From: an uncultured delta proteobacterium
GTDB taxonomy: Bacteria; Myxococcota_A; Polyangia; Polyangiales; Polyangiaceae
Reading direction: 5' to 3'
DNA: 64,000 nt
Assembly (NCBI GenBank): GCA_963696385.1
Contig: CAVOKF010000005.1
Span: 256,001-320,000 of the forward strand
Shown here: positions 1 to 64,000 of the stretch, one piece after another
Layout of the letters: every line of letters begins with the position of its first letter
How positions within the stretch are numbered: position 1 is the first letter of the stretch
Program-made: the position numbers and the translations under genes
Notes under the pieces: model-generated
Database searches by the model: none
Seen by the model: the letters and a program-made list of their open reading frames with translations, nothing else
Told to the model about the DNA's origin: nothing

Positions 1-1
1 C

Positions 2-1048
2 GATGACGCAAAAAGCCGGTACGTCGCGATCGTGGCGCGCCGGCCGCTCTCCTACCCGATGCTCGCGGCCTTCGCACGTTTGAGTGCGATGGACGATGCG
101 CTTGCCCGCGCGACGCTCGAGGAAGCTGTGCGGGGCGAGCCAGCCGGTCCTTTCCTCACCAGGAGGCATCCTGAGTTTGAGACGCCGGCGTTTGAGCGCT
201 TCAGGCGCCTCTTGGAAGTCGGCGAGATCGACGCCGCACGGCAGCTGGCGACCGCATCGGCCTTGTTGTCCGATTACGCAGATTCCGAAGTCGTATGGAC
301 ACTGGCTTGGCTATACAATCGTGCGGGTGCGCCCGATGTTGGCCACGCCTTCTCCCGAGCCCGCCTCGGCGACTACCGGAGCCACTGGCCTGCGGGACGT
401 TGGCGCCTTCCGTGGGAGATCGCCTTTCCCCGTCCGTGGGAGGCGGTCGTTCAGCGCGAGAGCGAATCCGCCGGCGTTCCAGGTCCCCTCACGTGGGCGA
501 TCATGCGTGAGGAATCCGCGTTCAACCCGGCTGCTCGCAGTGTCGCGAACGCGGTCGGCTTGATGCAATTGATGAGCTCGACGGCTGCCAAGGTCGCGCA
601 GGGGACCCTATTTGCGTCGGACGACTCGTCGCTTTTGCGTCCCGATGTCTCGATTGCTCTTGGCACGCGTCTTTTGTCGCAGCTTCGCAAATCGTATCCG
701 AATCGCCCGGAACTTGCGGTCGCCGCCTACAACGGCGGCGCCGTCGCGGTCCGCCGTTGGCTCACCGAACGCCGGACTGATGATGTCGACCTCTTCATCG
801 AGCGCATTCCGTTCGACGAAACCCGAAATTACGTGAAGCGTGTGCTGGCCAGTCAGGCGGCGTACGCGTACCTGTATGCGCCGAAATCACTGGACGAGCT
901 GATCACGATGTTCAAAGGCTCCGAGAGCGAGTTGGCTGCGGCGAATGCGTCAGCGGCGGCGATGGATCCGCCGATCATGGCGCCGGCTTCGCCGGCGCTC
1001 GCAGCAGTCCGAGCTCGAGCATCGATGCCGACCGGCGCCGTGCGATGA
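2..1048 (+). CDS. Soluble lytic transglycosylase (Slt family), 5'-truncated by the window edge
   Basis: Frame is open from base 2. SLT motifs MREESAFNP, GLMQLM, AAYNGG and ETRNYVKRV follow a helical/TPR-like region. Confidence 0.9.
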   Translation, partial: DDAKSRYVAIVARRPLSYPMLAAFARLSAMDDALARATLEEAVRGEPAGPFLTRRHPEFETPAFERFRRLLEVGEIDAARQLATASALLSDYADSEVVWTLAWLYNRAGAPDVGHAFSRARLGDYRSHWPAGRWRLPWEIAFPRPWEAVVQRESESAGVPGPLTWAIMREESAFNPAARSVANAVGLMQLMSSTAAKVAQGTLFASDDSSLLRPDVSIALGTRLLSQLRKSYPNRPELAVAAYNGGAVAVRRWLTERRTDDVDLFIERIPFDETRNYVKRVLASQAAYAYLYAPKSLDELITMFKGSESELAAANASAAAMDPPIMAPASPALAAVRARASMPTGAVR

Positions 1049-1676
1049 CCACGTGATCGAGCAACGGCGTTCCTACGACGCTCCCGGCTTCCCTCACTGT
1101 GCGCGTGAAGGCGATGTCTTCGTCGCTCGGCGTCGGATCACCGCTTGGATGATTGTGCACCAGCACGAATGCGGTTGCAGCTTCGCGTATCGCGATTCGA
1201 AGCGGATCCCGGGCGCCCACGTGGATCCCGTGAATGCCGCCGGCAGCGACGCGTCGAACAGCCCGCAGGCCGTGGCGTCCGTCGAGTGCGAGCAGCCAGA
1301 GCTCTTCGTGATCGAGCGTCGCGAGACGTGGGCGAGCCCATTCCTCGACCGCCCTCCGATCAGGCACGCGCTGGAGCGACTCGATCGATGCCGCGAAGGC
1401 GGCGCGCCGCCCGAGCTCAATGGCGGCTCCAAGGCGAGCCGCCTTCGCGATGCCGACCCCTGCCCGTTGGGCCAACTCTCCCAGGCCGGCACGTGCCAGC
1501 CCGGCGACGCCCCCGTGTTCTTCCAGCAGCATCGCTGCAAGCAGGCCAACGGGCAGCCCGGGACAGCCCGTTCCGACGACGATGGCCACGAGCTCGGCGT
1601 CGCCGAGGTGCTCGACGCCCACGACTGCTGCGCGTTCGCGCGGTCCGATTGGCGTGTTGGAGAGGGCCATGCTCAT
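975..1676 (-). CDS. radC: RadC family JAB/MPN domain protein
   Basis: N-terminal PRER...LGDAELVAIVVGTG, HhH-like GVGIAKA, JAB motif E...HNHPSGDPTPSDED, and LLDHVVI. Confidence 0.93.
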   Translation of the reverse strand: MSMALSNTPIGPRERAAVVGVEHLGDAELVAIVVGTGCPGLPVGLLAAMLLEEHGGVAGLARAGLGELAQRAGVGIAKAARLGAAIELGRRAAFAASIESLQRVPDRRAVEEWARPRLATLDHEELWLLALDGRHGLRAVRRVAAGGIHGIHVGARDPLRIAIREAATAFVLVHNHPSGDPTPSDEDIAFTRTVREAGSVVGTPLLDHVVIARRRSASMLELGLLRAPAKPAP

Positions 1677-1780
1677 GCGCCCTCGCGTTCAAGGAGCGTG
1701 CCGTCCGATCTGCGCCGGGTGAATCGGATCGGATCCGCCGTCCAGGACATGTCCGGATCGTCGTATGACGCCGTCTAGGT

Positions 1781-3847
1781 CTAGGGACTTTGCACGTCGC
1801 GCACGACCGCATTTCCCGCCGCGTCGAACGCGCGTACGGCAACGACGTGGGGGCCCCCAACTGCCGATGCCATCAGCGGAGTGAGATCGAAGTCGATCGT
1901 CTCGTCGGCCGTATCGAAGATGCCGTCGATCGGCGCGATCGGTCGCCATTCCGGACGGCCGTCGAGCCCAATTTCGACTCGCGCGATGGGGCCGAGCCCG
2001 TCGACCACCTCGGCGCGCAGTCGCCGTCCTTGGACCGCGATCGTCTTGAAGACGGGTGGGGTATTGTCCACGAGGATCGGGGGGCTCTCGAGTGCAAAGT
2101 GCGTCGCGTCCGCAGGCGGGTTGGCGATCTCGTCACTCGCATCGACCCGAACGCGGTACTTTCCTTCGGGCAAGCCGATCGTATCCCAGTCGAGCTCCGG
2201 CTTGGTCAGCACGACGTCACGTGGCAGGGCGTCGAACCAGCGCGGCGAAGCTTCCTCGCGGAACTGGACTCGATATCGGAGCTCGTCGTTGTCGGGGTTG
2301 TCGACCTTCCAAACTACATGGATGACGCTGTCGTGTCTCGGCGGCTCGCTACCGCTCGCGGGAATCGACTCCTTCGAAGGTGCGCCTCGGTCTCGGGCGC
2401 TGACCTCCGTGACTACGGCTCGTAGGTTTTGGGTAATGAATGCGAGTGTGATGTCCGAGATCGTGGCCGCGGCGTCCTTCAGGCGCGCGCGCACTTGGAC
2501 GAGGCGTCCTGGGGGGCTCGGCATCGCACCCCCCTCGGCAATTGGGACGCTCCAGGCACTCCACGTTGCGTCGGGCGTTAGTGTGTCGCCCGAGCGCGTA
2601 GAGACCTCGACCAGTCCCGTGCCTCGCCACGTCAGATGGCCGAAGCGTGCTCGTAGGCCCGCGTCGAGGGGCTTGCTCGTCCACACGGAATCGGGTCCTC
2701 CGATGGACACGATGCGATGGTAGACGGCCGGATCGCTGCCAATGATGAATCGGGTGCGGCCCCAAAGGCCCATTGCGCCAATCTGCCGCTCGGTCGTATC
2801 GGCGACGAGCGAAACGGCATGGGTCTCGTCGACCGTATAGACTCGACCCTCGGCGCCGGTGCCGACGAAGGGTGCCCCGCGCGCATCGACGACGAGCGAC
2901 AAATAGTGAAACTCGTCGTGATGCATCAGGCGCTCGGGACGCCCCTGGGCGTCAAAGCGCCACAACGAGCCCTTTCCGAGCTTCGCGTGGGCCACTGTGG
3001 ACGGCCCCGGCGGGTTACGACTGCTGGCGGCGTGTCCATGGGAAGCTGCATCGGAGTTTTCGCTCGCCGGGCCGCTCGGCTCCTCGTTCGCTATCGCGTA
3101 AACGGCCCCGCCGGGGCCTTTGGCGATCGCGTGTACGTCGCCCCCCCGGAAGTCTGAGAGAACCGTCGCGCGCCCGGGCGCAGTGATGCGGTAGAGTAAC
3201 GCCTTACCGCTCGTTCCAGCGTAGACGGCGCCATCGTCCCCGACCGCCAGGGACACGACGAACGGGTCGCTCGTTTTGAAGTAGATGCTCGATGTTCTAT
3301 CGGATGCTACCCGCACGACCGCGCCATCCGAGCCGGTGCCCGCGAAGAGACCGCCGGCCGCATCGGTTGCTAGCGAGAAGACTGCGTCCACGCCGGGGAG
3401 CGTCGCGTAAATTTCGGCCTTGCCATCGGAGACGCGGTAAATCCGCCCGCTGGTTGTCGCCGCGTAGATGACTCCGGCCCGGTCGCTCGCGAGCGCGTTG
3501 ACGGCGCTTTCCTTGGTGTCAGCGAAAACGGTTGCTCCATCGTTGGCAATCCGAACGATCTTGCCGCCCGACGTCGGCCCCGTGCCGACGAGCACGGTGC
3601 CGTCGGTCATCGTCATGGCGCATGTTGCGGTCGTGCCAGCATCGGTTGGCAGCGGGATCGCGCCGAGCGTCCACCCGGCCCGAACCACGCCGTCGGACCC
3701 GATGCTCGCGCCTTGCACGTCGCCGCCCGAGAGTTTGTCGAGCGAGTCCAGCTCGAAGGTTCGCGTACCGACGGCCGAAGCGTTGTCGGTCGCGAGCAGG
3801 CTGGCCGCGGCCATCGCTCCGACGGCGAAACACCCGGTAAGGCGCAT
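1781..3847 (-). CDS. Secreted beta-propeller (WD40-like) protein with C-terminal FN3/Ig-like domains
   Basis: Signal peptide (ASA-VG). Repeated blades such as VNALASDRAGVIYAAT, VFSLATDAAGGLFAGTG and VVSLAVGDDGAVYAGTS. FN3-like WKVDNPDNDELRY...GKYRVRVDASD. Confidence 0.75.
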   Translation of the reverse strand: MRLTGCFAVGAMAAASLLATDNASAVGTRTFELDSLDKLSGGDVQGASIGSDGVVRAGWTLGAIPLPTDAGTTATCAMTMTDGTVLVGTGPTSGGKIVRIANDGATVFADTKESAVNALASDRAGVIYAATTSGRIYRVSDGKAEIYATLPGVDAVFSLATDAAGGLFAGTGSDGAVVRVASDRTSSIYFKTSDPFVVSLAVGDDGAVYAGTSGKALLYRITAPGRATVLSDFRGGDVHAIAKGPGGAVYAIANEEPSGPASENSDAASHGHAASSRNPPGPSTVAHAKLGKGSLWRFDAQGRPERLMHHDEFHYLSLVVDARGAPFVGTGAEGRVYTVDETHAVSLVADTTERQIGAMGLWGRTRFIIGSDPAVYHRIVSIGGPDSVWTSKPLDAGLRARFGHLTWRGTGLVEVSTRSGDTLTPDATWSAWSVPIAEGGAMPSPPGRLVQVRARLKDAAATISDITLAFITQNLRAVVTEVSARDRGAPSKESIPASGSEPPRHDSVIHVVWKVDNPDNDELRYRVQFREEASPRWFDALPRDVVLTKPELDWDTIGLPEGKYRVRVDASDEIANPPADATHFALESPPILVDNTPPVFKTIAVQGRRLRAEVVDGLGPIARVEIGLDGRPEWRPIAPIDGIFDTADETIDFDLTPLMASAVGGPHVVAVRAFDAAGNAVVRDVQSP

Positions 3848-4037
3848 TGGGCCCTCTTACACTGCTTCGAGGGGCGAAGCGAAGCGACTCACTTCAGGGC
3901 AGGCCGTCACCGCAGTGCGGGCAGAAACGACTATTGGGTTGAATCCCGTTACCGCACGCGGGGCAGTCGGCCTTGGTTTCGTTGCCGCATTGCGGACAAT
4001 CTTCGTAGTTCTGAACGAATCAGCGCCATCCCGTTTT

Positions 4038-5009
4038 TCACGGCTCGGTCGGATCGGCGCAGCAGCGAAACCCGGTCGAATAGTCGTGGTACGTGAACTC
4101 GTGCGCGACGGTCCGGTAGGAGCAGCCGTCGCCATTCAGGTGGGTATCGAGGTAGTAGCCCCCCTGGAACGTGCCGTTCGGATCGCTCGTCCACTCGTGC
4201 AGGTTGCCGACCATATCGTAAACCCCGTACTCGTTCGTACACTCGTCGTGCGAACCGGTGGGGGCGAGCGTCGCCTCGAGCTGGTTGAGTCGGGGGTCGT
4301 TCATCTCGGTCATTCCGACGAGACTCCAGGACTTGGAGACCTGAGGATAAAGGCGCATCATTGGGCTCTTGCCTCGATCGTTGCATCGGCCGGCCACCCG
4401 CTCGTTGCCATAGCCGAACTTTTGCTTCCGCGGTCCCATACACGCTTTTCGCCACTCGACCGGCGCGCACAGCCGTTTGCCGGCGGCAGCGCACGTCTGC
4501 GCGGCTTGCGAGCCACTGATGTACGCTTGAGGGATGACGTTTGCCCGGCTCACAGCCCGCAGCACATGACCTTCTTGCAGTGGGCCATAAGGAAGCCACG
4601 ATTGCTCGCTGCCATTTGGAAGAACCTCGACGAGCGAGGCTTCCCACCGATCGACGCAGAAGCGGTCATCGACATTTGCCATGTCAGCCGGGCAGCTGGC
4701 GCCCGTGGTTGCTGCCCGGATCTCCCCTTCCAATACTCGGAACGTGCCCGTTCGCCGGGTCGCCTTGGTCGACAAATGCGCGGGGGCTCCGACTTCCTCG
4801 AAATGCGACGCGATATGCACGGTCCCTCGCCCCGCCATTTGCGCGGAAACGGGCCCGGTATCGTTTGCCCGGGCGTCATCGGTCGCCGAGACGGCGATTG
4901 AAAGACCAGCCAGGGCGGGCGGGAGTAACGCGATCAGTCGACGCAAGGTATCCTGACGCGTAACAGACTTCGCAGCGGCCTGGAACCCCGGTTGAGATGG
5001 GCTCGCCAA
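4038..5009 (-). CDS. SUMF1/FGE-sulfatase (formylglycine-generating enzyme fold) domain protein, secreted
   Basis: CPADM..VDDRFCVDRWE, GKRLC..EW, YGVYDMVGNLHEW and GFRCC motifs. Start codon uncertain. Confidence 0.85.
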   Translation of the reverse strand: MASPSQPGFQAAAKSVTRQDTLRRLIALLPPALAGLSIAVSATDDARANDTGPVSAQMAGRGTVHIASHFEEVGAPAHLSTKATRRTGTFRVLEGEIRAATTGASCPADMANVDDRFCVDRWEASLVEVLPNGSEQSWLPYGPLQEGHVLRAVSRANVIPQAYISGSQAAQTCAAAGKRLCAPVEWRKACMGPRKQKFGYGNERVAGRCNDRGKSPMMRLYPQVSKSWSLVGMTEMNDPRLNQLEATLAPTGSHDECTNEYGVYDMVGNLHEWTSDPNGTFQGGYYLDTHLNGDGCSYRTVAHEFTYHDYSTGFRCCADPTEP

Positions 5010-5182
5010 TTGAGTCGTACCTTTGGCTTCCTTGGACCGCCCGACCGCTTGTCTGGGGCCGTCGCGTTTCCGGCAAGGAGGGGCCTTCGTGTTCGGCCTC
5101 TTCCGCGTGCTGACTCAATGACCGCTTGCGCGTGCCATGCGGCCGAGCGTGGCGGCCGGAACGTCCGCAGCAAGGTTGCGCG

Positions 5183-7054
5183 TCAACGCAGAACGCTACG
5201 GACTTTTACTTTCACCTTGTCGCGACCGTCGACGTACATGTCGAGCGGAAATATGGTGCGCGACCAGCTCTGAAACGTGTCGGGTCCCGTGTCGCTGCTT
5301 TGGGGCCGCAACGCGTCGAGTATGAATGTCGGGAGGCGCTGGGTCACGTGACCGTGGTACGCGATTCCCTGCGACGATACACGAAATTGCACGACGATAG
5401 CCCGAGGCGTTACGGTTTGCCGGGGTTCGTTCGCGAGGAGCTCGTTTAGATTTTCGGGCGCCGCCAGTTCCGGTACGACGTCGTACCCGGGTACGATTTC
5501 GAGTTCGACGTCCTTACCTGCGAGCTCTTGCGGCATGGCCACGTCGACGACGGGCATCAGCTCGGGTCCATCGTCGGGCGCGAGATGCAAGCGCAAGCGC
5601 GCTCTGGCGCCGGCGTCCACCACCGGGTCGAGCACCTCGACGCCGCGCAACTTCCACAAGTCGTGTGCGTACTTGACCTCAAATCGAGCGCGCACACCGT
5701 CGATGCGAACATGCTCCCAGGGGTTATTGAGCACGTCCCCGATCGTATTGACGAGCTTCGAGTGCATCCATTCGGACGAGTCCGGTGAGCCGCCGCTCGA
5801 GAGGCCGACGTCCTCGAGTTCGACCGTTCCGTGGCCCGCGACAGTTACCCGCGACGTAAGCTTCCAGGTCAAGTCGCGGCGTTCGCTTGCGGTCGCTTCG
5901 ATAACCAATCCGACAACGACCGAGGCAAGGCTCGGGGCCAGGAACTTGTCGTCGGTGAGTTCGGCGTGCCAATGCGTGCGAGGCGCTCCCGCTACCCCGT
6001 CGATGTCGATATCGATGGGGACGACCGGGGCCGTGACCCTCTCATCCACCACGATGGCGGCCTGCCGGTCTTGCACCAGTGTTCCGAGGGGCCGCGCGCA
6101 CTCCCCGACCTTGTGCGAGGCCTGGGCGCTCGCGTTGACCCAGAGGACGCGCCCGATGCACGCGGGGATCGCCTCATCGCCGCCGTTGAGCATGGGGTGC
6201 CCGAAACCGGCCAATTTGCCGGTGCCGTCCACGAACGTGGCCGTTCCAAGGCCCATCATCGAGACATCGCCGCGAGCGAGCTCAACGCCGAGCCCGCCGC
6301 CGTTGACGAAATGCGTTGGCGCGTCCGGATCCGAGCTCGTTCCCCCGCCTCCTTCGAGTGGCTCGAGGCCAAGCGGCTCCAAGAGCGCTCGGAGCGCGCT
6401 CGCGGCGCGGTCGCCAACGCCTGCCATCATGAGCGGCGTCGCCGCCGGCACCAGTCCGCGCGCCGGATCCGGCCGTGCCCCCATTCGATGGGCAAGCTGA
6501 CGGGCGTGCTCCAGCAGGTCGTAGTGTCCTGGCGGCCCCTCGAACGTCGTCATGGAGGCGTGCGCCCGTCGAGCCGGAGGCGGCGATGCCCCCGGCAGGG
6601 GACTTCCACCCTGAAGAGGCCAAAATCCTGGCGGGACTGGCCGGTGAAGTTCAGTGAGCATGAGGTCGATCGGGGTCACCCCGGCAACCGGTTCGACCTC
6701 GAACGACGACAGGCTATACGAGTAAGCGCCGGCCAAGCGCCCATCGAGGTAGATGGGACTGCCGCTCATGCCGCGGACCGTCTTGAGAACGTCGAGTCGC
6801 GGATCCGGCGTCTTTATGACGATGAGCTCCTGGCCTGGACGAAAGTGACTGAGGACACCGATCACTTCAACGGCGAAGCGCTCCGGCTGAGTCCCCTTGA
6901 AGACGGTCAGTCCATAGCCCTTCATGCCATCCCGGATTTCAGCAACGGAGATCGTAACGGGTTTCGCGTCGCCTCGCGCCAATGGCATGATGGCCCCGAC
7001 CGCAACCACGACTCCAGTTGCCAGGGCAAAAAGCACGGCCGACGGATTTCGCAC
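5183..7054 (-). CDS. SpoIVB peptidase S55 domain protein (secreted, circularly permuted)
   Basis: GMSGSPIY serine motif and GTATF...GFGHP histidine motif. Start placed at GTG 7054, ahead of a hydrophobic signal segment (uncertain). Confidence 0.8.
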   Translation of the reverse strand: MRNPSAVLFALATGVVVAVGAIMPLARGDAKPVTISVAEIRDGMKGYGLTVFKGTQPERFAVEVIGVLSHFRPGQELIVIKTPDPRLDVLKTVRGMSGSPIYLDGRLAGAYSYSLSSFEVEPVAGVTPIDLMLTELHRPVPPGFWPLQGGSPLPGASPPPARRAHASMTTFEGPPGHYDLLEHARQLAHRMGARPDPARGLVPAATPLMMAGVGDRAASALRALLEPLGLEPLEGGGGTSSDPDAPTHFVNGGGLGVELARGDVSMMGLGTATFVDGTGKLAGFGHPMLNGGDEAIPACIGRVLWVNASAQASHKVGECARPLGTLVQDRQAAIVVDERVTAPVVPIDIDIDGVAGAPRTHWHAELTDDKFLAPSLASVVVGLVIEATASERRDLTWKLTSRVTVAGHGTVELEDVGLSSGGSPDSSEWMHSKLVNTIGDVLNNPWEHVRIDGVRARFEVKYAHDLWKLRGVEVLDPVVDAGARARLRLHLAPDDGPELMPVVDVAMPQELAGKDVELEIVPGYDVVPELAAPENLNELLANEPRQTVTPRAIVVQFRVSSQGIAYHGHVTQRLPTFILDALRPQSSDTGPDTFQSWSRTIFPLDMYVDGRDKVKVKVRSVLR

Positions 7055-7349
7055 GGCGTAGAGCTTCGCCCGCCGAGCCTGCGCGCGCAAACGTTCGCGT
7101 ACGGGTGTCCAGCCTTTTGCAGGTTGCGCCACGGTTCCGGCCGGGGACAATGTCCACAAGGGCTGAATGGTCTGCCTTGGGCTGGGCCTATGCGCGCCGC
7201 CGGGTGACTCGACAGGAAGCTTTCGGCATGCCGACCGGTTTGTCGTGCGGCCGCGTGGCTGGACCACGTGTCCCCCGGCGAACGATATGGCCCCGAAACG
7301 CCAATGCAATGCCCCAGCGCCGTCGACCGTTCACATTGAGGTAACGAGG

Positions 7350-8103
7350 ATGCGCGCGCCATTGTCAACGACCGAGGCACGTGCCTTTGAGCTGTCGATG
7401 CCCGAGCGCTATCGCACCATGTTTGGCGCGAGCGATGCGTCCGAACACGCCGCGATCGTCGCTCGCCGCAGGGACTCTGTGGCTCACGTTGAGGTCTGGC
7501 GGCCCCTTGCGAAGGGAGGTGCGCTCCTGTGTGTGGTGGCCGACGATCGGCCAGGACTTTTATCCTTCATCAGCGCCTCGCTCGTCGTGAGCGACATCGA
7601 CGTGGACTCGGCGCAGATTTATACGCGCATCGTTCCCGAGGGCGGGCACCGCGAGGCCGTGGACCTGCTCTGGGCCCGGCGCTCCGCGGGTGCGTCGCGC
7701 CCGGTGCTCACGGCGGACGTCGAGCGAGTCGCGAAAGTGCTGCGCAGCCTCGTAACGGGCCAGACGACGCTCGAGCAGGTCGTGCGTCAGGCGCGCCCGG
7801 CGCGTCCAGCGCCGCCGGGCGCTTCCACTCGCGTCACGTTCGACGAGAATCGTCGATGCGGAGCTGGGTGTGCTCACCGTCGAGACCTTCGACCGCCCGG
7901 GTCTCTTGCTCGCCATCGCCCGAGCGCTTTTCCGTGCACGTGTCCAGATTGTGGCTTCCGAGGCGACGACCCGAAACGGACGGGTCGTCGATCGCTTCAC
8001 CATCGCCGAGTTCGATGGGACGCCCATTCGGGCCGGGCGCCGTGGCGTCGTGCAGATGGAGGTTCTCGGCGCCATCGAGGCGTTGGGACAAGGACTGCGG
8101 TAG
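7350..8103 (+). CDS. Stand-alone tandem GlnD-type ACT domain protein, frameshifted near 7848-7852
   Basis: Two ACT motifs, VVADDRPGLLSFISASL and VETFDRPGLLLAIARAL...VVDRFTI, lie in frames offset by one base. Confidence 0.8.
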
Positions 8104-8118
8104 CTTCGGGGACCGACG

Positions 8119-8247
8119 TCAGCCCTTTTCCGAGCTCTTCCGCGGCGCGTCGGGGGCGCTAGGGGCGTAGCCAGCAACATGGACCGGGAAGGGGGGGGTG
8201 CCGAGACGGCGACGCTCGCGCTTGTTCCGCTTGCCGTTTGTCGTCAT
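8119..8247 (-). CDS. Candidate small basic protein (42 aa)
   Basis: ATG at 8247 gives MTTNGKRNKRERRRLGTPPFPVHVAGYAPSAPDAPRKSSEKG and fills an otherwise empty gap. Confidence 0.45.
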   Translation of the reverse strand: MTTNGKRNKRERRRLGTPPFPVHVAGYAPSAPDAPRKSSEKG

Positions 8248-8446
8248 CTTCCGCTTGCGAATGCGCTCGAACTGTTGACTCGAGGACACCATGGTGAAGC
8301 TTCTCCGAATTTCCTGAGCTCGGGTCCAACTGGCGGAGGAAGATGCCGGCACCCGGTTGGTTTGTCAACCGAGCCGCGGCAGCCTCGCTCCGGCGCCTTC
8401 GTGGCTCCTGGGGGCGCGGTCCGCTAAGAGTCCACCGACAATCGCC

Positions 8447-9757
8447 ATGGTCGATACGGCCTCCGTCACCGAGGAATTGAAATCCGCCCTCGCAACAGAG
8501 GAAGGGCCACGTCGTTGGGTGCGTCGGCTCACCGCAACGGGCGGGATGTCCATCGCGCTCGCGGTCGGTATCCTCTGGAGCGCCAAGCACCGACCTCCTC
8601 CACCCCCCCGATTCGTTTCGGCGGTCGTCGCCGTCGGCGACGTCATCGAGCGCGTCCAGGCCACGGGTACGGTGCAACCGCTTCTCCAGGTGAACGTCGG
8701 AGCGCAGGTCAATGGGCGCGTCACTCAGGTATTTGTCGATTACAACTCGATCGTTAAGAAAGGAGAGGTGCTCGCCGAGATCGACCCGCTCATTTACGGA
8801 ACCCAAGTGAGCGCGCAGGAGGCCAACCTCGCTTCCCAGAAGGCGCTGCTCCTGCAGGCCAGAGCAGCAGCAGCCGGCAATCGGGCGCAGCTCGCGTCGG
8901 CGAGGCTCGTGCTCGAGCGAACCCAGCGGCTCTTCGCGCAGAACCTCGCCAGCCACGCCGACCTTGACACGGCAAGCGGGAACTACAACACGGCAAGTGC
9001 CCAATACGACGCGGCCGAGGCGAATGTGCAGAGCCAGCAGGCATCGATTGCCGCTCAGACCGCTCAACTTCACCAGTCGACAGCCAACCTGAGTTACACG
9101 AAAATCTATTCGCCGGTCGACGGAATGGTCGTCACGCGAGGAATCGATCCCGGGGCGACGGTCGTTGCGAGTTTTCAGGCTCCAGTTCTGTTCGTAATAG
9201 CGCAGGACCTTCGACACATGCGCGTGCTCGCTGATGTCGACGAGGCGGACGTCGGAAAGATTGACGAGGGCATGGACGCCGACTGCGTGGTCGATGCATT
9301 CCCCGGCGACGTGTTTCACGGCACGCTGTCTCAGATTCGGTACAGCCCGAACAACGTCTCCGGTGTGGTGACCTATTCGGCCGTCGTGGACGTCGAGAAC
9401 CCCGAGGCAAAGCTTCGCCCGGGAATGACGACGACGATCACCGTGCACACGCATGAGGTCCATGGCGTGCCGCGCATTCCGAACGCCGCTCTTCGCTATC
9501 GCCCGACGCCGGCCAATGGGTCGGACGGCAAGCCGGTCGCGCAGGCTCCGGAGGTACCGCTCCTGAAGAATCAAGGACGTGTCTGGGTCCTTTCGAGCGA
9601 CCGTCCGGGCGAAGAGAATGACACGCCCCGGATCGTGTCGATTGGAATCACCGACGGTATGTACACGGAAGTGACCGATTCATCGCTCACTGTCGGGACT
9701 AGGGTCGTTACCGACGCGACTGACGTTGATGCGAAGAAGAACAAGAAGGCGTTCTGA
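8447..9757 (+). CDS. MacA-like periplasmic adaptor (membrane fusion protein)
   Basis: N-terminal TM, ATGTVQP...VGAQVNGRV...VKKGEVLAEID, coiled coil, IYSPVDGMVV, VDEADVG and LRPGMT. Confidence 0.92.
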   Translation: MVDTASVTEELKSALATEEGPRRWVRRLTATGGMSIALAVGILWSAKHRPPPPPRFVSAVVAVGDVIERVQATGTVQPLLQVNVGAQVNGRVTQVFVDYNSIVKKGEVLAEIDPLIYGTQVSAQEANLASQKALLLQARAAAAGNRAQLASARLVLERTQRLFAQNLASHADLDTASGNYNTASAQYDAAEANVQSQQASIAAQTAQLHQSTANLSYTKIYSPVDGMVVTRGIDPGATVVASFQAPVLFVIAQDLRHMRVLADVDEADVGKIDEGMDADCVVDAFPGDVFHGTLSQIRYSPNNVSGVVTYSAVVDVENPEAKLRPGMTTTITVHTHEVHGVPRIPNAALRYRPTPANGSDGKPVAQAPEVPLLKNQGRVWVLSSDRPGEENDTPRIVSIGITDGMYTEVTDSSLTVGTRVVTDATDVDAKKNKKAF

Positions 9758-11022
9758 TGGCGGCCGTCTCGTCTCTCGAACGGCCGGCGCTCATCGAACT
9801 CGTGCGTGTTTCGAAGGAGTACGAGACTGGGGGGACGGTCGTACGCGCGATGCGCGAAGTCGACCTTTCGGTTGCGCGCGGCGAATTCGTGGCCATCGTC
9901 GGCGCGAGCGGGTCGGGCAAATCGACGATGATGAACATCATCGGGTGTCTCGATCGTCCGACGCGTGGGACCTATACGCTGGCCGGCATCGCGGTTGGGA
10001 ATCGGTCAGGCGACTCTCGCGCCATCGTTCGCAACCGCGTCATCGGCTTCATCTTCCAGGGGTTCAACTTGCTGCCCCGTACGACCGCGCTCGAAAACGT
10101 CGAGCTACCCCTGCAGTACAGGGGGATCGGCCTGCGCGATCGCCGCAGGCGCGCCCGCGCCGTGCTCGAAGCCGTCGGTCTCGGCGACCGACTGGATCAT
10201 ACGCCGCACCAACTCTCGGGCGGCCAGCAGCAACGGGTGGCCATTGCCCGCGCGCTCGTGACCGATCCACCTCTTTTACTGGCCGACGAGCCGACCGGAA
10301 ACCTCGACACCCGCACGAGTCTCGAAGTGCTGGCTCTTCTCCAGAGGCTCAACCGCGAGCTCCGCATCACCATCGTCCTCGTTACGCATGAACAGGAAAT
10401 CGCTGGCTGCGCTTCGCGGGTGGTTACGATGCGCGACGGGCGGATCGTCGGCGATGTGGTGCAAGAGCGACCTCTCGATGCGGCCCGCGAGCTAGCGCGC
10501 CTGCCTTTGGACGATCGCAATGACCCGGGCCCGGCCGAGGGCGATGTCGGTGGCGTCGGCGGCGCGGCAGGCACCCCGCCCGTAGGTGTTTTTGCGCTCA
10601 TGCTCGTCGTGCAGGTCTCCGGCTTTGCTCTGGCGATGCTCTACTGCCGCGGCCTCGTGGGTCTCGGCGTGGCAAAGTCGCTCTGGATCGGACTCTTGGC
10701 CGGCGAAGTGACGATGACGTGGGCTGCCGCGCAATGGGCGAGACGGCGTTTCGGAAGGCCTACGACGGTCGACCAGCGTGCGCGGATCGCTTTCGGCTAC
10801 ACGATGGCTGTGACGTGCGGCCTGATGGCGGCCATGCTCGTCGCGTACGCTCTCGTTCCAGGGCGCGAGCGTACGCCTTCCGTTGTCGCACAGGTGCTCG
10901 CCGTAGCCGAAGGCGGCATGCCTAACGCCTGCGTGATCCTCGCTGGGGGCGTTTTTGCGTTTCTCTCCGGCACAATACTATTTCGCTACTTGCTCCTGAC
11001 CGCCTTTGGACGGGGGCCTTGA
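9757..11022 (+). CDS. MacB-type ABC ATP-binding subunit with a C-terminal ~4-TM extension
   Basis: Walker [30 protein letters not shown] and VTH are intact, followed by about 150 aa of hydrophobic helices. Confidence 0.9.
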
Positions 11023-11023
11023 C

Positions 11024-11470
11024 ATGGGTGGCGCCAGCCCGGAGGACCGACTGTCGGCCGAGGCTTCATCCGCGGGCGTGGTTTTCGCAGCGATGCTCGT
11101 CGCGACGGTCGCCGGACAACTGGTCGGCATGGCCGTGGACGCAGCGATGGGATCACGTTCTTTCTGGGTACCTATCGGGTCCAGCGTCGTGTTCGAGGGG
11201 ATTGCAGGGGCACGGGTCGCGGCGTCGCGTTGGGGACGGCCGCTGACGGTTCGAGAAAGCTGGCGCGTCTCGTTGATGTACTCGCTCGCATGGCTCGCAA
11301 TTACGGCTCCCCTTGCGGTGTGGGTTTGCTTGTCGAGAGGCCCTGTCTCAGGCTCTTTGCCGGGCCCCATGTGGACCCTCGGGGGGTTGGCGCTGGCGCT
11401 CGGTGCGCTTGTGGCAGCGACCCTCTTGCGCTGGGCCGTTCTGGTCGCGTCCGCGCCGAGGACGAGATGA
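11024..11470 (+). CDS. Small 4-TM membrane protein, paralogous to the C-terminal extension of the upstream ATPase
   Basis: Hydrophobic helices. VFAAMLVATVAG and RWGRPLTV match [12 protein letters not shown] and RFGRPTTV. Stop overlaps the next ATG. Confidence 0.75.
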   Translation: MGGASPEDRLSAEASSAGVVFAAMLVATVAGQLVGMAVDAAMGSRSFWVPIGSSVVFEGIAGARVAASRWGRPLTVRESWRVSLMYSLAWLAITAPLAVWVCLSRGPVSGSLPGPMWTLGGLALALGALVAATLLRWAVLVASAPRTR

Positions 11471-12687
11471 TTGCGACACTATTCGGCGCCTTGCGCTCGG
11501 CCCTCGGAGCGATCTCGCGCAACAAGCTGCGTGCGGTGCTTACCGTTCTCGGCGTCTTCATCGGGATTACCGCGGTCGTGGTCGTAATGGCGGCCGGAAC
11601 GAGCACTACGGCGACGATCGGGGGCGAAATCGACAGCTTGGCGGCGAACGCTCTCTTTGTCTTCCCGCAGCCCGTTCAGGCCTCCGGCGCCAGGAGCAAA
11701 GTCGTGGGCCGACTGACCGAGAGCGATGGGCGCGCGATTTCACGTGAGGCAGTGAGCGTGTCGGGCGCCGCCCCGTGGCTCTCCACCAGCGGCCAGGTCG
11801 TGTACGGTGACAAGAACTGGTCGACGACTCTGGCCGGAACGACCCTCGCGTATTTCCCAATCCGGCGGTTTACCGTCGCTTCGGGATCGATGTGGACGGA
11901 GAGCGACGAGGTGCTCAAAACCAAGGTGTGCCTTATCGGCCAGACGGTTGCCACGAGCGTGTTTGGCGCGGAGGACCCCGTCGGCCGAACGCTGCGGATT
12001 GGACGCTCGCCGTATACCGTCATCGGAGTCCTGGCCGCGCGTGGCACATCGCTCGTCGGCGACGATCAGGACGATCGCGTGCTCATGCCGATCGGAAGCT
12101 TTCGCGCGCGTGTGATGCACACGTCTCCCGGGCGCGCGGACCAACTCATCGTGAGCGCCACGAACGATCAGACGGTGAATCGCGCGAAGGCGCAGATCGA
12201 GACCATTCTTCGAGAGCGCCATCGGGTCGCGCCCGGACGCGAAGACTTTACCGTCAGCACGCAGGCGGAGTTTCGCGAGGCGACCGAAGGGGTCCTCCAG
12301 GCCCTCGCCCTTCTGCTTCTTTGCGTCGCCGCCGTCAGTCTTGTCGTAGGTGGAATAGGGGTCATGAACATCATGCTCGTCAGCGTCGCAGAAAGGACCC
12401 GTGAGATCGGCATCCGGATGTCGATCGGCGCACGCGGGCGCGATATTTTGGTGCAGTTTCTCGTTGAAGCGATCGTTCTGACCATGATCGGTGGCGTTCT
12501 CGGTATCGGGTTCGGTAGCGGTATCACCATCGCGCTCGGGCGGCTGATCGGATGGGCAATGGCACCAAGCGCGCCTGTGCTCGCCGTTGCCGTCGGGACG
12601 AGCGTTGCCATCGGGACCCTTTTCGGTTTCTTGCCCGCGTGGCGCGCAGCGAAACTCGATCCCATCCTAGCTTTACGGGCGGAGTGA
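11467..12687 (+). CDS. MacB/FtsX-family ABC permease
   Basis: NKLRAVLTVLGVFIG, periplasmic domain, GGIGVMNIMLVSVAERTREIGIRMSIGA and PAWRAAKLDPI. Confidence 0.93.
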   Translation: MIATLFGALRSALGAISRNKLRAVLTVLGVFIGITAVVVVMAAGTSTTATIGGEIDSLAANALFVFPQPVQASGARSKVVGRLTESDGRAISREAVSVSGAAPWLSTSGQVVYGDKNWSTTLAGTTLAYFPIRRFTVASGSMWTESDEVLKTKVCLIGQTVATSVFGAEDPVGRTLRIGRSPYTVIGVLAARGTSLVGDDQDDRVLMPIGSFRARVMHTSPGRADQLIVSATNDQTVNRAKAQIETILRERHRVAPGREDFTVSTQAEFREATEGVLQALALLLLCVAAVSLVVGGIGVMNIMLVSVAERTREIGIRMSIGARGRDILVQFLVEAIVLTMIGGVLGIGFGSGITIALGRLIGWAMAPSAPVLAVAVGTSVAIGTLFGFLPAWRAAKLDPILALRAE

Positions 12688-12690
12688 GCG

Positions 12691-13917
12691 ATGGCTGTCC
12701 TCGGCGACGGCGTGGTTTCGGCGGCGCGCGCGATCGTTCGCAATCCACTGCGAGCCTCGCTCACCGTGCTCGGCATCGCGATCGCCGTCGCCGCCGTCGT
12801 CACGGTCGATGCCATCGGCGCCGGCGGCAAAGAGCGTGTTTCCGCGCAGATCGAGGCGATTGGGTCGAATTTCATCGTCGTCTTTCCGCAGGCCTCGCAG
12901 GTTTCTGGCGCGCGTTCCGCTCAAGGTTCGGGCATGCGTCTCACCGAAGACGATGGGCGCGCCATCATCCGCGAGTCGACGAGCGTCGCCGCCGTCGCAC
13001 CCGCGCTACGCACGGTCGTCCAAGTCGTGTACGGCGACCAGAACTGGTCGACCCAGGCGTTCGGAACGCGCCTCCCATACTTCGAAGTCCGCAATTGGGC
13101 CATCGAACATGGCGCGGCGTGGGACCCTCACGACGAGGCGACCAAGTCCAAAGTGATCGTGATTGGACAGACCGTTGCGCGCACTCTCTTCGGAAGCGAG
13201 GACCCGGTCGGTCGTACCGTGCGGATAGGGCGTTATCCCTACCGCGTACTCGGAGTGCTCGCCGCCAAGGGCGAAACACCCTTCGGCGCCGATCAGGACG
13301 ACATCGTTTTGATGCCCTCGACCAGTTTTCGCGCGCGCGTGATGCGAACGCCGCCGGGCTTCGCGGGCGCATTGATGGCTTCGGCAAGTTCGGCCGAAAC
13401 GACCGACGGGGCCGTGCGTCAGATCGAAGCGATTCTCCGGCAGCGCCACCGCATCGAAGGGGACCGAGAAGCCGACTTCAGGATCCGAACGCAGAAGGAG
13501 TTTGCGGACATGAAGGACCGCATCTCGACCGTTCTCTCGCTCCTTCTTCTGTTCGTTGCGGCCGTCAGTCTGTTCGTCGGCGGCATTGGAGTGATGAACA
13601 TCATGCTCGTGAGCGTGACCGAGCGGACTCGCGAGATCGGGATCCGCATGGCGATCGGCGCACGCGAAGCGGACATCCGAACCCAGTTTCTGGTGGAGGC
13701 CGTGATGCTGGCGTTCTTGGGCGGCGTGTCGGGCGTCTTGGCGGGCGCAACGTTCGTTTCCATGCTTCGGGCAGTCCTGGGGTGGCCGATGTCCCTGCGG
13801 CCCGTCGCGATTGCCGTAAGCGTAGTGGTGAGCGCGACGACCGGCATAGCGTTCGGATTTTTCCCTGCTCGGCGTGCCGCCCGGCTCGACCCGATGGAGG
13901 CGCTGCGGCACGAGTGA
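12691..13917 (+). CDS. MacB/FtsX-family ABC permease (second paralog)
   Basis: NPLRASLTVLGIAI, GGIGVMNIMLVSVTERTREIGIRMAIGA and PARRAARLDPMEALRHE. Confidence 0.93.
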   Translation: MAVLGDGVVSAARAIVRNPLRASLTVLGIAIAVAAVVTVDAIGAGGKERVSAQIEAIGSNFIVVFPQASQVSGARSAQGSGMRLTEDDGRAIIRESTSVAAVAPALRTVVQVVYGDQNWSTQAFGTRLPYFEVRNWAIEHGAAWDPHDEATKSKVIVIGQTVARTLFGSEDPVGRTVRIGRYPYRVLGVLAAKGETPFGADQDDIVLMPSTSFRARVMRTPPGFAGALMASASSAETTDGAVRQIEAILRQRHRIEGDREADFRIRTQKEFADMKDRISTVLSLLLLFVAAVSLFVGGIGVMNIMLVSVTERTREIGIRMAIGAREADIRTQFLVEAVMLAFLGGVSGVLAGATFVSMLRAVLGWPMSLRPVAIAVSVVVSATTGIAFGFFPARRAARLDPMEALRHE

Positions 13918-13930
13918 GTGCCGCTAGTGG

Positions 13931-14647
13931 CTAGTCGCTCCAGATTTGAAGAGCGTAGGCTCCGCTGCCGGATCCCACCGACACGACGACGCTGGCCGCG
14001 TCAGACTCCTTGAAACACACCGCGCCATCGTCGAGAACGATCGCGGTCGGGCTGTCGCTCGAATCCTCCCCGGCGATTGCTCCCGCCGAGTCCTTGATGG
14101 CGACGTTTAGGTTCTTGATGCCGTCGCCTGCTTGCGCGTAAACGCGGTAGCAATGGTTTGCCTGCGCCTTGAGCGCATGCGTCTGTGGTGATCCGGAGTC
14201 ACTCTGCTTGCCGGTGATCGTCTTCCCCACAAGCTTGAGTTTGGTCGCCTTCTGGCAGGACTTCGCGAGAGCCGCGACGTCTTTGGATACGTCCTTGTCC
14301 TTGCCTTTGGGTTTGAAGTTCTGATGGCATGCGGCCCAGCTGGGGTCGTTCTTCGCGCTTGCTTTCGTCGATGCGGCGTTTGCGGCCGGCGCGCTCGCGC
14401 TTGCGCTCGACGAGCTGGCGCTCTCGCTGGTGGCGTTCGCGCCTGTATCGGCCGTTTCAGAAGCGGCCTCCGAGGTGCTCGAACTCGACTCGCTCTCACT
14501 TGAAGACGACGTTTCCGACGGCGTGGAGGGTGTTTCCGGAGGCTTTCCACCGCCCCCGCAAGCGCCGACAGCGGCCGCAAACGGCACGAAGGCGGCTCAG
14601 GCTAGAACGAGGAGCGACAGAGAGCGAAGGCGAGTCGAATGGGCCAT
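13931..14647 (-). CDS. Lipoprotein with Ser-rich linker and Cys-containing beta domain; in-frame TGA at 14597-14599 in the signal peptide
   Basis: ATG 14647 reads MAHSTRLRSLSLLVLA*AAFVPFAAAVGAC in one frame. Lipobox-like VGAC. Confidence 0.7.
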
Positions 14648-14713
14648 GAAAGTTACGCTAAAGCGCAAATCAGGGGGGGATGGCAAGTGCAAATTCCGCG
14701 CGGTACGGTAAAG

Positions 14714-15741
14714 ATGGCCTTGCGATGCGTGTCCTACAGGTCGACCCGCACCGGCCCGATCCCCTCCGCGATTGAGGAGGCTGCGCAGGTTCTCGAACGC
14801 GGGGGTCTGGTCGCCTTTCCGACCGAGACCGTCTACGGACTGGGCGCCCGGGCGTTCGATGAGCGAGCCGTGTTGCGCGTATTCAACGTCAAGGGCCGTC
14901 CCCAGCACCATCCGCTCATCTTGCACGTGACGACCGAGAATCAGGCCAGAGCACTGGCCATCGGGTGGCCTGATGCAGCGTCACGTCTCGCTCGCGCGTT
15001 CTGGCCGGGACCACTCACGGTGGTCGTTCAGCGCGGCGATCGCGTCCCGGCAGCCGTTGCAGGGGGGGGAGTTCGGTCGCCATCCGCGCACCGCGGCATG
15101 CGGTCGCGCACGCCCTGATCGCCGCGCTCGGCGAACCGGTCGCCGCGCCAAGCGCGAACCGATTTCGTGAATTGTCGCCCACGATCGCCGCTCACGTCTT
15201 GAAGCAACTTCACGAAGGAGTGGACCTCCTGCTCGACGGAGGCCCGTGCGACGCCGGGATCGAGTCGACCGTCGTCGACGTTCGCGGGGCACGACCCCGA
15301 GTCCTGCGCCCCGGTGCAGTTTCGTTTTCGATGCTGCGCGAGGTCGTCGGAGAGTTGGAAGCTCCAGCCGCTTTGCTGGCGAGCGGACAACCGCCGCCTT
15401 CGCCTGGGTTGGATGCGCGCCACTACGCGCCTCGTTCGCGACTGTTGCTGGCCGAGAGCGAAGGGGCTGCTCGGCGGGCCGCGGTCGCCCTTTCGGCGCA
15501 CGGCGCGACAGTCGGTCTCGTCGTTCTCGAAGCCGATGCGCACGCCCAGGACGGTCGGGCGAGGATTCTCGAACGGGCACTTTCTTGGGACCCCGAACGG
15601 TATGCACGACAGTTGTTCGCGACGCTGCACGACCTCGACGACCGGGGGGTCGAGGCCATCGTCGTACAGCGAGTCCCAAGTGACGAGGCGTGGTCCGCGA
15701 TCGCCGATCGATTGACCCGCGCCGCGGCTCCGATGCCATAA
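14714..15741 (+). CDS. tsaC: L-threonylcarbamoyladenylate synthase (TsaC/Sua5 with SUA5 C-terminal domain), frameshifted at G8 run 15062-15069
   Basis: VAFPTETVYGLGA, KGRP..HPLILH and FWPGPLT. After adding one G: VAIRAP...AAPSANRF, GIESTVVD, LRPG and SPG...HYAP. Confidence 0.92.
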
Positions 15742-15897
15742 AATCTGAAGCAGCTGGCCACCCGCGGCGATTCGAGCCGTCGGCGTCCTTCACGCTTGCG
15801 TGCTGCCGGCATCCCTAGCCTCGAGTCACCCCCCGCGACGGCTATTTGAGACACGCGCATCAAGAGGCGCGTCTCTGGCCGATCGATCCGGTTAGCG

Positions 15898-17799
15898 TTA
15901 GCGGGGCGGAGGCTGCGTCGGCGGTACGGGAGGAATTTGGAAGACGTCCCACGCGGGAAGGTGATTCTCGGCAGTGGGAGACTGGTTCCAGAGATACAGA
16001 GAGTGATAGGTCGTCACGTTTCCCATGGTATCGACAGTGACCGGCGTAATATAGAGTTGGGGTAGTTGGTTGTAGTTGGGATTGTCGAGGTTGGGCCTCG
16101 TTGAACTGAAGACAATCCAGTAGTACGTGATGTTGCCGAGAGCCGCGACGGACTGGACGCTCGGCGACCAACGGGGCCAGCTGTTGGTCACCCCCGGACT
16201 GGTCGCGCCTGTGCACGCGGGCGGATCGTTCGCGTTGAGTCGCGTGGCCGTTCCGCCCGCGGCCGGAACGATGTCCATCTCATCGCCTGAGCTGTCGTAC
16301 GTGTAGTCGTTGTTGGCCAATTTGACGAATGCGACGTATTGATCGTCGGGCGAAAAAGCAGGATAATACTCGCAGCTCGCGGGGTCCGAGGCGCCCGGCA
16401 CGGGCGTTGCGGTGCCGCCGGCCTTGTTGTTGTAAGGTACCGAATACAGGTCCATCGGGCCGTTCGCGGGTCGTCCGTTGTAGATGGATCCGCCGGATGC
16501 GGCCACCGATGTGTAGACGATCGTCGAGCCGCTGTGGCTCCACGTCGGTGCTGTGGCGCTTCCCGGGTCCCCGCTGCGGGCAATGACCCCCGATACATTG
16601 GCCCCCGTGCCCTCCAGGTCGACCCACGTCAGATCTCCCGTGTTGCTCAGGATCTCGATGCGATCGCCGTGGGTCCAATGGCCTGTCGAATAGGTCGGCG
16701 TACCGGCCAGCATCGCTAGCTCTGCCCCGGCTTCCGGCGTCAAGAACGACGGAATCCCGCCCGGCGCCGCGTCCTGGCCCAACGTGGCGATGCTGTTGTT
16801 GTAGCCGCCGTTCGGCCCGATCCACTCCCCTTGGAATCCCACGTTCAGCCCGTCCGGGGTCGCGGCGTGGCAGCCAATGCACGCACGGTTTCCGGCCGGC
16901 GCGGGGCTTTCTTCAACCTGCGGACCGGTCAGTACCGTCACGACGCTTTCGTCGCCAACGCTGAATCCGTCGAGAACCCCGGTGCCGCTCATACCCGTCT
17001 GTCCCATGTAGGCCACAATCGCCCAGTATACGATGCTGCCGGGTGCGCCTACGGGGGCAATTCCGATCGGGCCGCTCGAGCCGAGCGCTTCATCGGATAG
17101 GGTGGTCCCCGTGAGTTGTCCGCTGCGGATGCTCACGGTCATGGGGATGTCCTGCGAATCGGCGCGGAGGGCGTCCCACATCGCCTTGGGCATCGTCCAT
17201 TGGGTCTGCGTCGTGTAGACGACCAGGTCGTTCGTTTGGTTATCGGCGTGAACCCGAAGCTCGAAGACGTTCGAGTTCGAGCCGTTGGCCGCGATCCAGG
17301 CGAAGCGCGGGCGCAACCAGTTGTTCGGATAGAGCGATCCCACCTCGGGCTCGATCAAACAGGGGCCACCGCTCGTCGATCCTTGCGTGGCGGGGCCGAA
17401 CAGTTGGGCCGCGTTCGCGGGGGCCGCGGGTGCTCCTCCGTCCGAGCCGTCGATGACCGGGTCAGCCGGCAGGTCGGTGAATGGGCCGGCCAGCGGCCCC
17501 GTAAAGGCGGGTAGGCCTGTCGCCTGGTTGCTCGAAACCGATGGGGGACTCGTGCCGGGGCCGATGCCCAAGGACGCATCGCTGGTGAAGGGCGTTAGAG
17601 CGCTGACGAGGCTGCCGGCGTCGCTCGAAGCGAGATGGTTTGCGTTGGCCTGATCCCCGTCGGGCGTGGAACCGAACCCGTTCGCTCCTTGACTCGTATT
17701 CGCACAGCCGGCGACGGCCACCGTCAGCCATAGCGCCGTGATGCGAACCGCCGAGCCGGTCTCCGCTCCGATCCACCGTCCGTTCGTCGTCATGGTCAT
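15898..17799 (-). CDS. TolB-like (PD40 repeat) lipoprotein
   Basis: Lipobox VAGC, CIGCH motif, and PD40-like repeats PTWSHSG, YYPAFSPDD and SWPRWSP. Confidence 0.75.
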   Translation of the reverse strand: MTMTTNGRWIGAETGSAVRITALWLTVAVAGCANTSQGANGFGSTPDGDQANANHLASSDAGSLVSALTPFTSDASLGIGPGTSPPSVSSNQATGLPAFTGPLAGPFTDLPADPVIDGSDGGAPAAPANAAQLFGPATQGSTSGGPCLIEPEVGSLYPNNWLRPRFAWIAANGSNSNVFELRVHADNQTNDLVVYTTQTQWTMPKAMWDALRADSQDIPMTVSIRSGQLTGTTLSDEALGSSGPIGIAPVGAPGSIVYWAIVAYMGQTGMSGTGVLDGFSVGDESVVTVLTGPQVEESPAPAGNRACIGCHAATPDGLNVGFQGEWIGPNGGYNNSIATLGQDAAPGGIPSFLTPEAGAELAMLAGTPTYSTGHWTHGDRIEILSNTGDLTWVDLEGTGANVSGVIARSGDPGSATAPTWSHSGSTIVYTSVAASGGSIYNGRPANGPMDLYSVPYNNKAGGTATPVPGASDPASCEYYPAFSPDDQYVAFVKLANNDYTYDSSGDEMDIVPAAGGTATRLNANDPPACTGATSPGVTNSWPRWSPSVQSVAALGNITYYWIVFSSTRPNLDNPNYNQLPQLYITPVTVDTMGNVTTYHSLYLWNQSPTAENHLPAWDVFQIPPVPPTQPPPR

Positions 17800-18201
17800 T
17801 TCGAGTATCGCAGGCGGATGGGGCCAGCGCACTGGATCCCAGCGTAGCTTTCGACCGATCGGGATTCAAAGCGAACCTTCGTTCGGCAGGGCGGCTTACC
17901 CGGCGTGATCGGATCTAAATGTATACGCAATTTTCCCATCAGACTGTTGAAGTCCTCCACACACGAGTGACTACGGGTGCACATAGGCCTTGCTCGGCAT
18001 ACTGGTCGCGGCGCCAGCGAGTCGTCGGAACGCGTTGTCGAAGCTGCGATCGCGGAAATCGCAACGAGACGTATTCGGCATCGGTTGCCGTCGCTTGCCT
18101 TATGCCGCTGCCGTTTGGGGGGATACCGCCGAGTCGTTCGTCCTGCGCTCGACCTCGCGTGAATTTCGCGCCGCCGACCGCGGTCGCGGCGCCCCGTCGC
18201 C

Positions 18202-18485
18202 CTACTCGGCCGGGCGTCCTCCGCTTCGGCAAACGAGGTCGGTGCCTCGGCGTCCGCGTCGCCCGGTGCATCCGCGCTGTCCGTGGCGGTCTCGGCCGGC
18301 GCATCCTCCGAGGCACCATCGGACGTGGGTCCCGCGGACTCCGGCGTCGCATCCTTCGACGCGCTGGCGGAATCCGCCCCTGCATCGACCGGAAGTGGAC
18401 TCACGTCGTCATCGCCCGCGCACGCGACCAGGAGAAGGAGCGCTCCGAGGGCAAAGGTCGTCAGCGGGGCGCGTGATATGGACAC
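18202..18485 (-). CDS. Small acidic low-complexity lipoprotein, probable 1-bp deletion at 18212-18214
   Basis: GGAGA upstream of GTG 18485, lipobox LVAC, then a D/A/E-rich tail. Adding one C gives EDAPAE-stop (TAG 18202-18204), which repeats an earlier EDAPAE. Confidence 0.6.
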
Positions 18486-18682
18486 TCGTATTCTCCAATC
18501 CATTCCCGCTTTCCAAGCACGACCGGCGTTCATCGTGTAACCGATGTTCACTAAGTTGAGGCCGTGATTTTCTTTTGAAAAGGGCGCGCGCGATGACGAG
18601 TGCGGCTGAGGGTGGTCCAATATAACAGACGCAATCGCTTGACAAGCAGAGGCTTCGCCCGGCAGTCTCCGCGCCACTCCGA

Positions 18683-20503
18683 ATGGCAGGAATCCGTTTA
18701 CTATCAGCATCTTCGTCGGCCGGAGCAATCACGATCGCAACGCTCCTCACGACGACGTTGTCGGCAATCGCCCAAAGTGCACCGCCGCCACCTCCAATGG
18801 CGTGGCCGGTCTCGCAGCCAGCGGCGAGCTCGCAAAGCGCACTTCCCCCGCTTGCGCCGCCTCCCGCACCGTTGGCGGCTCTGCCGACTGCGGCGGTTGA
18901 ACCGGCGTCCGCCTCTGCGGACACGCTGGCGCGACTTCCTTCTCCGCCGCCGGAGGCCCCCCCGGCTCCTGGCCCCGCAGTGCTCGCGCAAGAGTCGGCA
19001 GGGTCGCGACGACAGGCTGGATCGCCACCCCCGCCGCCTGCCGGCTACCACAACGGAACGTTCTACATCCGAAGTCTCGACGATACGTTCCGCCTGTATC
19101 TGCTTGCGCGCGTGCACGCCGACTGGCTCGGTCAGTTTGGCCCCGGTACTTCGAGCTTGCCGCCTGGAAGCGGGCTGGAGGGTGGTTTCTATCTGCGGCG
19201 CGCGCGCATCGAGATCGGCGGGGAATTTTACCAGATGGCACAATGGCAGGTGGGCGCCGAATTCTCGTCCTCGACGTCGATCGACAACGCGGCGGGTCAG
19301 CAGACCACTCCGACCTGCGTCCCGAACCCTACGAGTGGCGCATTGCCCTGCACGGACAAGGAGAACCCGGTCGAGAACCCGACGGTGAAGCCGATTCCGA
19401 CTGACGTTTTCGTCAATTTTGGACCGTCTCCATGGGCGAACCTGGAGGTCGGTCAATTCTATCTACCGTTCACGCTCGAGAATCGCATCAGCGACAACAC
19501 GACCCCATTTCTCGAGCGGTCGATGGCCGTGCGAAACATCGGCGCTCCGCTTCAGCGCGATATCGGCGCGATGCTCTGGGGCGAGTCCCCCGATCGTCTG
19601 TTCTATTACGCCGCCGCGATCGTCAATGGCGACGGCCCGAATCGACCGAACGCCGACGACCGGTACGACTTTGCCGGCCGCCTGGTCGTGCGTCCAGCGG
19701 CGGCTGTCACGTCGGCGCGGACGCGATTCGCGGAGGTCGGCTTTTCGGCCAAAGCCGGGTCTCGTGACCCGACGATGGTTGCCTACGATCTCCCGTCGTT
19801 GACGACCCAAGGTGGGTTTCCGTTCTGGAAGCCGACTTACAAGGACTCCCTCGGCCGAACGATTCACATCATCCCCGCTTCCAGTCAATGGGGGCTCGCC
19901 GGCGACATATACGTGCCAATCGAGAACTTCGACTTGACTGGAGAATTCATCTACAACGTATACGACACGCGCGAAGCCGTCGATGGCTACCAACTTTCGC
20001 CGTTTACCGAGCGCGCGGGCGAATTGAAGGGGTACGGCTGGTACGTCCAAGCCGACTACTGGATCTTCGGCAATCAGGACATCATCGGTTATCCGAGCTA
20101 CGGTCGACCTATTCACGTTGATTTTTCGACGCCACAGAACCCGCACCGGTCGGGACTTCAGGTTCTCGCGAAGTTCGAGTCACTTGCTTTGACGTATGCC
20201 GGCTCGTCGCGCGCCGGGAAGGACGACCCGAAGACGCCGAACGGCGACATCAACGTGAACGACGTCGAGTTCGGCATCAGCTACTGGGTTACAAAGCACT
20301 TGCGCGTCGGAATCAACTATACGCACTACATGTTTCCAAGCGCCGCGCCCGTGTCGCCAACGTCCCCCGGCGGTCCGCAGCAGTCGTCGGTCCAGCGCGC
20401 CGTGTCCCCGGCGCAGGATCTCGCATCGGGAACCGACGACTCGGCGAGGGGTGGGAGCGGCACGTTCGAGGAAGTCCAGATGCGGGTCGGGGTTCAGTTC
20501 TGA
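18683..20503 (+). CDS. Outer membrane porin (OprO/OprP phosphate-selective porin-like)
   Basis: Signal peptide and Pro-rich linker, FYLRRARIEIGG, VGQFYLPFTLE, FLERS, RDIGAML, and C-terminal VGVQF. Confidence 0.8.
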   Translation: MAGIRLLSASSSAGAITIATLLTTTLSAIAQSAPPPPPMAWPVSQPAASSQSALPPLAPPPAPLAALPTAAVEPASASADTLARLPSPPPEAPPAPGPAVLAQESAGSRRQAGSPPPPPAGYHNGTFYIRSLDDTFRLYLLARVHADWLGQFGPGTSSLPPGSGLEGGFYLRRARIEIGGEFYQMAQWQVGAEFSSSTSIDNAAGQQTTPTCVPNPTSGALPCTDKENPVENPTVKPIPTDVFVNFGPSPWANLEVGQFYLPFTLENRISDNTTPFLERSMAVRNIGAPLQRDIGAMLWGESPDRLFYYAAAIVNGDGPNRPNADDRYDFAGRLVVRPAAAVTSARTRFAEVGFSAKAGSRDPTMVAYDLPSLTTQGGFPFWKPTYKDSLGRTIHIIPASSQWGLAGDIYVPIENFDLTGEFIYNVYDTREAVDGYQLSPFTERAGELKGYGWYVQADYWIFGNQDIIGYPSYGRPIHVDFSTPQNPHRSGLQVLAKFESLALTYAGSSRAGKDDPKTPNGDINVNDVEFGISYWVTKHLRVGINYTHYMFPSAAPVSPTSPGGPQQSSVQRAVSPAQDLASGTDDSARGGSGTFEEVQMRVGVQF

Positions 20504-20615
20504 CGCGACGGCGAGTCCGCGGGGTCGACGCCACCGTGGCGCAGGGGTATGCGCCTCCGGGCGAGATCTGTCCCTGGTTACGAACCGATCGGTTGCAGCG
20601 AGTTGACAGGAAAAC

Positions 20616-20631
20616 CGGCACGGTTTGCGCT
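20616..20631 (+). promoter_or_regulatory. Candidate sigma-54 -24/-12 element (overlaps a TAGGCT -10-like hexamer)
   Basis: CGGCACGGTTTGCGCT has GG-N10-GC spacing and lies upstream of the S1 gene. Confidence 0.35.
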
Positions 20632-20652
20632 AGGCTCTCGCGCCTCTTCGCC

Positions 20653-22869
20653 ATGAGCACTCCCGAAACGCCCACGCAGACTCCGGAGCCGAACGCATCG
20701 GACGCGCGCGTCGCACCCCGCGACGATTCCGACGCGGCGCCGGCCGCACTGGGCGCGACAGACCCCGGCGCAGCCGGCGCGCCGGATGCTGGGCCCTCTG
20801 CGCCAGGCGATTCCACGGCATCCGAGCCGACGCCGGAACTCCATGTCGAGTCGGATGCCCAAGATGCCGACGCGCAGAGCAACGGTCATGGCGCGGGAGT
20901 GGGGGTTGAAGCCGCGGCGCTCTCGGCAGGCCGTGAAGCGTCCACGGCGACGCCTCAGCCCTCCGACAAGCGGCGGCGCAAGCGGCGGCGCAAGAAGAAG
21001 CCCGGTGCGGTCGGGGCCGTGACCGAGGGTGGGTCGACCGAAGGCGGCGAGAGCGAAGGTGCGGAGCTCTCTGCGCCGCATGAGATCACGGGCTCAGTGC
21101 CCGCCATCGACGCTGCGGAGACGCGGGCCAGGGTTCGCGAGCGCAAGTCCGGCACATCGCGGGAGCGGCCTCCGGTCAATGCCGGCGACATCGTTTTCGG
21201 AAAGATTCTTGAGATCACCGATGAGGCCATCGTCGTCGACATACCCGGCAAGGCCCACGCCATCTTTGACCGGCGGGAAATGCTGCTTCCCGACGATGAC
21301 GACGCCCGTCCGTCGCCCCGTCCCTCCGATGCCGGGGGCGAAGAGGTGGCGCCCGCCAGCGGGGGCGATAACGTCGCTGCGCGACCGGGCGAAGCCGTGG
21401 AGTCATTGCCTGCCGACCAAGGGCGGATCGCTTCGGCGGCCGACGAAGTTTCAGCCACGTTAGCGGGCGAACCTCCGGCAACCTCTGTCGACGATGCAAC
21501 GAGCGGGGCATCCGCCGCCGAGGCCCCGACGCCATCCGGGGCGGTTCAAGAATCCGTTGCCTTGGGCTCCTCAACCCTCCACGCGCCTGCCGCTTCTGAC
21601 CTTCCGAAGGAGCCGAAGGTTCCACATGTGATCCTCGAGGTCGGCGCCGACTTCATTGGCGTCGTGCACAACGACGGCGGCCGGGGCGGGCTGGTTGTGC
21701 TGACGCATCATCCGAACCGTGGGGAGAAGGCGAAGCCTGCAATCGAAAAGGCCTATAACGACAAGGCGACTATCTTGGGGCTCGTGACCGGCGCCATCAA
21801 AGGGGGCGCCGAAGTAGACGTGGACGGCGTGCGAGCTTTTGCGCCCGGATCCCTCGTCGATCTGCGCCTTGGAGCCGACCTGTCCTACTTGATCGGAAAG
21901 CGCCTTCCGTTCTTCGTGACCCAGTATGCTAAGCGAGGTCGCGACGTCGTTCTTTCCCGCAAGTCCCTGCTCGAGGAGGAGGCCAGGAAGTCTCGTGCCG
22001 ACGCTCTCGCGAAGCTCAAAGTGGGGCAAGATCTCGACGGCGTCGTGCGCAGTGTCGTGCCGTTCGGGGCATTCATCGACGTTGGAGGTGTCGAAGGGCT
22101 CGTTCCTCTCCAGGAGATGAGCCACAACCGCGCCGATGGTCCCAGCGACGTGTTCAAGGCCGGTGAGTCGACGCGCGTTAGGGTGATTAAGATCGACGAC
22201 AAGGGCAAGATCTGGCTCTCGCGCAAGGCGACGGTCCCCGATCCCTGGCAACAGGTCGCCCAAAAATACGCTACGGGTACACGTCACTCCGGAAAGATTG
22301 CGCGGCTGCAGCCGTTTGGAGCCTTCGTCGAGCTCGAGTCCGGAGTGGACGGTCTCATCCATACGCAGGACCTTTCGATCAAGCGCATCGAGAGCCCGAG
22401 TGACGTCGTTAAAGTGGGCGACGCCATCGAAGTCGTGGTCTCCCATATCGACCCTACCCAGCACAAAATTGCACTCCATCCCGCGCCTCACGGCGATGCC
22501 GCCGCCGAGCCGCCCCAGCGGGTCGCCCCCCACAAGCCAGTCAAGGCGAAGGTCGTCAACATCGAGACCGGCGGCCTCGTCGTTCGCATCCTGGGTGTCA
22601 CCGGCCGGAATGCGCGTGGGTACGTCACCGCCGCGGGAACCGGCACGCCGCGGGGTACGGAGCTTCGGAAGGCCTTCAACGTCGGCCAGGAGATCGAGGC
22701 AAAGGTCATCGAGGTGGACCCGCGCCGGGGCGAAGTGAAGCTCTCAATCAAAGCGCTCAGCGAGGACCAAGAGCGAAACGCGTATCAGAACTATCGTCAG
22801 CAGCTGAAGGCCGAAGCACGGTTCACCTTCGGCGATCTGCTCGCGAAGAAGGGCAATCCGGGCCGTTAG
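20653..22869 (+). CDS. Ribosomal protein S1-like multi-S1-domain RNA-binding protein (probable RpsA paralog)
   Basis: About five S1 repeats (e.g. GVVRSVVPFGAFIDVGGVEGLV, GKIARLQPFGAFVELESGVDGLIH), an RpsA-like FTFGDLL tail, and a long acidic N-terminus. Confidence 0.85.
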   Translation: MSTPETPTQTPEPNASDARVAPRDDSDAAPAALGATDPGAAGAPDAGPSAPGDSTASEPTPELHVESDAQDADAQSNGHGAGVGVEAAALSAGREASTATPQPSDKRRRKRRRKKKPGAVGAVTEGGSTEGGESEGAELSAPHEITGSVPAIDAAETRARVRERKSGTSRERPPVNAGDIVFGKILEITDEAIVVDIPGKAHAIFDRREMLLPDDDDARPSPRPSDAGGEEVAPASGGDNVAARPGEAVESLPADQGRIASAADEVSATLAGEPPATSVDDATSGASAAEAPTPSGAVQESVALGSSTLHAPAASDLPKEPKVPHVILEVGADFIGVVHNDGGRGGLVVLTHHPNRGEKAKPAIEKAYNDKATILGLVTGAIKGGAEVDVDGVRAFAPGSLVDLRLGADLSYLIGKRLPFFVTQYAKRGRDVVLSRKSLLEEEARKSRADALAKLKVGQDLDGVVRSVVPFGAFIDVGGVEGLVPLQEMSHNRADGPSDVFKAGESTRVRVIKIDDKGKIWLSRKATVPDPWQQVAQKYATGTRHSGKIARLQPFGAFVELESGVDGLIHTQDLSIKRIESPSDVVKVGDAIEVVVSHIDPTQHKIALHPAPHGDAAAEPPQRVAPHKPVKAKVVNIETGGLVVRILGVTGRNARGYVTAAGTGTPRGTELRKAFNVGQEIEAKVIEVDPRRGEVKLSIKALSEDQERNAYQNYRQQLKAEARFTFGDLLAKKGNPGR

Positions 22870-22930
22870 CCCACGAGGTGGACTCGTCCGGTGCGTGCGG
22901 ACGTGTGAGTCCGGAAGCCGACTCCGCGCT

Positions 22931-23578
22931 TCACGGCCGTCGCGGGGGCGCCGCCGCTTTCCCCCTAGCTCGCGCTCGCTCAACCGGCGCACACGGGCCG
23001 GGCCGCCTGACGGCCATGCGATCCAGCGGGTTGGGGCATACGCCGCGGAGCCGGCACGAGCCACATTCAAGGCCACGCCAGATGCGATCGAATCGGGCTT
23101 GGGCGGCGTCGAGCATCCATTCGTCATCGGTCAAGACGCCCATCTCGAAATTGCGGCGGCCGTCGCCTTTGGCTCCCAGCCCAGCTCCGGTGAAGTTTGC
23201 ACTACCCAGGTAAAGGAGGCTGCCGTCGATGGCGATCATCTTGAGATGGACACGGGGGCAAGCGCGCATCTCGAAGCGCGGCGGTGCGAGCCGTTCGGAG
23301 CGCATCGAGAACTCCGCACGAAAGGGGCCTGACGGCGGCGCAGCGTGGAGGATCCGCACGCGCACCCCCCGGTCGCAGAGCGACTGGATCGTGTCGAGAA
23401 TGGGAATGTATCGGCCCCGCGCACGCTCGCGCGTGCCGACTGGGGCCTCCACGAGCAGCTGCTTCACGTTGGCGGTAGCGATCCAAACCGAGGTGTTGGC
23501 CTTCGCGATCGCCAGGGTTACGCGCTCGTAGTGTTCCCGGTCGATCACGAAGGAAACGAAGGCACGGCGAGTGGCCAC
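22931..23578 (-). CDS. Single-HKD phospholipase D-like domain protein
   Basis: HLKMIAID...LGSANFT...NFEMG, with C-terminal CGSCRLRGVC. GTG start at 23578. Confidence 0.85.
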   Translation of the reverse strand: MATRRAFVSFVIDREHYERVTLAIAKANTSVWIATANVKQLLVEAPVGTRERARGRYIPILDTIQSLCDRGVRVRILHAAPPSGPFRAEFSMRSERLAPPRFEMRACPRVHLKMIAIDGSLLYLGSANFTGAGLGAKGDGRRNFEMGVLTDDEWMLDAAQARFDRIWRGLECGSCRLRGVCPNPLDRMAVRRPGPCAPVERARARGKAAAPPRRP

Positions 23579-24273
23579 GGCGCCGGAGGACACCTTGTCG
23601 AGGATACCTCGGTGGCGTTCGGGGCGCCCCGTCGATCGACGGGCTGGGGCGCCGCCCTTGCGAGCTGCACGCCCGACCACGCGCCGAGGCCGATCAGGGC
23701 CAAGCCAATCGCACGAACGAGCCACGTCGTCGCTGCGCGTGGCAACTTCCCGTCGCCCGCGCGAAGCAGCGGTACGAAGGAGGAGACCCATCCGGCGACT
23801 CCCGCGGCGGCGCATGCCCCGAACGGAACGCAGACGAGCGCCGGCTGTCCGCCCAGGCCCCGCGAATAAGCGAGGGCCACGACGGCGCTCCACGTGAGCA
23901 ATAGCGTTGGGTTCAAGGCGGCTACCGTAAACCCCACGAAGGCCGTTCCCCCCCGATGTTCCGAGTCGTTCTTCCGGTCGGCGGGCCGCCAAAGTGCGAA
24001 CCTGACGCCGAGGCCCATCAGCAGCGCCGCCGTTGCACCGCGCGAAACAGGGATGACCCAGCGGTGTTGGGCGAGAAACGTGGTGAATCCCCAGAATGCG
24101 ACGCCCGCATAGATCCCTTCTGCAACTGCGGCACCCAGGCCGATGCGGAGCGCCGCACCGAACTGCCGATCGGCTGCGCGCGCCAACACCATCAAAGCTA
24201 CCGGTCCTGCGATGGGGACGGAGCCGACGAAGCCGAACGTCAGCGCAATCGCGCACACGGCCAGCAAGCGCAT
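23545..24273 (-). CDS. LysE family translocator
   Basis: GFVGSVPIAGPV, GLGAAVAEGIY and AALNPTL motifs, with about 6 TM segments. Confidence 0.85.
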   Translation of the reverse strand: MRLLAVCAIALTFGFVGSVPIAGPVALMVLARAADRQFGAALRIGLGAAVAEGIYAGVAFWGFTTFLAQHRWVIPVSRGATAALLMGLGVRFALWRPADRKNDSEHRGGTAFVGFTVAALNPTLLLTWSAVVALAYSRGLGGQPALVCVPFGACAAAGVAGWVSSFVPLLRAGDGKLPRAATTWLVRAIGLALIGLGAWSGVQLARAAPQPVDRRGAPNATEVSSTRCPPAPWPLAVPSFPS

Positions 24274-24278
24274 GACGG

Positions 24279-24944
24279 TTACCGCCCCGGCGCGAACTCT
24301 GAGACTGACGGGCTCCGGACACCTTCGGGCGAATCGAGCTCGAGGCCGGGCAGGATGCGCGTACGAGCGAACGCCAATCGCGACGACAGTGCGGCCTCTT
24401 GGTCGGCGCGAGCGACTTGCGTCGAAAACGTGAGCACGTAACACTTGCGCAAGAACCCCCCGAAGGCGAGCACGTGCCCCTTGAGTGGACGGTCGGGGCC
24501 GCTACCGGGCTCCAGGCCGACGAGAATTCGCGTATCGAACGTCCTCTGTGTGACGGCGACAGCGTCTTCGATGGCCAGCATGGGCTGCGAGGGCAAAAGA
24601 CCTCGCTCGCGCGCAAGTCTCTCGCATTGATCGCGACCGACGACGCTATCGGTCCGGAACACCGCGACGACTACGGTCGAATGAGTGGCGCTTTGCGTCG
24701 CTACGAACTCGGCGCACGATCGGTCGTCGACGACCCAGTCCGGTTTTTCCGGAAGCCGCAGTGAAAGGGACAAGTGCTTCGAGTGATACCGAACCATTGG
24801 GGTCGGCCCGTCCACGAAGGTCATCGCCGTGGGGATAGCGAGTGCCAAAGCCGAGTCGACCCTCGGCGTCGATGGGGCGCACGACAGGACGGAACACACG
24901 CAAAGCAAGAGAAAGGTCGTGTCGTTCCGTTGCCGAGATCTCAC
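24279..24944 (-). CDS. Hypothetical lipoprotein
   Basis: GTG overlaps the ilvE stop (GTGA). Lipobox-like VLSC. Confidence 0.6.
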   Translation of the reverse strand: MRSRQRNDTTFLLLCVCSVLSCAPSTPRVDSALALAIPTAMTFVDGPTPMVRYHSKHLSLSLRLPEKPDWVVDDRSCAEFVATQSATHSTVVVAVFRTDSVVGRDQCERLARERGLLPSQPMLAIEDAVAVTQRTFDTRILVGLEPGSGPDRPLKGHVLAFGGFLRKCYVLTFSTQVARADQEAALSSRLAFARTRILPGLELDSPEGVRSPSVSEFAPGR

Positions 24945-25861
24945 ACTCGCGTCAGCCACTCGGGGTGCGATCCGTCGCTGCCGCGGACGACGTCGAAGAA
25001 TCGCGCTTGAATTCGTTTGGTGATCGGACCCACCGTCCCGTCGCCGACCGTTCGGTTGTCGATCTCGCGTACCGGGGTAATCTCCGCCGCCGTGCCGGTG
25101 AAGAACACCTCGTCGGCCAGCCATAGCTGGTCGCGCGTGATACGGCCCTCCACGAGCGTCAGGGCCATCTCTCGCGCGAACTTGATCACTGTATCGCGTG
25201 TGATGCCTTCGAGAATCGAGCACGACAGGTCCGGTGTTTGAAGGACGCCCTTGCGTACGATGAAAATGTTCTCCCCCGATCCCTCGCTCACGTATCCGTT
25301 GACGTCGAGCAATATGGCCTCGTCGTAGCCGGCGAGCTTCGCTTCGCGCTTGGCGAGAACGCTATTGGCATACTGGCCGCACATCTTCGCCTTCGCCAAG
25401 CTCACGTTGATGTGATGGCGGGACAGCGAACTGATCTTTGCGCGGATGCCGTTTCGGAGGGCCTCGTCGCCCAAGTACGCACCCCATTGCCACGCAAGGA
25501 CGGCCGTCCGGACGGGGTTGTTCGGCACATAGATGCCCATGGCGCCTTCACCGATGAACACGAGCGGTCGAATGTACCCGTCGACCATTCCATTGACGCG
25601 AATGGTCTCGGTGCACACAGCCGCGATTTGTTCACGCGTGTACTTTGGTGACAACAGACACATCTTGCAGCCGTCGAACAAGCGGTCGATGTGATCGTGC
25701 AAACGGAAAATGTACGTTGCCCCATCGGCACGCTTGTAGGCTCGGACTCCGTCGAACACCGCGAGGCCGTAATGCAACGAGTGCGTCAGAACGTGGACGT
25801 TCGCCTCGTCCCAATCGACGAACTCGCCATCCAGCCAAATTTTCCTCAGCTTCTCGACCAT
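24941..25861 (-). CDS. ilvE: Branched-chain amino acid aminotransferase
   Basis: HSLHYG..VFDGVRAY, AKMCGQY (PLP lysine), EGSGENIF, ILEGITRD and FFTGTAAEITP. Confidence 0.96.
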   Translation of the reverse strand: MVEKLRKIWLDGEFVDWDEANVHVLTHSLHYGLAVFDGVRAYKRADGATYIFRLHDHIDRLFDGCKMCLLSPKYTREQIAAVCTETIRVNGMVDGYIRPLVFIGEGAMGIYVPNNPVRTAVLAWQWGAYLGDEALRNGIRAKISSLSRHHINVSLAKAKMCGQYANSVLAKREAKLAGYDEAILLDVNGYVSEGSGENIFIVRKGVLQTPDLSCSILEGITRDTVIKFAREMALTLVEGRITRDQLWLADEVFFTGTAAEITPVREIDNRTVGDGTVGPITKRIQARFFDVVRGSDGSHPEWLTRV

Positions 25862-25998
25862 TCGCGCCTCGGTCGCATCACGGCGTCGATTTAACTTAGT
25901 CGCCCGGGGTCCCGGGTGCCAGCGGCGCGTACCCGTAGCCAGGCCGTTCCCGATGAGTCCTTGACGGACGAGCGCGCGTCGGCATCCTGCTCAAAGCC

Positions 25999-26640
25999 AT
26001 GTGCCCCCACTGCGGCCGAGAGGCGCCTCTCGTGTATCACGGTATCCTGCCGCACTGTGCCGCGTGTGGCGCCATCCGCGCGCCGCTCTCCGGGCCGTCC
26101 GTTAATTTGGCTGGCAAGTCGTCCCAGGTTGGCGGCGCCATTGTCCGCGCTGCCGGTGGTGTCGTGATCGGCGCGGGGTGTCTTCTGGCCCTCGCGGTGG
26201 GGGGGCTGCTCTACGTCCTCGCGCCGTTCGCGGCTGCGGTAGCTGTTTCATTGGCCATCGCGGCGTTGGCGCTGGCGATTGGCTTGGCCCTATTGTTGGG
26301 AGGGCAGCGCTTGAGGCGGTCCGGCAACCAAGAGGAGCATGCAACTCGGCAGCGAGCGCTTCTCGCGCTCACGGAGGCGAGGGGCAACGTGTCCGCGCTC
26401 GAGGCTGCGCGCGTCCTGGGCCTCACGGAGTCCGATGCGGACCGGCTTCTGACCGATCTCGCGAAGCGGGAGCCGGAGCGCATGGCCGTTGATGTGGACC
26501 GTGAAGGGACCGTACGGTACCGGAGCCCGAGCGGCCCCGCGCCGGAGAATGTGCGAATCTCGGCGGACTCGAACGAGGCATCGAACGATGATTTGTACGC
26601 CGATGACCACGCGGAATGGCGAACGCGCCTTCCTCGATGA
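25999..26640 (+). CDS. Hypothetical membrane protein (zinc-ribbon N-terminus, 2 TM, wHTH-like C-terminus)
   Basis: CPHC...CAAC and two hydrophobic helices. Stop overlaps the UDG start (ATGA). Confidence 0.7.
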   Translation: MCPHCGREAPLVYHGILPHCAACGAIRAPLSGPSVNLAGKSSQVGGAIVRAAGGVVIGAGCLLALAVGGLLYVLAPFAAAVAVSLAIAALALAIGLALLLGGQRLRRSGNQEEHATRQRALLALTEARGNVSALEAARVLGLTESDADRLLTDLAKREPERMAVDVDREGTVRYRSPSGPAPENVRISADSNEASNDDLYADDHAEWRTRLPR

Positions 26641-27269
26641 GTCTCGGAGAGACGAGGCGTGCGCTTCGATTGTTGCATGACGAGCTCGACGCCTGCGCGG
26701 CGTGTCCGAAGATGATCGGTCCGGTCGTGCATGGTCCGCCCGTGGCGAGTCCGGTTCTACTGTTGGGGCAGGCACCCGGTCCCCGGGAGGGCTTCTTCGG
26801 ACGGCCGTTCGCCTGGACGGCCGGTCGGACCATGTTCCGCTGGTTCGAGGACGCCCTGGGCATCGACGAGGAGACGTTCCGCGCGCGCGTCTACATCGCC
26901 GCGGTCGCTCGATGCTTTCCGGGCAAGGCGAGCGGCGGAGGCGACCGGAGACCTGACGCGGACGAAGTTGCTCGATGCGAGAAATGGCTCGCTCGAGAGG
27001 TTACCATCGTCCAGCCGGAGCTGGTCGTGGCCGTCGGCACGCTCGCCATCGAGCGCGTGCTCGGGGCCAAGATGCCGCTGGTCGACGTGGTCGGCGGAAT
27101 GCGGCGTGCGCGCTGGCACGGGCGCGACGTGGATGTCCTGCCCCTGCCGCATCCTAGCGGCGCTTCGCCTTGGCCTCGGGTTGAGCCGGGCAAGAGTCTT
27201 CTCTCCAAGGCGCTGGGGCGGCTTGCACGACATCCCGCGATGCGCAGGGCACTCGAAGCTGAGGCGTGA
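26637..27269 (+). CDS. Uracil-DNA glycosylase superfamily protein (family 4/5-like, Fe-S cysteines)
   Basis: CAAC, LLGQAPG..E...GRPF, RCFPG, DRRP...C and LPHPSG. Confidence 0.9.
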   Translation: MSLGETRRALRLLHDELDACAACPKMIGPVVHGPPVASPVLLLGQAPGPREGFFGRPFAWTAGRTMFRWFEDALGIDEETFRARVYIAAVARCFPGKASGGGDRRPDADEVARCEKWLAREVTIVQPELVVAVGTLAIERVLGAKMPLVDVVGGMRRARWHGRDVDVLPLPHPSGASPWPRVEPGKSLLSKALGRLARHPAMRRALEAEA

Positions 27270-27303
27270 GGCAGGCCGGGCAGACGTGGCGCCGTGCATC
27301 GGG

Positions 27304-28032
27304 TCAGCGGCGGAGGAGCACGTACACCGCACCCTCTCCGCCGTCGCCGCCTTGCGCTGTGGCGAACGCCGCGACGTACTCACTCGAACTGCCTTGCGAC
27401 AGCCAAGCCGCAATCTCTCCTCGGAGGACCCCCGCGCCCGACGGGCTGTGATCGCCTTTGCCGTGAATCACCAAGACGCACCGCTCGGCGCGCGCTCGCA
27501 TGGTTCGGAGGAAGATCTGCACTTGAGCGCGCGCCTGTTCGGTGACCATTCCGTGCAAGTCCAACCGCGCGTCGATGGGGACCAAGCCACGGCGCAGCTT
27601 GCGGACCGCATCGATTGGAACGTCCAGCCGCCGGCCCTCCACCCGCTGGCCGTCGTCGCTCACTTCGAAGCGAACGCGTCCATCGACCAGAATCCGAAGG
27701 TGTTCGTGAACGGCATCCGCCTCTGCCCGCACCTCCTCTCTGCCCCGCGAGGCGATGCGCTCGACCGCGAGGGATCGCTCGATGGGGTGCTTCGGAATCC
27801 GGCCCCGTGATCGGTCGATCGGGGTCACGCCCGCAAAAACGCGATGCAGGAGCGTAGCATCATTACCCGGTTCATCGGTCTCCGCCCGGCGTTTTGGCGT
27901 GGCGCCAGGCCGGATTTGGATCGTGGACGACGCGCTCTCCTGCTTCAGAAATTCATCGCGCAGAGGGCGCAGCACCTCGAAGGGATTTCCACGGGCTTTC
28001 GTCTTGTTGCTCATGGGCGGCTTGCGGCTCAT
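27304..28032 (-). CDS. Stand-alone Smr domain protein
   Basis: LRRG...DARLDLHG, LVIHGKG, AFATA and GGEGAVYVLL. Confidence 0.92.
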   Translation of the reverse strand: MSRKPPMSNKTKARGNPFEVLRPLRDEFLKQESASSTIQIRPGATPKRRAETDEPGNDATLLHRVFAGVTPIDRSRGRIPKHPIERSLAVERIASRGREEVRAEADAVHEHLRILVDGRVRFEVSDDGQRVEGRRLDVPIDAVRKLRRGLVPIDARLDLHGMVTEQARAQVQIFLRTMRARAERCVLVIHGKGDHSPSGAGVLRGEIAAWLSQGSSSEYVAAFATAQGGDGGEGAVYVLLRR

Positions 28033-28277
28033 CGGCGGTCCCCGCTCTCACTGCGTCGTGCACGAATCGCGGCAAGGACGGCTTGGATACCGGCAAGGAT
28101 GCCGTCTTCGTATTGCCAATCCGCGTCTTCCAACTCGGGAAAATCGTGCGGATTGCGAATGTCCTCCGCGGTCAAGTCCGGCCGCAAGCGCCGTGCGAGA
28201 TCGACGACCCTTCGGAGTTGAAGCCCTTCAATCTCGCCGACGAGGCTCTCGACTTCGCGCCACGTCGTCGTGCCCAT
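28029..28277 (-). CDS. Conserved-looking hypothetical protein (82 aa)
   Basis: Translationally coupled to the Smr gene. Reads ...DIRNPHDFPELEDADWQYEDGILAG. Confidence 0.75.
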   Translation of the reverse strand: MGTTTWREVESLVGEIEGLQLRRVVDLARRLRPDLTAEDIRNPHDFPELEDADWQYEDGILAGIQAVLAAIRARRSESGDRR

Positions 28278-28289
28278 GGGCCCCAAACT

Positions 28290-28859
28290 TTAGCACCGAC
28301 GACTTCGTCGCCAGAACGCCTCGAGCGGTGCATACACCAGCGCATGGGTCACCTGGCCGCTGTCCAGCAAGTCGCCGATCCTCGCAACCGGTACGAGCGC
28401 CGTTTCGAGCTCTTCCATGGCGTCGAATCGCGTTGTGCCCGTCGGCTGGACGCCGCGCGCGACGAACGAGAAGCACCGGTTTCCCTGGATGGCAGGATTG
28501 GGCTCGAGTACGAGTAGCGGTTCCAGCCGTTCGGCTTGGTATCCCGTCTCCTCGAAGAGCTCTCGCCGCGCCGCATCTTCGGGTCGCTCGTCATCGTCGA
28601 TGACGCCGCCGGGGATTTCGAGCGAGATGGCATCGGTCCCGAAGCGGTACTGCCAGACGAACACGGCCTGGTCGTCGCCGGTTACGGCCACGACGTTGCA
28701 CCAGTCCCGGCAGCGCAGAGTAAAGGCATCGCCGCGTGCTCGCCCGGTGGCGTCTTGGAGACCGATGCGGCAAACGTCGAGCACGCGATACGAGGCGAGG
28801 GGCTCGAGACGCACTTGACGCCACTTGGCCAGCTTGGGCAAGGGTACGACGAAGGACAT
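28290..28859 (-). CDS. NUDIX hydrolase (ADP-ribose pyrophosphatase-like)
   Basis: QYRFG and the Nudix box EIPGGVIDDDERPEDAARRELFEETGY. Confidence 0.92.
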   Translation of the reverse strand: MSFVVPLPKLAKWRQVRLEPLASYRVLDVCRIGLQDATGRARGDAFTLRCRDWCNVVAVTGDDQAVFVWQYRFGTDAISLEIPGGVIDDDERPEDAARRELFEETGYQAERLEPLLVLEPNPAIQGNRCFSFVARGVQPTGTTRFDAMEELETALVPVARIGDLLDSGQVTHALVYAPLEAFWRRSRRC

Positions 28860-28911
28860 GGGCTTGTGCGAGCGTAGCGCACGGTTGCGGGTGCTAAGCT
28901 CTCGCACGCCA

Positions 28912-29664
28912 ATGGTGACGACATTTCGGTGGCTTGCAAAGTTGAAGCGCGGCATCGATTTCGTCGTCGAAGACGTTCAAGCGACGTGTCGAAACGATCC
29001 GGCCGCCCGTTCGTTCGTCGAAGTTCTCCTGGTGTATCCAGGGCTGCACGCATTGTGGCTGCACCGTGCCGCACATGCCCTTTGGCGGCGCGAGAACAAG
29101 CTCGGCGCTCGGCTGCTTGCCCACGCGAGCCGCTTCATGACCGGAGTCGAGATCCATCCAGCCGCGACAATCGGACGTCGCGTCGTCATCGATCACGGTA
29201 TGGGGATCGTGATTGGCGAGACGGCGACCGTCGGCGACGATTGCCTTCTCTACAAGGGGGTCAATCTTGGCGGTACGAAGCTCGTGCGCACGATGCGGCA
29301 CCCGCAAGTTGGCCACGGGGTGGTCATCGGAGCGAACGCTTGCATCATCGGCGCGATTCACGTCGGCGATCACGCGCGGATCGGTTCCGGGAGCGTCGTC
29401 GTGAAGGACGTCCCGCCTGGCGCCACCGTCGTCGGAGTCCCTGCTCGCATCATCGTGCCCAAGCACGCACGGTTCGACGCCGCGCTCGACCACGCGAGCT
29501 TGCCGGACCCCGTGATCGACATGATCCGCGCACTGGCGCATCAGAACGATCAGCTCCAGGGGCGGGTCTCGGCGCTCGAGCAGAAGCTCGGACTTGTGCG
29601 CGAAACGCACCCATTCCGCTTGCCCTACGACGGCGATGAGCTGCCGCCTGCAGACGGCGGCTGA
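28912..29664 (+). CDS. cysE: Serine O-acetyltransferase
   Basis: DPAARS..EVLLVYPGLHA, TGVEIHPAA.IG, IDHGMGIVIGETA, RHP and hexapeptide repeats. Confidence 0.95.
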   Translation: MVTTFRWLAKLKRGIDFVVEDVQATCRNDPAARSFVEVLLVYPGLHALWLHRAAHALWRRENKLGARLLAHASRFMTGVEIHPAATIGRRVVIDHGMGIVIGETATVGDDCLLYKGVNLGGTKLVRTMRHPQVGHGVVIGANACIIGAIHVGDHARIGSGSVVVKDVPPGATVVGVPARIIVPKHARFDAALDHASLPDPVIDMIRALAHQNDQLQGRVSALEQKLGLVRETHPFRLPYDGDELPPADGG

Positions 29665-29672
29665 TTCCTCGC

Positions 29673-30146
29673 ATGACAAAGCCAGAAGCGAAGGACGAGC
29701 AGCTGATCGTCAAAAATCGCCGCGCCGTTTTCGATTACGACATCACCGAGCGGTTCGAGGCGGGCCTCTCGCTCGCTGGCAGCGAAGTGAAAGCAATGCG
29801 CGCTGGAAAGGTGGACGTGTCCGATGCGTTCGTCTCGGTTGAACGCGGTGAGGCGTGGCTCCGGCAGATGTTCGTTGCGCCGTTCGAAGCCGCAAATGCC
29901 TTTCCCCACGAACCGCGTCGACCGCGCAAGCTCCTGCTTCACGCGCGTGAGATTGCTGTTATCGGCCGCGCGCTGGCGCGTGACGGCTGCACGGCGGTGC
30001 CGGTCCGTCTCTACTTCAAGCGCGGTCGCGTGAAGGTGGAGGTCGGGATCGGCACGGGTAGAAAGCACTACGACAAGCGGGCCCACATCGCGCAGCGTGA
30101 CGCGCAACGAGAGGCGCGGGCAGTAGTGCGCGGTGCGAAGCGATGA
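29673..30146 (+). CDS. smpB: SsrA-binding protein
   Basis: NRRAVFDY, EAGLSLAGSEVK, RPRKLLLH and GRKHYDKR. Confidence 0.97.
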   Translation: MTKPEAKDEQLIVKNRRAVFDYDITERFEAGLSLAGSEVKAMRAGKVDVSDAFVSVERGEAWLRQMFVAPFEAANAFPHEPRRPRKLLLHAREIAVIGRALARDGCTAVPVRLYFKRGRVKVEVGIGTGRKHYDKRAHIAQRDAQREARAVVRGAKR

Positions 30147-30448
30147 AGGACGAGCGCGTAGCGCGAAGCCAGGGAGAGGCACATGTCCGATGGTCCAAGG
30201 GCGGTGAAGGGCGTATCGTGTCCATCGATGCGGAGTCCATTGTGCTTCGTTCCACGGTTCCGGCGCCCCCGGGATCGCGCATCGACGGTTTGACGGCGTC
30301 GCCAATCAGGTTTGCCGTGCGCGTCAAGATTCATGCGTGCAGGCGTCAGCCGGAGGGGGACTTTCTGCTCGAAGGCCGCCCGCTGGATTTGAAACGGGAG
30401 CAACGCGAGCGACTCCAGGTCGTGGCGCGGGAATGCCGCGGTCCGTGA
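30143..30448 (+). CDS. Small hypothetical protein, possibly a degenerate PilZ-like beta barrel
   Basis: ATGA overlap with smpB. Alternating beta pattern, but no canonical RxxxR or DxSxxG. Confidence 0.6.
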   Translation: MKDERVARSQGEAHVRWSKGGEGRIVSIDAESIVLRSTVPAPPGSRIDGLTASPIRFAVRVKIHACRRQPEGDFLLEGRPLDLKREQRERLQVVARECRGP

Positions 30449-30505
30449 GGCCCGCGTAAGAGGGCCGCGGGAAGACGTGCCGAGGCCCTCTTTGTACGCG
30501 CTCGT

Positions 30506-31216
30506 TCACGGTTTGGTTCCAGAGCCGCTGCGGCGCGCAGCGGCCCGTCCGATCGCCATAAGTGCGCAGCCGATCGCCAAGACGACGAGGGCCATGGCGC
30601 TTGCGCGTTCCGACAGATCCATCGGAGGCACGCCGCCGAGCAGGTTTCGCAGGTGAGCCCGTGGGGTGATCGCGGCCGCCGACTCGTTTCCCGTTCCGAG
30701 CACCCAATCGAGGACGAGAAACGCGGCGCGCCCGCCGCCGCGCCGGCCGAAGGCCGCGCCGAGCGACAGCCATGATCCGTAGGCGGCTCCGCCGAGCGCG
30801 CCCGCATACGCGCTGGTGAGAGCGTCGCACGTTCGCGGTGGGTCCGCTGAGCCATGCGCGACCAGAGCCACCGCGGCCGCCAGCGACGCACCAAGCAGGC
30901 CGCAGGCCGCTACAGCGACCGCGACGATCGCCATGGCGGCGCCGGTCGGGCTCGCCCCGAACGCGACGAGCGGTCTGCTCGACCCGGAGAGCGAGCGGGT
31001 GCCGCAGACGGCGCCGACCATCACGTACGCGATGAGTGGAAGCGCCAGCGCCGCGTACGTCTCCACGAGTGCGTGATCCGCCCCGTGCACCCAGCCTCCG
31101 GCATGCGCTATGAACGCCGCCGTTACGGCGAGCGCGCACCATGCCATGACGGCGACCAGACTCCGAGGCGTTCGCGTGAGTCGCGCGAACGGGGGTCGTG
31201 CGAGCACCCCGATCAT
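30506..31216 (-). CDS. ABC-2-type membrane protein (about 6 TM)
   Basis: Hydrophobic. ATG overlaps the ATPase stop (ATGA). Confidence 0.7.
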   Translation of the reverse strand: MIGVLARPPFARLTRTPRSLVAVMAWCALAVTAAFIAHAGGWVHGADHALVETYAALALPLIAYVMVGAVCGTRSLSGSSRPLVAFGASPTGAAMAIVAVAVAACGLLGASLAAAVALVAHGSADPPRTCDALTSAYAGALGGAAYGSWLSLGAAFGRRGGGRAAFLVLDWVLGTGNESAAAITPRAHLRNLLGGVPPMDLSERASAMALVVLAIGCALMAIGRAAARRSGSGTKP

Positions 31217-32214
31217 CGCGCCCTCGCTGAATCGGTCTCGGTCGACGCCTCGGGTGCACGGGAAAGGATCGTTCGCATTCGCTCGTACGCGTTCGCATGA
31301 GTGGCGGCCGCGATGCCAGCGGATGCGGCGCGCGCTTCCTCGAGCGTTGGTGGTTGAAGGCGAAGCTCGGCAACGACGACACTCGCTTCGATGGCTGCGT
31401 GGGCCGCGGCTCGAGCGAGCGCCAAGGGGTCGCTGCCGCGCGCGCGTACGACGGCTCCTTGGTGTTCGACGGCGCAGACGTCCTGTGCCCGGGCGATTTC
31501 GGCCGCGAGGGCTAAAGCTTGTTGGACGTCGCCGACCAGCATCACGACCTCGGTGCCGTCCGGCGAGAAGCCCATCAAAGGCTCGAGCGATGCGACGCGT
31601 CCGATGACCACCCCGGCCCTCAGGATGAGGTGATCGGTGGCGATTTCGCTGGCATCGCGCATCGACGCCGTCGCGCATATGATCGCGCAGCCGGAGCGAG
31701 CCTTTGCGCGAAGGGCCTCGGCCACCTGGCAGGCCGCGCGCGGGTCGATGGTGCAAAACGGCTCCTCGATCAGCAGGACACGAACTTGGCTTGACGTGAG
31801 CGCCTCCGCGAGCGCGATGGCGCGCATCTCTCCCCGCGAGAGCGACCGCACGAGCCGCTTAGCCAATGATTCGACACCGAGCGTAGCGAGTCGCTCGGCC
31901 GCGTGGCCCGGTTGGTTCCCGCGTATGACCGCAGCCACGTCGAGCGTCTCGTCGACGCGAAGCCCTTCGGGCAGCGACAGCTCCAAGGGGACGCGAGCGA
32001 CCTGCTGGCGCACGCGTGAGTCTCCGGGCGATCGGCCGAGAACCAGGGTGCGACCGGTCCGAGCTCGCCTGGCGCCGGCAACGAGTGCGAGAAGGAGGGT
32101 GCCGCCATCTTCGACCCGTCCAATGACGGAGTGAATGCCCGGTCCCCACGCGAGCGTCGCGTTCGCAAGGGCGAGCGACCCGTGACGCGCGCTCACGTTC
32201 TCGAGCGCGATCAT
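31213..32214 (-). CDS. ABC ATPase-like protein with degenerate catalytic motifs
   Basis: ABC fold order is kept, but Walker A reads GRVEDGGT, Q-loop VPLE, signature LSRGE, Walker B LLIEEP and H-loop ATAS. Confidence 0.85.
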   Translation of the reverse strand: MIALENVSARHGSLALANATLAWGPGIHSVIGRVEDGGTLLLALVAGARRARTGRTLVLGRSPGDSRVRQQVARVPLELSLPEGLRVDETLDVAAVIRGNQPGHAAERLATLGVESLAKRLVRSLSRGEMRAIALAEALTSSQVRVLLIEEPFCTIDPRAACQVAEALRAKARSGCAIICATASMRDASEIATDHLILRAGVVIGRVASLEPLMGFSPDGTEVVMLVGDVQQALALAAEIARAQDVCAVEHQGAVVRARGSDPLALARAAAHAAIEASVVVAELRLQPPTLEEARAASAGIAAATHANAYERMRTILSRAPEASTETDSARAR

Positions 32215-32978
32215 GCCCCGATCCCCGCCTCGCCGCGGGGTATCCTGGCGCGCACGACGGCGAGGGACCCGGCGACGATCGCCGCCAAGCCCACGATCGC
32301 CCGAGCCGTGTGGGCCGTTCCGGTTATGGGGTGGGTGATGCCTGCGCGCACCGCCTCGAGAGCCGTCGGAATCGATGTGACTTCCTGCCATCCGGCGGGC
32401 AAGATCCTCGACGTCCATGGCGAGACCAGCTCCGGGAGTACGAGGACCGCCAGCAGGGTCATATACCCGGCGAATCGCGATTTCGCGCCGAGTGCTGCCA
32501 TGGCGACCGGCCCGAGGGTGACCGAGAACGCAAGCGCGTATACGGTCCCGGCGGCAGTGGCCGCCAGCGCCGGCTCCACGGGCCTCGAAACGGCAATGGC
32601 CGAGAGGCCGCAGACGAACGTGGTACCCGCCACCGCGAGGGCCAGCAATGCAACGAGTCCGCCGACGCGACCCCAGACGTACGCGCTCAGTGAGACGCCG
32701 CGCAGACGCACGAGCGAAATGACTCCGTCGTCCGAGTCCCTCGGGATCGCCCGCAGTCCGCCTCCGAACGCGAGCATCACCCCGGCGCTCCATGCGATGG
32801 TCGAACCCGCCGCCACCGGCAGGTGAGCCGCGGCGGCGCTCCTCGTTGAAAAGGCGATGGCGCACGCGACGAGTCCGCACACGACAGCCAATCCGAATGC
32901 GGTCACGACCAAACCTTCGCGCAAAGCCAGCCCGACACCCAAGGCTATCAGTCGCGGCCGCCCCGTGGACGCTCGCAT
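32211..32978 (-). CDS. ABC-2-type membrane protein (about 6 TM)
   Basis: Hydrophobic, with an ABC-2-like segment RDSDDGVISLVRLRGVS...YVWGR. Stop overlaps the ATPase start. Confidence 0.7.
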   Translation of the reverse strand: MRASTGRPRLIALGVGLALREGLVVTAFGLAVVCGLVACAIAFSTRSAAAAHLPVAAGSTIAWSAGVMLAFGGGLRAIPRDSDDGVISLVRLRGVSLSAYVWGRVGGLVALLALAVAGTTFVCGLSAIAVSRPVEPALAATAAGTVYALAFSVTLGPVAMAALGAKSRFAGYMTLLAVLVLPELVSPWTSRILPAGWQEVTSIPTALEAVRAGITHPITGTAHTARAIVGLAAIVAGSLAVVRARIPRGEAGIGA

Positions 32979-33057
32979 GGTCTCCACGAGACCACACCGC
33001 GGGCGGATTCGCCAGCCGCCGCAGACTCCGCGGACGTGCAACAATCGTCGACGTCCG

Positions 33058-35364
33058 ATGACCGCAGGCGCGACCCATGCACCATTCGCGACGTGGGGCC
33101 GTCGTTTTCCCCTGCTCGCGTTCCTCGCGCTCGCAAGCGTCTCGTCGATGGCAGTCGAGCGCGGGCGGCAGCCGCGCGCGGGATGCGCGGCGCTCGTCGC
33201 GATGGCAATAGCCTTTGCGGCCTCCCGGCGACGGAATACCATCGCGCGCCTTGCTGGCTGGGGTTTGGCGCTCGTCGTGGCGTCCCTCGGCGTTGCGGAC
33301 GGCACCAGCCGAGCCCTGGACGCTGCGAGCGCACTGGGCGAGCTCTCGTGCGTCGTCGCAGCCTGTCTAGCGATCGCTCACGTCCCGCCGAGCGAGGGCC
33401 TTGTGAAGGCTGCACCGCATTCATCGGGTACCGCCATCGGCATCGTGATTGGCGCTTGGTGGCTGGCACTGACCGCCGCGGTAGCGCCCGAGCAGCGGTC
33501 GGTTGCTTGGATGACTCGGTATCCCGCGGCATGGGAATCCGCCGCGATTGGCGTGAGTGCGTTGGTCATCGTCGTCGCGTGCGAGCGATTGCGAATCCGT
33601 CGTCGCCTCGAGCTTGGGGTCGCGGAACGAGTTCGGGCGATCCGAACGTGGCTTGCTACGGTCTCTCTGGCCTCGGTGCTCATCGGCGCTCTTGCGTCCG
33701 AAGACGTGGGCGACATCGCTCGGCTTGGACTTTCCGTTGGGGCAACTTGCGTCACTTGGGCGGGCCTGCACTCGGATGCTGCCGCCGTGGCTCGCGCGGC
33801 TCGCCGCGTCGGGGTCCTCGCCTTCACTGGCGGGACTGTCGCGCTCCTCGGTAGTTCCGCCGTGGCGGGTCGCGCGGGCGATCCATGGCTTCTGACGTTT
33901 TCGACCGCCGTCGCGGGGCTCGCGATTGGATCGGCTGCCTCGCGCATCGAATCATCGCTACGTCCGGCAGGCGGGGGGTGGCTGGATGCGTTTGAACGCG
34001 CTTCGGAGGCGGCCCTGCACGCCGATCCGTGCGAGGCGGTCCGTGGCGTTCTCTTCGCTTTGCGATCTCCGCTGGGCGTGGCAAGCCCGTCGCCCGAGCT
34101 CTGGACGTTATGTCCCTCCCGCGTGATGACGGTTGACGCGGCGGGGTACGCCCACGAACGCGAGGAACAGCCGCCGAGCGAACTCGCGCCGGTGGCAGCG
34201 GAGGAGCCATTCGGAACGTTGCGGGTCGAGCTCCTCGACGCGCTTGAGGTGAGGCGGCCGGAGATCCGATCCATCGCGTCCTGGATGGCCGAGCGTGGCG
34301 CTCTGCTCGCCACGGTTGTCGGGTGCGACGGTGAAACGGAGGCGGTCCTTGTCTTGCCTCGGGGCCACCGAGGCGTCCCGTCGACGCTAGAGGAGATCCG
34401 GGGCGTCAGGCGGGTCGCCGACCGACTGGCCGTCGCTTGCCGAGCGCGAGGAACGGAGCTGCGCTTGCTCGATCGCGTCCAGCACGCAATGGCGCGCGCC
34501 GACGCGGCGGTTGAGGGAATGGCACGGTTGCAGCACCAGCGGGCGCGCGACATCGAGCGGCATGCTCTCGATGCGGCTCGGCTGGCGCAGCCCGCCACGG
34601 TAGGGGTCTACGGCTCATCCTCGCGCATGGCGCTCGAGGCACTCGAGCGACGAACGGTCATCGGAGCCCCCGTTGCCGTAGTGTCGCCCAGTGGTGTGGA
34701 TCCGGCGCCTTATCTCGCACGGGCGCACCTGTCCGGATCGCGCGGGCGGGGACCTCTGGTTCTGATCGACGCGACGATCGCGCGCGAGCACGACGTTGCC
34801 CGTTGGATCGATCCGAATCGGTCCCCTCTTGCCATCGCCGAAGGGGGCTTGCTCGTGCTGCTCGATGCGAATGCGCTGCCGGCCGACGTGCAACGGCTCA
34901 TTGCACGGGCCTGCCTCGAGGCTCGCGCTCCGTGGGATCGCGCGGAGCCCCTCGACGTGCAGATTGCGATCACCGGCATCTCGTCGCCGGACGAACTCGT
35001 GACCACCGGAAGGCTCGATTCCGCTCTTGCGGCACGTCTCGGGGAGGCGCGCGCGGCGCCCGTCGTGCTGCCGCGTTTGCGAGACCGACCGGACGATTTT
35101 CGCGCGATCCTTACCGACCGGTTGGCGCGCGAAGGTCTTCGCGTTCGTGGTCATCCCGTCGGCATCGAGAACGCAGCGTACCTGCGCCTCGCGGAATATC
35201 CGTTTCCCGGCGACGATGCCGAGCTGTCGGCGGTCGTCATTCGGATGGTGGCGCGATGCGAGGGCGACAGGGTCCGTGTTGCCGATCTCGATCGGCCCCA
35301 TTTTCTTGCGATCTCGGACGACCTTTGCGAGTCGAAGCATCGAAAAGATCCGCTGTCGGCGTGA
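33058..35364 (+). CDS. Multi-TM/GAF-like protein with a degenerate sigma-54 activator AAA+ domain and no HTH
   Basis: About 8-9 TM, a GAF-like middle region and a coiled coil. bEBP remnants: AEGGLLVLLD..ALP.DVQ, LPRLRDRPDD and YPFPGDDAEL. Confidence 0.75.
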   Translation: MTAGATHAPFATWGRRFPLLAFLALASVSSMAVERGRQPRAGCAALVAMAIAFAASRRRNTIARLAGWGLALVVASLGVADGTSRALDAASALGELSCVVAACLAIAHVPPSEGLVKAAPHSSGTAIGIVIGAWWLALTAAVAPEQRSVAWMTRYPAAWESAAIGVSALVIVVACERLRIRRRLELGVAERVRAIRTWLATVSLASVLIGALASEDVGDIARLGLSVGATCVTWAGLHSDAAAVARAARRVGVLAFTGGTVALLGSSAVAGRAGDPWLLTFSTAVAGLAIGSAASRIESSLRPAGGGWLDAFERASEAALHADPCEAVRGVLFALRSPLGVASPSPELWTLCPSRVMTVDAAGYAHEREEQPPSELAPVAAEEPFGTLRVELLDALEVRRPEIRSIASWMAERGALLATVVGCDGETEAVLVLPRGHRGVPSTLEEIRGVRRVADRLAVACRARGTELRLLDRVQHAMARADAAVEGMARLQHQRARDIERHALDAARLAQPATVGVYGSSSRMALEALERRTVIGAPVAVVSPSGVDPAPYLARAHLSGSRGRGPLVLIDATIAREHDVARWIDPNRSPLAIAEGGLLVLLDANALPADVQRLIARACLEARAPWDRAEPLDVQIAITGISSPDELVTTGRLDSALAARLGEARAAPVVLPRLRDRPDDFRAILTDRLAREGLRVRGHPVGIENAAYLRLAEYPFPGDDAELSAVVIRMVARCEGDRVRVADLDRPHFLAISDDLCESKHRKDPLSA

Positions 35365-35556
35365 CGTGAGTCCTCGAAGCTTCCGGTCGCGTCCCACGGG
35401 ATCTCCGGGCTCGACGCAAACGCGCGCTTGTCTCGTGGCTTTCGAGCGTGTTACTCGTCCGGGCGTCATCACGATTGGCTCATGCCAGTCCTGAGGCCGA
35501 GTGACGGCAGGGCTCGACGCAACCGCGCCGATTCCAGCGGAGGAGACGACGTCATC

Positions 35557-36279
35557 ATGGACACGCTGCAGGGATTCGCGACGAACGCGCTGCGCGCGAC
35601 CGGGAGGCTTGCCTTCGTGGCGGCTGTGCTGGCCTGCGGCGGTTGTGAGGGTGACGACAACCCTTACAAGCCCCAGCCGGCGTGGTCCGGAAAGGCCGCC
35701 AGTTTGCCTTCTCCGCCATCGCCGCCGAGCACCCCCATCAAACAAGGGGATGCGTACACGGTGTACGGTGCGATTCATCAGCTGCGAAGCTTGATCCACA
35801 ACAAGGACGTCACCGCACAACCCATTTCGATCACGGGCTACGTCGTCGATTCGAACATTCCCCGTGCTCCCGACTGCGCCGTTCACAAAACCGGCAAGAA
35901 GGACCCGGACAATTGCAATCCCGAAGTGCCGAGCTTCTGGGTCGCGGATGATCAGGGAAACAACAAGGGACCGAAGATCCGTGTCGTGGGCTGGGCGCGC
36001 AATTTCGCCGTCGTTTACGACGCGATGGTCGCTTACAAGAAGGTCAAGCCGGGAGACCAGCCCAAGGAGCCTATCACCGACGACATGCTGAACGTCACCG
36101 TGCCGTTTCCTCTCCCGGCCGTCGGCGCAAAGGTCAAGATCACGGGGGCTTACAACATTGCCAAAACCGTCGTTTCCGACATGGTGAGCGAGCCAATGGG
36201 CGGCGTCATGGTCCTCCAGAAGATGGACGTCATCGATCCGGCTCCCGAGCCAGCGAAGTTCGCCAAGCCGATCCCGTAA
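35557..36279 (+). CDS. Hypothetical lipoprotein (possible OB-fold)
   Basis: GGAGGAG RBS, lipobox-like VLAC/GGC and strong coding bias. Confidence 0.8.
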
Positions 36280-36319
36280 GGGCTCCTCCCGCCCGGATTT
36301 CCGCGACGACACGGGACGC

Positions 36320-36347
36320 TTGCACGGACGGCTCGCTTCGTTATGTT
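36320..36347 (+). promoter_or_regulatory. Candidate sigma-70 promoter for the RRM gene
   Basis: TTGCAC-N16-TATGTT about 200 nt upstream of ATG 36555. Confidence 0.45.
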
Positions 36348-36554
36348 AGATGTGCTCACGGACGTTTCCCCGGCAAAGACTGCTCTCTCGACTCATGGGA
36401 TCGCGGCTCGCGCTCGACGGCAACGCAACGTGTGGACGCGGCGGACGATCCCGCCGCGGCTTGGCTCCTGGTTCGCGGCCGATCGGAAGACAGGTTTGAG
36501 TGGGCGCTCGGAGAGGGCGCGTGTTCGAGGTCGTCACGAGAAGAGAGAGACACT

Positions 36555-36926
36555 ATGGGAACGCGTTTGTATGTCGGAAATCTGTCGTTTTCGTCCACGA
36601 ATGAGACGGTGCGTGAAGCATTTGCCCGTATCGGGGAAGTCACGGACGTTCACATCGTGACCGACCGTACCTCGGGCCAATCGCGCGGCTTCGGCTTCGT
36701 GACCATGGGCACTCCGGCCGAGGCGCAGAAGGCCATTGAAGCGATGAACGGTGCGACCCTAGATGGCCGTCCGCTTCGCGTAAACGAGGCCGAGGAACGT
36801 CCGCAGCGCGGGGGCTTCGGCGGGGGTGGGGGCGGCGGACACGGCGGTGGCGGCGGTGGGGGCGGCGATCGCCGACGAGGCGGTGGCAGTGCCGGCGGTG
36901 GCGGCGACCGGCGCAATCGCTGGTAA
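36555..36926 (+). CDS. RRM RNA-binding protein with Gly/Arg-rich tail
   Basis: RNP2 LYVGNL, RNP1 RGFGFV, LRVNEA and a poly-Gly tail. Confidence 0.96.
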
Positions 36927-37065
36927 CCATTCCAAGATCCCGCACGCGTTTTGCGGCACGGTCGTTCGCCTCAGCGCGGACTCATGATGCGACCGAAGCG
37001 CGCTGAGCCGGACATCCTCCACGCTATGGATGACGGCGAGCGTGTTTCAGGCTAGTCGTGCGCCC

Positions 37066-37959
37066 ATGCGTCTCGCGATGATTGGTCTGGGCAAGATGGG
37101 CTACAACATGACGCTGCGCTTGCTGGGCGGTGGCCACGAGGTTGTTGCCACGGACCGTAACGCGGACCTGGCCCGCGAGCTTGCTGGCAAAGGGGCGGTC
37201 TTCGCAGAATCGATCGCAGACGCGATCGCCAAGCTGCCGGCTCCGCGCGTTGCCTGGGTCATGGTGCCCGCCCAGGTTACCGACGCCGTCATCGAGGAGC
37301 TCGCGGGCCGCTTGGCCGAGGGCGATACCGTAATTGACGGAGGTAACTCCAACTGGAAAGACTCGCGGGTTCGCGCGGGGCTGCTGGCAAAAAAAGGCGT
37401 CCGCTTCTGCGACGCGGGCACGAGCGGGGGCGTCTGGGGGCTCGCCAATGGATACTGTCTGATGGTGGGTGGCGAGGCGGACGCGGTGGCATCGTGCGAG
37501 CCAATCTTCAAGACGTTGGCGCCGGCAGGGGGCTATGCGCATATGGGGCCAGCTGGCGCCGGCCACTACGTGAAGATGGTCCACAACGGCATCGAATACG
37601 GCCTCATGCAGGCGTATGCTGAAGGGTTCGAGATCTTGAAGACCTCCCCTTTCGATCTCGACTTGCATGGTATTGCCAGCATTTGGGGTCGCGGTTCCGT
37701 CGTTCGCTCGTGGCTGCTGGAGCTGCTCGAGACGGCGCTCGAGCACGATAAGGAATTGAAGGCGATCCGCGGCTGGGTCGAAGACTCCGGTGAAGGTCGT
37801 TGGACGGTGCAGGCCTCGATCGACCAGAACGTTCCCGCCCCAATCATCACGCTGAGCCTGCAGACACGCTTCCGGTCGCGCCAAGACGAGTCGTACGGTG
37901 CGAAGATCCTCGCCGCGCTACGTAATCAATTCGGCGGCCACGCTGTGAAGAAGGCCTGA
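37066..37959 (+). CDS. gnd: 6-phosphogluconate dehydrogenase, decarboxylating (short type)
   Basis: IGLGKMG, WVMVPA, IDGGNS, DAGTSGG, VKMVHNGIEYG and RNQFGGH. Confidence 0.95.
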   Translation: MRLAMIGLGKMGYNMTLRLLGGGHEVVATDRNADLARELAGKGAVFAESIADAIAKLPAPRVAWVMVPAQVTDAVIEELAGRLAEGDTVIDGGNSNWKDSRVRAGLLAKKGVRFCDAGTSGGVWGLANGYCLMVGGEADAVASCEPIFKTLAPAGGYAHMGPAGAGHYVKMVHNGIEYGLMQAYAEGFEILKTSPFDLDLHGIASIWGRGSVVRSWLLELLETALEHDKELKAIRGWVEDSGEGRWTVQASIDQNVPAPIITLSLQTRFRSRQDESYGAKILAALRNQFGGHAVKKA

Positions 37960-38265
37960 GGCCATCGATGATGCCATCGGGCACGCGTGGCCCCCGGAGC
38001 GGGCTCATGGCCCCGTTGCACACGTTCGAGGCTCGAAAGGCCCGAACAGCGCGCCCCCGCGTGGTGGCGGCCGTCTTGTGCCACCGCGCACTCGGCGACC
38101 GCTTCATTTGCATTTTCGTAGACAATCGTCTGTTGCAACTGGGGGAGGCGGGAACAAGTTGTCTCACGTTCCAAAAAAAAGCCGTACGAGGTGACCGGGA
38201 GGCAAGGACCAGTCCGTTTGCAACGGCACAGCTTTGTGCTACTGTGAAAAGCGGGAGGGCCTTGC

Positions 38266-38916
38266 ATGAAAGTTCTTGGCGATCGGCCTGGGTCACTACG
38301 CCATTTGTTCGTGTGCACTGCAGTGTCCGCGACGCTCGCGGGCACCCTCGCCTCTGGAATTGTGCGAGCCGACAGTGTGTCTGCACAGCCATCCCTACCG
38401 CCGCCGCCTGCTTCGCCAGCTCCTCCGGCGGCCGTTGCGCCGCCTCCGCCACGCGAATACGCCTATCCGCCGGTGTACTACGCGGCGCCGCCCCGCCCCC
38501 CCCTCGTCATTTCCGATTGGCCAGAAGACGAGCCAGCTCCCCCGGGTTATCACCGGTCCATGCGGATGCGCAGGGGACCGATCATCGCAGGGTCGATTCT
38601 CTTCGGGATCACCTACACAACGACGGTGCTCAGCGCAGCGGCATTGCGGGACGCCGGCAATTCCACCTATGGCTGGCTCTACCTTCCCGCGATTGGCCCG
38701 CTCATCGACCTGACCAATTCGGGGAGCGCCACCGCGTCCACTTTTCTCGTTCTCGATGGTCTGGCTCAATCGGCCGGTCTGGCGCTCCTCATTTGGGGTC
38801 TGACTTCGCCGAGCCCTGTGATCGTAAGAAATCAGATCGATGCGCCCCGCGTCATGCCGGCGCCCATTCTGTTCGCTCACGGGGGGTCGGGTTTCGGTCT
38901 CGTCGGTATGTTCTGA
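38266..38916 (+). CDS. Hypothetical Pro-rich exported/membrane protein
   Basis: GGGAGG RBS, signal peptide, Pro-rich linker, hydrophobic helices and C-terminal Phe. Confidence 0.7.
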   Translation: MKVLGDRPGSLRHLFVCTAVSATLAGTLASGIVRADSVSAQPSLPPPPASPAPPAAVAPPPPREYAYPPVYYAAPPRPPLVISDWPEDEPAPPGYHRSMRMRRGPIIAGSILFGITYTTTVLSAAALRDAGNSTYGWLYLPAIGPLIDLTNSGSATASTFLVLDGLAQSAGLALLIWGLTSPSPVIVRNQIDAPRVMPAPILFAHGGSGFGLVGMF

Positions 38917-39026
38917 GCGATTCGCCCCTCGGCTAGGCCGGCTCTGTGTCCTTCCGTCAGTAGGGATGGATCCCGACCTTTGGCTTTGCGAAGACGGAGG
39001 TGTGGTGACGGCGCTAGGGTGTCCGT

Positions 39027-40906
39027 GTGCGTTTCGCCCGAGCCCGTCGCCTGGTTGCGCTGGCGGCTTTGCTCGTTGCGTGCGCCGTTGCACCTACTTT
39101 GGCGTGTGCCCGTGTACAGGCGCGTAGCCGACCCGACGAAGTCGATAGTCGGGCCCGCGAGCGCGTGTCAAGCAACGTCGAGCGTCGGGACTACGCGGGT
39201 TCGGCTGCGTGTGCGCGATGCCATGCCGCGATCGCGGCTGCGTGGGCACGATCGCCGATGCACCGGATGACGCGCGAAGCGAACGGCATCGAGGTCCGTG
39301 CACCGTTCGACGGCACGCGGTGGCGCTTCAAAGAGGACTCGGTCGTTCTGGATTGCCGCGGCGACGACCGGTTCTGCCACGTCGAGACCTCGCGTGGCGC
39401 TCGCAACGACTACCGTGTCACGATGGTTCTCGGGGGGCGCACGCGCGAAGATTTCGTCGGCGTCGACGTAGCGACGGGGGGCGACGAACTCGTGCTGCCC
39501 GTCTCGTACGTCTTCAAGACGGGCGCGCTTCGCTACAAAGGGTACTCGGTCATGGTGCACGAGCGCACCGGCTTGCGCGCCGGGCCGCGCTGGAAAATGC
39601 TTGCGTGTTTTGCCACAACACAGTCCCCCAAGTCGATCGCCTGCTGGGCGCACTCTGCGGACCGAAACCAAGTCCGTACCAGGGTGAACAAGTCGACCGC
39701 TGGCTCCCAATCGAGCGGCGCCAGACAACCAGCGTTGTCGAAAATGGCTCCTTCGCGCAGTCAGTGGCCGCGGAAACCGCCCATCTCGGGCACCGTTTGC
39801 GGGTTGAGTCAGGACCCCCCGACACGCTCGCGTGCCAGGCGATTGCAATTGTCCGGTCGCGTTTCGACCGGTCGTCGCTCGTGGAGGTGGGGATCGGTTG
39901 CGAGGCGTGCCATGGGGGTGCCCGCGAGCACGCGCTCGATCCCGGTGTGCGTCCGGCGCTGTCGCCTGTGGCGCCTTGGCTACGTGTCGACTTGCCGAAT
40001 CCGAGCACGGCCGCAGCGATCAATCGCGTCTGTGCGGGCTGTCATCAAGTCCTGTTCTCCCGCTATCCGTTTACGTGGGAGGGTGGCCGGCGCGATGCGG
40101 GTGCGGGCGGCAGCCACATCAACTCGGGCGAAGGCCGCGATTTTTTGCTCGGTGGGTGCACGAGTGCAATGGCGTGCACCGCTTGCCACGATCCACACGG
40201 ATCCGATGATGCCGTCGCTCTCGACGCTCTGGCGACCCCTGCCGGCAATGCGACCTGCACCCGTTGCCACGCCGATCTCGCCGACCGCGATCGCTTGCGC
40301 ACCCACTCTCATCACGACCCGGCGGGGGCAGGCGGGTCGTGTGTCGCCTGCCACATGCCGCGCAAGAACATGGGGCTCGACGGATCGCTCACACGCTACC
40401 ATCGGATCGGCTCACCCACTGACCCAGCCCGAGTCCTCGGAGATCGCCCGATCGAGTGTGCTCTGTGCCACGGTGATCGCAGCGTGGGGAGATTGGTGGA
40501 CGCGATGGAAACTTGGTGGCCGGTCCGATACCCCCGGCCGCAACTTGAGGAGCTTTATGGATCGTTGGATGCAAACGTGATCCGAGCGACGCTTGAGCGC
40601 GGAAAGCCTCACGAAAGGGCTGTTGCGATCGCCGCCCTCGGCGAGGCGCGCGCCCGTGACGCAGCTTCGCTGGTGGCGCGCGAGCTCCTCGACGAGTATC
40701 CGCTGGTTCGCGAATGGGCCAAGCGCGCGCTCACATCGATCCTGGGGCGTTGCGATGTGGACCTGGCGGCCGACGACGATACGATCTGGCGCCAGGCCGT
40801 GTCCTCTTGCGGCGGCTCGCTCGAAGCCGCTCCGGCGAAGGGACCTACCGGGCGGGGGCGGGGATCCGACGGGTCCGGGTCCTTGGACGAGGATCCGGAG
40901 GACTGA
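39027..40906 (+). CDS. Multiheme (8 x CxxCH) cytochrome c with C-terminal HEAT-like repeats, frameshifted near 39591-39597
   Basis: CARCH lies in the first frame. CVFCH, CEACH, CAGCH, CTACH, CTRCH, CVACH and CALCH lie in the second. One added base at TGGAAAATG joins them. Confidence 0.85.
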
Positions 40907-40909
40907 ACG

Positions 40910-41389
40910 ATGCAGAACGACGGCATTCGCATCGTCGACTGGTACCGCGCCGACCCGTGGCCTCGCATGCGGCGTACGCTGCTGACCGGGCCGGCCGGAC
41001 TGACGCTCGGTGCTTTGGCGGTCGCAGTGTCGTTCTTGACGTCGTCGTCGCAGGAGCTGCGAGCCTATGCGGCGGGGAGCGGACTCGCCCTCGTCGCGGG
41101 CGCTGCGATCTTCACCGTCGCTTCGATGCACGGCATCCTGCGCGACGAGGCATATCTTGCGATCCGAACGGACGGCGTGATCCTGCAGTACGCCTCGCAG
41201 CAGACTTTCGTCGGGTGGGACGCGCTCGCTCGCGCGCGCTGGGACGCGATGCGCAATGAGCTGGTGCTCGATCGAGCCTTCGGGGGCCCGCTCGTCATCG
41301 GGCGGGCGTTTGCGCGCATTAGCGGACCCGCGCTGGCGGATCGAATCGAGCACGCGCGGCGCAAGGCGGCCATGGGTCTGCTGCGGTGA
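40910..41389 (+). CDS. Hypothetical 2-TM membrane protein
   Basis: Starts 3 nt after the cytochrome stop. Two TM helices and a small beta domain. Confidence 0.7.
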   Translation: MQNDGIRIVDWYRADPWPRMRRTLLTGPAGLTLGALAVAVSFLTSSSQELRAYAAGSGLALVAGAAIFTVASMHGILRDEAYLAIRTDGVILQYASQQTFVGWDALARARWDAMRNELVLDRAFGGPLVIGRAFARISGPALADRIEHARRKAAMGLLR

Positions 41390-41534
41390 AGGGCAGTCCT
41401 TCGCCGCCGCACGTAGCACGGTTGCCGACGCGGTTTTTGCGTGCACGGCCAATGGTCCGGGGCCCCGGCCCGGTCTTGGCCGCCCCGCACGTCCAGGGCC
41501 AGCCGCACCGCTCCGTGCTAAAACGCGCCCGGCC

Positions 41535-42515
41535 GTGCCCTCGTCCCACGACCGCCTTCGCTCCCTGTACGCCCACAAGCCCGTCGTCCTCGCTCCGATG
41601 GAAGACGTAACGGACGTCGTGTTTCGCCGCCTCGCCCGGGGTTGCGGCGCGACGATCGCGTTGACCGAATTCGTTAACGTCGAAGGGCTTCTGCGCGGCT
41701 GCCGGAATGCGAAACGGAAAGTGGAGCTTGGGCCCGGAGACGAGCTCACCTCGATTCAGATCTACGGGGCGAACCCTGAACGCCTGAGGGAGGCGGCGGC
41801 CGTTGCGGAGGAAGCCCAGCCGCTGTCCATCGACATCAATTGCGGATGCTGGGTCCCGAAAATCGCGGGGCGTGGCGCTGGCGCCGGCTGGCTGCGTGAC
41901 CCGGCTGCGATGGTGGCGATGGCGCGTCTCGTCGTGTCGCGTGTGTCCCTCCCGGTCACCGTGAAGACCCGCGTCGGTCTCGGACCGGAATCGGACATGC
42001 CTATCGTGGATTTAGCACGACGGCTCGAGGACGCGGGCATCGCAGCCATCACCGTTCACTGCCGCACCGCGCAGATGGGGCATTCGGGGGTGGCAGACTG
42101 GTCGTGGGCGGCGCGGGCTCGCGCCGCCGTGACGATTCCGGTCCTCGTGAACGGCGACGTGCGGACCGCGCAGGACGCTCGACGAGCGATAGATGAGACA
42201 GGATGCGAAGGCGTGATGGTGGGTCGTCGCGCCATTGAGCACCCATGGATTTTTCGAGAAGCGAGGGGACTCTTGGACCGCGGACAGGTCGTCGCGGGCC
42301 CGACGGCGCAAGAGCGCCTCTCGCTGTGCGCCGAACACCTGATCGCGAATGCGCGGCAACGCGGGCTGCCGTTTGGGGTCCGTTGTACGCGTCGTCATCT
42401 CTTCGGCTACTTGAAAGGGCTCGCGGGCGCCGCCGATCTGCGCCAGCAGCTCAACGCGTGCGATTCGCTGGAGGGATCGCTCGCCATCCTACAGGGCGCA
42501 CGCGAAGCCGCCTGA
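41535..42515 (+). CDS. dus: tRNA-dihydrouridine synthase
   Basis: LAPMEDVTD, QIYG, DINCGC, VTVKTR, TVHCRT, NGDV and GVMVGR. Confidence 0.93.
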   Translation: MPSSHDRLRSLYAHKPVVLAPMEDVTDVVFRRLARGCGATIALTEFVNVEGLLRGCRNAKRKVELGPGDELTSIQIYGANPERLREAAAVAEEAQPLSIDINCGCWVPKIAGRGAGAGWLRDPAAMVAMARLVVSRVSLPVTVKTRVGLGPESDMPIVDLARRLEDAGIAAITVHCRTAQMGHSGVADWSWAARARAAVTIPVLVNGDVRTAQDARRAIDETGCEGVMVGRRAIEHPWIFREARGLLDRGQVVAGPTAQERLSLCAEHLIANARQRGLPFGVRCTRRHLFGYLKGLAGAADLRQQLNACDSLEGSLAILQGAREAA

Positions 42516-43633
42516 TGCCTCCGCGAAGTGCGGCGACGAAACGCGAGGCTTCCGGCTCCGCTGCCCGCCTGCCGATCGGCGTGCGTGTCGAGCGGGTCGC
42601 GGCAAGCACCTTCGTGCGATTGCCGCCGCGAGTGCTCCGCCGTGTCGTCGGCCACCCGATCCGGTCGCCCGATGGGTTCACTCTCGATCTGCAATCGCAG
42701 GCATTGCTTTGGTTGATTCGCGTGAGCGGAGCCGAGATGCACCGTGGCGACCTCACCCGTTCGCGGGGGCACTTCGATCGGGCGTCCCGGATCCTCGAGC
42801 CGAAGGCCGCTGGACCACTGCGGGTGTTCGACCGAGAGCTGCCCGGAGCCGTAGGCCCGCGGTCCGCGCGTGTGTACGTCTCGGCCACGGCGCCTCTGGA
42901 CTCCCGCCCTGCCATCGTATGGTTTCACGGTGGCGGCTTCGTCCTAGGGTCGATTGGATCGCATGACGGCGTGTGCCGCGCGCTGGCAAGCCAAGCCGGG
43001 GTCGTCGTGATCGCCGTCGACTATCGGCTTGCACCAGAGCATCGCTTTCCGGCGGCCCTCGAAGACGCGATCGCCGCGACACGGTGGACACTCGATAGCG
43101 GCCACCAAATCGGCGTCGATGCACGATTCGTTGCGGTGGGCGGCGACAGCGCGGGCGGCAATCTCGCCGCGGGCGTCGCCTTGGCCCTTAGAGGAGCCGC
43201 GCGCCGTCCCGCGTTTCAGCTGCTCGTGTATCCCGCCACGGACGCGACCCAGAAGGAGCCGTCCCATCGGCATTTTCGCGATGGCTTTCTTCTGACGGGT
43301 CAAAACATTGGCTGGTTTCTCGATCAATACTTGCCGGACGCGTGCCTGGCCACCGATGCCCGAGTCTCGCCCCTTCTGGCGGGGGACCTATCTGGTTTGG
43401 CGCCGGCGCTGACGATGATCGCAGGCTTCGACCCGCTGCGTGACGAGGGATACCTCTATTCCGAGCGGATGCGTGCGGCCGGCGTCGAGGTCGAGACCGT
43501 TTGCTCTCGAGGATCGCTGCACGGGTTTCTCAACACGGCGGGCGGTCTCGACGAGTCGGCTCGACTGCTTGCGCTCGCAGCCGAACGTCTTCGCCGCGCT
43601 CTCGGGCCGTCGGGCCGTGGGCAGGCACTCTGA
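42515..43633 (+). CDS. Alpha/beta hydrolase (HSL-family esterase/lipase)
   Basis: HGGGF, DYRLAPEH, GDSAGG, FDPLRDEG and HGF. Confidence 0.93.
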   Translation: MPPRSAATKREASGSAARLPIGVRVERVAASTFVRLPPRVLRRVVGHPIRSPDGFTLDLQSQALLWLIRVSGAEMHRGDLTRSRGHFDRASRILEPKAAGPLRVFDRELPGAVGPRSARVYVSATAPLDSRPAIVWFHGGGFVLGSIGSHDGVCRALASQAGVVVIAVDYRLAPEHRFPAALEDAIAATRWTLDSGHQIGVDARFVAVGGDSAGGNLAAGVALALRGAARRPAFQLLVYPATDATQKEPSHRHFRDGFLLTGQNIGWFLDQYLPDACLATDARVSPLLAGDLSGLAPALTMIAGFDPLRDEGYLYSERMRAAGVEVETVCSRGSLHGFLNTAGGLDESARLLALAAERLRRALGPSGRGQAL

Positions 43634-43765
43634 GGCCGGATCCGTCGCGCCCCGAGCCCATCGCGACCGGCGGCGCAGGGCGATTCCTTCTCGAACGACC
43701 GGAGCGCGCGCGGGCCCGTTTGCGGCCCGGCCGAGGATGCGGATCGATCGCCCGAGCCCGCCCCA

Positions 43766-44191
43766 TCACGTGGGTGTCTTGGTACGCGAGAGCGCGATCA
43801 CTGCGTCGAATTCGCCTTTCGTCACGGGCACGACCGAGAGGCGGGGTCGTCGCATCATCACCATTTTGCCGATGACCGCGTTCCGGCGCATCTCATCGAG
43901 CGACACAGGCCGGCCCAATGCTCGCACCGGCTCGATATCGACGGCGCTCCACTCCCCGTCCACACCGGTCGGGTCTGGGTATGCCGTGCGGGACACTCTT
44001 GCTAGGCCGACGACGGCCTTTCCTTCGTTCGAATGGTAGAAGAGACACAGGTCTCCTAGATTCATCGCGCGGAGGTGGTTTCGTGCCTCGAAATTTCGAA
44101 CCCCGTCCCAGCGGGTATGGCCGTCGGCGACGAGACGCTCGAAGGGATATTTGAACGGCTCACTCTTGATCGACCAAAACTGTCGCGCCAT
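43766..44191 (-). CDS. EVE domain protein
   Basis: WSIKSEP, WDGVRNFEARN, FYHS, AYPDPT and RLSVVPV. Confidence 0.93.
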   Translation of the reverse strand: MARQFWSIKSEPFKYPFERLVADGHTRWDGVRNFEARNHLRAMNLGDLCLFYHSNEGKAVVGLARVSRTAYPDPTGVDGEWSAVDIEPVRALGRPVSLDEMRRNAVIGKMVMMRRPRLSVVPVTKGEFDAVIALSRTKTPT

Positions 44192-44324
44192 GCCGCCGAC
44201 AGCATAGAGCGATTCTGCGGATTTGCGGTGGCCCAGAATCGGAAGGCCTCTTTCCGATTCGCGAAGGCCGGGTCACATCGGTCGTGCGCAACGACGGCTG
44301 CTTCGTTAGCGTGTGGCGGGCCCG

Positions 44325-45188
44325 ATGAGAGTACTTGCACTTGGGATCGTGACGTTCACCGCCTCTGCATGTGGCGCGTTGGCACCCGACGCCGCCGTTC
44401 CTTCGAATGCATCTTCCCCCGCCTCGCCGTTCGTCGATGCCCAAGCACCGGCGTTCGACGGCGAGGCTTCACCTGGCGCCCCCACGGCCGCGTTGGTCGC
44501 CGTGGAGCCCGCAGACGCCGATTTCGTCGTCGACGCCGCACCCGCGTCGTCGACCGCACCCGTGAGTGCGTGCAACGAGCAGCCGCCCCAGGACTTTCTC
44601 GTGCGCGGGAACTTTCTCAAGGCCGGTAAGGCGGGCTTGGATCGGGCGATTCAATACCGAACCGACCAGTATGGCTATTTCAAGGGCTTTGGCCGGCCTG
44701 GCCGCGATGCGCAGCCGGCGAGCGCCGGTGTCGTGGCCACCACGTTCATGGGTCTGCCCGTCCGCATGCATCGGAAAGTGGTCCCCGCGCTCAAGTGTGT
44801 CGAGGTCGAGATTTCACAGGTGTGCGTCGATCACCCCTACTCCCCGCACGCACTCGCCGGTATTCGCTATAGAAACACGTACCGCGGCGGCGAAGTGACC
44901 AATCACGCGTACGGCATTGCCATCGACGTCGATCCCTCGGTCAACACCTGTTGTGGGTGTGTGAGCCCTTGGAACGACGCTCCCGCCTGCAAGCGCCATG
45001 CGAAGTCCGAGTACGATCGCATGGCCATGCCGGAATGTTGGGTCCACGCGTTCGAGCGCTACGGCTTCTACTGGCTGGGTCACGACGTCCTCCGCGACAC
45101 GATGCATTTCGAGTTTCTGGGCGATCCGACGCGAATCCTGAAACCCGGTTCGTCGCCGGCGCCGATCGGTGGCGACGCGGGTTCATGA
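44325..45188 (+). CDS. M15 family metallopeptidase lipoprotein
   Basis: Lipobox-like ASAC, TNHAYGIAIDVD and DTMHFEF. Confidence 0.85.
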   Translation: MRVLALGIVTFTASACGALAPDAAVPSNASSPASPFVDAQAPAFDGEASPGAPTAALVAVEPADADFVVDAAPASSTAPVSACNEQPPQDFLVRGNFLKAGKAGLDRAIQYRTDQYGYFKGFGRPGRDAQPASAGVVATTFMGLPVRMHRKVVPALKCVEVEISQVCVDHPYSPHALAGIRYRNTYRGGEVTNHAYGIAIDVDPSVNTCCGCVSPWNDAPACKRHAKSEYDRMAMPECWVHAFERYGFYWLGHDVLRDTMHFEFLGDPTRILKPGSSPAPIGGDAGS

Positions 45189-45237
45189 GCGCGAGCGAAC
45201 GGTGCGTCGAAGTGCAACCGCCCGCCGGGATTGGGTG

Positions 45238-46488
45238 TCATGCCGATCCCATTCGCCGCGCGAAGAAGTTCACGAGCTCGTTGTGACGGGCCCGCGCGTC
45301 GCTGCGGCCCATTTCGATGAGCCGTCCCGCAAACTCCCCGTCGAAGAGGACGTACGTCAACAAGTCCGCCTCCTTCTCGCCCTCGCCGACGTGCCGCAGA
45401 ATGCGACCGATCATGGTTCGTGATCGTTTCGCGAACTCGGGGGAACGCACGTATTCTGCAGCGAGCACCCCGATGTCCTCGGACGCTCGGAGGTAGACGA
45501 CGTCGAGCGGTTTTACGGGGCTGTGCCCGCCGCGCGCGAGCTCGTCGTTGAGTGCATCGTTGAAGCCTGGTCCGAACCGCCGGGTACCGGCTTCAAGCAC
45601 GGAGTTGAGCTTTCGAAGCCGATTGATGTCGTTCTCGATCCGATCGAGCAACAGCGCGTTCATCGCCTTGCCCACGACGAAGAGCGGGTCGGGGTAGTCC
45701 CGCTCCCGTGCCTGGGCCAATTCCGCCGAGGGGGTTTCGTCCCGGATGAAGCGAGGATTGATGACGATGAGCCCGTCGGCTCCTAGCCTTCGCGCCGGCG
45801 ACAACGGCACGTTCTGCCGGAGGCCGCCGTCGCAGTAGAACTGCCCGTCGATGGCAACCGCCGGGAATAGCAAGGGTACGGCCGCGGACGCCAGAGCGTG
45901 CTCGGCGCGTATGACGGCCGCGCGCGCGACCATCGTCGGATCGCTCCCCCAGTCAGGCAGTCCGCCTTCGCCTCGCTGAACGAAGACGACTGTGCGGCCG
46001 CTCGCCACATGGGTCGTGGAGATGGACAGCGCCGAGAGAAATCCGTGTCGCATATTTTCGGCGATGACATCGAAAGGCACTGAATCGATGACGATTCGTT
46101 CAATGCCCCTTGGATCGAAAATGCCTCCACGCCGGGTGCCCTCCGTCTCGCGCCGCCCCGCTCTTCCAAACAATCGCGTGGCCAAGTGCACGAGCTCGCG
46201 GGGGGAAGGCCGGACGACTTCCTCGATCCGAAGGCTCGTCCACCGCCGCACCAGCATCGATGCACGCTGGCTCGGCTCGCTCGCGTAGGCCGCCAGCATG
46301 ACGGCATTGATGCTCCCGGCTGATGTGCCCGACAGAACGTCGACCGGCGTCGATCGTCCGAGAGCTCGCGCAATGTCGTCCATGACGTATTGCACGACCC
46401 CCACCTCGTACGCGCCCCGCGCAGCCCCTCCAGCGAGGACCAGACCGACCTTCGAGCGCGTCATAGGCGGTGTCGCGCCTCGGGACAT
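45238..46488 (-). CDS. Patatin-like phospholipase
   Basis: LAGGAARG, GTSAG and DGG motifs. Confidence 0.93.
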   Translation of the reverse strand: MSRGATPPMTRSKVGLVLAGGAARGAYEVGVVQYVMDDIARALGRSTPVDVLSGTSAGSINAVMLAAYASEPSQRASMLVRRWTSLRIEEVVRPSPRELVHLATRLFGRAGRRETEGTRRGGIFDPRGIERIVIDSVPFDVIAENMRHGFLSALSISTTHVASGRTVVFVQRGEGGLPDWGSDPTMVARAAVIRAEHALASAAVPLLFPAVAIDGQFYCDGGLRQNVPLSPARRLGADGLIVINPRFIRDETPSAELAQARERDYPDPLFVVGKAMNALLLDRIENDINRLRKLNSVLEAGTRRFGPGFNDALNDELARGGHSPVKPLDVVYLRASEDIGVLAAEYVRSPEFAKRSRTMIGRILRHVGEGEKEADLLTYVLFDGEFAGRLIEMGRSDARARHNELVNFFARRMGSA

Positions 46489-46649
46489 CTAAGACCAATC
46501 TAACTCGGCGCGCCGCCTCGTCTCCTTCAATCGATGCGATTGAGACGAGCTGTCGGTCGGTCTCCCGCCGTCGTCGGCGCATCGATTGTTTGTCGAAGCG
46601 CCAGCCCCTTGAAAATGGGAGTCTCACGGCGTAGGTAGCACCATCCGAC

Positions 46650-46814
46650 ATGTCCACCGCCGAAGAGATCGCGCAGAAGCAGTTCGACGAAGACGACAAG
46701 CGGTGGACGGGGCCGAAGTTGGTTGGGCTGGGAGCGCTCACGCTCGCGATCGCGCTCTCGCTCATTTACTTCATGTCCACGTCGACCGGTTGTTCGCTCC
46801 AATTTGTTCCCTGA
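46650..46814 (+). CDS. Small single-TM protein (54 aa), below the ORF-track cutoff
   Basis: MSTAEEIAQKQFDEDDKRWTGPKLVGLGALTLAIALSLIYFMSTSTGCSLQFVP, GC-rich at third positions. Confidence 0.7.
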   Translation: MSTAEEIAQKQFDEDDKRWTGPKLVGLGALTLAIALSLIYFMSTSTGCSLQFVP

Positions 46815-46826
46815 CGCTTCTCGCAC

Positions 46827-47504
46827 TCAGGGGCCGGATGTGAGCGAATGCAAGCATCCGTCCAGGCCTCCCGAACACCCCTGGGCGACGCACTGCGCAA
46901 CGGTTTCTTGCCCCCGGTCGTTCAGGCCAGAGAGAAGCGCCGAGCAGGCGCTCTCCGTCGTGGAGCATGGCGTCTGCGCGATCTGGCATAGCTGAACGAC
47001 GGACGGATCCAGGCAGGCCTCTGCAAGAGCGATCTGCGCGCACGCGTCGGCTTGGCTCGAGTCGCACAGTTGCCTGCGCGTCAGCGAGGCCAAGCACGAG
47101 ACGGCGGACGCGGCGACCTTCGGATCGAAGTACGCTTGGAACTCTGCACAACGCTTTCGAGGGCTTGTTGGGGGCGCGCAGCTCGGGAGCGGCGCGCGGA
47201 TGATCTCGCAGTCGGGTACCGGGAACGTTCCCGTATCAAGGCAGCCGACGGCCGTTGAAAGTTCGGGTGCCGAAGCTCTTAGGGCGCTTCGCGAGGTCCG
47301 ATTTGCATATGGCTGAGCCGGCTGATAAGGCCATGGTTGAGCGGGAGGAGGCGGGGGCGGAGGCGGTTTGCGACTTGGCGCGGGCACAACCGCCGTCCGC
47401 TGCTCGTAAACGGGAGCGGGCGGCGGTGGTTCGTCGACGTAAAAGTGGCAGCCCTCGGCGCCGAGCACGCCCGCGACAGCGAGAAATACCCGACCGAACT
47501 TCAT
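46827..47504 (-). CDS. Cys-rich hypothetical lipoprotein
   Basis: Signal peptide ending AEGC, Pro-rich linker and more than 12 Cys in the C-terminal half. Confidence 0.75.
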   Translation of the reverse strand: MKFGRVFLAVAGVLGAEGCHFYVDEPPPPAPVYEQRTAVVPAPSRKPPPPPPPPAQPWPYQPAQPYANRTSRSALRASAPELSTAVGCLDTGTFPVPDCEIIRAPLPSCAPPTSPRKRCAEFQAYFDPKVAASAVSCLASLTRRQLCDSSQADACAQIALAEACLDPSVVQLCQIAQTPCSTTESACSALLSGLNDRGQETVAQCVAQGCSGGLDGCLHSLTSGP

Positions 47505-47737
47505 GCCGAACGCCTCCTCAGCACCCGGAATGGCCCTCGCACGAGAGCGCTTACAGTAGCAGCGACGTTACTGCGGATCCCGGCACATCCGCGAAAAAAG
47601 GCATCCCCGCTAAAAAAAGGACGCCCAACGGCGATGCCGTGGGCGGGGTGGGATGCGCCCCGCCGCAAGCCCCGCGAAGCGATCTATCGCTGGCCCTCGA
47701 CGCGGGCAGCTCGGGCGTGCAACAATGGGCGGTAGCC

Positions 47738-47947
47738 ATGGCCGACCAAGAGCACAAGAGCGGTCCGGACGTCTCGAAGAGCGACAAGCGCAAGCAAAGT
47801 CTTTATTTCCCCGAAGCGATGCTTGAGGAAATTCAAAAGGAAGCGCAGCGACTTCAACGTTCGATGTCCTGGGTAGTGCAGCGCGCATGGAAGCACGCGC
47901 GCCGAGAGATCAAAGGAATCCCGGGCTCCAATGAGCCCGGGGGCTGA
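47738..47947 (+). CDS. Myxobacterial small protein of TIGR04563 (MXAN_4361/4362) type, ribbon-helix-helix-like
   Basis: DKRKQSLYFPEAMLEEIQKEAQRLQRSMSWVVQRAWK, recognised from memory of the family consensus. Confidence 0.85.
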   Translation: MADQEHKSGPDVSKSDKRKQSLYFPEAMLEEIQKEAQRLQRSMSWVVQRAWKHARREIKGIPGSNEPGG

Positions 47948-47963
47948 AGCGAGGCAGGGCGCC

Positions 47964-48299
47964 TTACCGCGAGTAGTCCCGGTCGCGGGTGGATTGAGGC
48001 GGTGGGTGCGGACTCGGGGTCGCCGGCGCCTTTCCGTGGACGATCCAAAAGCCGCCGACGAAGGCCAGCAGAAACGCCGTAAGCGCCAGCAGGATGATGG
48101 CGAGCGGCTCGGCGTCGGTGCGCTCCACGAGCGATCGCGCCGCCCGCTTGATGGATTCGTCGCTGGCAGACCGTTCGATCGCCTTGGCTTCGGCACGGAC
48201 TCCCGCGTAATCGCCACGCGTGAAGGCTTCCAGCAGGGCCTCGATTCTTGGGTCCTCTGGAAGTTTGCGCGCGAACGCCGGCCGCCCGATCACCGTCAT
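47964..48299 (-). CDS. Hypothetical single-TM protein
   Basis: Helical N-terminal domain, then a hydrophobic helix and a Pro-rich tail. Confidence 0.7.
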   Translation of the reverse strand: MTVIGRPAFARKLPEDPRIEALLEAFTRGDYAGVRAEAKAIERSASDESIKRAARSLVERTDAEPLAIILLALTAFLLAFVGGFWIVHGKAPATPSPHPPPQSTRDRDYSR

Positions 48300-48377
48300 A
48301 ACCCAAGCCGGATAGCTTGCTTCATGTCGACCGTCATCAGGGCGGTTCGGTCGTCTGCGAGCCGTCGCGCGGCCGTC

Positions 48378-49637
48378 TCACGCGTCACGAGCCAATCGTA
48401 TGCCGCTCACCTGCCACCTCGTGGCCGGGGGAAAAAAATTGCGGTACGTGGCGCGGATGTGGTCGCGCGGCGATAAACACGAGCCACCGCGCAGGACCAC
48501 TTGGCCGCTCATGAATTTTCCGTTGTATTCTCCGAGCGGGCCGGCGAGCGACCGAAATCGCGGATAAGGAAGGTACGCGCTGCCGGTCCACTCCCACGCA
48601 TCGCCGAAGAATTGAGACCGATCGCGCGCCGCAACGACCGGTTCGAGCCATCCGCTTTCGATGAAGTTGCCCGCGCCAATTTCGGCCGCGCGCTCTTCCG
48701 CAGCGACCTCCCATTCGTACTCGGTCGGAAGGCGTGCATTGGCCCACCGAGCGTACGCGTCTGCCTCGAACAGGCTCACGTGTGAGACGGGCGCGCTGGG
48801 CTCGAGGTCCTGAAGTCCCCGTAACGTGAAGCGCATCCACGCACCTCTGTAGCCCTCCCAGTAAAGCGGTGCGATCCAGCCGCAGGTTCGAACGGCGGCC
48901 CAGCCGTCGGCTAACCATAACTCCGGCCGTCGATACGCGCCGTCCTCCATGAAATTCATGTACTCCGCGTTGGTGACCAATCGATCCGCGATCGCGAACG
49001 AGGTCACGATGAGTCGGTGACGAGGCCGTTCGTTGTCGAACGCGAAACCGTCGCTCGAATCGCCTGCGCTGGCGACGCGTTCTGCAACGCTCAGCCATTC
49101 CAGCTGCGCTGAAGCCGGCAGAGGCGTCTCGCTGGGCGCCGTCGCCGCCGAATAGGTCGGATGCAACTCGTTGCGCGAGAACGCGTGCTTGATGTCTGTC
49201 AAGATGAGTTCTTGATGTTGTTGCTCGTGATGAGTGCCGAGCAGCGTCGCGGCGATGGCTTCGGGGTTCGCTCGTGCGAGCAACGCCTCGATCTGCTCGT
49301 CCACACGAATCCGCCAGGTCCGGATCTGCTCAATAGTCGGGCGTGACAGCAGCCCGCGCTCGGGCCGCGGGTGACGTGGCCCGACCGCCTCGTAATACGA
49401 ATTGAACAGTGTCCGCCATCGCTCATTGTGCCAGCGGTGCGCTGAAGCGAAGCGCGCCAGCACGAACTCCTCGAAAAACCAAGTGGTGTGGGCGAGGTGC
49501 CACTTCGTGGGGCTGGCGTCGGGCATCGACTGCACCGACATGTCCTCGGCGGAAAGTGGCTCGACGAGGGCTTCGGTGCGGTGGCGAACCCGCCGGTATC
49601 GCGACAGCACCGCTTCTCGGCTGATTGGTTCGGGCAA
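48378..49637 (-). CDS. egtB: Ergothioneine biosynthesis sulfoxide synthase EgtB
   Basis: QSMPDASPTKWHLAHTTWFFE, HEQQHQEL, FDNERP, EYNGKFM and RATYRNFF. Confidence 0.93.
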   Translation of the reverse strand: MPEPISREAVLSRYRRVRHRTEALVEPLSAEDMSVQSMPDASPTKWHLAHTTWFFEEFVLARFASAHRWHNERWRTLFNSYYEAVGPRHPRPERGLLSRPTIEQIRTWRIRVDEQIEALLARANPEAIAATLLGTHHEQQHQELILTDIKHAFSRNELHPTYSAATAPSETPLPASAQLEWLSVAERVASAGDSSDGFAFDNERPRHRLIVTSFAIADRLVTNAEYMNFMEDGAYRRPELWLADGWAAVRTCGWIAPLYWEGYRGAWMRFTLRGLQDLEPSAPVSHVSLFEADAYARWANARLPTEYEWEVAAEERAAEIGAGNFIESGWLEPVVAARDRSQFFGDAWEWTGSAYLPYPRFRSLAGPLGEYNGKFMSGQVVLRGGSCLSPRDHIRATYRNFFPPATRWQVSGIRLARDA

Positions 49638-49735
49638 GACGTCCTTTCGCCGAATTGGCTGCGGCCGGTTCGGGCCAGGAGGGAAAAGTGCGACGGCTGG
49701 ATGCGGTTCGGGCCCGCGAAGGCTAGCGTGGGTCC

Positions 49736-51235
49736 GTGGGCTCCAGCGTGTCTTCGATCGTCGTCGTGGGAACCGGGTTCGGCGGTCTGTGCATGGCCAT
49801 CCGGCTCAAGCAAGCGGGCATCCGAGATTTTACTCTGCTTGAGCAGGCCGACGAGGTGGGGGGCACGTGGCGTGACAACCGATATCCGGGCGCCGCGTGC
49901 GACGTGGAGTCGCACTTTTATTCGTTTTCCTTCGAACCGAACCCGTCGTGGACGCGGCAGTTTGCGCCGGCCGAAGAGATTCTCCAATACCTGATCCGTT
50001 GCACGGAAAAATACGGCTTGAGACCGCATATCCGTTTTCGGACGCGCGTTGTCGGCGCCCAGTTCGACGAGCGGAGCGGCCTCTGGAGCGTTGAAACGAG
50101 CGGCGGTGAAATGATTCAAGCCAGGGTCCTGGTGTCCGCTTGTGGCGGACTGAGTCGTCCGGCGCTGCCGGACATCCCCGGCCTCGAGGCGTTTTCAGGC
50201 ACGACGTTCCATTCCGCGCGCTGGAGTCACTCCGCGAGCCTCGAAGGCAAGCGCGTTGCGGTCGTCGGAACGGGCGCGAGCGCCATCCAGATCGTGCCGT
50301 CCATCGCGCCGCTCGTTTCGCGGCTCACGCTCTATCAGCGCACGCCCCCGTGGGTCCTTCCCAAGCGTGACCGCGAAATCCAGCCGCTGCATCGCGCGTT
50401 GTTCCGGCGCCTGCCATTTTTTCAGCGGTTTGCGCGCTTGGCCATCTACTGCCGCCACGAGGTGAGTGCCATTGCGTTCGTCGTCGCCCCCTGGCTGATG
50501 AAGCGGTACGGGGAACCGGTCGCCCGGCGCTATCTCGCCCGGCAGATGCGCGCGAGCGCGCTACGGGAAAAGGTCAGCCCGTCGTACGCCATGGGCTGCA
50601 AGCGGATCCTCCTTGCCAACGACTATTTCCCCGCTCTCCAGAGAGAAAACGTGGAGGTGATCGGCGATCCTATCCGCCGCATTGAGCACGACGGGATCGT
50701 CACGCGAGACGGAACGCACCGGCTCACCGACATTATCGTGCTGGCGACCGGGTTTGCAGCCGCGGAGCCCGCAGCGCCTTTCGACCTGACCGGATGCGAC
50801 GGTCGCCGTCTCGTGGACGTCTGGCGCGACGGTGCCGAAGCCTACCTCGGTACGAGCATCGCCGGCTTTCCGAACTTCTTCATGGTCGTCGGTCCCAATA
50901 CGGGGCTCGGACACTCATCGATGATCTTCATGATCGAGTGTCAGGTCAGGTATCTGCTCAACGTGATCCGGACCATGCGATTGCGCGATCTGAAGCTCGT
51001 CGACGTTCAACACGACGTGCAAGCCCGCTACAACGCTCGATTGCAGGCACGTCTCGAGAACACCGTTTGGGCGGCGGGCTGCAACAGCTGGTACCGGACG
51101 AGCTCGGGCAAGAACACGACGCTTTGGCCGGGCTTCACGTTTGAGTACCGATGGAAGACGGGCCGGTTCGACGCCGCAAACTACCGCGTCATTCCGAACG
51201 AACCATCCCGGCGCGCCCCGCCTGGCTCGCCATGA
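49736..51235 (+). CDS. Flavin-containing (Baeyer-Villiger type) monooxygenase
   Basis: GTGFGG, GGTWRDNRYPGAACD, BVMO fingerprint FSGTTFHSARW, GTGASAIQ and ATGF. Confidence 0.93.
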   Translation: MGSSVSSIVVVGTGFGGLCMAIRLKQAGIRDFTLLEQADEVGGTWRDNRYPGAACDVESHFYSFSFEPNPSWTRQFAPAEEILQYLIRCTEKYGLRPHIRFRTRVVGAQFDERSGLWSVETSGGEMIQARVLVSACGGLSRPALPDIPGLEAFSGTTFHSARWSHSASLEGKRVAVVGTGASAIQIVPSIAPLVSRLTLYQRTPPWVLPKRDREIQPLHRALFRRLPFFQRFARLAIYCRHEVSAIAFVVAPWLMKRYGEPVARRYLARQMRASALREKVSPSYAMGCKRILLANDYFPALQRENVEVIGDPIRRIEHDGIVTRDGTHRLTDIIVLATGFAAAEPAAPFDLTGCDGRRLVDVWRDGAEAYLGTSIAGFPNFFMVVGPNTGLGHSSMIFMIECQVRYLLNVIRTMRLRDLKLVDVQHDVQARYNARLQARLENTVWAAGCNSWYRTSSGKNTTLWPGFTFEYRWKTGRFDAANYRVIPNEPSRRAPPGSP

Positions 51236-51379
51236 CGTTTCGTCCAGCCCGAGGAAGTACAAAAACTCATTGAATTCATAACGATGGATGGCGTTGTCAT
51301 CGCCGAGAGCTGGACCGCAACCACCCCTCGGGTCAAGACCTGAGCGTTCGGGGGGCGACTTGTCGGTATGGTGGCGCGG

Positions 51380-53185
51380 ATGCGCGGGTGGAAGACGGCG
51401 CTGCGAATTGGATTATCGTGGCTTTGGCCCGCTGTTGCCATGGCCGAGCCACCTCCCCCCGCCCAGCGTGCCCAGGTATATTCCGCGTACGAGCAGCAGA
51501 CGATCGACGAAGTGCTGCATGCGCTCCGTGCGCAGCGCGACCCGAACCCCGAGGGGAAAACCGTCGAGGACGTCGTCGTCGTGCCCCTCGAAGTCTTCGA
51601 GCCGCGAGACCCCGTTCCTCAGTGGCTCAACGTTTTCCACGTCACGACACGCAAGGCGGTGATTCGACGCGAGCTATTGCTGCATGTTGGAGACAAGTAC
51701 GCTCAAGTGCTCGTCGACGACACGCTTCGGAACATTCGCCGGCTGCCCGAGCTCTCGCTCGTCTTGGTCCTCACCGCGACCGGAACCACCCCCGATCGCA
51801 TCCGGGTCGTGGTTGTCACCAAGGACGTTTGGAGCTTGCGTTTGAGCTGGAATGTCGTCGAAACACCGGGAGGAATCGAGCAGCTCGCCCTCGCGCCGAC
51901 CGAGACAAACCTGCTCGGAAGCCATCAGACGGTTCGGGCGGAGTTTATTCTGGAGCCGTCGGCGTACACTTTTGGCCTCGGCTACACGATCCCCCGGATC
52001 GACGACGGATCCCATGTGGCTCTCGTGGCGTCTGCGGACGTCATGGTTAACCGCGGGACGGGGGCGCCCGAAGGCACGTTTGGCTCGCTCGTGACTGGCG
52101 AGCCGCTTTACTCGGGACGGACTCTGTGGGCATGGGATTCGACGGTGGCGTGGCAGGACGTGGTCGTACGCCGGTACGTCAACGCGCAACTCGACAATTA
52201 TGTGGACCCTGCAACGGGACTCGCCGTTCCCTTTGAGTATCGACAGCGCGAGTACTTGACCACGCTCGACTTGACTCGATCATTTGGCTGGGACTCCAAG
52301 CACGACGTGACGTTTTCGGCGGTGATCAACCGCAACGTCTACTTGACGAACTTTCCCGGCGCGAACCCTCAAACCGTCGCGGACTTCGTACAGCAGAAGG
52401 TCCCTGTGAGCGACACACGTGTCGGACCAGCCATCCAATACCACAAGTATACCAAGCGGTATCTCCGTGCCATCGATTTTGAAACGCTTGCACTTCAAGA
52501 GGACTTCGCGCTCGGACTCGACGTCGTCCTGCGGGCGTTCCCGAGTTTTCGCGCTTTGGGATCATCGCGCGACGTCTTGGCCCTCTACGCCGCCGCGCAA
52601 TACACCGTGCCGCTGCGCGACGGCCTCGCGCGGATCTACGTGGCATCCGACACGGAGCCGGAGGTGAGCCGTATTTCAGACGCGTTCGTCAACCCGGGAG
52701 CCCGCCTCGTCAGTCCGACGGTGGCGGGGATCGGTCGCATCGTCGTCGATGGGACGCTCATGTACCGCTGGAGAAACTACCTGAACCAGCAGGTCACGCT
52801 CGGAGGCGGCGACCGGCTTCGCGGGTATCCGACGAGCTTCTTCATCGGCCAAGACTGGCTGGCGTACAACGTCGAGGCGCGATCTCGACCGATTGAAGTT
52901 CTTACTTGCCAGTTGGGTGGTGTTCTTTTCTACGACGTGGCGAATGCATTCCCGAGCTTCGGCAACTTCCAGGTATACCAGTCGGTTGGCTTCGGCTTTC
53001 GCGCGCTGTTTCCGCAGCTGGACCGGATCGTCTTTCGCGGAGACTTGGGTTTTCCCATCGAGCGTCCGGTCGACCCTTCGACGGGCGCGCCCATTGCGCC
53101 TTACTCGTTTCTCCTCTCGTTCGGCCAAGCGTTCGACGTCCCGACTGTCGATCCGACTCCGGTACTCCCGACGGGAGGGCCCTAG
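51380..53185 (+). CDS. POTRA/BamA-TamA (Omp85)-like outer membrane protein
   Basis: Signal peptide, POTRA-like TRKAVIRRELL, TETNLLG, LGGGDRLRGY and amphipathic beta strands. Confidence 0.8.
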   Translation: MRGWKTALRIGLSWLWPAVAMAEPPPPAQRAQVYSAYEQQTIDEVLHALRAQRDPNPEGKTVEDVVVVPLEVFEPRDPVPQWLNVFHVTTRKAVIRRELLLHVGDKYAQVLVDDTLRNIRRLPELSLVLVLTATGTTPDRIRVVVVTKDVWSLRLSWNVVETPGGIEQLALAPTETNLLGSHQTVRAEFILEPSAYTFGLGYTIPRIDDGSHVALVASADVMVNRGTGAPEGTFGSLVTGEPLYSGRTLWAWDSTVAWQDVVVRRYVNAQLDNYVDPATGLAVPFEYRQREYLTTLDLTRSFGWDSKHDVTFSAVINRNVYLTNFPGANPQTVADFVQQKVPVSDTRVGPAIQYHKYTKRYLRAIDFETLALQEDFALGLDVVLRAFPSFRALGSSRDVLALYAAAQYTVPLRDGLARIYVASDTEPEVSRISDAFVNPGARLVSPTVAGIGRIVVDGTLMYRWRNYLNQQVTLGGGDRLRGYPTSFFIGQDWLAYNVEARSRPIEVLTCQLGGVLFYDVANAFPSFGNFQVYQSVGFGFRALFPQLDRIVFRGDLGFPIERPVDPSTGAPIAPYSFLLSFGQAFDVPTVDPTPVLPTGGP

Positions 53186-53432
53186 TGGTCCGTTTCGTAG
53201 GTCCCGCGGATCCATCCCCCGCGCTGCTGCGCAGCGCAAAGGACCCTAGCCGTGTTTTTCCCGGTCTCCGCCCGTACGCCTAAAGCCCCTCCCACGGCTT
53301 TGCTAGACTTGTCGCCTATCCAGCGATAACCATTCCACTTATTGTCCGCGCGACTTGCGGAATGGACCACTAGTTGACTCGGCGGCACGCGCCAGGGATG
53401 CATGTCGAATGACGAGCCGTCTTCACCCCGCT

Positions 53433-53454
53433 AAAGCGACCATGGGGTCGCTTT
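53433..53454 (+). promoter_or_regulatory. Perfect 9-bp inverted repeat directly upstream of the MFS start (operator or hairpin)
   Basis: AAAGCGACC-ATGG-GGTCGCTTT, 3 nt before ATG 53458. Confidence 0.5.
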
Positions 53455-53457
53455 GAC

Positions 53458-54639
53458 ATGCGCGGCACGTTGCCACTTCGCGTCTACTACGTGGCATCGT
53501 TTGCCGTCGGCGGGGTCTTTGTTCCTTTTTTCCCGCGATGGCTCGAGGCCCGCGGCATGCTTGGGCTGCGGCTCGGGGTCATCTCCGCCGCAGCGCCGGC
53601 CATGGCCCTCTTCGCACCGGCTGCGTTCGGTGTCGTCGCGGACGCGCTCGCAATCCGCGTGGGACTGCTGCAACTCGCCTGCTTGGGCGCGCTGCTTTCT
53701 TTTGCGACTCTCGCGATCACCGTGGGGTCGGGCGTTCCTCCCAGCTTCGGCGGACTGTGGTTCGCGGCAACGGCGATCGCTCTGTTCCGCGCACCGATGT
53801 CGCTTATGGCCGATGTCGTCGCGCTCGAGCGCGCGTCGCAGGTCGGCACGACGTATGGCCGTCTCCGGCTCTGGGGGTCCCTCGGGTTTCTCTGCGCTGC
53901 GCTCGCCGCCGGCTGCTGGGTTGATCCGCGCGATGCGCTTGCCCTTCCCGTTGTCTGCACCGGAGCGCTTGCGGCTGGGTTTGTCGCGTCGCTTTCGCTC
54001 CCTCGTCGGGCGGAGTTGCCCGACCGAGCCGATCGCCACAGCATCGCGAGACTGCTCGCCCAAAGCGACTTCCGGTTGTTCCTGATGGCCGCGTTCCTCG
54101 GGCAATGTGGCAATGTCGCGTACGACATGTGCTTCTCCCTTCGCCTGTTCGATCTAGGGGTTCCGCGTCCGGTCGTCGGTCTGGCCTGGGCGCTGGGCAC
54201 GGGCGCCGAGGTCTTGCTGATGGCGTGGTCCGCGTCGGTATTCCGATCATTTCCCGCGCCGGCATTACTTGCCTGTGCGTTGGCCGGGGCCTCGGTCCGC
54301 TGGGTGCTGATCGCGACCGTGCGCTCGTCGTCGTGGCTGTTGCTTCTTCAGCCGCTTCACGCTGTGTCTTTCGGATTGGTGTGGTCGGCCGAAGTGACGT
54401 ATACGTCGCGCAGGTTCCCGTCGCACTCCCTCGCGACCGCGCAGGGCCTGTTCGCGAGTACCGTCGGGGCCGGATTGGTCGTGGGAATGCTGACTTGGGG
54501 GCTGGTCTACCAGCACGCCGGTGGCTCCTTCGTGTTTGCGGGAGCGGCATGCTTTGCGGTAAGTGCGTCGGCGTTCGCGGTCGCGCTCGACCGCAAGGCC
54601 CGAGTGCCTGTAGAAAGCAGCACGGCGGTCGGGCAGTGA
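53458..54639 (+). CDS. MFS transporter (MFS_1-like, HcaT/YwbF type)
   Basis: About 12 TM, with YGRLRLWGSLGF, AEV and QPLHAVSFG. Confidence 0.9.
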   Translation: MRGTLPLRVYYVASFAVGGVFVPFFPRWLEARGMLGLRLGVISAAAPAMALFAPAAFGVVADALAIRVGLLQLACLGALLSFATLAITVGSGVPPSFGGLWFAATAIALFRAPMSLMADVVALERASQVGTTYGRLRLWGSLGFLCAALAAGCWVDPRDALALPVVCTGALAAGFVASLSLPRRAELPDRADRHSIARLLAQSDFRLFLMAAFLGQCGNVAYDMCFSLRLFDLGVPRPVVGLAWALGTGAEVLLMAWSASVFRSFPAPALLACALAGASVRWVLIATVRSSSWLLLLQPLHAVSFGLVWSAEVTYTSRRFPSHSLATAQGLFASTVGAGLVVGMLTWGLVYQHAGGSFVFAGAACFAVSASAFAVALDRKARVPVESSTAVGQ

Positions 54640-54726
54640 TGTCTTCCGTTGCCGAAGGAATTCCGACGTTTCAGCTTTCGACGTTCACACTTGAGGAATG
54701 CGCGCGGATGCGCGGGGAGTTTGCCC

Positions 54727-55476
54727 ATGAGTCGTAGGAGATTGTTCTTCTTGCCCGCCTTGGTGACTACGCTCGCGTGCCTGGGATCGGCCGCGTGCTC
54801 ACACAACGAGCCGGGCGCTGCGACGGCCGGAGCGGGCGGTCCGTCTCCCGGACCCTCGAGCGTGTCCGAGAAGGAATGCACCGGCGATTACGTCATTGAT
54901 GACATCGCGGATGCGAATAACCAGATCCTGGTCCAAGCCGGAAGGAAAGGCTACTGGTACACCTTCGTCGACAAGGTTGGGACGACGATCACTCCTCCCG
55001 CGGGGCACAAGTTCATCCAGTCGCCGGGCGGGGCCAATGGTTTGGCGTTTGCGGCGCACATGATGGGCAAGGTCTCGTCGTCGGGCGATCCGCAATATGC
55101 GGGCATGGGCTTCAGTTTTACGAACCCGAAAGGTCCGTACGATGCGACCAAGTACACGGGCGTGGCCTTCTATGCGAAGGTGGGTCCTGGGTCGCAGAAG
55201 GCCGTTCGCCTCAAGGTTCCGGACGTGAACACGGATCCGGATGGCAAGGTGTGCACCGAGTGTTTCAATGACTTCGGCGCGGACCTCGATCTAACCGAGC
55301 AATGGAAGAGGTACGTGATTCCGTTCGCGCAGATGAGCCAGATGGAGGGATGGGGTGCGCCTCAAAAGGACCACATCGACAAGTCGAAGCTTTTCGGCAT
55401 GCAATGGCAGGTCAACAAGCCGGGCGCGTCGTATGACATCTGGGTCTCGAACGTGCAGTTCACAGGGTGTCCGTAA
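54727..55476 (+). CDS. Lipoprotein with a CBM11/CIA30-like carbohydrate-binding domain
   Basis: Lipobox-like AAC, GYWYTF, YDATKYTGVAFYAK, WKRYVIPF and YDIWV. Confidence 0.75.
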   Translation: MSRRRLFFLPALVTTLACLGSAACSHNEPGAATAGAGGPSPGPSSVSEKECTGDYVIDDIADANNQILVQAGRKGYWYTFVDKVGTTITPPAGHKFIQSPGGANGLAFAAHMMGKVSSSGDPQYAGMGFSFTNPKGPYDATKYTGVAFYAKVGPGSQKAVRLKVPDVNTDPDGKVCTECFNDFGADLDLTEQWKRYVIPFAQMSQMEGWGAPQKDHIDKSKLFGMQWQVNKPGASYDIWVSNVQFTGCP

Positions 55477-55485
55477 GCACGGATC

Positions 55486-55521
55486 CGGCCGTCGGGGTGG
55501 GCCCTGCCACCCCGACGGCCG
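55486..55521. terminator. Perfect 15-bp GC-rich hairpin between convergent genes
   Basis: CGGCCGTCGGGGTGG-GCCCTG-CCACCCCGACGGCCG. No U-tract on either strand. Confidence 0.55.
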
Positions 55522-55568
55522 CCCGCCATTGCCGGCTGGTTCGTGGTGGCCGTCCGTTCCGCACTCGA

Positions 55569-56066
55569 TCAGTCCTCGCAGACGATCATCGCGCCATACA
55601 ATTCGTCGTCGGTTGGAGGCTCGAACCATGTGTCCATGAAGTCGAACATCGCTTCGGTCACTTCGAATGAATATGTCGTTGGTCGCTCACGGTTTCGCTG
55701 GCTGACTCGCGCCCACCGCCTCTCGCGACTCACGTCCAGATAGTGCAGCTTGCTGTCGGCCTTGGTTTGGGCGGTGCGAAACCGAATGCGGTCCCGGTGG
55801 TCGCTTCGAGACAGTCCGAGATCGAAGATGACGTCGACACTCCGTTCGATCAGTTGATCCGCTATCGCCCACATTTGCTGCTCGCAGCGATCGATGCGCT
55901 CGATCGCCCAGGCCAAAGTCGGTGGATCGGGTCGGTCGGCGATGAAAAGTTGCGACATCCATTCGTCGATCGACAAGCGTATGCCCTTCGTTCGGCGAGC
56001 GAGCGCCATGGCATAGGTGGTCTTTCCGGCGCCGGTCGAGCCGCAGATGAGATGCACGGTCGGCAT
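55569..56066 (-). CDS. Small P-loop kinase / AAA_33-type ATP-binding protein
   Basis: CGSTGAGKTT, SIDEWM and FEPP..DE. Confidence 0.88.
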   Translation of the reverse strand: MPTVHLICGSTGAGKTTYAMALARRTKGIRLSIDEWMSQLFIADRPDPPTLAWAIERIDRCEQQMWAIADQLIERSVDVIFDLGLSRSDHRDRIRFRTAQTKADSKLHYLDVSRERRWARVSQRNRERPTTYSFEVTEAMFDFMDTWFEPPTDDELYGAMIVCED

Positions 56067-56141
56067 GGAGTCTTATTACAGGAGAACGGTTCGCGACGTT
56101 GGGTCCTGGGGTCGATGTCTCCGCGAGGTCGCGGCAGAGAG

Positions 56142-57170
56142 TCACCAGGGCCAAGTCAATCGCATCGAGACGCCGCTTGAGATGGGTCCGACCGCCACGG
56201 AAGCAGAGGCGGGCTTCGGGGCCGTGAAGAATAGAATGGCGCCCCCGGCAAGGGCGGCAACGCCTGCCGCCATCGTTGCGGCCGCCACGAGCGCCATCGA
56301 CGTGGCATCGCCACGCTCCTTCGTGCCCGCCGGGTCGCACTCGTTGTCGGGCAAGCACCCGCCTCCGGCGTTCGATGCGTCGTACGTGGACTTGGCTTTG
56401 AGCGCGAACCCAGTGCCGACGAGCACGCTTGCGAGTCCCGCGGCCGAAACGGCGAGTCCGATCGTTCGCTGCCCGTTGCCCCGAGGCCCGTCTGCAGAAC
56501 CGGGCTCTAATGCCGGCGGATCCGCTCGGGTCCCCTCGCCGAATCGAGAACTTGTTCGCGCCTCGCTGGCGGCGACTTCCGGCGGCAGGACCGGAACGGT
56601 GACGGTCGGCAGGTTGAGCCCTAACTTGGCCTGCACGGTGAGAGACCAGGGCCGATGTCCAGGCGCCGAAGCCGTGATCGTATGCGGACCGGGATCGAGT
56701 GGCACCGCGACACCCCACTCCGCGCTGCCGACGAGCATGCCGTCGCGATGAACTTGGAGGCCGCCGGTGGCGGCACGTGGAGCGGCGATCGTCAGTCGCG
56801 AGAGTTTTGCTTCCAGCGCCCGGGCTCTATCGCGCGCTACGCGTTCGCGACCATCATGACGTCGCGCGGCTGCGGCCGCCGCCTCCTTGAACGACGCCCA
56901 GGCGCTCGCCGTGTGCGCCGTGTTCTCGTAGCAATCGGCAAGCCAAAGCAACGTGCCGATGCCCGGGTCGAGCCGTTCGCTCTCGGCGAATTTCGGGCAC
57001 GCGTCGACGAAATCCCCCTTTTCGACCAACGACCGACCCTGTTCGAACAGCACTTGTGCCGCCGCTTTCTGCTGCGGAGGATTGCCGCCGTCTGCGCGGG
57101 CCGATGAAGCGAGGACACAGCCCACCAACAGGGCCCCACCGGATCCCGTGACCGTCCCGATCCGTCTCAT
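56142..57170 (-). CDS. Exported TPR + PEGA-like protein
   Basis: LFEQGR...ACPKFAES.RLDP.IGTLL.LADCYE, PEGA-like VPLDPGPHTITASAPG and C-terminal hydrophobic helices. Confidence 0.8.
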   Translation of the reverse strand: MRRIGTVTGSGGALLVGCVLASSARADGGNPPQQKAAAQVLFEQGRSLVEKGDFVDACPKFAESERLDPGIGTLLWLADCYENTAHTASAWASFKEAAAAAARRHDGRERVARDRARALEAKLSRLTIAAPRAATGGLQVHRDGMLVGSAEWGVAVPLDPGPHTITASAPGHRPWSLTVQAKLGLNLPTVTVPVLPPEVAASEARTSSRFGEGTRADPPALEPGSADGPRGNGQRTIGLAVSAAGLASVLVGTGFALKAKSTYDASNAGGGCLPDNECDPAGTKERGDATSMALVAAATMAAGVAALAGGAILFFTAPKPASASVAVGPISSGVSMRLTWPW

Positions 57171-58654
57171 TCACGCTCCCCGAACAGCGCCCGGCGGCTG
57201 TTCGGCGTCGACGGTTGTGTGGACTTGAACGGGCTAGCCAAGGTGGCGGCCGAACGCGCCCTGGGGACCTCACTTTTGCCTTGAATGCCGGTCGCGGGCG
57301 TTGAGGTTGTCGTTAGCGGAGTCGACTCGACATCCTGCGCGTCGACCCCTGCAGTGTGACTGGACGCGCGTTGAGCGACCTTGTCCTTTGCGGCCGCCCC
57401 CGTGGCGCTAGGCGCAGTGGTCGTAACGCTCGCGATGGTCGCTGCGGTCGAAATCGCCGTGGCGGACGCGCGGTGCACCGCCAGGGCAATCCCCAGTCCG
57501 GCGAACGCCAGTCCAACGGCCGACGCGTACGCCGCTCGCTGCCCAGTACCAAGGTGTTTTGGCATCGCTCGGAAGTCGGCCGTCACCCTAGGGGGCTCCG
57601 ACGACGCCCGGCGGCGGTCCGTCCGGAAAGACCCAGCCGGTGCCCGGATACTGTCGCCACCGCGCCGAACGACCTCGACGATCCGAGCGACCCGCCCGGA
57701 CGCCGATGCCGGCCCGAACGGCGCAAGCGCCTGCGCGAACTCGGCGACGTTGCGATAGCGCAAAGATGGATTTTTATCGAGGCACTTGAGGACGATCTGC
57801 TCGAGCGCCGACGGCGCGCTCGGACGCGATGCCGTCAATCGCGCCGGGGGTGCCGTGAGAATGCTCGTACAGACCTGCGGCAGGCTTTCGCCTTCGAATG
57901 GGATCGAGCCGGTGAGCAGCTCGTGAAGAACGATCCCCAATGACCAGATGTCGGTGCGCGCATCGACGTTCGACGTCGAGCGAAGCTGCTCGGGCGACAT
58001 GTAGACCGGCGTTCCGAACTGCTCGCTTGCGGCCGTCTCGGTCCTCCATGGATCGCCTTCGCCTCTCCGTCGCGCAATTTTGGATATCCCAAAATCGATG
58101 ATCTTCACGATTGGAGTGTTCGAGGCGCGTTGCGCGAGGAACATATTTTCGGGCTTGATGTCGCGGTGCACGATCCGAAGTGCATGCGCTTCGGCCAGCG
58201 CGTCGCAGGCCTGGAGCACGTAATCCACCGCGCAATCGATTGGCAATGGGCCGCTCTGAACGGTGCGTCCCAGATCCTCTCCGATGAGGTACTCCATCAC
58301 CATGTATGGGCCCGCATCGGGGAGAGTGCCGACGTCGTGGACGCGCACGACGTGTTCCGAAGTGATCTGGGCAGCCAACCGTGCCTCCCGCACGAATCGC
58401 TCCACAATGACGGGATTCGAAAGCGCTTTCGGTTTCAGGTACTTGATGGCAACCCGCTGCTGCAACGCCAAGTGAGTCGCCACTACGACCACGCCGATAC
58501 CGCCCTCGGCGACCGTCTCTTCAATGAGATACTTGCCGCCGATGACGGCGCCATTCGCAAATGCGGGCACCCCGCGCTCGTCGCCCCGCGCGGAACTCGA
58601 AGCGGCTGCCACGATCGTGGCAACGTCTTTCGCTCCGTGGAGCGACTGGCGCAC
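57167..58654 (-). CDS. Membrane Ser/Thr protein kinase
   Basis: EGGIGVV, VAIK, HRDIKPEN, DFG, GTPVYMSPE and a TM. GTG start at 58654 inferred. Confidence 0.93.
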   Translation of the reverse strand: MRQSLHGAKDVATIVAAASSSARGDERGVPAFANGAVIGGKYLIEETVAEGGIGVVVVATHLALQQRVAIKYLKPKALSNPVIVERFVREARLAAQITSEHVVRVHDVGTLPDAGPYMVMEYLIGEDLGRTVQSGPLPIDCAVDYVLQACDALAEAHALRIVHRDIKPENMFLAQRASNTPIVKIIDFGISKIARRRGEGDPWRTETAASEQFGTPVYMSPEQLRSTSNVDARTDIWSLGIVLHELLTGSIPFEGESLPQVCTSILTAPPARLTASRPSAPSALEQIVLKCLDKNPSLRYRNVAEFAQALAPFGPASASGRVARIVEVVRRGGDSIRAPAGSFRTDRRRASSEPPRVTADFRAMPKHLGTGQRAAYASAVGLAFAGLGIALAVHRASATAISTAATIASVTTTAPSATGAAAKDKVAQRASSHTAGVDAQDVESTPLTTTSTPATGIQGKSEVPRARSAATLASPFKSTQPSTPNSRRALFGERE

Positions 58655-59051
58655 CGGCCCCCCCGTGCGAACGCGAGACTTCTCGGCCAATATGAACCAG
58701 TATACCGCGAATCGCTGCAAATTCGACGAAGCGCACGTTCGCGCAGATATCGAATCAACATGCGACTTGGTCGCATTCATTACCATGACTGCGTGAAGCC
58801 GATGGTGTATGGCGTCGTCGGCGTAAAGCGATCGGAAAAGTCGCAGTCGGGATTGCTCGCACACGCGCCGTGGTCCGTGATGGCGACGACCGACGGACTG
58901 AGCGGAGAGGTGGCCGCCGTGCAGCGAGTGTAGCGGGGCCATCTACATGCGCACCGGTTAGGGGAGGTGTCTGGCGTCGGTGCTGCTTTGCGTGGCCCGA
59001 GTCAATGCCGACTGCCGAAGCAACCACCGCGGTCTATAGTCACCACCGCGC

Positions 59052-60086
59052 ATGACGTTACCACTGGTGACAGTAGCGATTCCCTGCCGCGACGCGGAGG
59101 CTTACGTTGAGGCGTGCATCCGCTCGGTCCAAGCGCAGGACTGGGCGAGCGACCGCATCGAAATCCTCGTCGCCGACGGAATGAGCGTGGACGCGACTCG
59201 CGAGATTCTCGATCGCCTGGCCGCTGAAGACAGTCGCATCCGTCTCATCGACAACCCCGGACGCATTCGGGCCGCGGGGCTGAACGAGTGCATCCGTCGC
59301 GCGCAGGGTAACGTGATTGTGCGCATGGATGTTCACGTCGATTATGGGCCGGACTTTGTTCGCCAGTGCGTCCGTGTCCTCGAGCGCACTGGCGCGGACA
59401 ACGTCGGGGGCGTTGCGCGGCCCAGGGCGAGGACGTTCTTCCAGCGTTGCGTCGCCGCGGCGCTCCGCAGTCCCATGGGCATCGGCGGATCGACGCGCCA
59501 CAAGAGCGATCGGGAAGGCTTTGTCGAGAGCGTCAAGTCCGGTGCGTTTCGTCGCACTGTTTTCGAGCGCGCCGGGTTATTCGACCCCCACGCAATCGAC
59601 GACGAGGATGCGGATTGGAACCATCGTCTCGCTGCGACGGGTGGGCGCGGTTACCTGAGCCGCGACATCGTGTCGCACTACCACCCACGTGGATCGTGGA
59701 GCGCGCTGGCTCGGCAGTACTACGGGTTGGGCCAAGGCCGGGCGAGGACCCTTCTCAAGCACCGCCGGCTTCCGTCCCTTCGTTCCGCTATCCCCTTCCT
59801 TGGACTGGTCGGCGAGACATTTCTGCTGGCCGTCGCTCCGCTGAATTTGGGCGGTCTGTCTCTTGCTGCCTATACCCTGGCGACCGGAGCCGAGGCCATT
59901 CGCCTCGGCAGATCCGAAGGAGTCGCGGCCATCCCGGTGGTCTGGGCCATCTTTCCGGTCGTTCACGGATGCTACGGCGCGGGTTTCGGCGTCGGATTGG
60001 TCAAGTACGCCCTTCGACCCGATTGGAGTGAGGCCGAGCGGCTGACGGCGCCGGATGCCCCTGTTCCGGCGGGAGTGGCTCCATAA
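59052..60086 (+). CDS. Glycosyltransferase family 2 (ExoA-like)
   Basis: VTVAIPC, VADGMSVD.T, GLN, RMDVH, ED, QYYG.G.GR and C-terminal TMs. Confidence 0.9.
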   Translation: MTLPLVTVAIPCRDAEAYVEACIRSVQAQDWASDRIEILVADGMSVDATREILDRLAAEDSRIRLIDNPGRIRAAGLNECIRRAQGNVIVRMDVHVDYGPDFVRQCVRVLERTGADNVGGVARPRARTFFQRCVAAALRSPMGIGGSTRHKSDREGFVESVKSGAFRRTVFERAGLFDPHAIDDEDADWNHRLAATGGRGYLSRDIVSHYHPRGSWSALARQYYGLGQGRARTLLKHRRLPSLRSAIPFLGLVGETFLLAVAPLNLGGLSLAAYTLATGAEAIRLGRSEGVAAIPVVWAIFPVVHGCYGAGFGVGLVKYALRPDWSEAERLTAPDAPVPAGVAP

Positions 60087-60314
60087 CGATGTCGGCACGA
60101 ATCTCGCGCCGCCTGCTGTCCCTCAAGAGAGGCGACGACGCGACAGGCTTCCGACACGTCCACACCGGCGAGCCGCTTCTCGCCGATCGTCCGCGTGCGC
60201 CGTCGCTGCCGATCGTCCTCATTGACGCTGGGTGACCGCAACACCCGATAGCAAAAAAGACTCGACGCTGCCGTGTTTGCCCACTGAATCGACGGCGTCC
60301 GGTACTTGGCAACC

Positions 60315-60332
60315 TTGGCCTGCATCGTGCGT
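60315..60332 (+). promoter_or_regulatory. Candidate sigma-54 promoter of the kinase-TPR/PEGA operon
   Basis: TTGGCCTGCATCGTGCGT has GG-N10-GC spacing. A second match, CGGCACGAATCTCGC, is at 60093-60107. Confidence 0.4.
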
Positions 60333-60346
60333 AAGCGACCGCCGAC

Positions 60347-62146
60347 ATGATGTCCGTTGCAGAATCTGAGGCGTCGGCGATCGATATCGGGAAGTACCGC
60401 GTCGTTGCGGAGCTCGCGAAAGGCGGCATGGGCAACGTCTATCTCGCGATTGCTCGGGGGCCCGGCGGCTTCAACAAGCTTCTGGCCGTCAAAGAGCTCA
60501 AGCCTTCGTTTTGCGACGACGAAACCTACGTCGCCATGTTTCTGGAAGAGGCGCGGCTCGCGGCACGCCTCACCCACCCGAACATCGTGCAGACGAACGA
60601 AGTGGGGTCCGACGGCAATCGCCACTTCATGATCATGGAATTTCTCGATGGTCGCAGCCTGTACCGGATTGGGCGGCATCTCGCGCGCCACGACGGGCTA
60701 CCCGTAGGTGCGCACCTGCGCGTCATTACCGAGGCGCTCCACGGGCTTCACTACGCGCACGAGCTGCGAGGTTTCGATGGCGAGTCTCTGGAGATCGTGC
60801 ATCGCGACGTGAGTCCGCTCAACGTTGTCGTGACCTTTGACGGTCAGGCAAAGGTGCTCGACTTCGGAATCGCCAAGTCGGTCGATTCCGCGCTCGAGAC
60901 CCGCGCCGGCGTTCTCAAAGGCCGCATCGCCTACATGTCGCCAGAGCAAGCCTGCGGCGGCAAAGTGGATCGGCGCGCCGACGTATATTCCGCAGGTGTC
61001 ATGGTCTGGGAAGCGGCTGCCGGGCAAAGGCTCTGGCCGCACATGTCGGACGTGGAGATCCTCTCGCACCTTCTGCGAGACGGACCACCGTCGCTGCGAG
61101 CCGCCTGCCCGAACGCGTCACCGGAGCTCGATGCGATTTGCGCCAGGGCGATGGCGAGGCACGTCAATGACCGCTACCCAACGGCGGCCGCCTTGGGCGA
61201 GGCGCTCGAGGCGCACCTTGCCGGGCGCGCCGACACGATGTCGATGCGCGAGATTGGGGCTCGCATCACCCGATCGTTCCACGCCGAGCGCGACAAGACC
61301 AGCCTGCTCATCGAGGAGGCCGTGTCGCGCGTTCGGGAGAGTCGCCCATCGGGCACCTTGCCGAGTTTGCGGTCCCCGGTCTCGGGCACGATCTCGGCAA
61401 GCGCTTCGCGCTCCGTCGTCGCCGAAGTCCCATCACTTTTTCCGGGAAGCCCGTCGAGCGATCCTTCGCTGAAGATTGAGGGATCGGCAGCGGGTCGGGG
61501 GTTGAGCGACTCGAACAGCAGCGGTGCGATCGAAGCTCCCAGAGCTAGGGCTCAGATACCTTGGATTGTGGGAACAGGTGCGGCGTGCGGTGTCTCGCTT
61601 GTGCTCGCCGCGGCTTTGGCTGTCGCGGTCGCCCATCGCGGCGGACAGTCGTCGCCGGCGCCGACCGAGCGAAAGGTCTCGACCTCGACTTCTGTGCCTC
61701 GGCCTGCTGCGGAGCCGGCCTTCGTCACACTCGCCGTGCGCGTTTCGCCGTCGACGGCCCAAATCGTGCTCGACGGTACGCGCGTCGCGGGCAATCCCTT
61801 CAGCGCGAGATTTACGAAGGACGGTCAGCCGCACCGAATCGTGGCGTCGGCCGAGGGATACGAAGCGAAGACAGAGGAGGTGTCGCTCGCGAATGACGTG
61901 GCGGTCGACATCAGCCTGGACCGCCTTGCGAGTGCAACGCGCCAGGTCGTGACGCGCTGGATCCCGTCGCCCGCAGCACCGGCTCGCGGGACGAAGGGGC
62001 CCACACCCGATTCTCCGCGTCCCTCGCCGGCGCTGGAGCTCAGTCCCCAACCGACTCCGGTCGCAACCCGAAACGAGTTTGATCCCGCCGGCGGTCGTCC
62101 CCCGCTTCGTCCCATCGTGACCCACAACCCTTACGGTCCCCAATGA
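60347..62146 (+). CDS. Membrane Ser/Thr protein kinase with extracytoplasmic PEGA domain
   Basis: KGGMGNVY, AVK, HRDVSPLN, DFG, YMSPE, a TM and a PEGA-like domain. Confidence 0.93.
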   Translation: MMSVAESEASAIDIGKYRVVAELAKGGMGNVYLAIARGPGGFNKLLAVKELKPSFCDDETYVAMFLEEARLAARLTHPNIVQTNEVGSDGNRHFMIMEFLDGRSLYRIGRHLARHDGLPVGAHLRVITEALHGLHYAHELRGFDGESLEIVHRDVSPLNVVVTFDGQAKVLDFGIAKSVDSALETRAGVLKGRIAYMSPEQACGGKVDRRADVYSAGVMVWEAAAGQRLWPHMSDVEILSHLLRDGPPSLRAACPNASPELDAICARAMARHVNDRYPTAAALGEALEAHLAGRADTMSMREIGARITRSFHAERDKTSLLIEEAVSRVRESRPSGTLPSLRSPVSGTISASASRSVVAEVPSLFPGSPSSDPSLKIEGSAAGRGLSDSNSSGAIEAPRARAQIPWIVGTGAACGVSLVLAAALAVAVAHRGGQSSPAPTERKVSTSTSVPRPAAEPAFVTLAVRVSPSTAQIVLDGTRVAGNPFSARFTKDGQPHRIVASAEGYEAKTEEVSLANDVAVDISLDRLASATRQVVTRWIPSPAAPARGTKGPTPDSPRPSPALELSPQPTPVATRNEFDPAGGRPPLRPIVTHNPYGPQ

Positions 62147-63120
62147 CCTCACGCGCCGCTCGCCTCCGAAGAATGTTGACTCCGGGCCTCCTGTTGGTGA
62201 TGGCGGCCTATCCGCTGCGTGCGGGGGCGCAGGACGCCGACGATCCGACGCATGAGGCCGGCAAGCACTTTCAACGCGCCGTGGCGCTCTATAGCGAAAC
62301 CGACTACCGCGCCGCGCTTGTGGAGTTCAAGCGCGCTTACGCGATCGCGCCCAACGTGGCCGTACTCTACAACGTCGGCGAAACGCAATATCAGGTGCAG
62401 GACTATGCGGGGGCACTCTCGACGTTCACGCGCTATCTCGCGGAATCGAGCGCGAACGAGCCGCGCCGCGCCGAGGTCGAATCTACGCTTCAAGTGCTGC
62501 GCACGCGCGTCGGGCATTTGAGCGTGGTCACCGACCCTGTGGGGGCCGACGTATCGATCGACGACCAGCCGGTCGGCAAGACCCCGTTGGACGATCGATT
62601 GGTCGTCAGCGTCGGACATCGAAAGGTGACCGCATCGCTCGCGGGCAGGTCGGTGGTGACGCGATTCGTCGACGTGGCAGCGGACGACAATGTGTCTTTG
62701 AACTTGGCTTTGCCGGCTGCGGCCGAACCGCCGCCGGACGTGTTTGAGCTGCCGCCCCCGCCGCGCTCCGAAGCTACAACCTCGTCGCGCGGCGGAGCAG
62801 TGCTTCGCGTCGCGGGGTGGATCGGCACCGGGATCCTCGCGGCGGGTGCTGGGTCGATGGGATTTTTAGCGCTTGAGGAAGCGCGCGCACTGAGTCAGTC
62901 TCGCGATTCGTACCCAACGACCGGCGCAACGCTTCGCCACGAATCCAACCTCACCTTGACGTACTCGATGCTGGCGGACTCGCTGACTGGGGCCGCTCTG
63001 GTCCTCGGAGGTGTCACACTGTATTCGACGCTCTCTTCGAGAATCTCGACGCACGCGAGCGAAACGTCGCTGCGGGCATGGCTGGCTCCGACGTCGGCAA
63101 ATATCGAACTGAAGTTCTGA
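62143..63120 (+). CDS. Exported TPR + PEGA domain protein
   Basis: HFQRAVALY..DY.AAL.EF.RAY...LYN and PVGADVSIDD..VGKTPL. ATGA-coupled to the kinase. Confidence 0.85.
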   Translation: MTSRAARLRRMLTPGLLLVMAAYPLRAGAQDADDPTHEAGKHFQRAVALYSETDYRAALVEFKRAYAIAPNVAVLYNVGETQYQVQDYAGALSTFTRYLAESSANEPRRAEVESTLQVLRTRVGHLSVVTDPVGADVSIDDQPVGKTPLDDRLVVSVGHRKVTASLAGRSVVTRFVDVAADDNVSLNLALPAAAEPPPDVFELPPPPRSEATTSSRGGAVLRVAGWIGTGILAAGAGSMGFLALEEARALSQSRDSYPTTGATLRHESNLTLTYSMLADSLTGAALVLGGVTLYSTLSSRISTHASETSLRAWLAPTSANIELKF

Positions 63121-63146
63121 GGACGTGCGGTCGCCCGGAAGGCGAA

Positions 63147-64000
63147 TCACGCATCGCCCGAACCGCGAGGCGCCGTGCGCAGTCCGTGCTTTTGTACGAG
63201 GCGATGCAGGTACATGCGATCCATCCCGCCATTCCGCGACGCGCGGCTGATGTTCCCGCCCGCCTCCGTGAGCAAGGCCGAAATGTAGTCACGTTCGAAT
63301 GCGTCGACGACGGCATCCTTTGCCGCCTTGAACGAGACGCGCACGTCGACGTCGGGTGACTCGGTGACCTTCCGGTGGATGGTGGGCGGAGGCTCTCTCA
63401 ACACGACGGTGCGCTCGACGTAATTGCGCAGTTCTCGAACATTGCCCGGCCAATCGTGCGAAGCGAGATCGACGAGGATTCGAGGCGGAAACAACTCGAT
63501 TTGATCGGGCAGTCCGAGGCCGCTGAGGAACCCTCGAATGAGAAGCGGCAGGTCTTCGACACGCTCCCGCAGGGGCGGGACATGAACGTTCATCACGGCC
63601 AGGCGAAAATAGAGATCCTCGCGGAAGCGCCCCTTGTTCACCTCGCGCTCCAGATCGCGGTTGGTCGCGGCGATGACCCGTACATTGACTTTGCGCGAGC
63701 GCGATTCGCCCAGTCGGCGGATCTCTCGAGCCTCGAGTGCGCGAAGCAATTTCGGTTGCAGCTCCAGCGGGAGCTCGCCGATTTCATCGAGAAATATCGT
63801 GCCCCCATTCGCCGTCTCGAAGGCTCCGACCCGATCGCGGTCGGCCCCAGTGAACGCACCGCGGACGTGACCGAATAGCTCGCTCTCGACCAGGTTCGGG
63901 GAGATCGCGCCGCAATCCACGATGACGAAGGGCCGATCTGCCCTAGGGCCGCGTTGGGCGATTTCGGCCGCCACTAGCTCCTTGCCCGTCCCGCTCTCGC
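63147..64000 (-). CDS. Sigma-54-dependent enhancer-binding protein (Fis family), 5'-truncated
   Basis: ESGTGKE at the window edge, [28 protein letters not shown] and a C-terminal HTH. Confidence 0.95.

What the first reader, a model, noticed from the sequence alone, without database searches (positions are those of the whole stretch)
30506..35364. Head-to-head pair of pseudo-ATPases: a dead ABC transporter operon facing a dead membrane-bound sigma-54 AAA+ protein
Seen: three translationally coupled genes (TM protein, ABC ATPase-like, TM protein) diverge across only 79 bp from a 768-aa TM-GAF-AAA+ gene. That spacer holds two 7-bp inverted repeats, TGGTCTC/GAGACCA and CGGACGT/ACGTCCG. Both nucleotide-binding domains lack their catalytic residues, yet all four frames are full length and uninterrupted. 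Inference: this may be a non-catalytic membrane sensing or scaffolding complex built from a repurposed ABC exporter and a repurposed enhancer-binding protein, possibly acting on active paralogs by hetero-oligomerisation. I know of no described system of this kind.
Basis: partly seen in the sequence, partly recalled or inferred. Interest (0 to 1): 0.75.

Follow-up and report, generated by a model that had tools for sequence, protein, structure and literature searches.

The report
Two ATPase-dead membrane modules, head-to-head
A whole family of myxobacteria keeps, as single-copy core genes under selection, an ABC-transporter operon and a membrane-bound transcription-activator relative that have both lost the residues needed to use ATP, so both seem repurposed as non-enzymatic membrane modules, though they sit side by side in only one branch of the family.

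Summary
In detail: four intact genes, a 79-bp divergent spacer, both nucleotide-binding domains degenerate. This is not decay. The TM-GAF-AAA+ protein occurs in 115 of 121 genomes of the order; 0 of 269 family rows keep the Walker A Lys and none has GAFTGA. Other families keep a conserved Fis HTH; Polyangiaceae lost it. The TM1-NBD-TM2 operon occurs in 129 of 151 family genomes; 0 of 66 NBDs keep the Walker A Lys or H-switch. It most likely descends from an active NBD1-TM1-NBD2-TM2 type V ABC operon, which it replaces (active type in 0 of 26 genomes of the two families concerned). dN/dS is 0.22-0.37, and a 1.8-Mb genome keeps all four genes. The joint complex is not established: head-to-head order holds in 33 of 122 family genomes, one clade; the AAA+ protein died earlier and persists where no operon was found; no active NBD partner was found; the two inverted repeats are not conserved, the conserved spacer being back-to-back promoter-like boxes. 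Hints of a link remain: HTH loss and NBD death map to one branch, and all three HTH losses lie in operon-bearing lineages. Verdict: two real pseudo-ATPase modules not found in my literature searches; one system about 25% likely.

The parts
30506..31216 (-). TM2: type V (ABC-2) transmembrane subunit, 236 aa
   Evidence: Model pLDDT 96; best fold match NosY, Z 17.0, rmsd 3.0, 224 aligned; profile match to TM2 of the active ancestral operon, probability 96.5
31213..32214 (-). Pseudo-NBD: ABC ATPase fold without Walker A Lys, Q-loop Gln, Walker B Asp or H-switch His; catalytic Glu kept, 333 aa
   Evidence: PF00005 34.4 bits over cut-off 25; motif tallies over 66 family loci; profile match to NBD2
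32211..32978 (-). TM1: ABC-2 type transmembrane subunit, 255 aa
   Evidence: PF12698 in 4 of 74 orthologues, best 2e-6; profile match to TM1 of the active operon, probability 98.8
32979..33057 (.). 79-bp divergent spacer
   Evidence: orthologous spacers 59-224 bp by my start calls
32986..32996 (-). Conserved spacer element, read as the -10-like box of the operon promoter (inference)
   Evidence: recognisable in about 13 of 15 aligned spacers; holds the inner arm of the first inverted repeat
33031..33045 (+). Conserved spacer element, read as an extended -10-like box for the pseudo-bEBP gene (inference)
   Evidence: recognisable in most of 15 aligned spacers; holds the left arm of the second inverted repeat
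33058..35364 (+). Membrane pseudo-bEBP: about 9-10 TM helices (13-297), GAF (about 300-465), long helix (444-510), sigma54-activator AAA+ fold (511-750) without catalytic motifs, no HTH; 768 aa
   Evidence: Model pLDDT 89; nine hydrophobic segments before the GAF; AAA+ matches DmpR, FlrC, NtrC4, NtrX, VpsR, FleQ at Z 22-23 and E 1e-11; motif tallies

Best explanation
Two separately evolved pseudo-ATPase membrane modules, joined by one rearrangement in one clade of Polyangiaceae and there transcribed from a shared divergent promoter, without being obligate partners. (1) The 768-aa protein is a membrane one-component sensor: a multi-TM-GAF input module of the kind found on membrane histidine kinases, fused to a sigma54-activator AAA+ domain that lost ATP use and the sigma54 loop at the base of the order (shown by sequence). 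Where the Fis HTH is kept, it most likely acts as a membrane-tethered, sigma54- and ATP-independent DNA-binding regulator in the manner of VpsR (inferred). In Polyangiaceae the HTH is gone, so the dead AAA+ fold, the most constrained part of the protein, is most likely a conformational output surface that binds a protein partner, such as a regulator held at the membrane until the sensor releases it (inferred; partner unknown). (2) The operon is a type V ABC exporter, probably once a Pmt-like NBD1-TM1-NBD2-TM2 system, that lost NBD1 and then the catalytic residues of NBD2. The pseudo-NBD most likely stays as a structural clamp on a TM1-TM2 heterodimer, giving a complex that cannot pump and works as a passive scaffold, gate or envelope-state sensor (inferred).
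For: Degeneracy fixed: AAA+ Walker A Lys 0, Walker B Asp 1, Glu 2, sensor II Arg 32 of 269 rows against 39 of 39 canonical paralogues; NBD Walker A Lys 0, H-switch 0, Q-loop Gln 1, Walker B Asp 8, signature Gly 11 of 66 (rows counted by hand). Purifying selection: dN/dS 0.22-0.37 against G003, AAA+ domain 0.15; genus median 0.19 for that domain, like smpB 0.21 and cysE 0.17. Different ages: AAA+ gene in 115 of 121 order genomes; dead operon in f1 15/17 and f11 7/9 only; active operon in 49 of 121 but 0/17 f1 and 0/9 f11. AAA+ gene present with neither operon type found in f3 (14/14) and g15 (14/14). Adjacency 33 of 122, 18 of 66 genera, one clade, 22 of 25 rows; 0.4-4.5 Mb apart in 8 genomes with both on one contig. 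Gene-for-gene profile matches to the active operon, NBD C-terminal domain 97 vs 6 for NBD2 vs NBD1. Nearest non-order matches of the TM-GAF part are histidine kinases, 9 of 9 whose ends were printed. HTH in 76 of 150 representatives with a nearly invariant recognition helix. VpsR precedent (PMC6158489).
Against: No partner, ligand, substrate or phenotype is identified. Loss of ATP binding is inferred from motifs, not measured; the NBD keeps the catalytic Glu in 61 of 66. The tree did not group dead NBDs with NBD2, though the AU test does not reject it (p 0.43). Independence is challenged by HTH loss and NBD death on the same f1+f11 branch, by operon presence in 37 of 40 HTH-less against 32 of 75 HTH-bearing genomes (hand count; only three events), and by retention of the head-to-head block in the 1.8-Mb genome G151. 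dN/dS of the four genes is higher than that of smpB, cysE and the lipoprotein against G003 (0.02-0.09). 80 of the 89 non-adjacent cases lie on different contigs of draft assemblies, so some may be assembly breaks.
Confidence: 0.55

Rival explanations
1. One envelope-sensing system: the dead transporter is the co-sensor or output partner of the HTH-less pseudo-bEBP, in the way ABC transporters partner membrane sensor kinases (recalled: BceAB-BceS); the partnership arose in the f1+f11 ancestor and made both the HTH and NBD catalysis dispensable.
For: HTH loss and NBD death map to the same branch; three HTH losses, all in operon-bearing lineages, with a 13 versus 5 split inside f17; head-to-head kept in 22 of 25 rows of one clade with a conserved promoter core; all four genes kept in G151, which has only 4 intact canonical bEBPs; in genus g216 the AAA+ gene lies 5-17 kb from the active operon in 3 genomes.
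Against: 89 of 122 family genomes not adjacent; f11 not adjacent in the loci read; smpB linkage on the other side is almost as well kept; 17 of 151 family genomes have the AAA+ gene with no TM2 match; two of three HTH losses are in lineages whose NBDs are active; kin are not independent.
Confidence: 0.25
2. The transporter still pumps: TM1-TM2 is driven by an active NBD encoded elsewhere, the pseudo-NBD being the degenerate half of an asymmetric pair.
For: The ancestral operon had two different NBDs (16 of 16 loci outside f8/f9/f22); catalytic Glu kept in 61 of 66; this genome holds other DrrA-like active NBDs; degenerate sites are well known in heterodimeric exporters (PMC7756269, PMC12038006; search listing only).
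Against: Best score of any protein of this genome is 207 against the NBD1 profile (members 378-496, in-sample) and 202 against NBD2 (413-508); NBD1 had already left the operon while NBD2 was active (f8, f9, f22); the signature Gly that a partner's site would need is kept in only 11 of 66.
Confidence: 0.1
3. The pseudo-AAA+ domain is mainly a small-molecule receptor (c-di-GMP, as in VpsR and FleQ) or a dominant-negative subunit that enters hexamers of canonical bEBPs.
For: Fold matches VpsR and c-di-GMP-bound FleQ; family-specific conserved Arg691 (84-86% vs 33% in canonical) and Tyr518 (93%); about 40 canonical bEBPs in this genome; bEBP hetero-oligomers exist (PMC9542535).
Against: The Arg after Walker A, which I take to match FleQ R185 (mapping recalled, residues listed in PMC8335546), is Arg in 12% of HTH-less members; trans Arg finger not conserved; the gene is kept where only 4 intact bEBPs remain, so any target would have to be one of a few.
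Confidence: 0.08
4. Slow decay of dispensable genes.
For: dN/dS above housekeeping neighbours; breaks in a few assemblies (AAA+ gene in G007, G047, G195; NBD in G353); f11 NBDs are further eroded.
Against: Single copy and intact in 139 of 151 (AAA+) and 129 of 151 (TM2) family genomes; dN/dS well under 1; kept in a 1.8-Mb genome.
Confidence: 0.02

Closest known systems
Atypical bacterial enhancer-binding proteins (V. cholerae VpsR; also TyrR, HupR, HsfA, PhhR, NtrX as listed in PMC6158489; Caulobacter NtrC, bioRxiv 10.1101/2023.06.06.543975)
   Same: Sigma54-activator AAA+ fold without GAFTGA; VpsR also has a non-canonical Walker B with Glu to Asp and is reported not to need ATP.
   Different: Those are described as soluble DNA-binding regulators; VpsR, NtrX and NtrC carry a receiver domain. 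This one is a 9-10 TM-GAF membrane protein, has also lost the Walker A Lys and sensor II Arg, and in Polyangiaceae has no HTH.
Hetero-oligomeric bEBPs HrpR/HrpS, FleQ/FleT, RedR1/RedR2, VnfA1/VnfA3 (PMC9542535, PMC7277832)
   Different: Those pairs activate sigma54 promoters; here no sigma54 loop, no conserved trans Arg finger, no linked partner bEBP, and a membrane anchor.
Type V ABC systems NosFY, CcmAB, PmtCD, ABCG; S. aureus pmtABCD two-transporter operon (PMC9974410)
   Same: TMD fold (NosY Z 17.0, CcmB 13.2, PmtD 12.7); the active ancestor has two NBD and two TMD genes in one operon.
   Different: All have working NBDs. Here the only NBD of the operon lacks Walker A Lys, Q-loop and H-switch family-wide, so both sites of a homodimer would be dead. 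No substrate is known; no sequence link to Pmt was tested.
Asymmetric ABC exporters with one degenerate site (PMC7756269, PMC12038006; search listing only)
   Same: Conserved non-canonical NBD motifs.
   Different: They keep one consensus site; no active partner NBD was found here.
Multi-TM-GAF histidine kinases of other Myxococcota (PrsK-like; that name is recalled)
   Same: The TM-GAF-helix input module (E down to 2e-12).
   Different: Output is a kinase there, a dead AAA+ (with or without HTH) here.

Membership tests
Sigma54-dependent bEBP | bEBP-type AAA+ fold | tested here: met
   Foldseek E 1e-11 to NtrC1; Z 22-23 to DmpR, FlrC, NtrC4
Sigma54-dependent bEBP | Walker A Lys and Walker B Asp-Glu | tested here: not met
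   Lys 0, Asp 1, Glu 2 of 269 family rows; 39 of 39 canonical
Sigma54-dependent bEBP | GAFTGA loop | tested here: not met
   0 of 268 proteins; 7-column deletion in all 118 close homologues
Sigma54-dependent bEBP | C-terminal Fis HTH | tested here: not met
   Absent in this protein and 118 close homologues; present in 76 of 150 representatives; no stand-alone family HTH in this genome among ORFs of 80 aa or more
Atypical sigma70-type bEBP (VpsR class) | AAA+ fold lacking GAFTGA and canonical Walker B | tested here: met
   VpsR description
Atypical sigma70-type bEBP (VpsR class) | DNA-binding HTH | tested here: not met
   Not in this protein; met by orthologues in other families (PF02954 in 16 of 34)
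Atypical sigma70-type bEBP (VpsR class) | Regulates sigma70 promoters; binds c-di-GMP | not testable with these tools
   needs biochemistry; sequence mapping of the FleQ site inconclusive
Hetero-oligomeric bEBP pair | Conserved trans-acting Arg finger | tested here: not met
   Arg in 34 of 76 HTH and 37 of 69 HTH-less rows, 39 of 39 canonical; kept in 96% of the 118 close homologues
Hetero-oligomeric bEBP pair | Physical association with an active bEBP | not tested
Type V (ABC-2) exporter | Type V TMD fold | tested here: met
   TM2 Z 17.0 to NosY; TM1 by Pfam in 4 of 74 and profile match
Type V (ABC-2) exporter | Cognate NBD with ABC fold in the operon | tested here: met
   PF00005 over cut-off; three-gene order in 66 of 69 loci read
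Type V (ABC-2) exporter | Intact Walker A, Q-loop, signature, Walker B, H-switch | tested here: not met
   0, 1, 11, 8 and 0 of 66; catalytic Glu 61 of 66
Type V (ABC-2) exporter | ATP-driven transport | not testable with these tools
   needs assay
Asymmetric exporter with one degenerate site | An active partner NBD | tested here: inconclusive
   No NBD1 or NBD2 orthologue found in this genome; recruitment of an unrelated NBD not excluded; other genomes not searched for it

The most novel reading that the evidence does not exclude
In Polyangiaceae and its sister family, an ABC exporter that gave up ATP use altogether and a membrane-anchored sigma54-activator relative that gave up ATP, sigma54 and DNA form one core, energy-free envelope signalling device: the dead transporter senses or scaffolds, and the dead AAA+ relays the state to a cytoplasmic partner. 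It is important enough to survive in a 1.8-Mb genome.
Probability: 0.25. Interest if true: 0.85.

Novelty: new variant of a known kind. Interest (0 to 1): 0.66.

Why it matters
Even without a joint complex, each half is unusual. An ABC exporter whose only NBD is degenerate across a whole bacterial family, with the steps of its decline readable in relatives (four-gene active, three-gene active, three-gene dead), is a natural test of what ABC membrane domains do without ATP. A single-copy, order-wide membrane protein with a dead enhancer-binding AAA+ domain that lost its DNA-binding domain about three times shows an AAA+ fold retained purely as a signalling surface. Databases name the HTH-bearing members 'sigma 54-interacting transcriptional regulator', which the motif losses contradict, and close HTH-less members mostly 'hypothetical protein'. 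Both are core genes of a family with cultured members, so they are testable.

Tried and rejected
Complex prediction of the pseudo-NBD (1-295) with the cytoplasmic part of the pseudo-bEBP (296-752): no verdict, score 0.00 in two runs, controls not folded; it is evidence neither way, and membrane-domain contacts were not tried. Inverted repeats as operators: rejected. A stand-alone family HTH gene replacing the lost domain: none found. An active TM-GAF-AAA+ ancestor outside the order: none among 11 weak matches, 9 printed as histidine kinases, 2 unresolved. PDB sequence searches with TM1 and TM2 profiles gave nothing significant; Foldseek on TM2 had no match at E 0.001; TM1 versus TM2 profiles matched only weakly (probability 17.5). 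The fold searches on the 768-aa model tested only the AAA+ part. A 'bEBP' label downstream of the operon in one clade was a clustering artefact: those are receiver-domain proteins. Rfam: no match in the window. Nine literature searches listed no paper on this protein family or operon; the library lacks most subscription papers, and no supplements were read. Earlier findings of the scan: nothing returned.
Full report
Observation. The four genes, their coupling and the 79-bp spacer are as described. Close homologues that carry a name are labelled Polyangiaceae, so I use that name for family f1; the order is then Polyangiales (my knowledge). The NBD scores over the Pfam cut-off for ABC_tran; the 768-aa protein only weakly matches bEBP models, but its AlphaFold model (pLDDT 89) shows a helical membrane region, a GAF-like alpha/beta domain, a long helix and an AAA+ domain that matches sigma54 activators at Z 22-23.

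The AAA+ protein is dead across the order. It is found, nearly always once, in 57 of 61 relatives, 139 of 151 family genomes and 115 of 121 order genomes, and in 0 of 126 genomes outside the order at E 1e-75. Over 150 representatives at 50% identity and 118 close homologues, none has a Walker A Gly-Lys or GAFTGA; by column, Walker A Lys 0, Walker B Asp 1, Glu 2 and sensor II Arg 32 of 269 rows, against 39 of 39 in canonical paralogues of this genome. Structural positions stay conserved. Half of the representatives (76 of 150) end in a Fis HTH with a nearly invariant recognition helix; Polyangiaceae members do not. A tree of 37 proteins needs three changes of HTH state: f1+f11 (one starred clade), part of f17, and f16. 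The TM-GAF part has its nearest matches outside the order in membrane histidine kinases, so the protein looks like a chimera of a kinase input and a bEBP output.

The operon is dead across the family. TM2 is found in 129 of 151 family genomes, and the TM1-NBD-TM2 order recurs throughout the 69 loci read, with the NBD found in 66. Of these 66 NBDs, 0 keep the Walker A Lys, 0 the H-switch, 1 the Q-loop Gln, 8 the Walker B Asp and 11 the signature Gly; 61 keep the catalytic Glu and 54 carry an Asp in the P-loop; 30 canonical NBDs of this genome keep Lys, signature Gly, Asp and Glu in 30 of 30. TM2 folds as a type V TMD (NosY Z 17.0). Family f11 has the same operon, more eroded.

Origin of the operon. 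Other Myxococcota carry an NBD1-TM1-NBD2-TM2 operon with canonical Walker A and B motifs (16 loci), and families f8, f9 and f22 a TM1-NBD2-TM2 version with an active NBD (5 loci, one cut by a contig end). The dead genes match it gene for gene: TM1 98.8 versus 66.6 crosswise, TM2 96.5 versus 12.0, NBD score 281 to NBD2 versus 191 to NBD1, C-terminal domain 97 versus 6. The active type occurs in 49 of 121 order genomes but 0 of 17 f1 and 0 of 9 f11, where the dead type occurs in 15 and 7. Against this, two trees placed the long-branched dead clade away from NBD2; holding them together is not rejected (p-AU 0.43). This genome has no orthologue of NBD1 or active NBD2 by profile score. G010 and G027, also unpublished, enter only the tallies.

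Selection. Against G003, dN/dS (Nei-Gojobori) is 0.26 TM1, 0.37 NBD, 0.26 TM2, 0.22 pseudo-bEBP and 0.15 for its AAA+ domain; neighbours smpB, cysE and the lipoprotein give 0.02-0.09. Across 91 more distant genus pairs the AAA+ domain has median 0.19, like smpB and cysE (synonymous sites near saturation). The 1.8-Mb single-contig genome G151 keeps all four genes intact and head-to-head while holding four intact and two broken canonical bEBPs, against about 40 here. A few assemblies show breaks (G007, G047, G195, G353).

Are the two units one system? Of 122 family genomes with both, 33 (18 of 66 genera) are head-to-head; 9 have both on one contig but apart, 8 of them by 0.4-4.5 Mb; 80 have them on different contigs. 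The head-to-head form falls in one clade, 22 of 25 rows, and the other clades have other upstream neighbours. The smpB block on the other side of the operon is kept almost as well, so this is largely ordinary backbone synteny. In HTH-bearing families the AAA+ gene often lies near prmA-rsmE and is present in f3 and g15, where neither operon type was found. For a link: HTH loss and NBD death fall on the same f1+f11 branch; by hand count the operon was found in 37 of 40 HTH-less and 32 of 75 HTH-bearing genomes (HTH state taken from where the match ends and from family, checked by motif in the 37 proteins), but this is three events among kin; and genus g216 has the AAA+ gene 5-17 kb from the active operon.

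Spacer. The inverted repeats are real but not conserved: both pairs occur in 1 of 15 spacers, and two pairs arise by chance in about 3% of controls. What is conserved is their inner halves, two short elements that read as back-to-back -10-like boxes (promoter reading inferred). The clade thus probably co-regulates the two units.

Mechanism. Most likely (0.55) two independent non-catalytic modules: a membrane sensor whose dead AAA+ domain relays signals, to DNA through the HTH in other families and to a protein partner in Polyangiaceae; and a non-pumping type V ABC complex clamped by a pseudo-NBD. Rivals: one sensing complex (0.25), an asymmetric pump with an unlinked active NBD (0.10), a ligand receptor or dominant-negative bEBP subunit (0.08), decay (0.02). 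Loss of activity is inferred from motifs only.

Literature. Read as passages: PMC6158489 (VpsR and atypical bEBPs), bioRxiv 10.1101/2023.06.06.543975 (Caulobacter NtrC), PMC9542535 (bEBP hetero-oligomers), PMC7277832 (FleQ/FleT), PMC12754779 (PexR, canonical motifs), PMC8335546 (FleQ c-di-GMP residues), PMC9974410 (pmtABCD). Seen as search listing only: PMC7756269, PMC12038006. Nine searches listed nothing on these genes. BceAB-BceS, the name PrsK and the canonical motif definitions are recalled.

Verdict. A real, conserved pair of pseudo-ATPase modules; each is a new variant of a known kind, the fully degenerate ABC operon being the more surprising. The joint complex is open but a minority reading. 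Interest 0.66.

Noticed in passing
window 14729-15738 (+): Sua5/TsaC appears split into two ORFs (14729-15115 and 15172-15738) that match consecutive parts of PF01300 and then Sua5_C; frameshift, assembly error or split gene.
   Followed up: no
window 30143-30448 (+): 101-aa gene overlapping the smpB stop, no Pfam match, found with smpB in about 20 family loci; dN/dS 0.32.
   Followed up: partly
window 35557-36279 (+): Lipoprotein-like gene right after the pseudo-bEBP, no Pfam family, in 15 loci of the head-to-head clade, dN/dS 0.024 against G003; a candidate partner of the sensor.
   Followed up: partly
L121 (G151:C1:1476543-1487211): A 1.8-Mb genome keeps the four genes intact, with prmA next to the pseudo-bEBP as in distant HTH-bearing families.
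   Followed up: partly
L298-L300 (G388, G370, G355): In genus g216 the HTH-bearing pseudo-bEBP lies 5-17 kb from the active TM1-NBD2-TM2 operon, a second, independent proximity.
   Followed up: partly
L189, L194-L198 (family f11): f11 NBDs are eroded further, with the signature region shortened and Walker B reading without Asp-Glu-Pro; G353 shows a frameshift.
   Followed up: no
window 39209-40906 (+); L036, L037, L041, L049: A multi-haem cytochrome gene lies 4 kb downstream here, and multi-haem cytochrome genes lie beside the pseudo-bEBP in four HTH-bearing loci; homology between them not tested.
   Followed up: no
L036-L054: In HTH-bearing families the pseudo-bEBP follows a prmA-rsmE-HEAT-repeat block, often with ligA in between (12 loci with the HEAT gene).
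   Followed up: partly
window 8447-13914 (+): HlyD, ABC ATPase, a 154-aa gene without family and two MacB/FtsX permeases in one run; ordinary-looking efflux operon.
   Followed up: no
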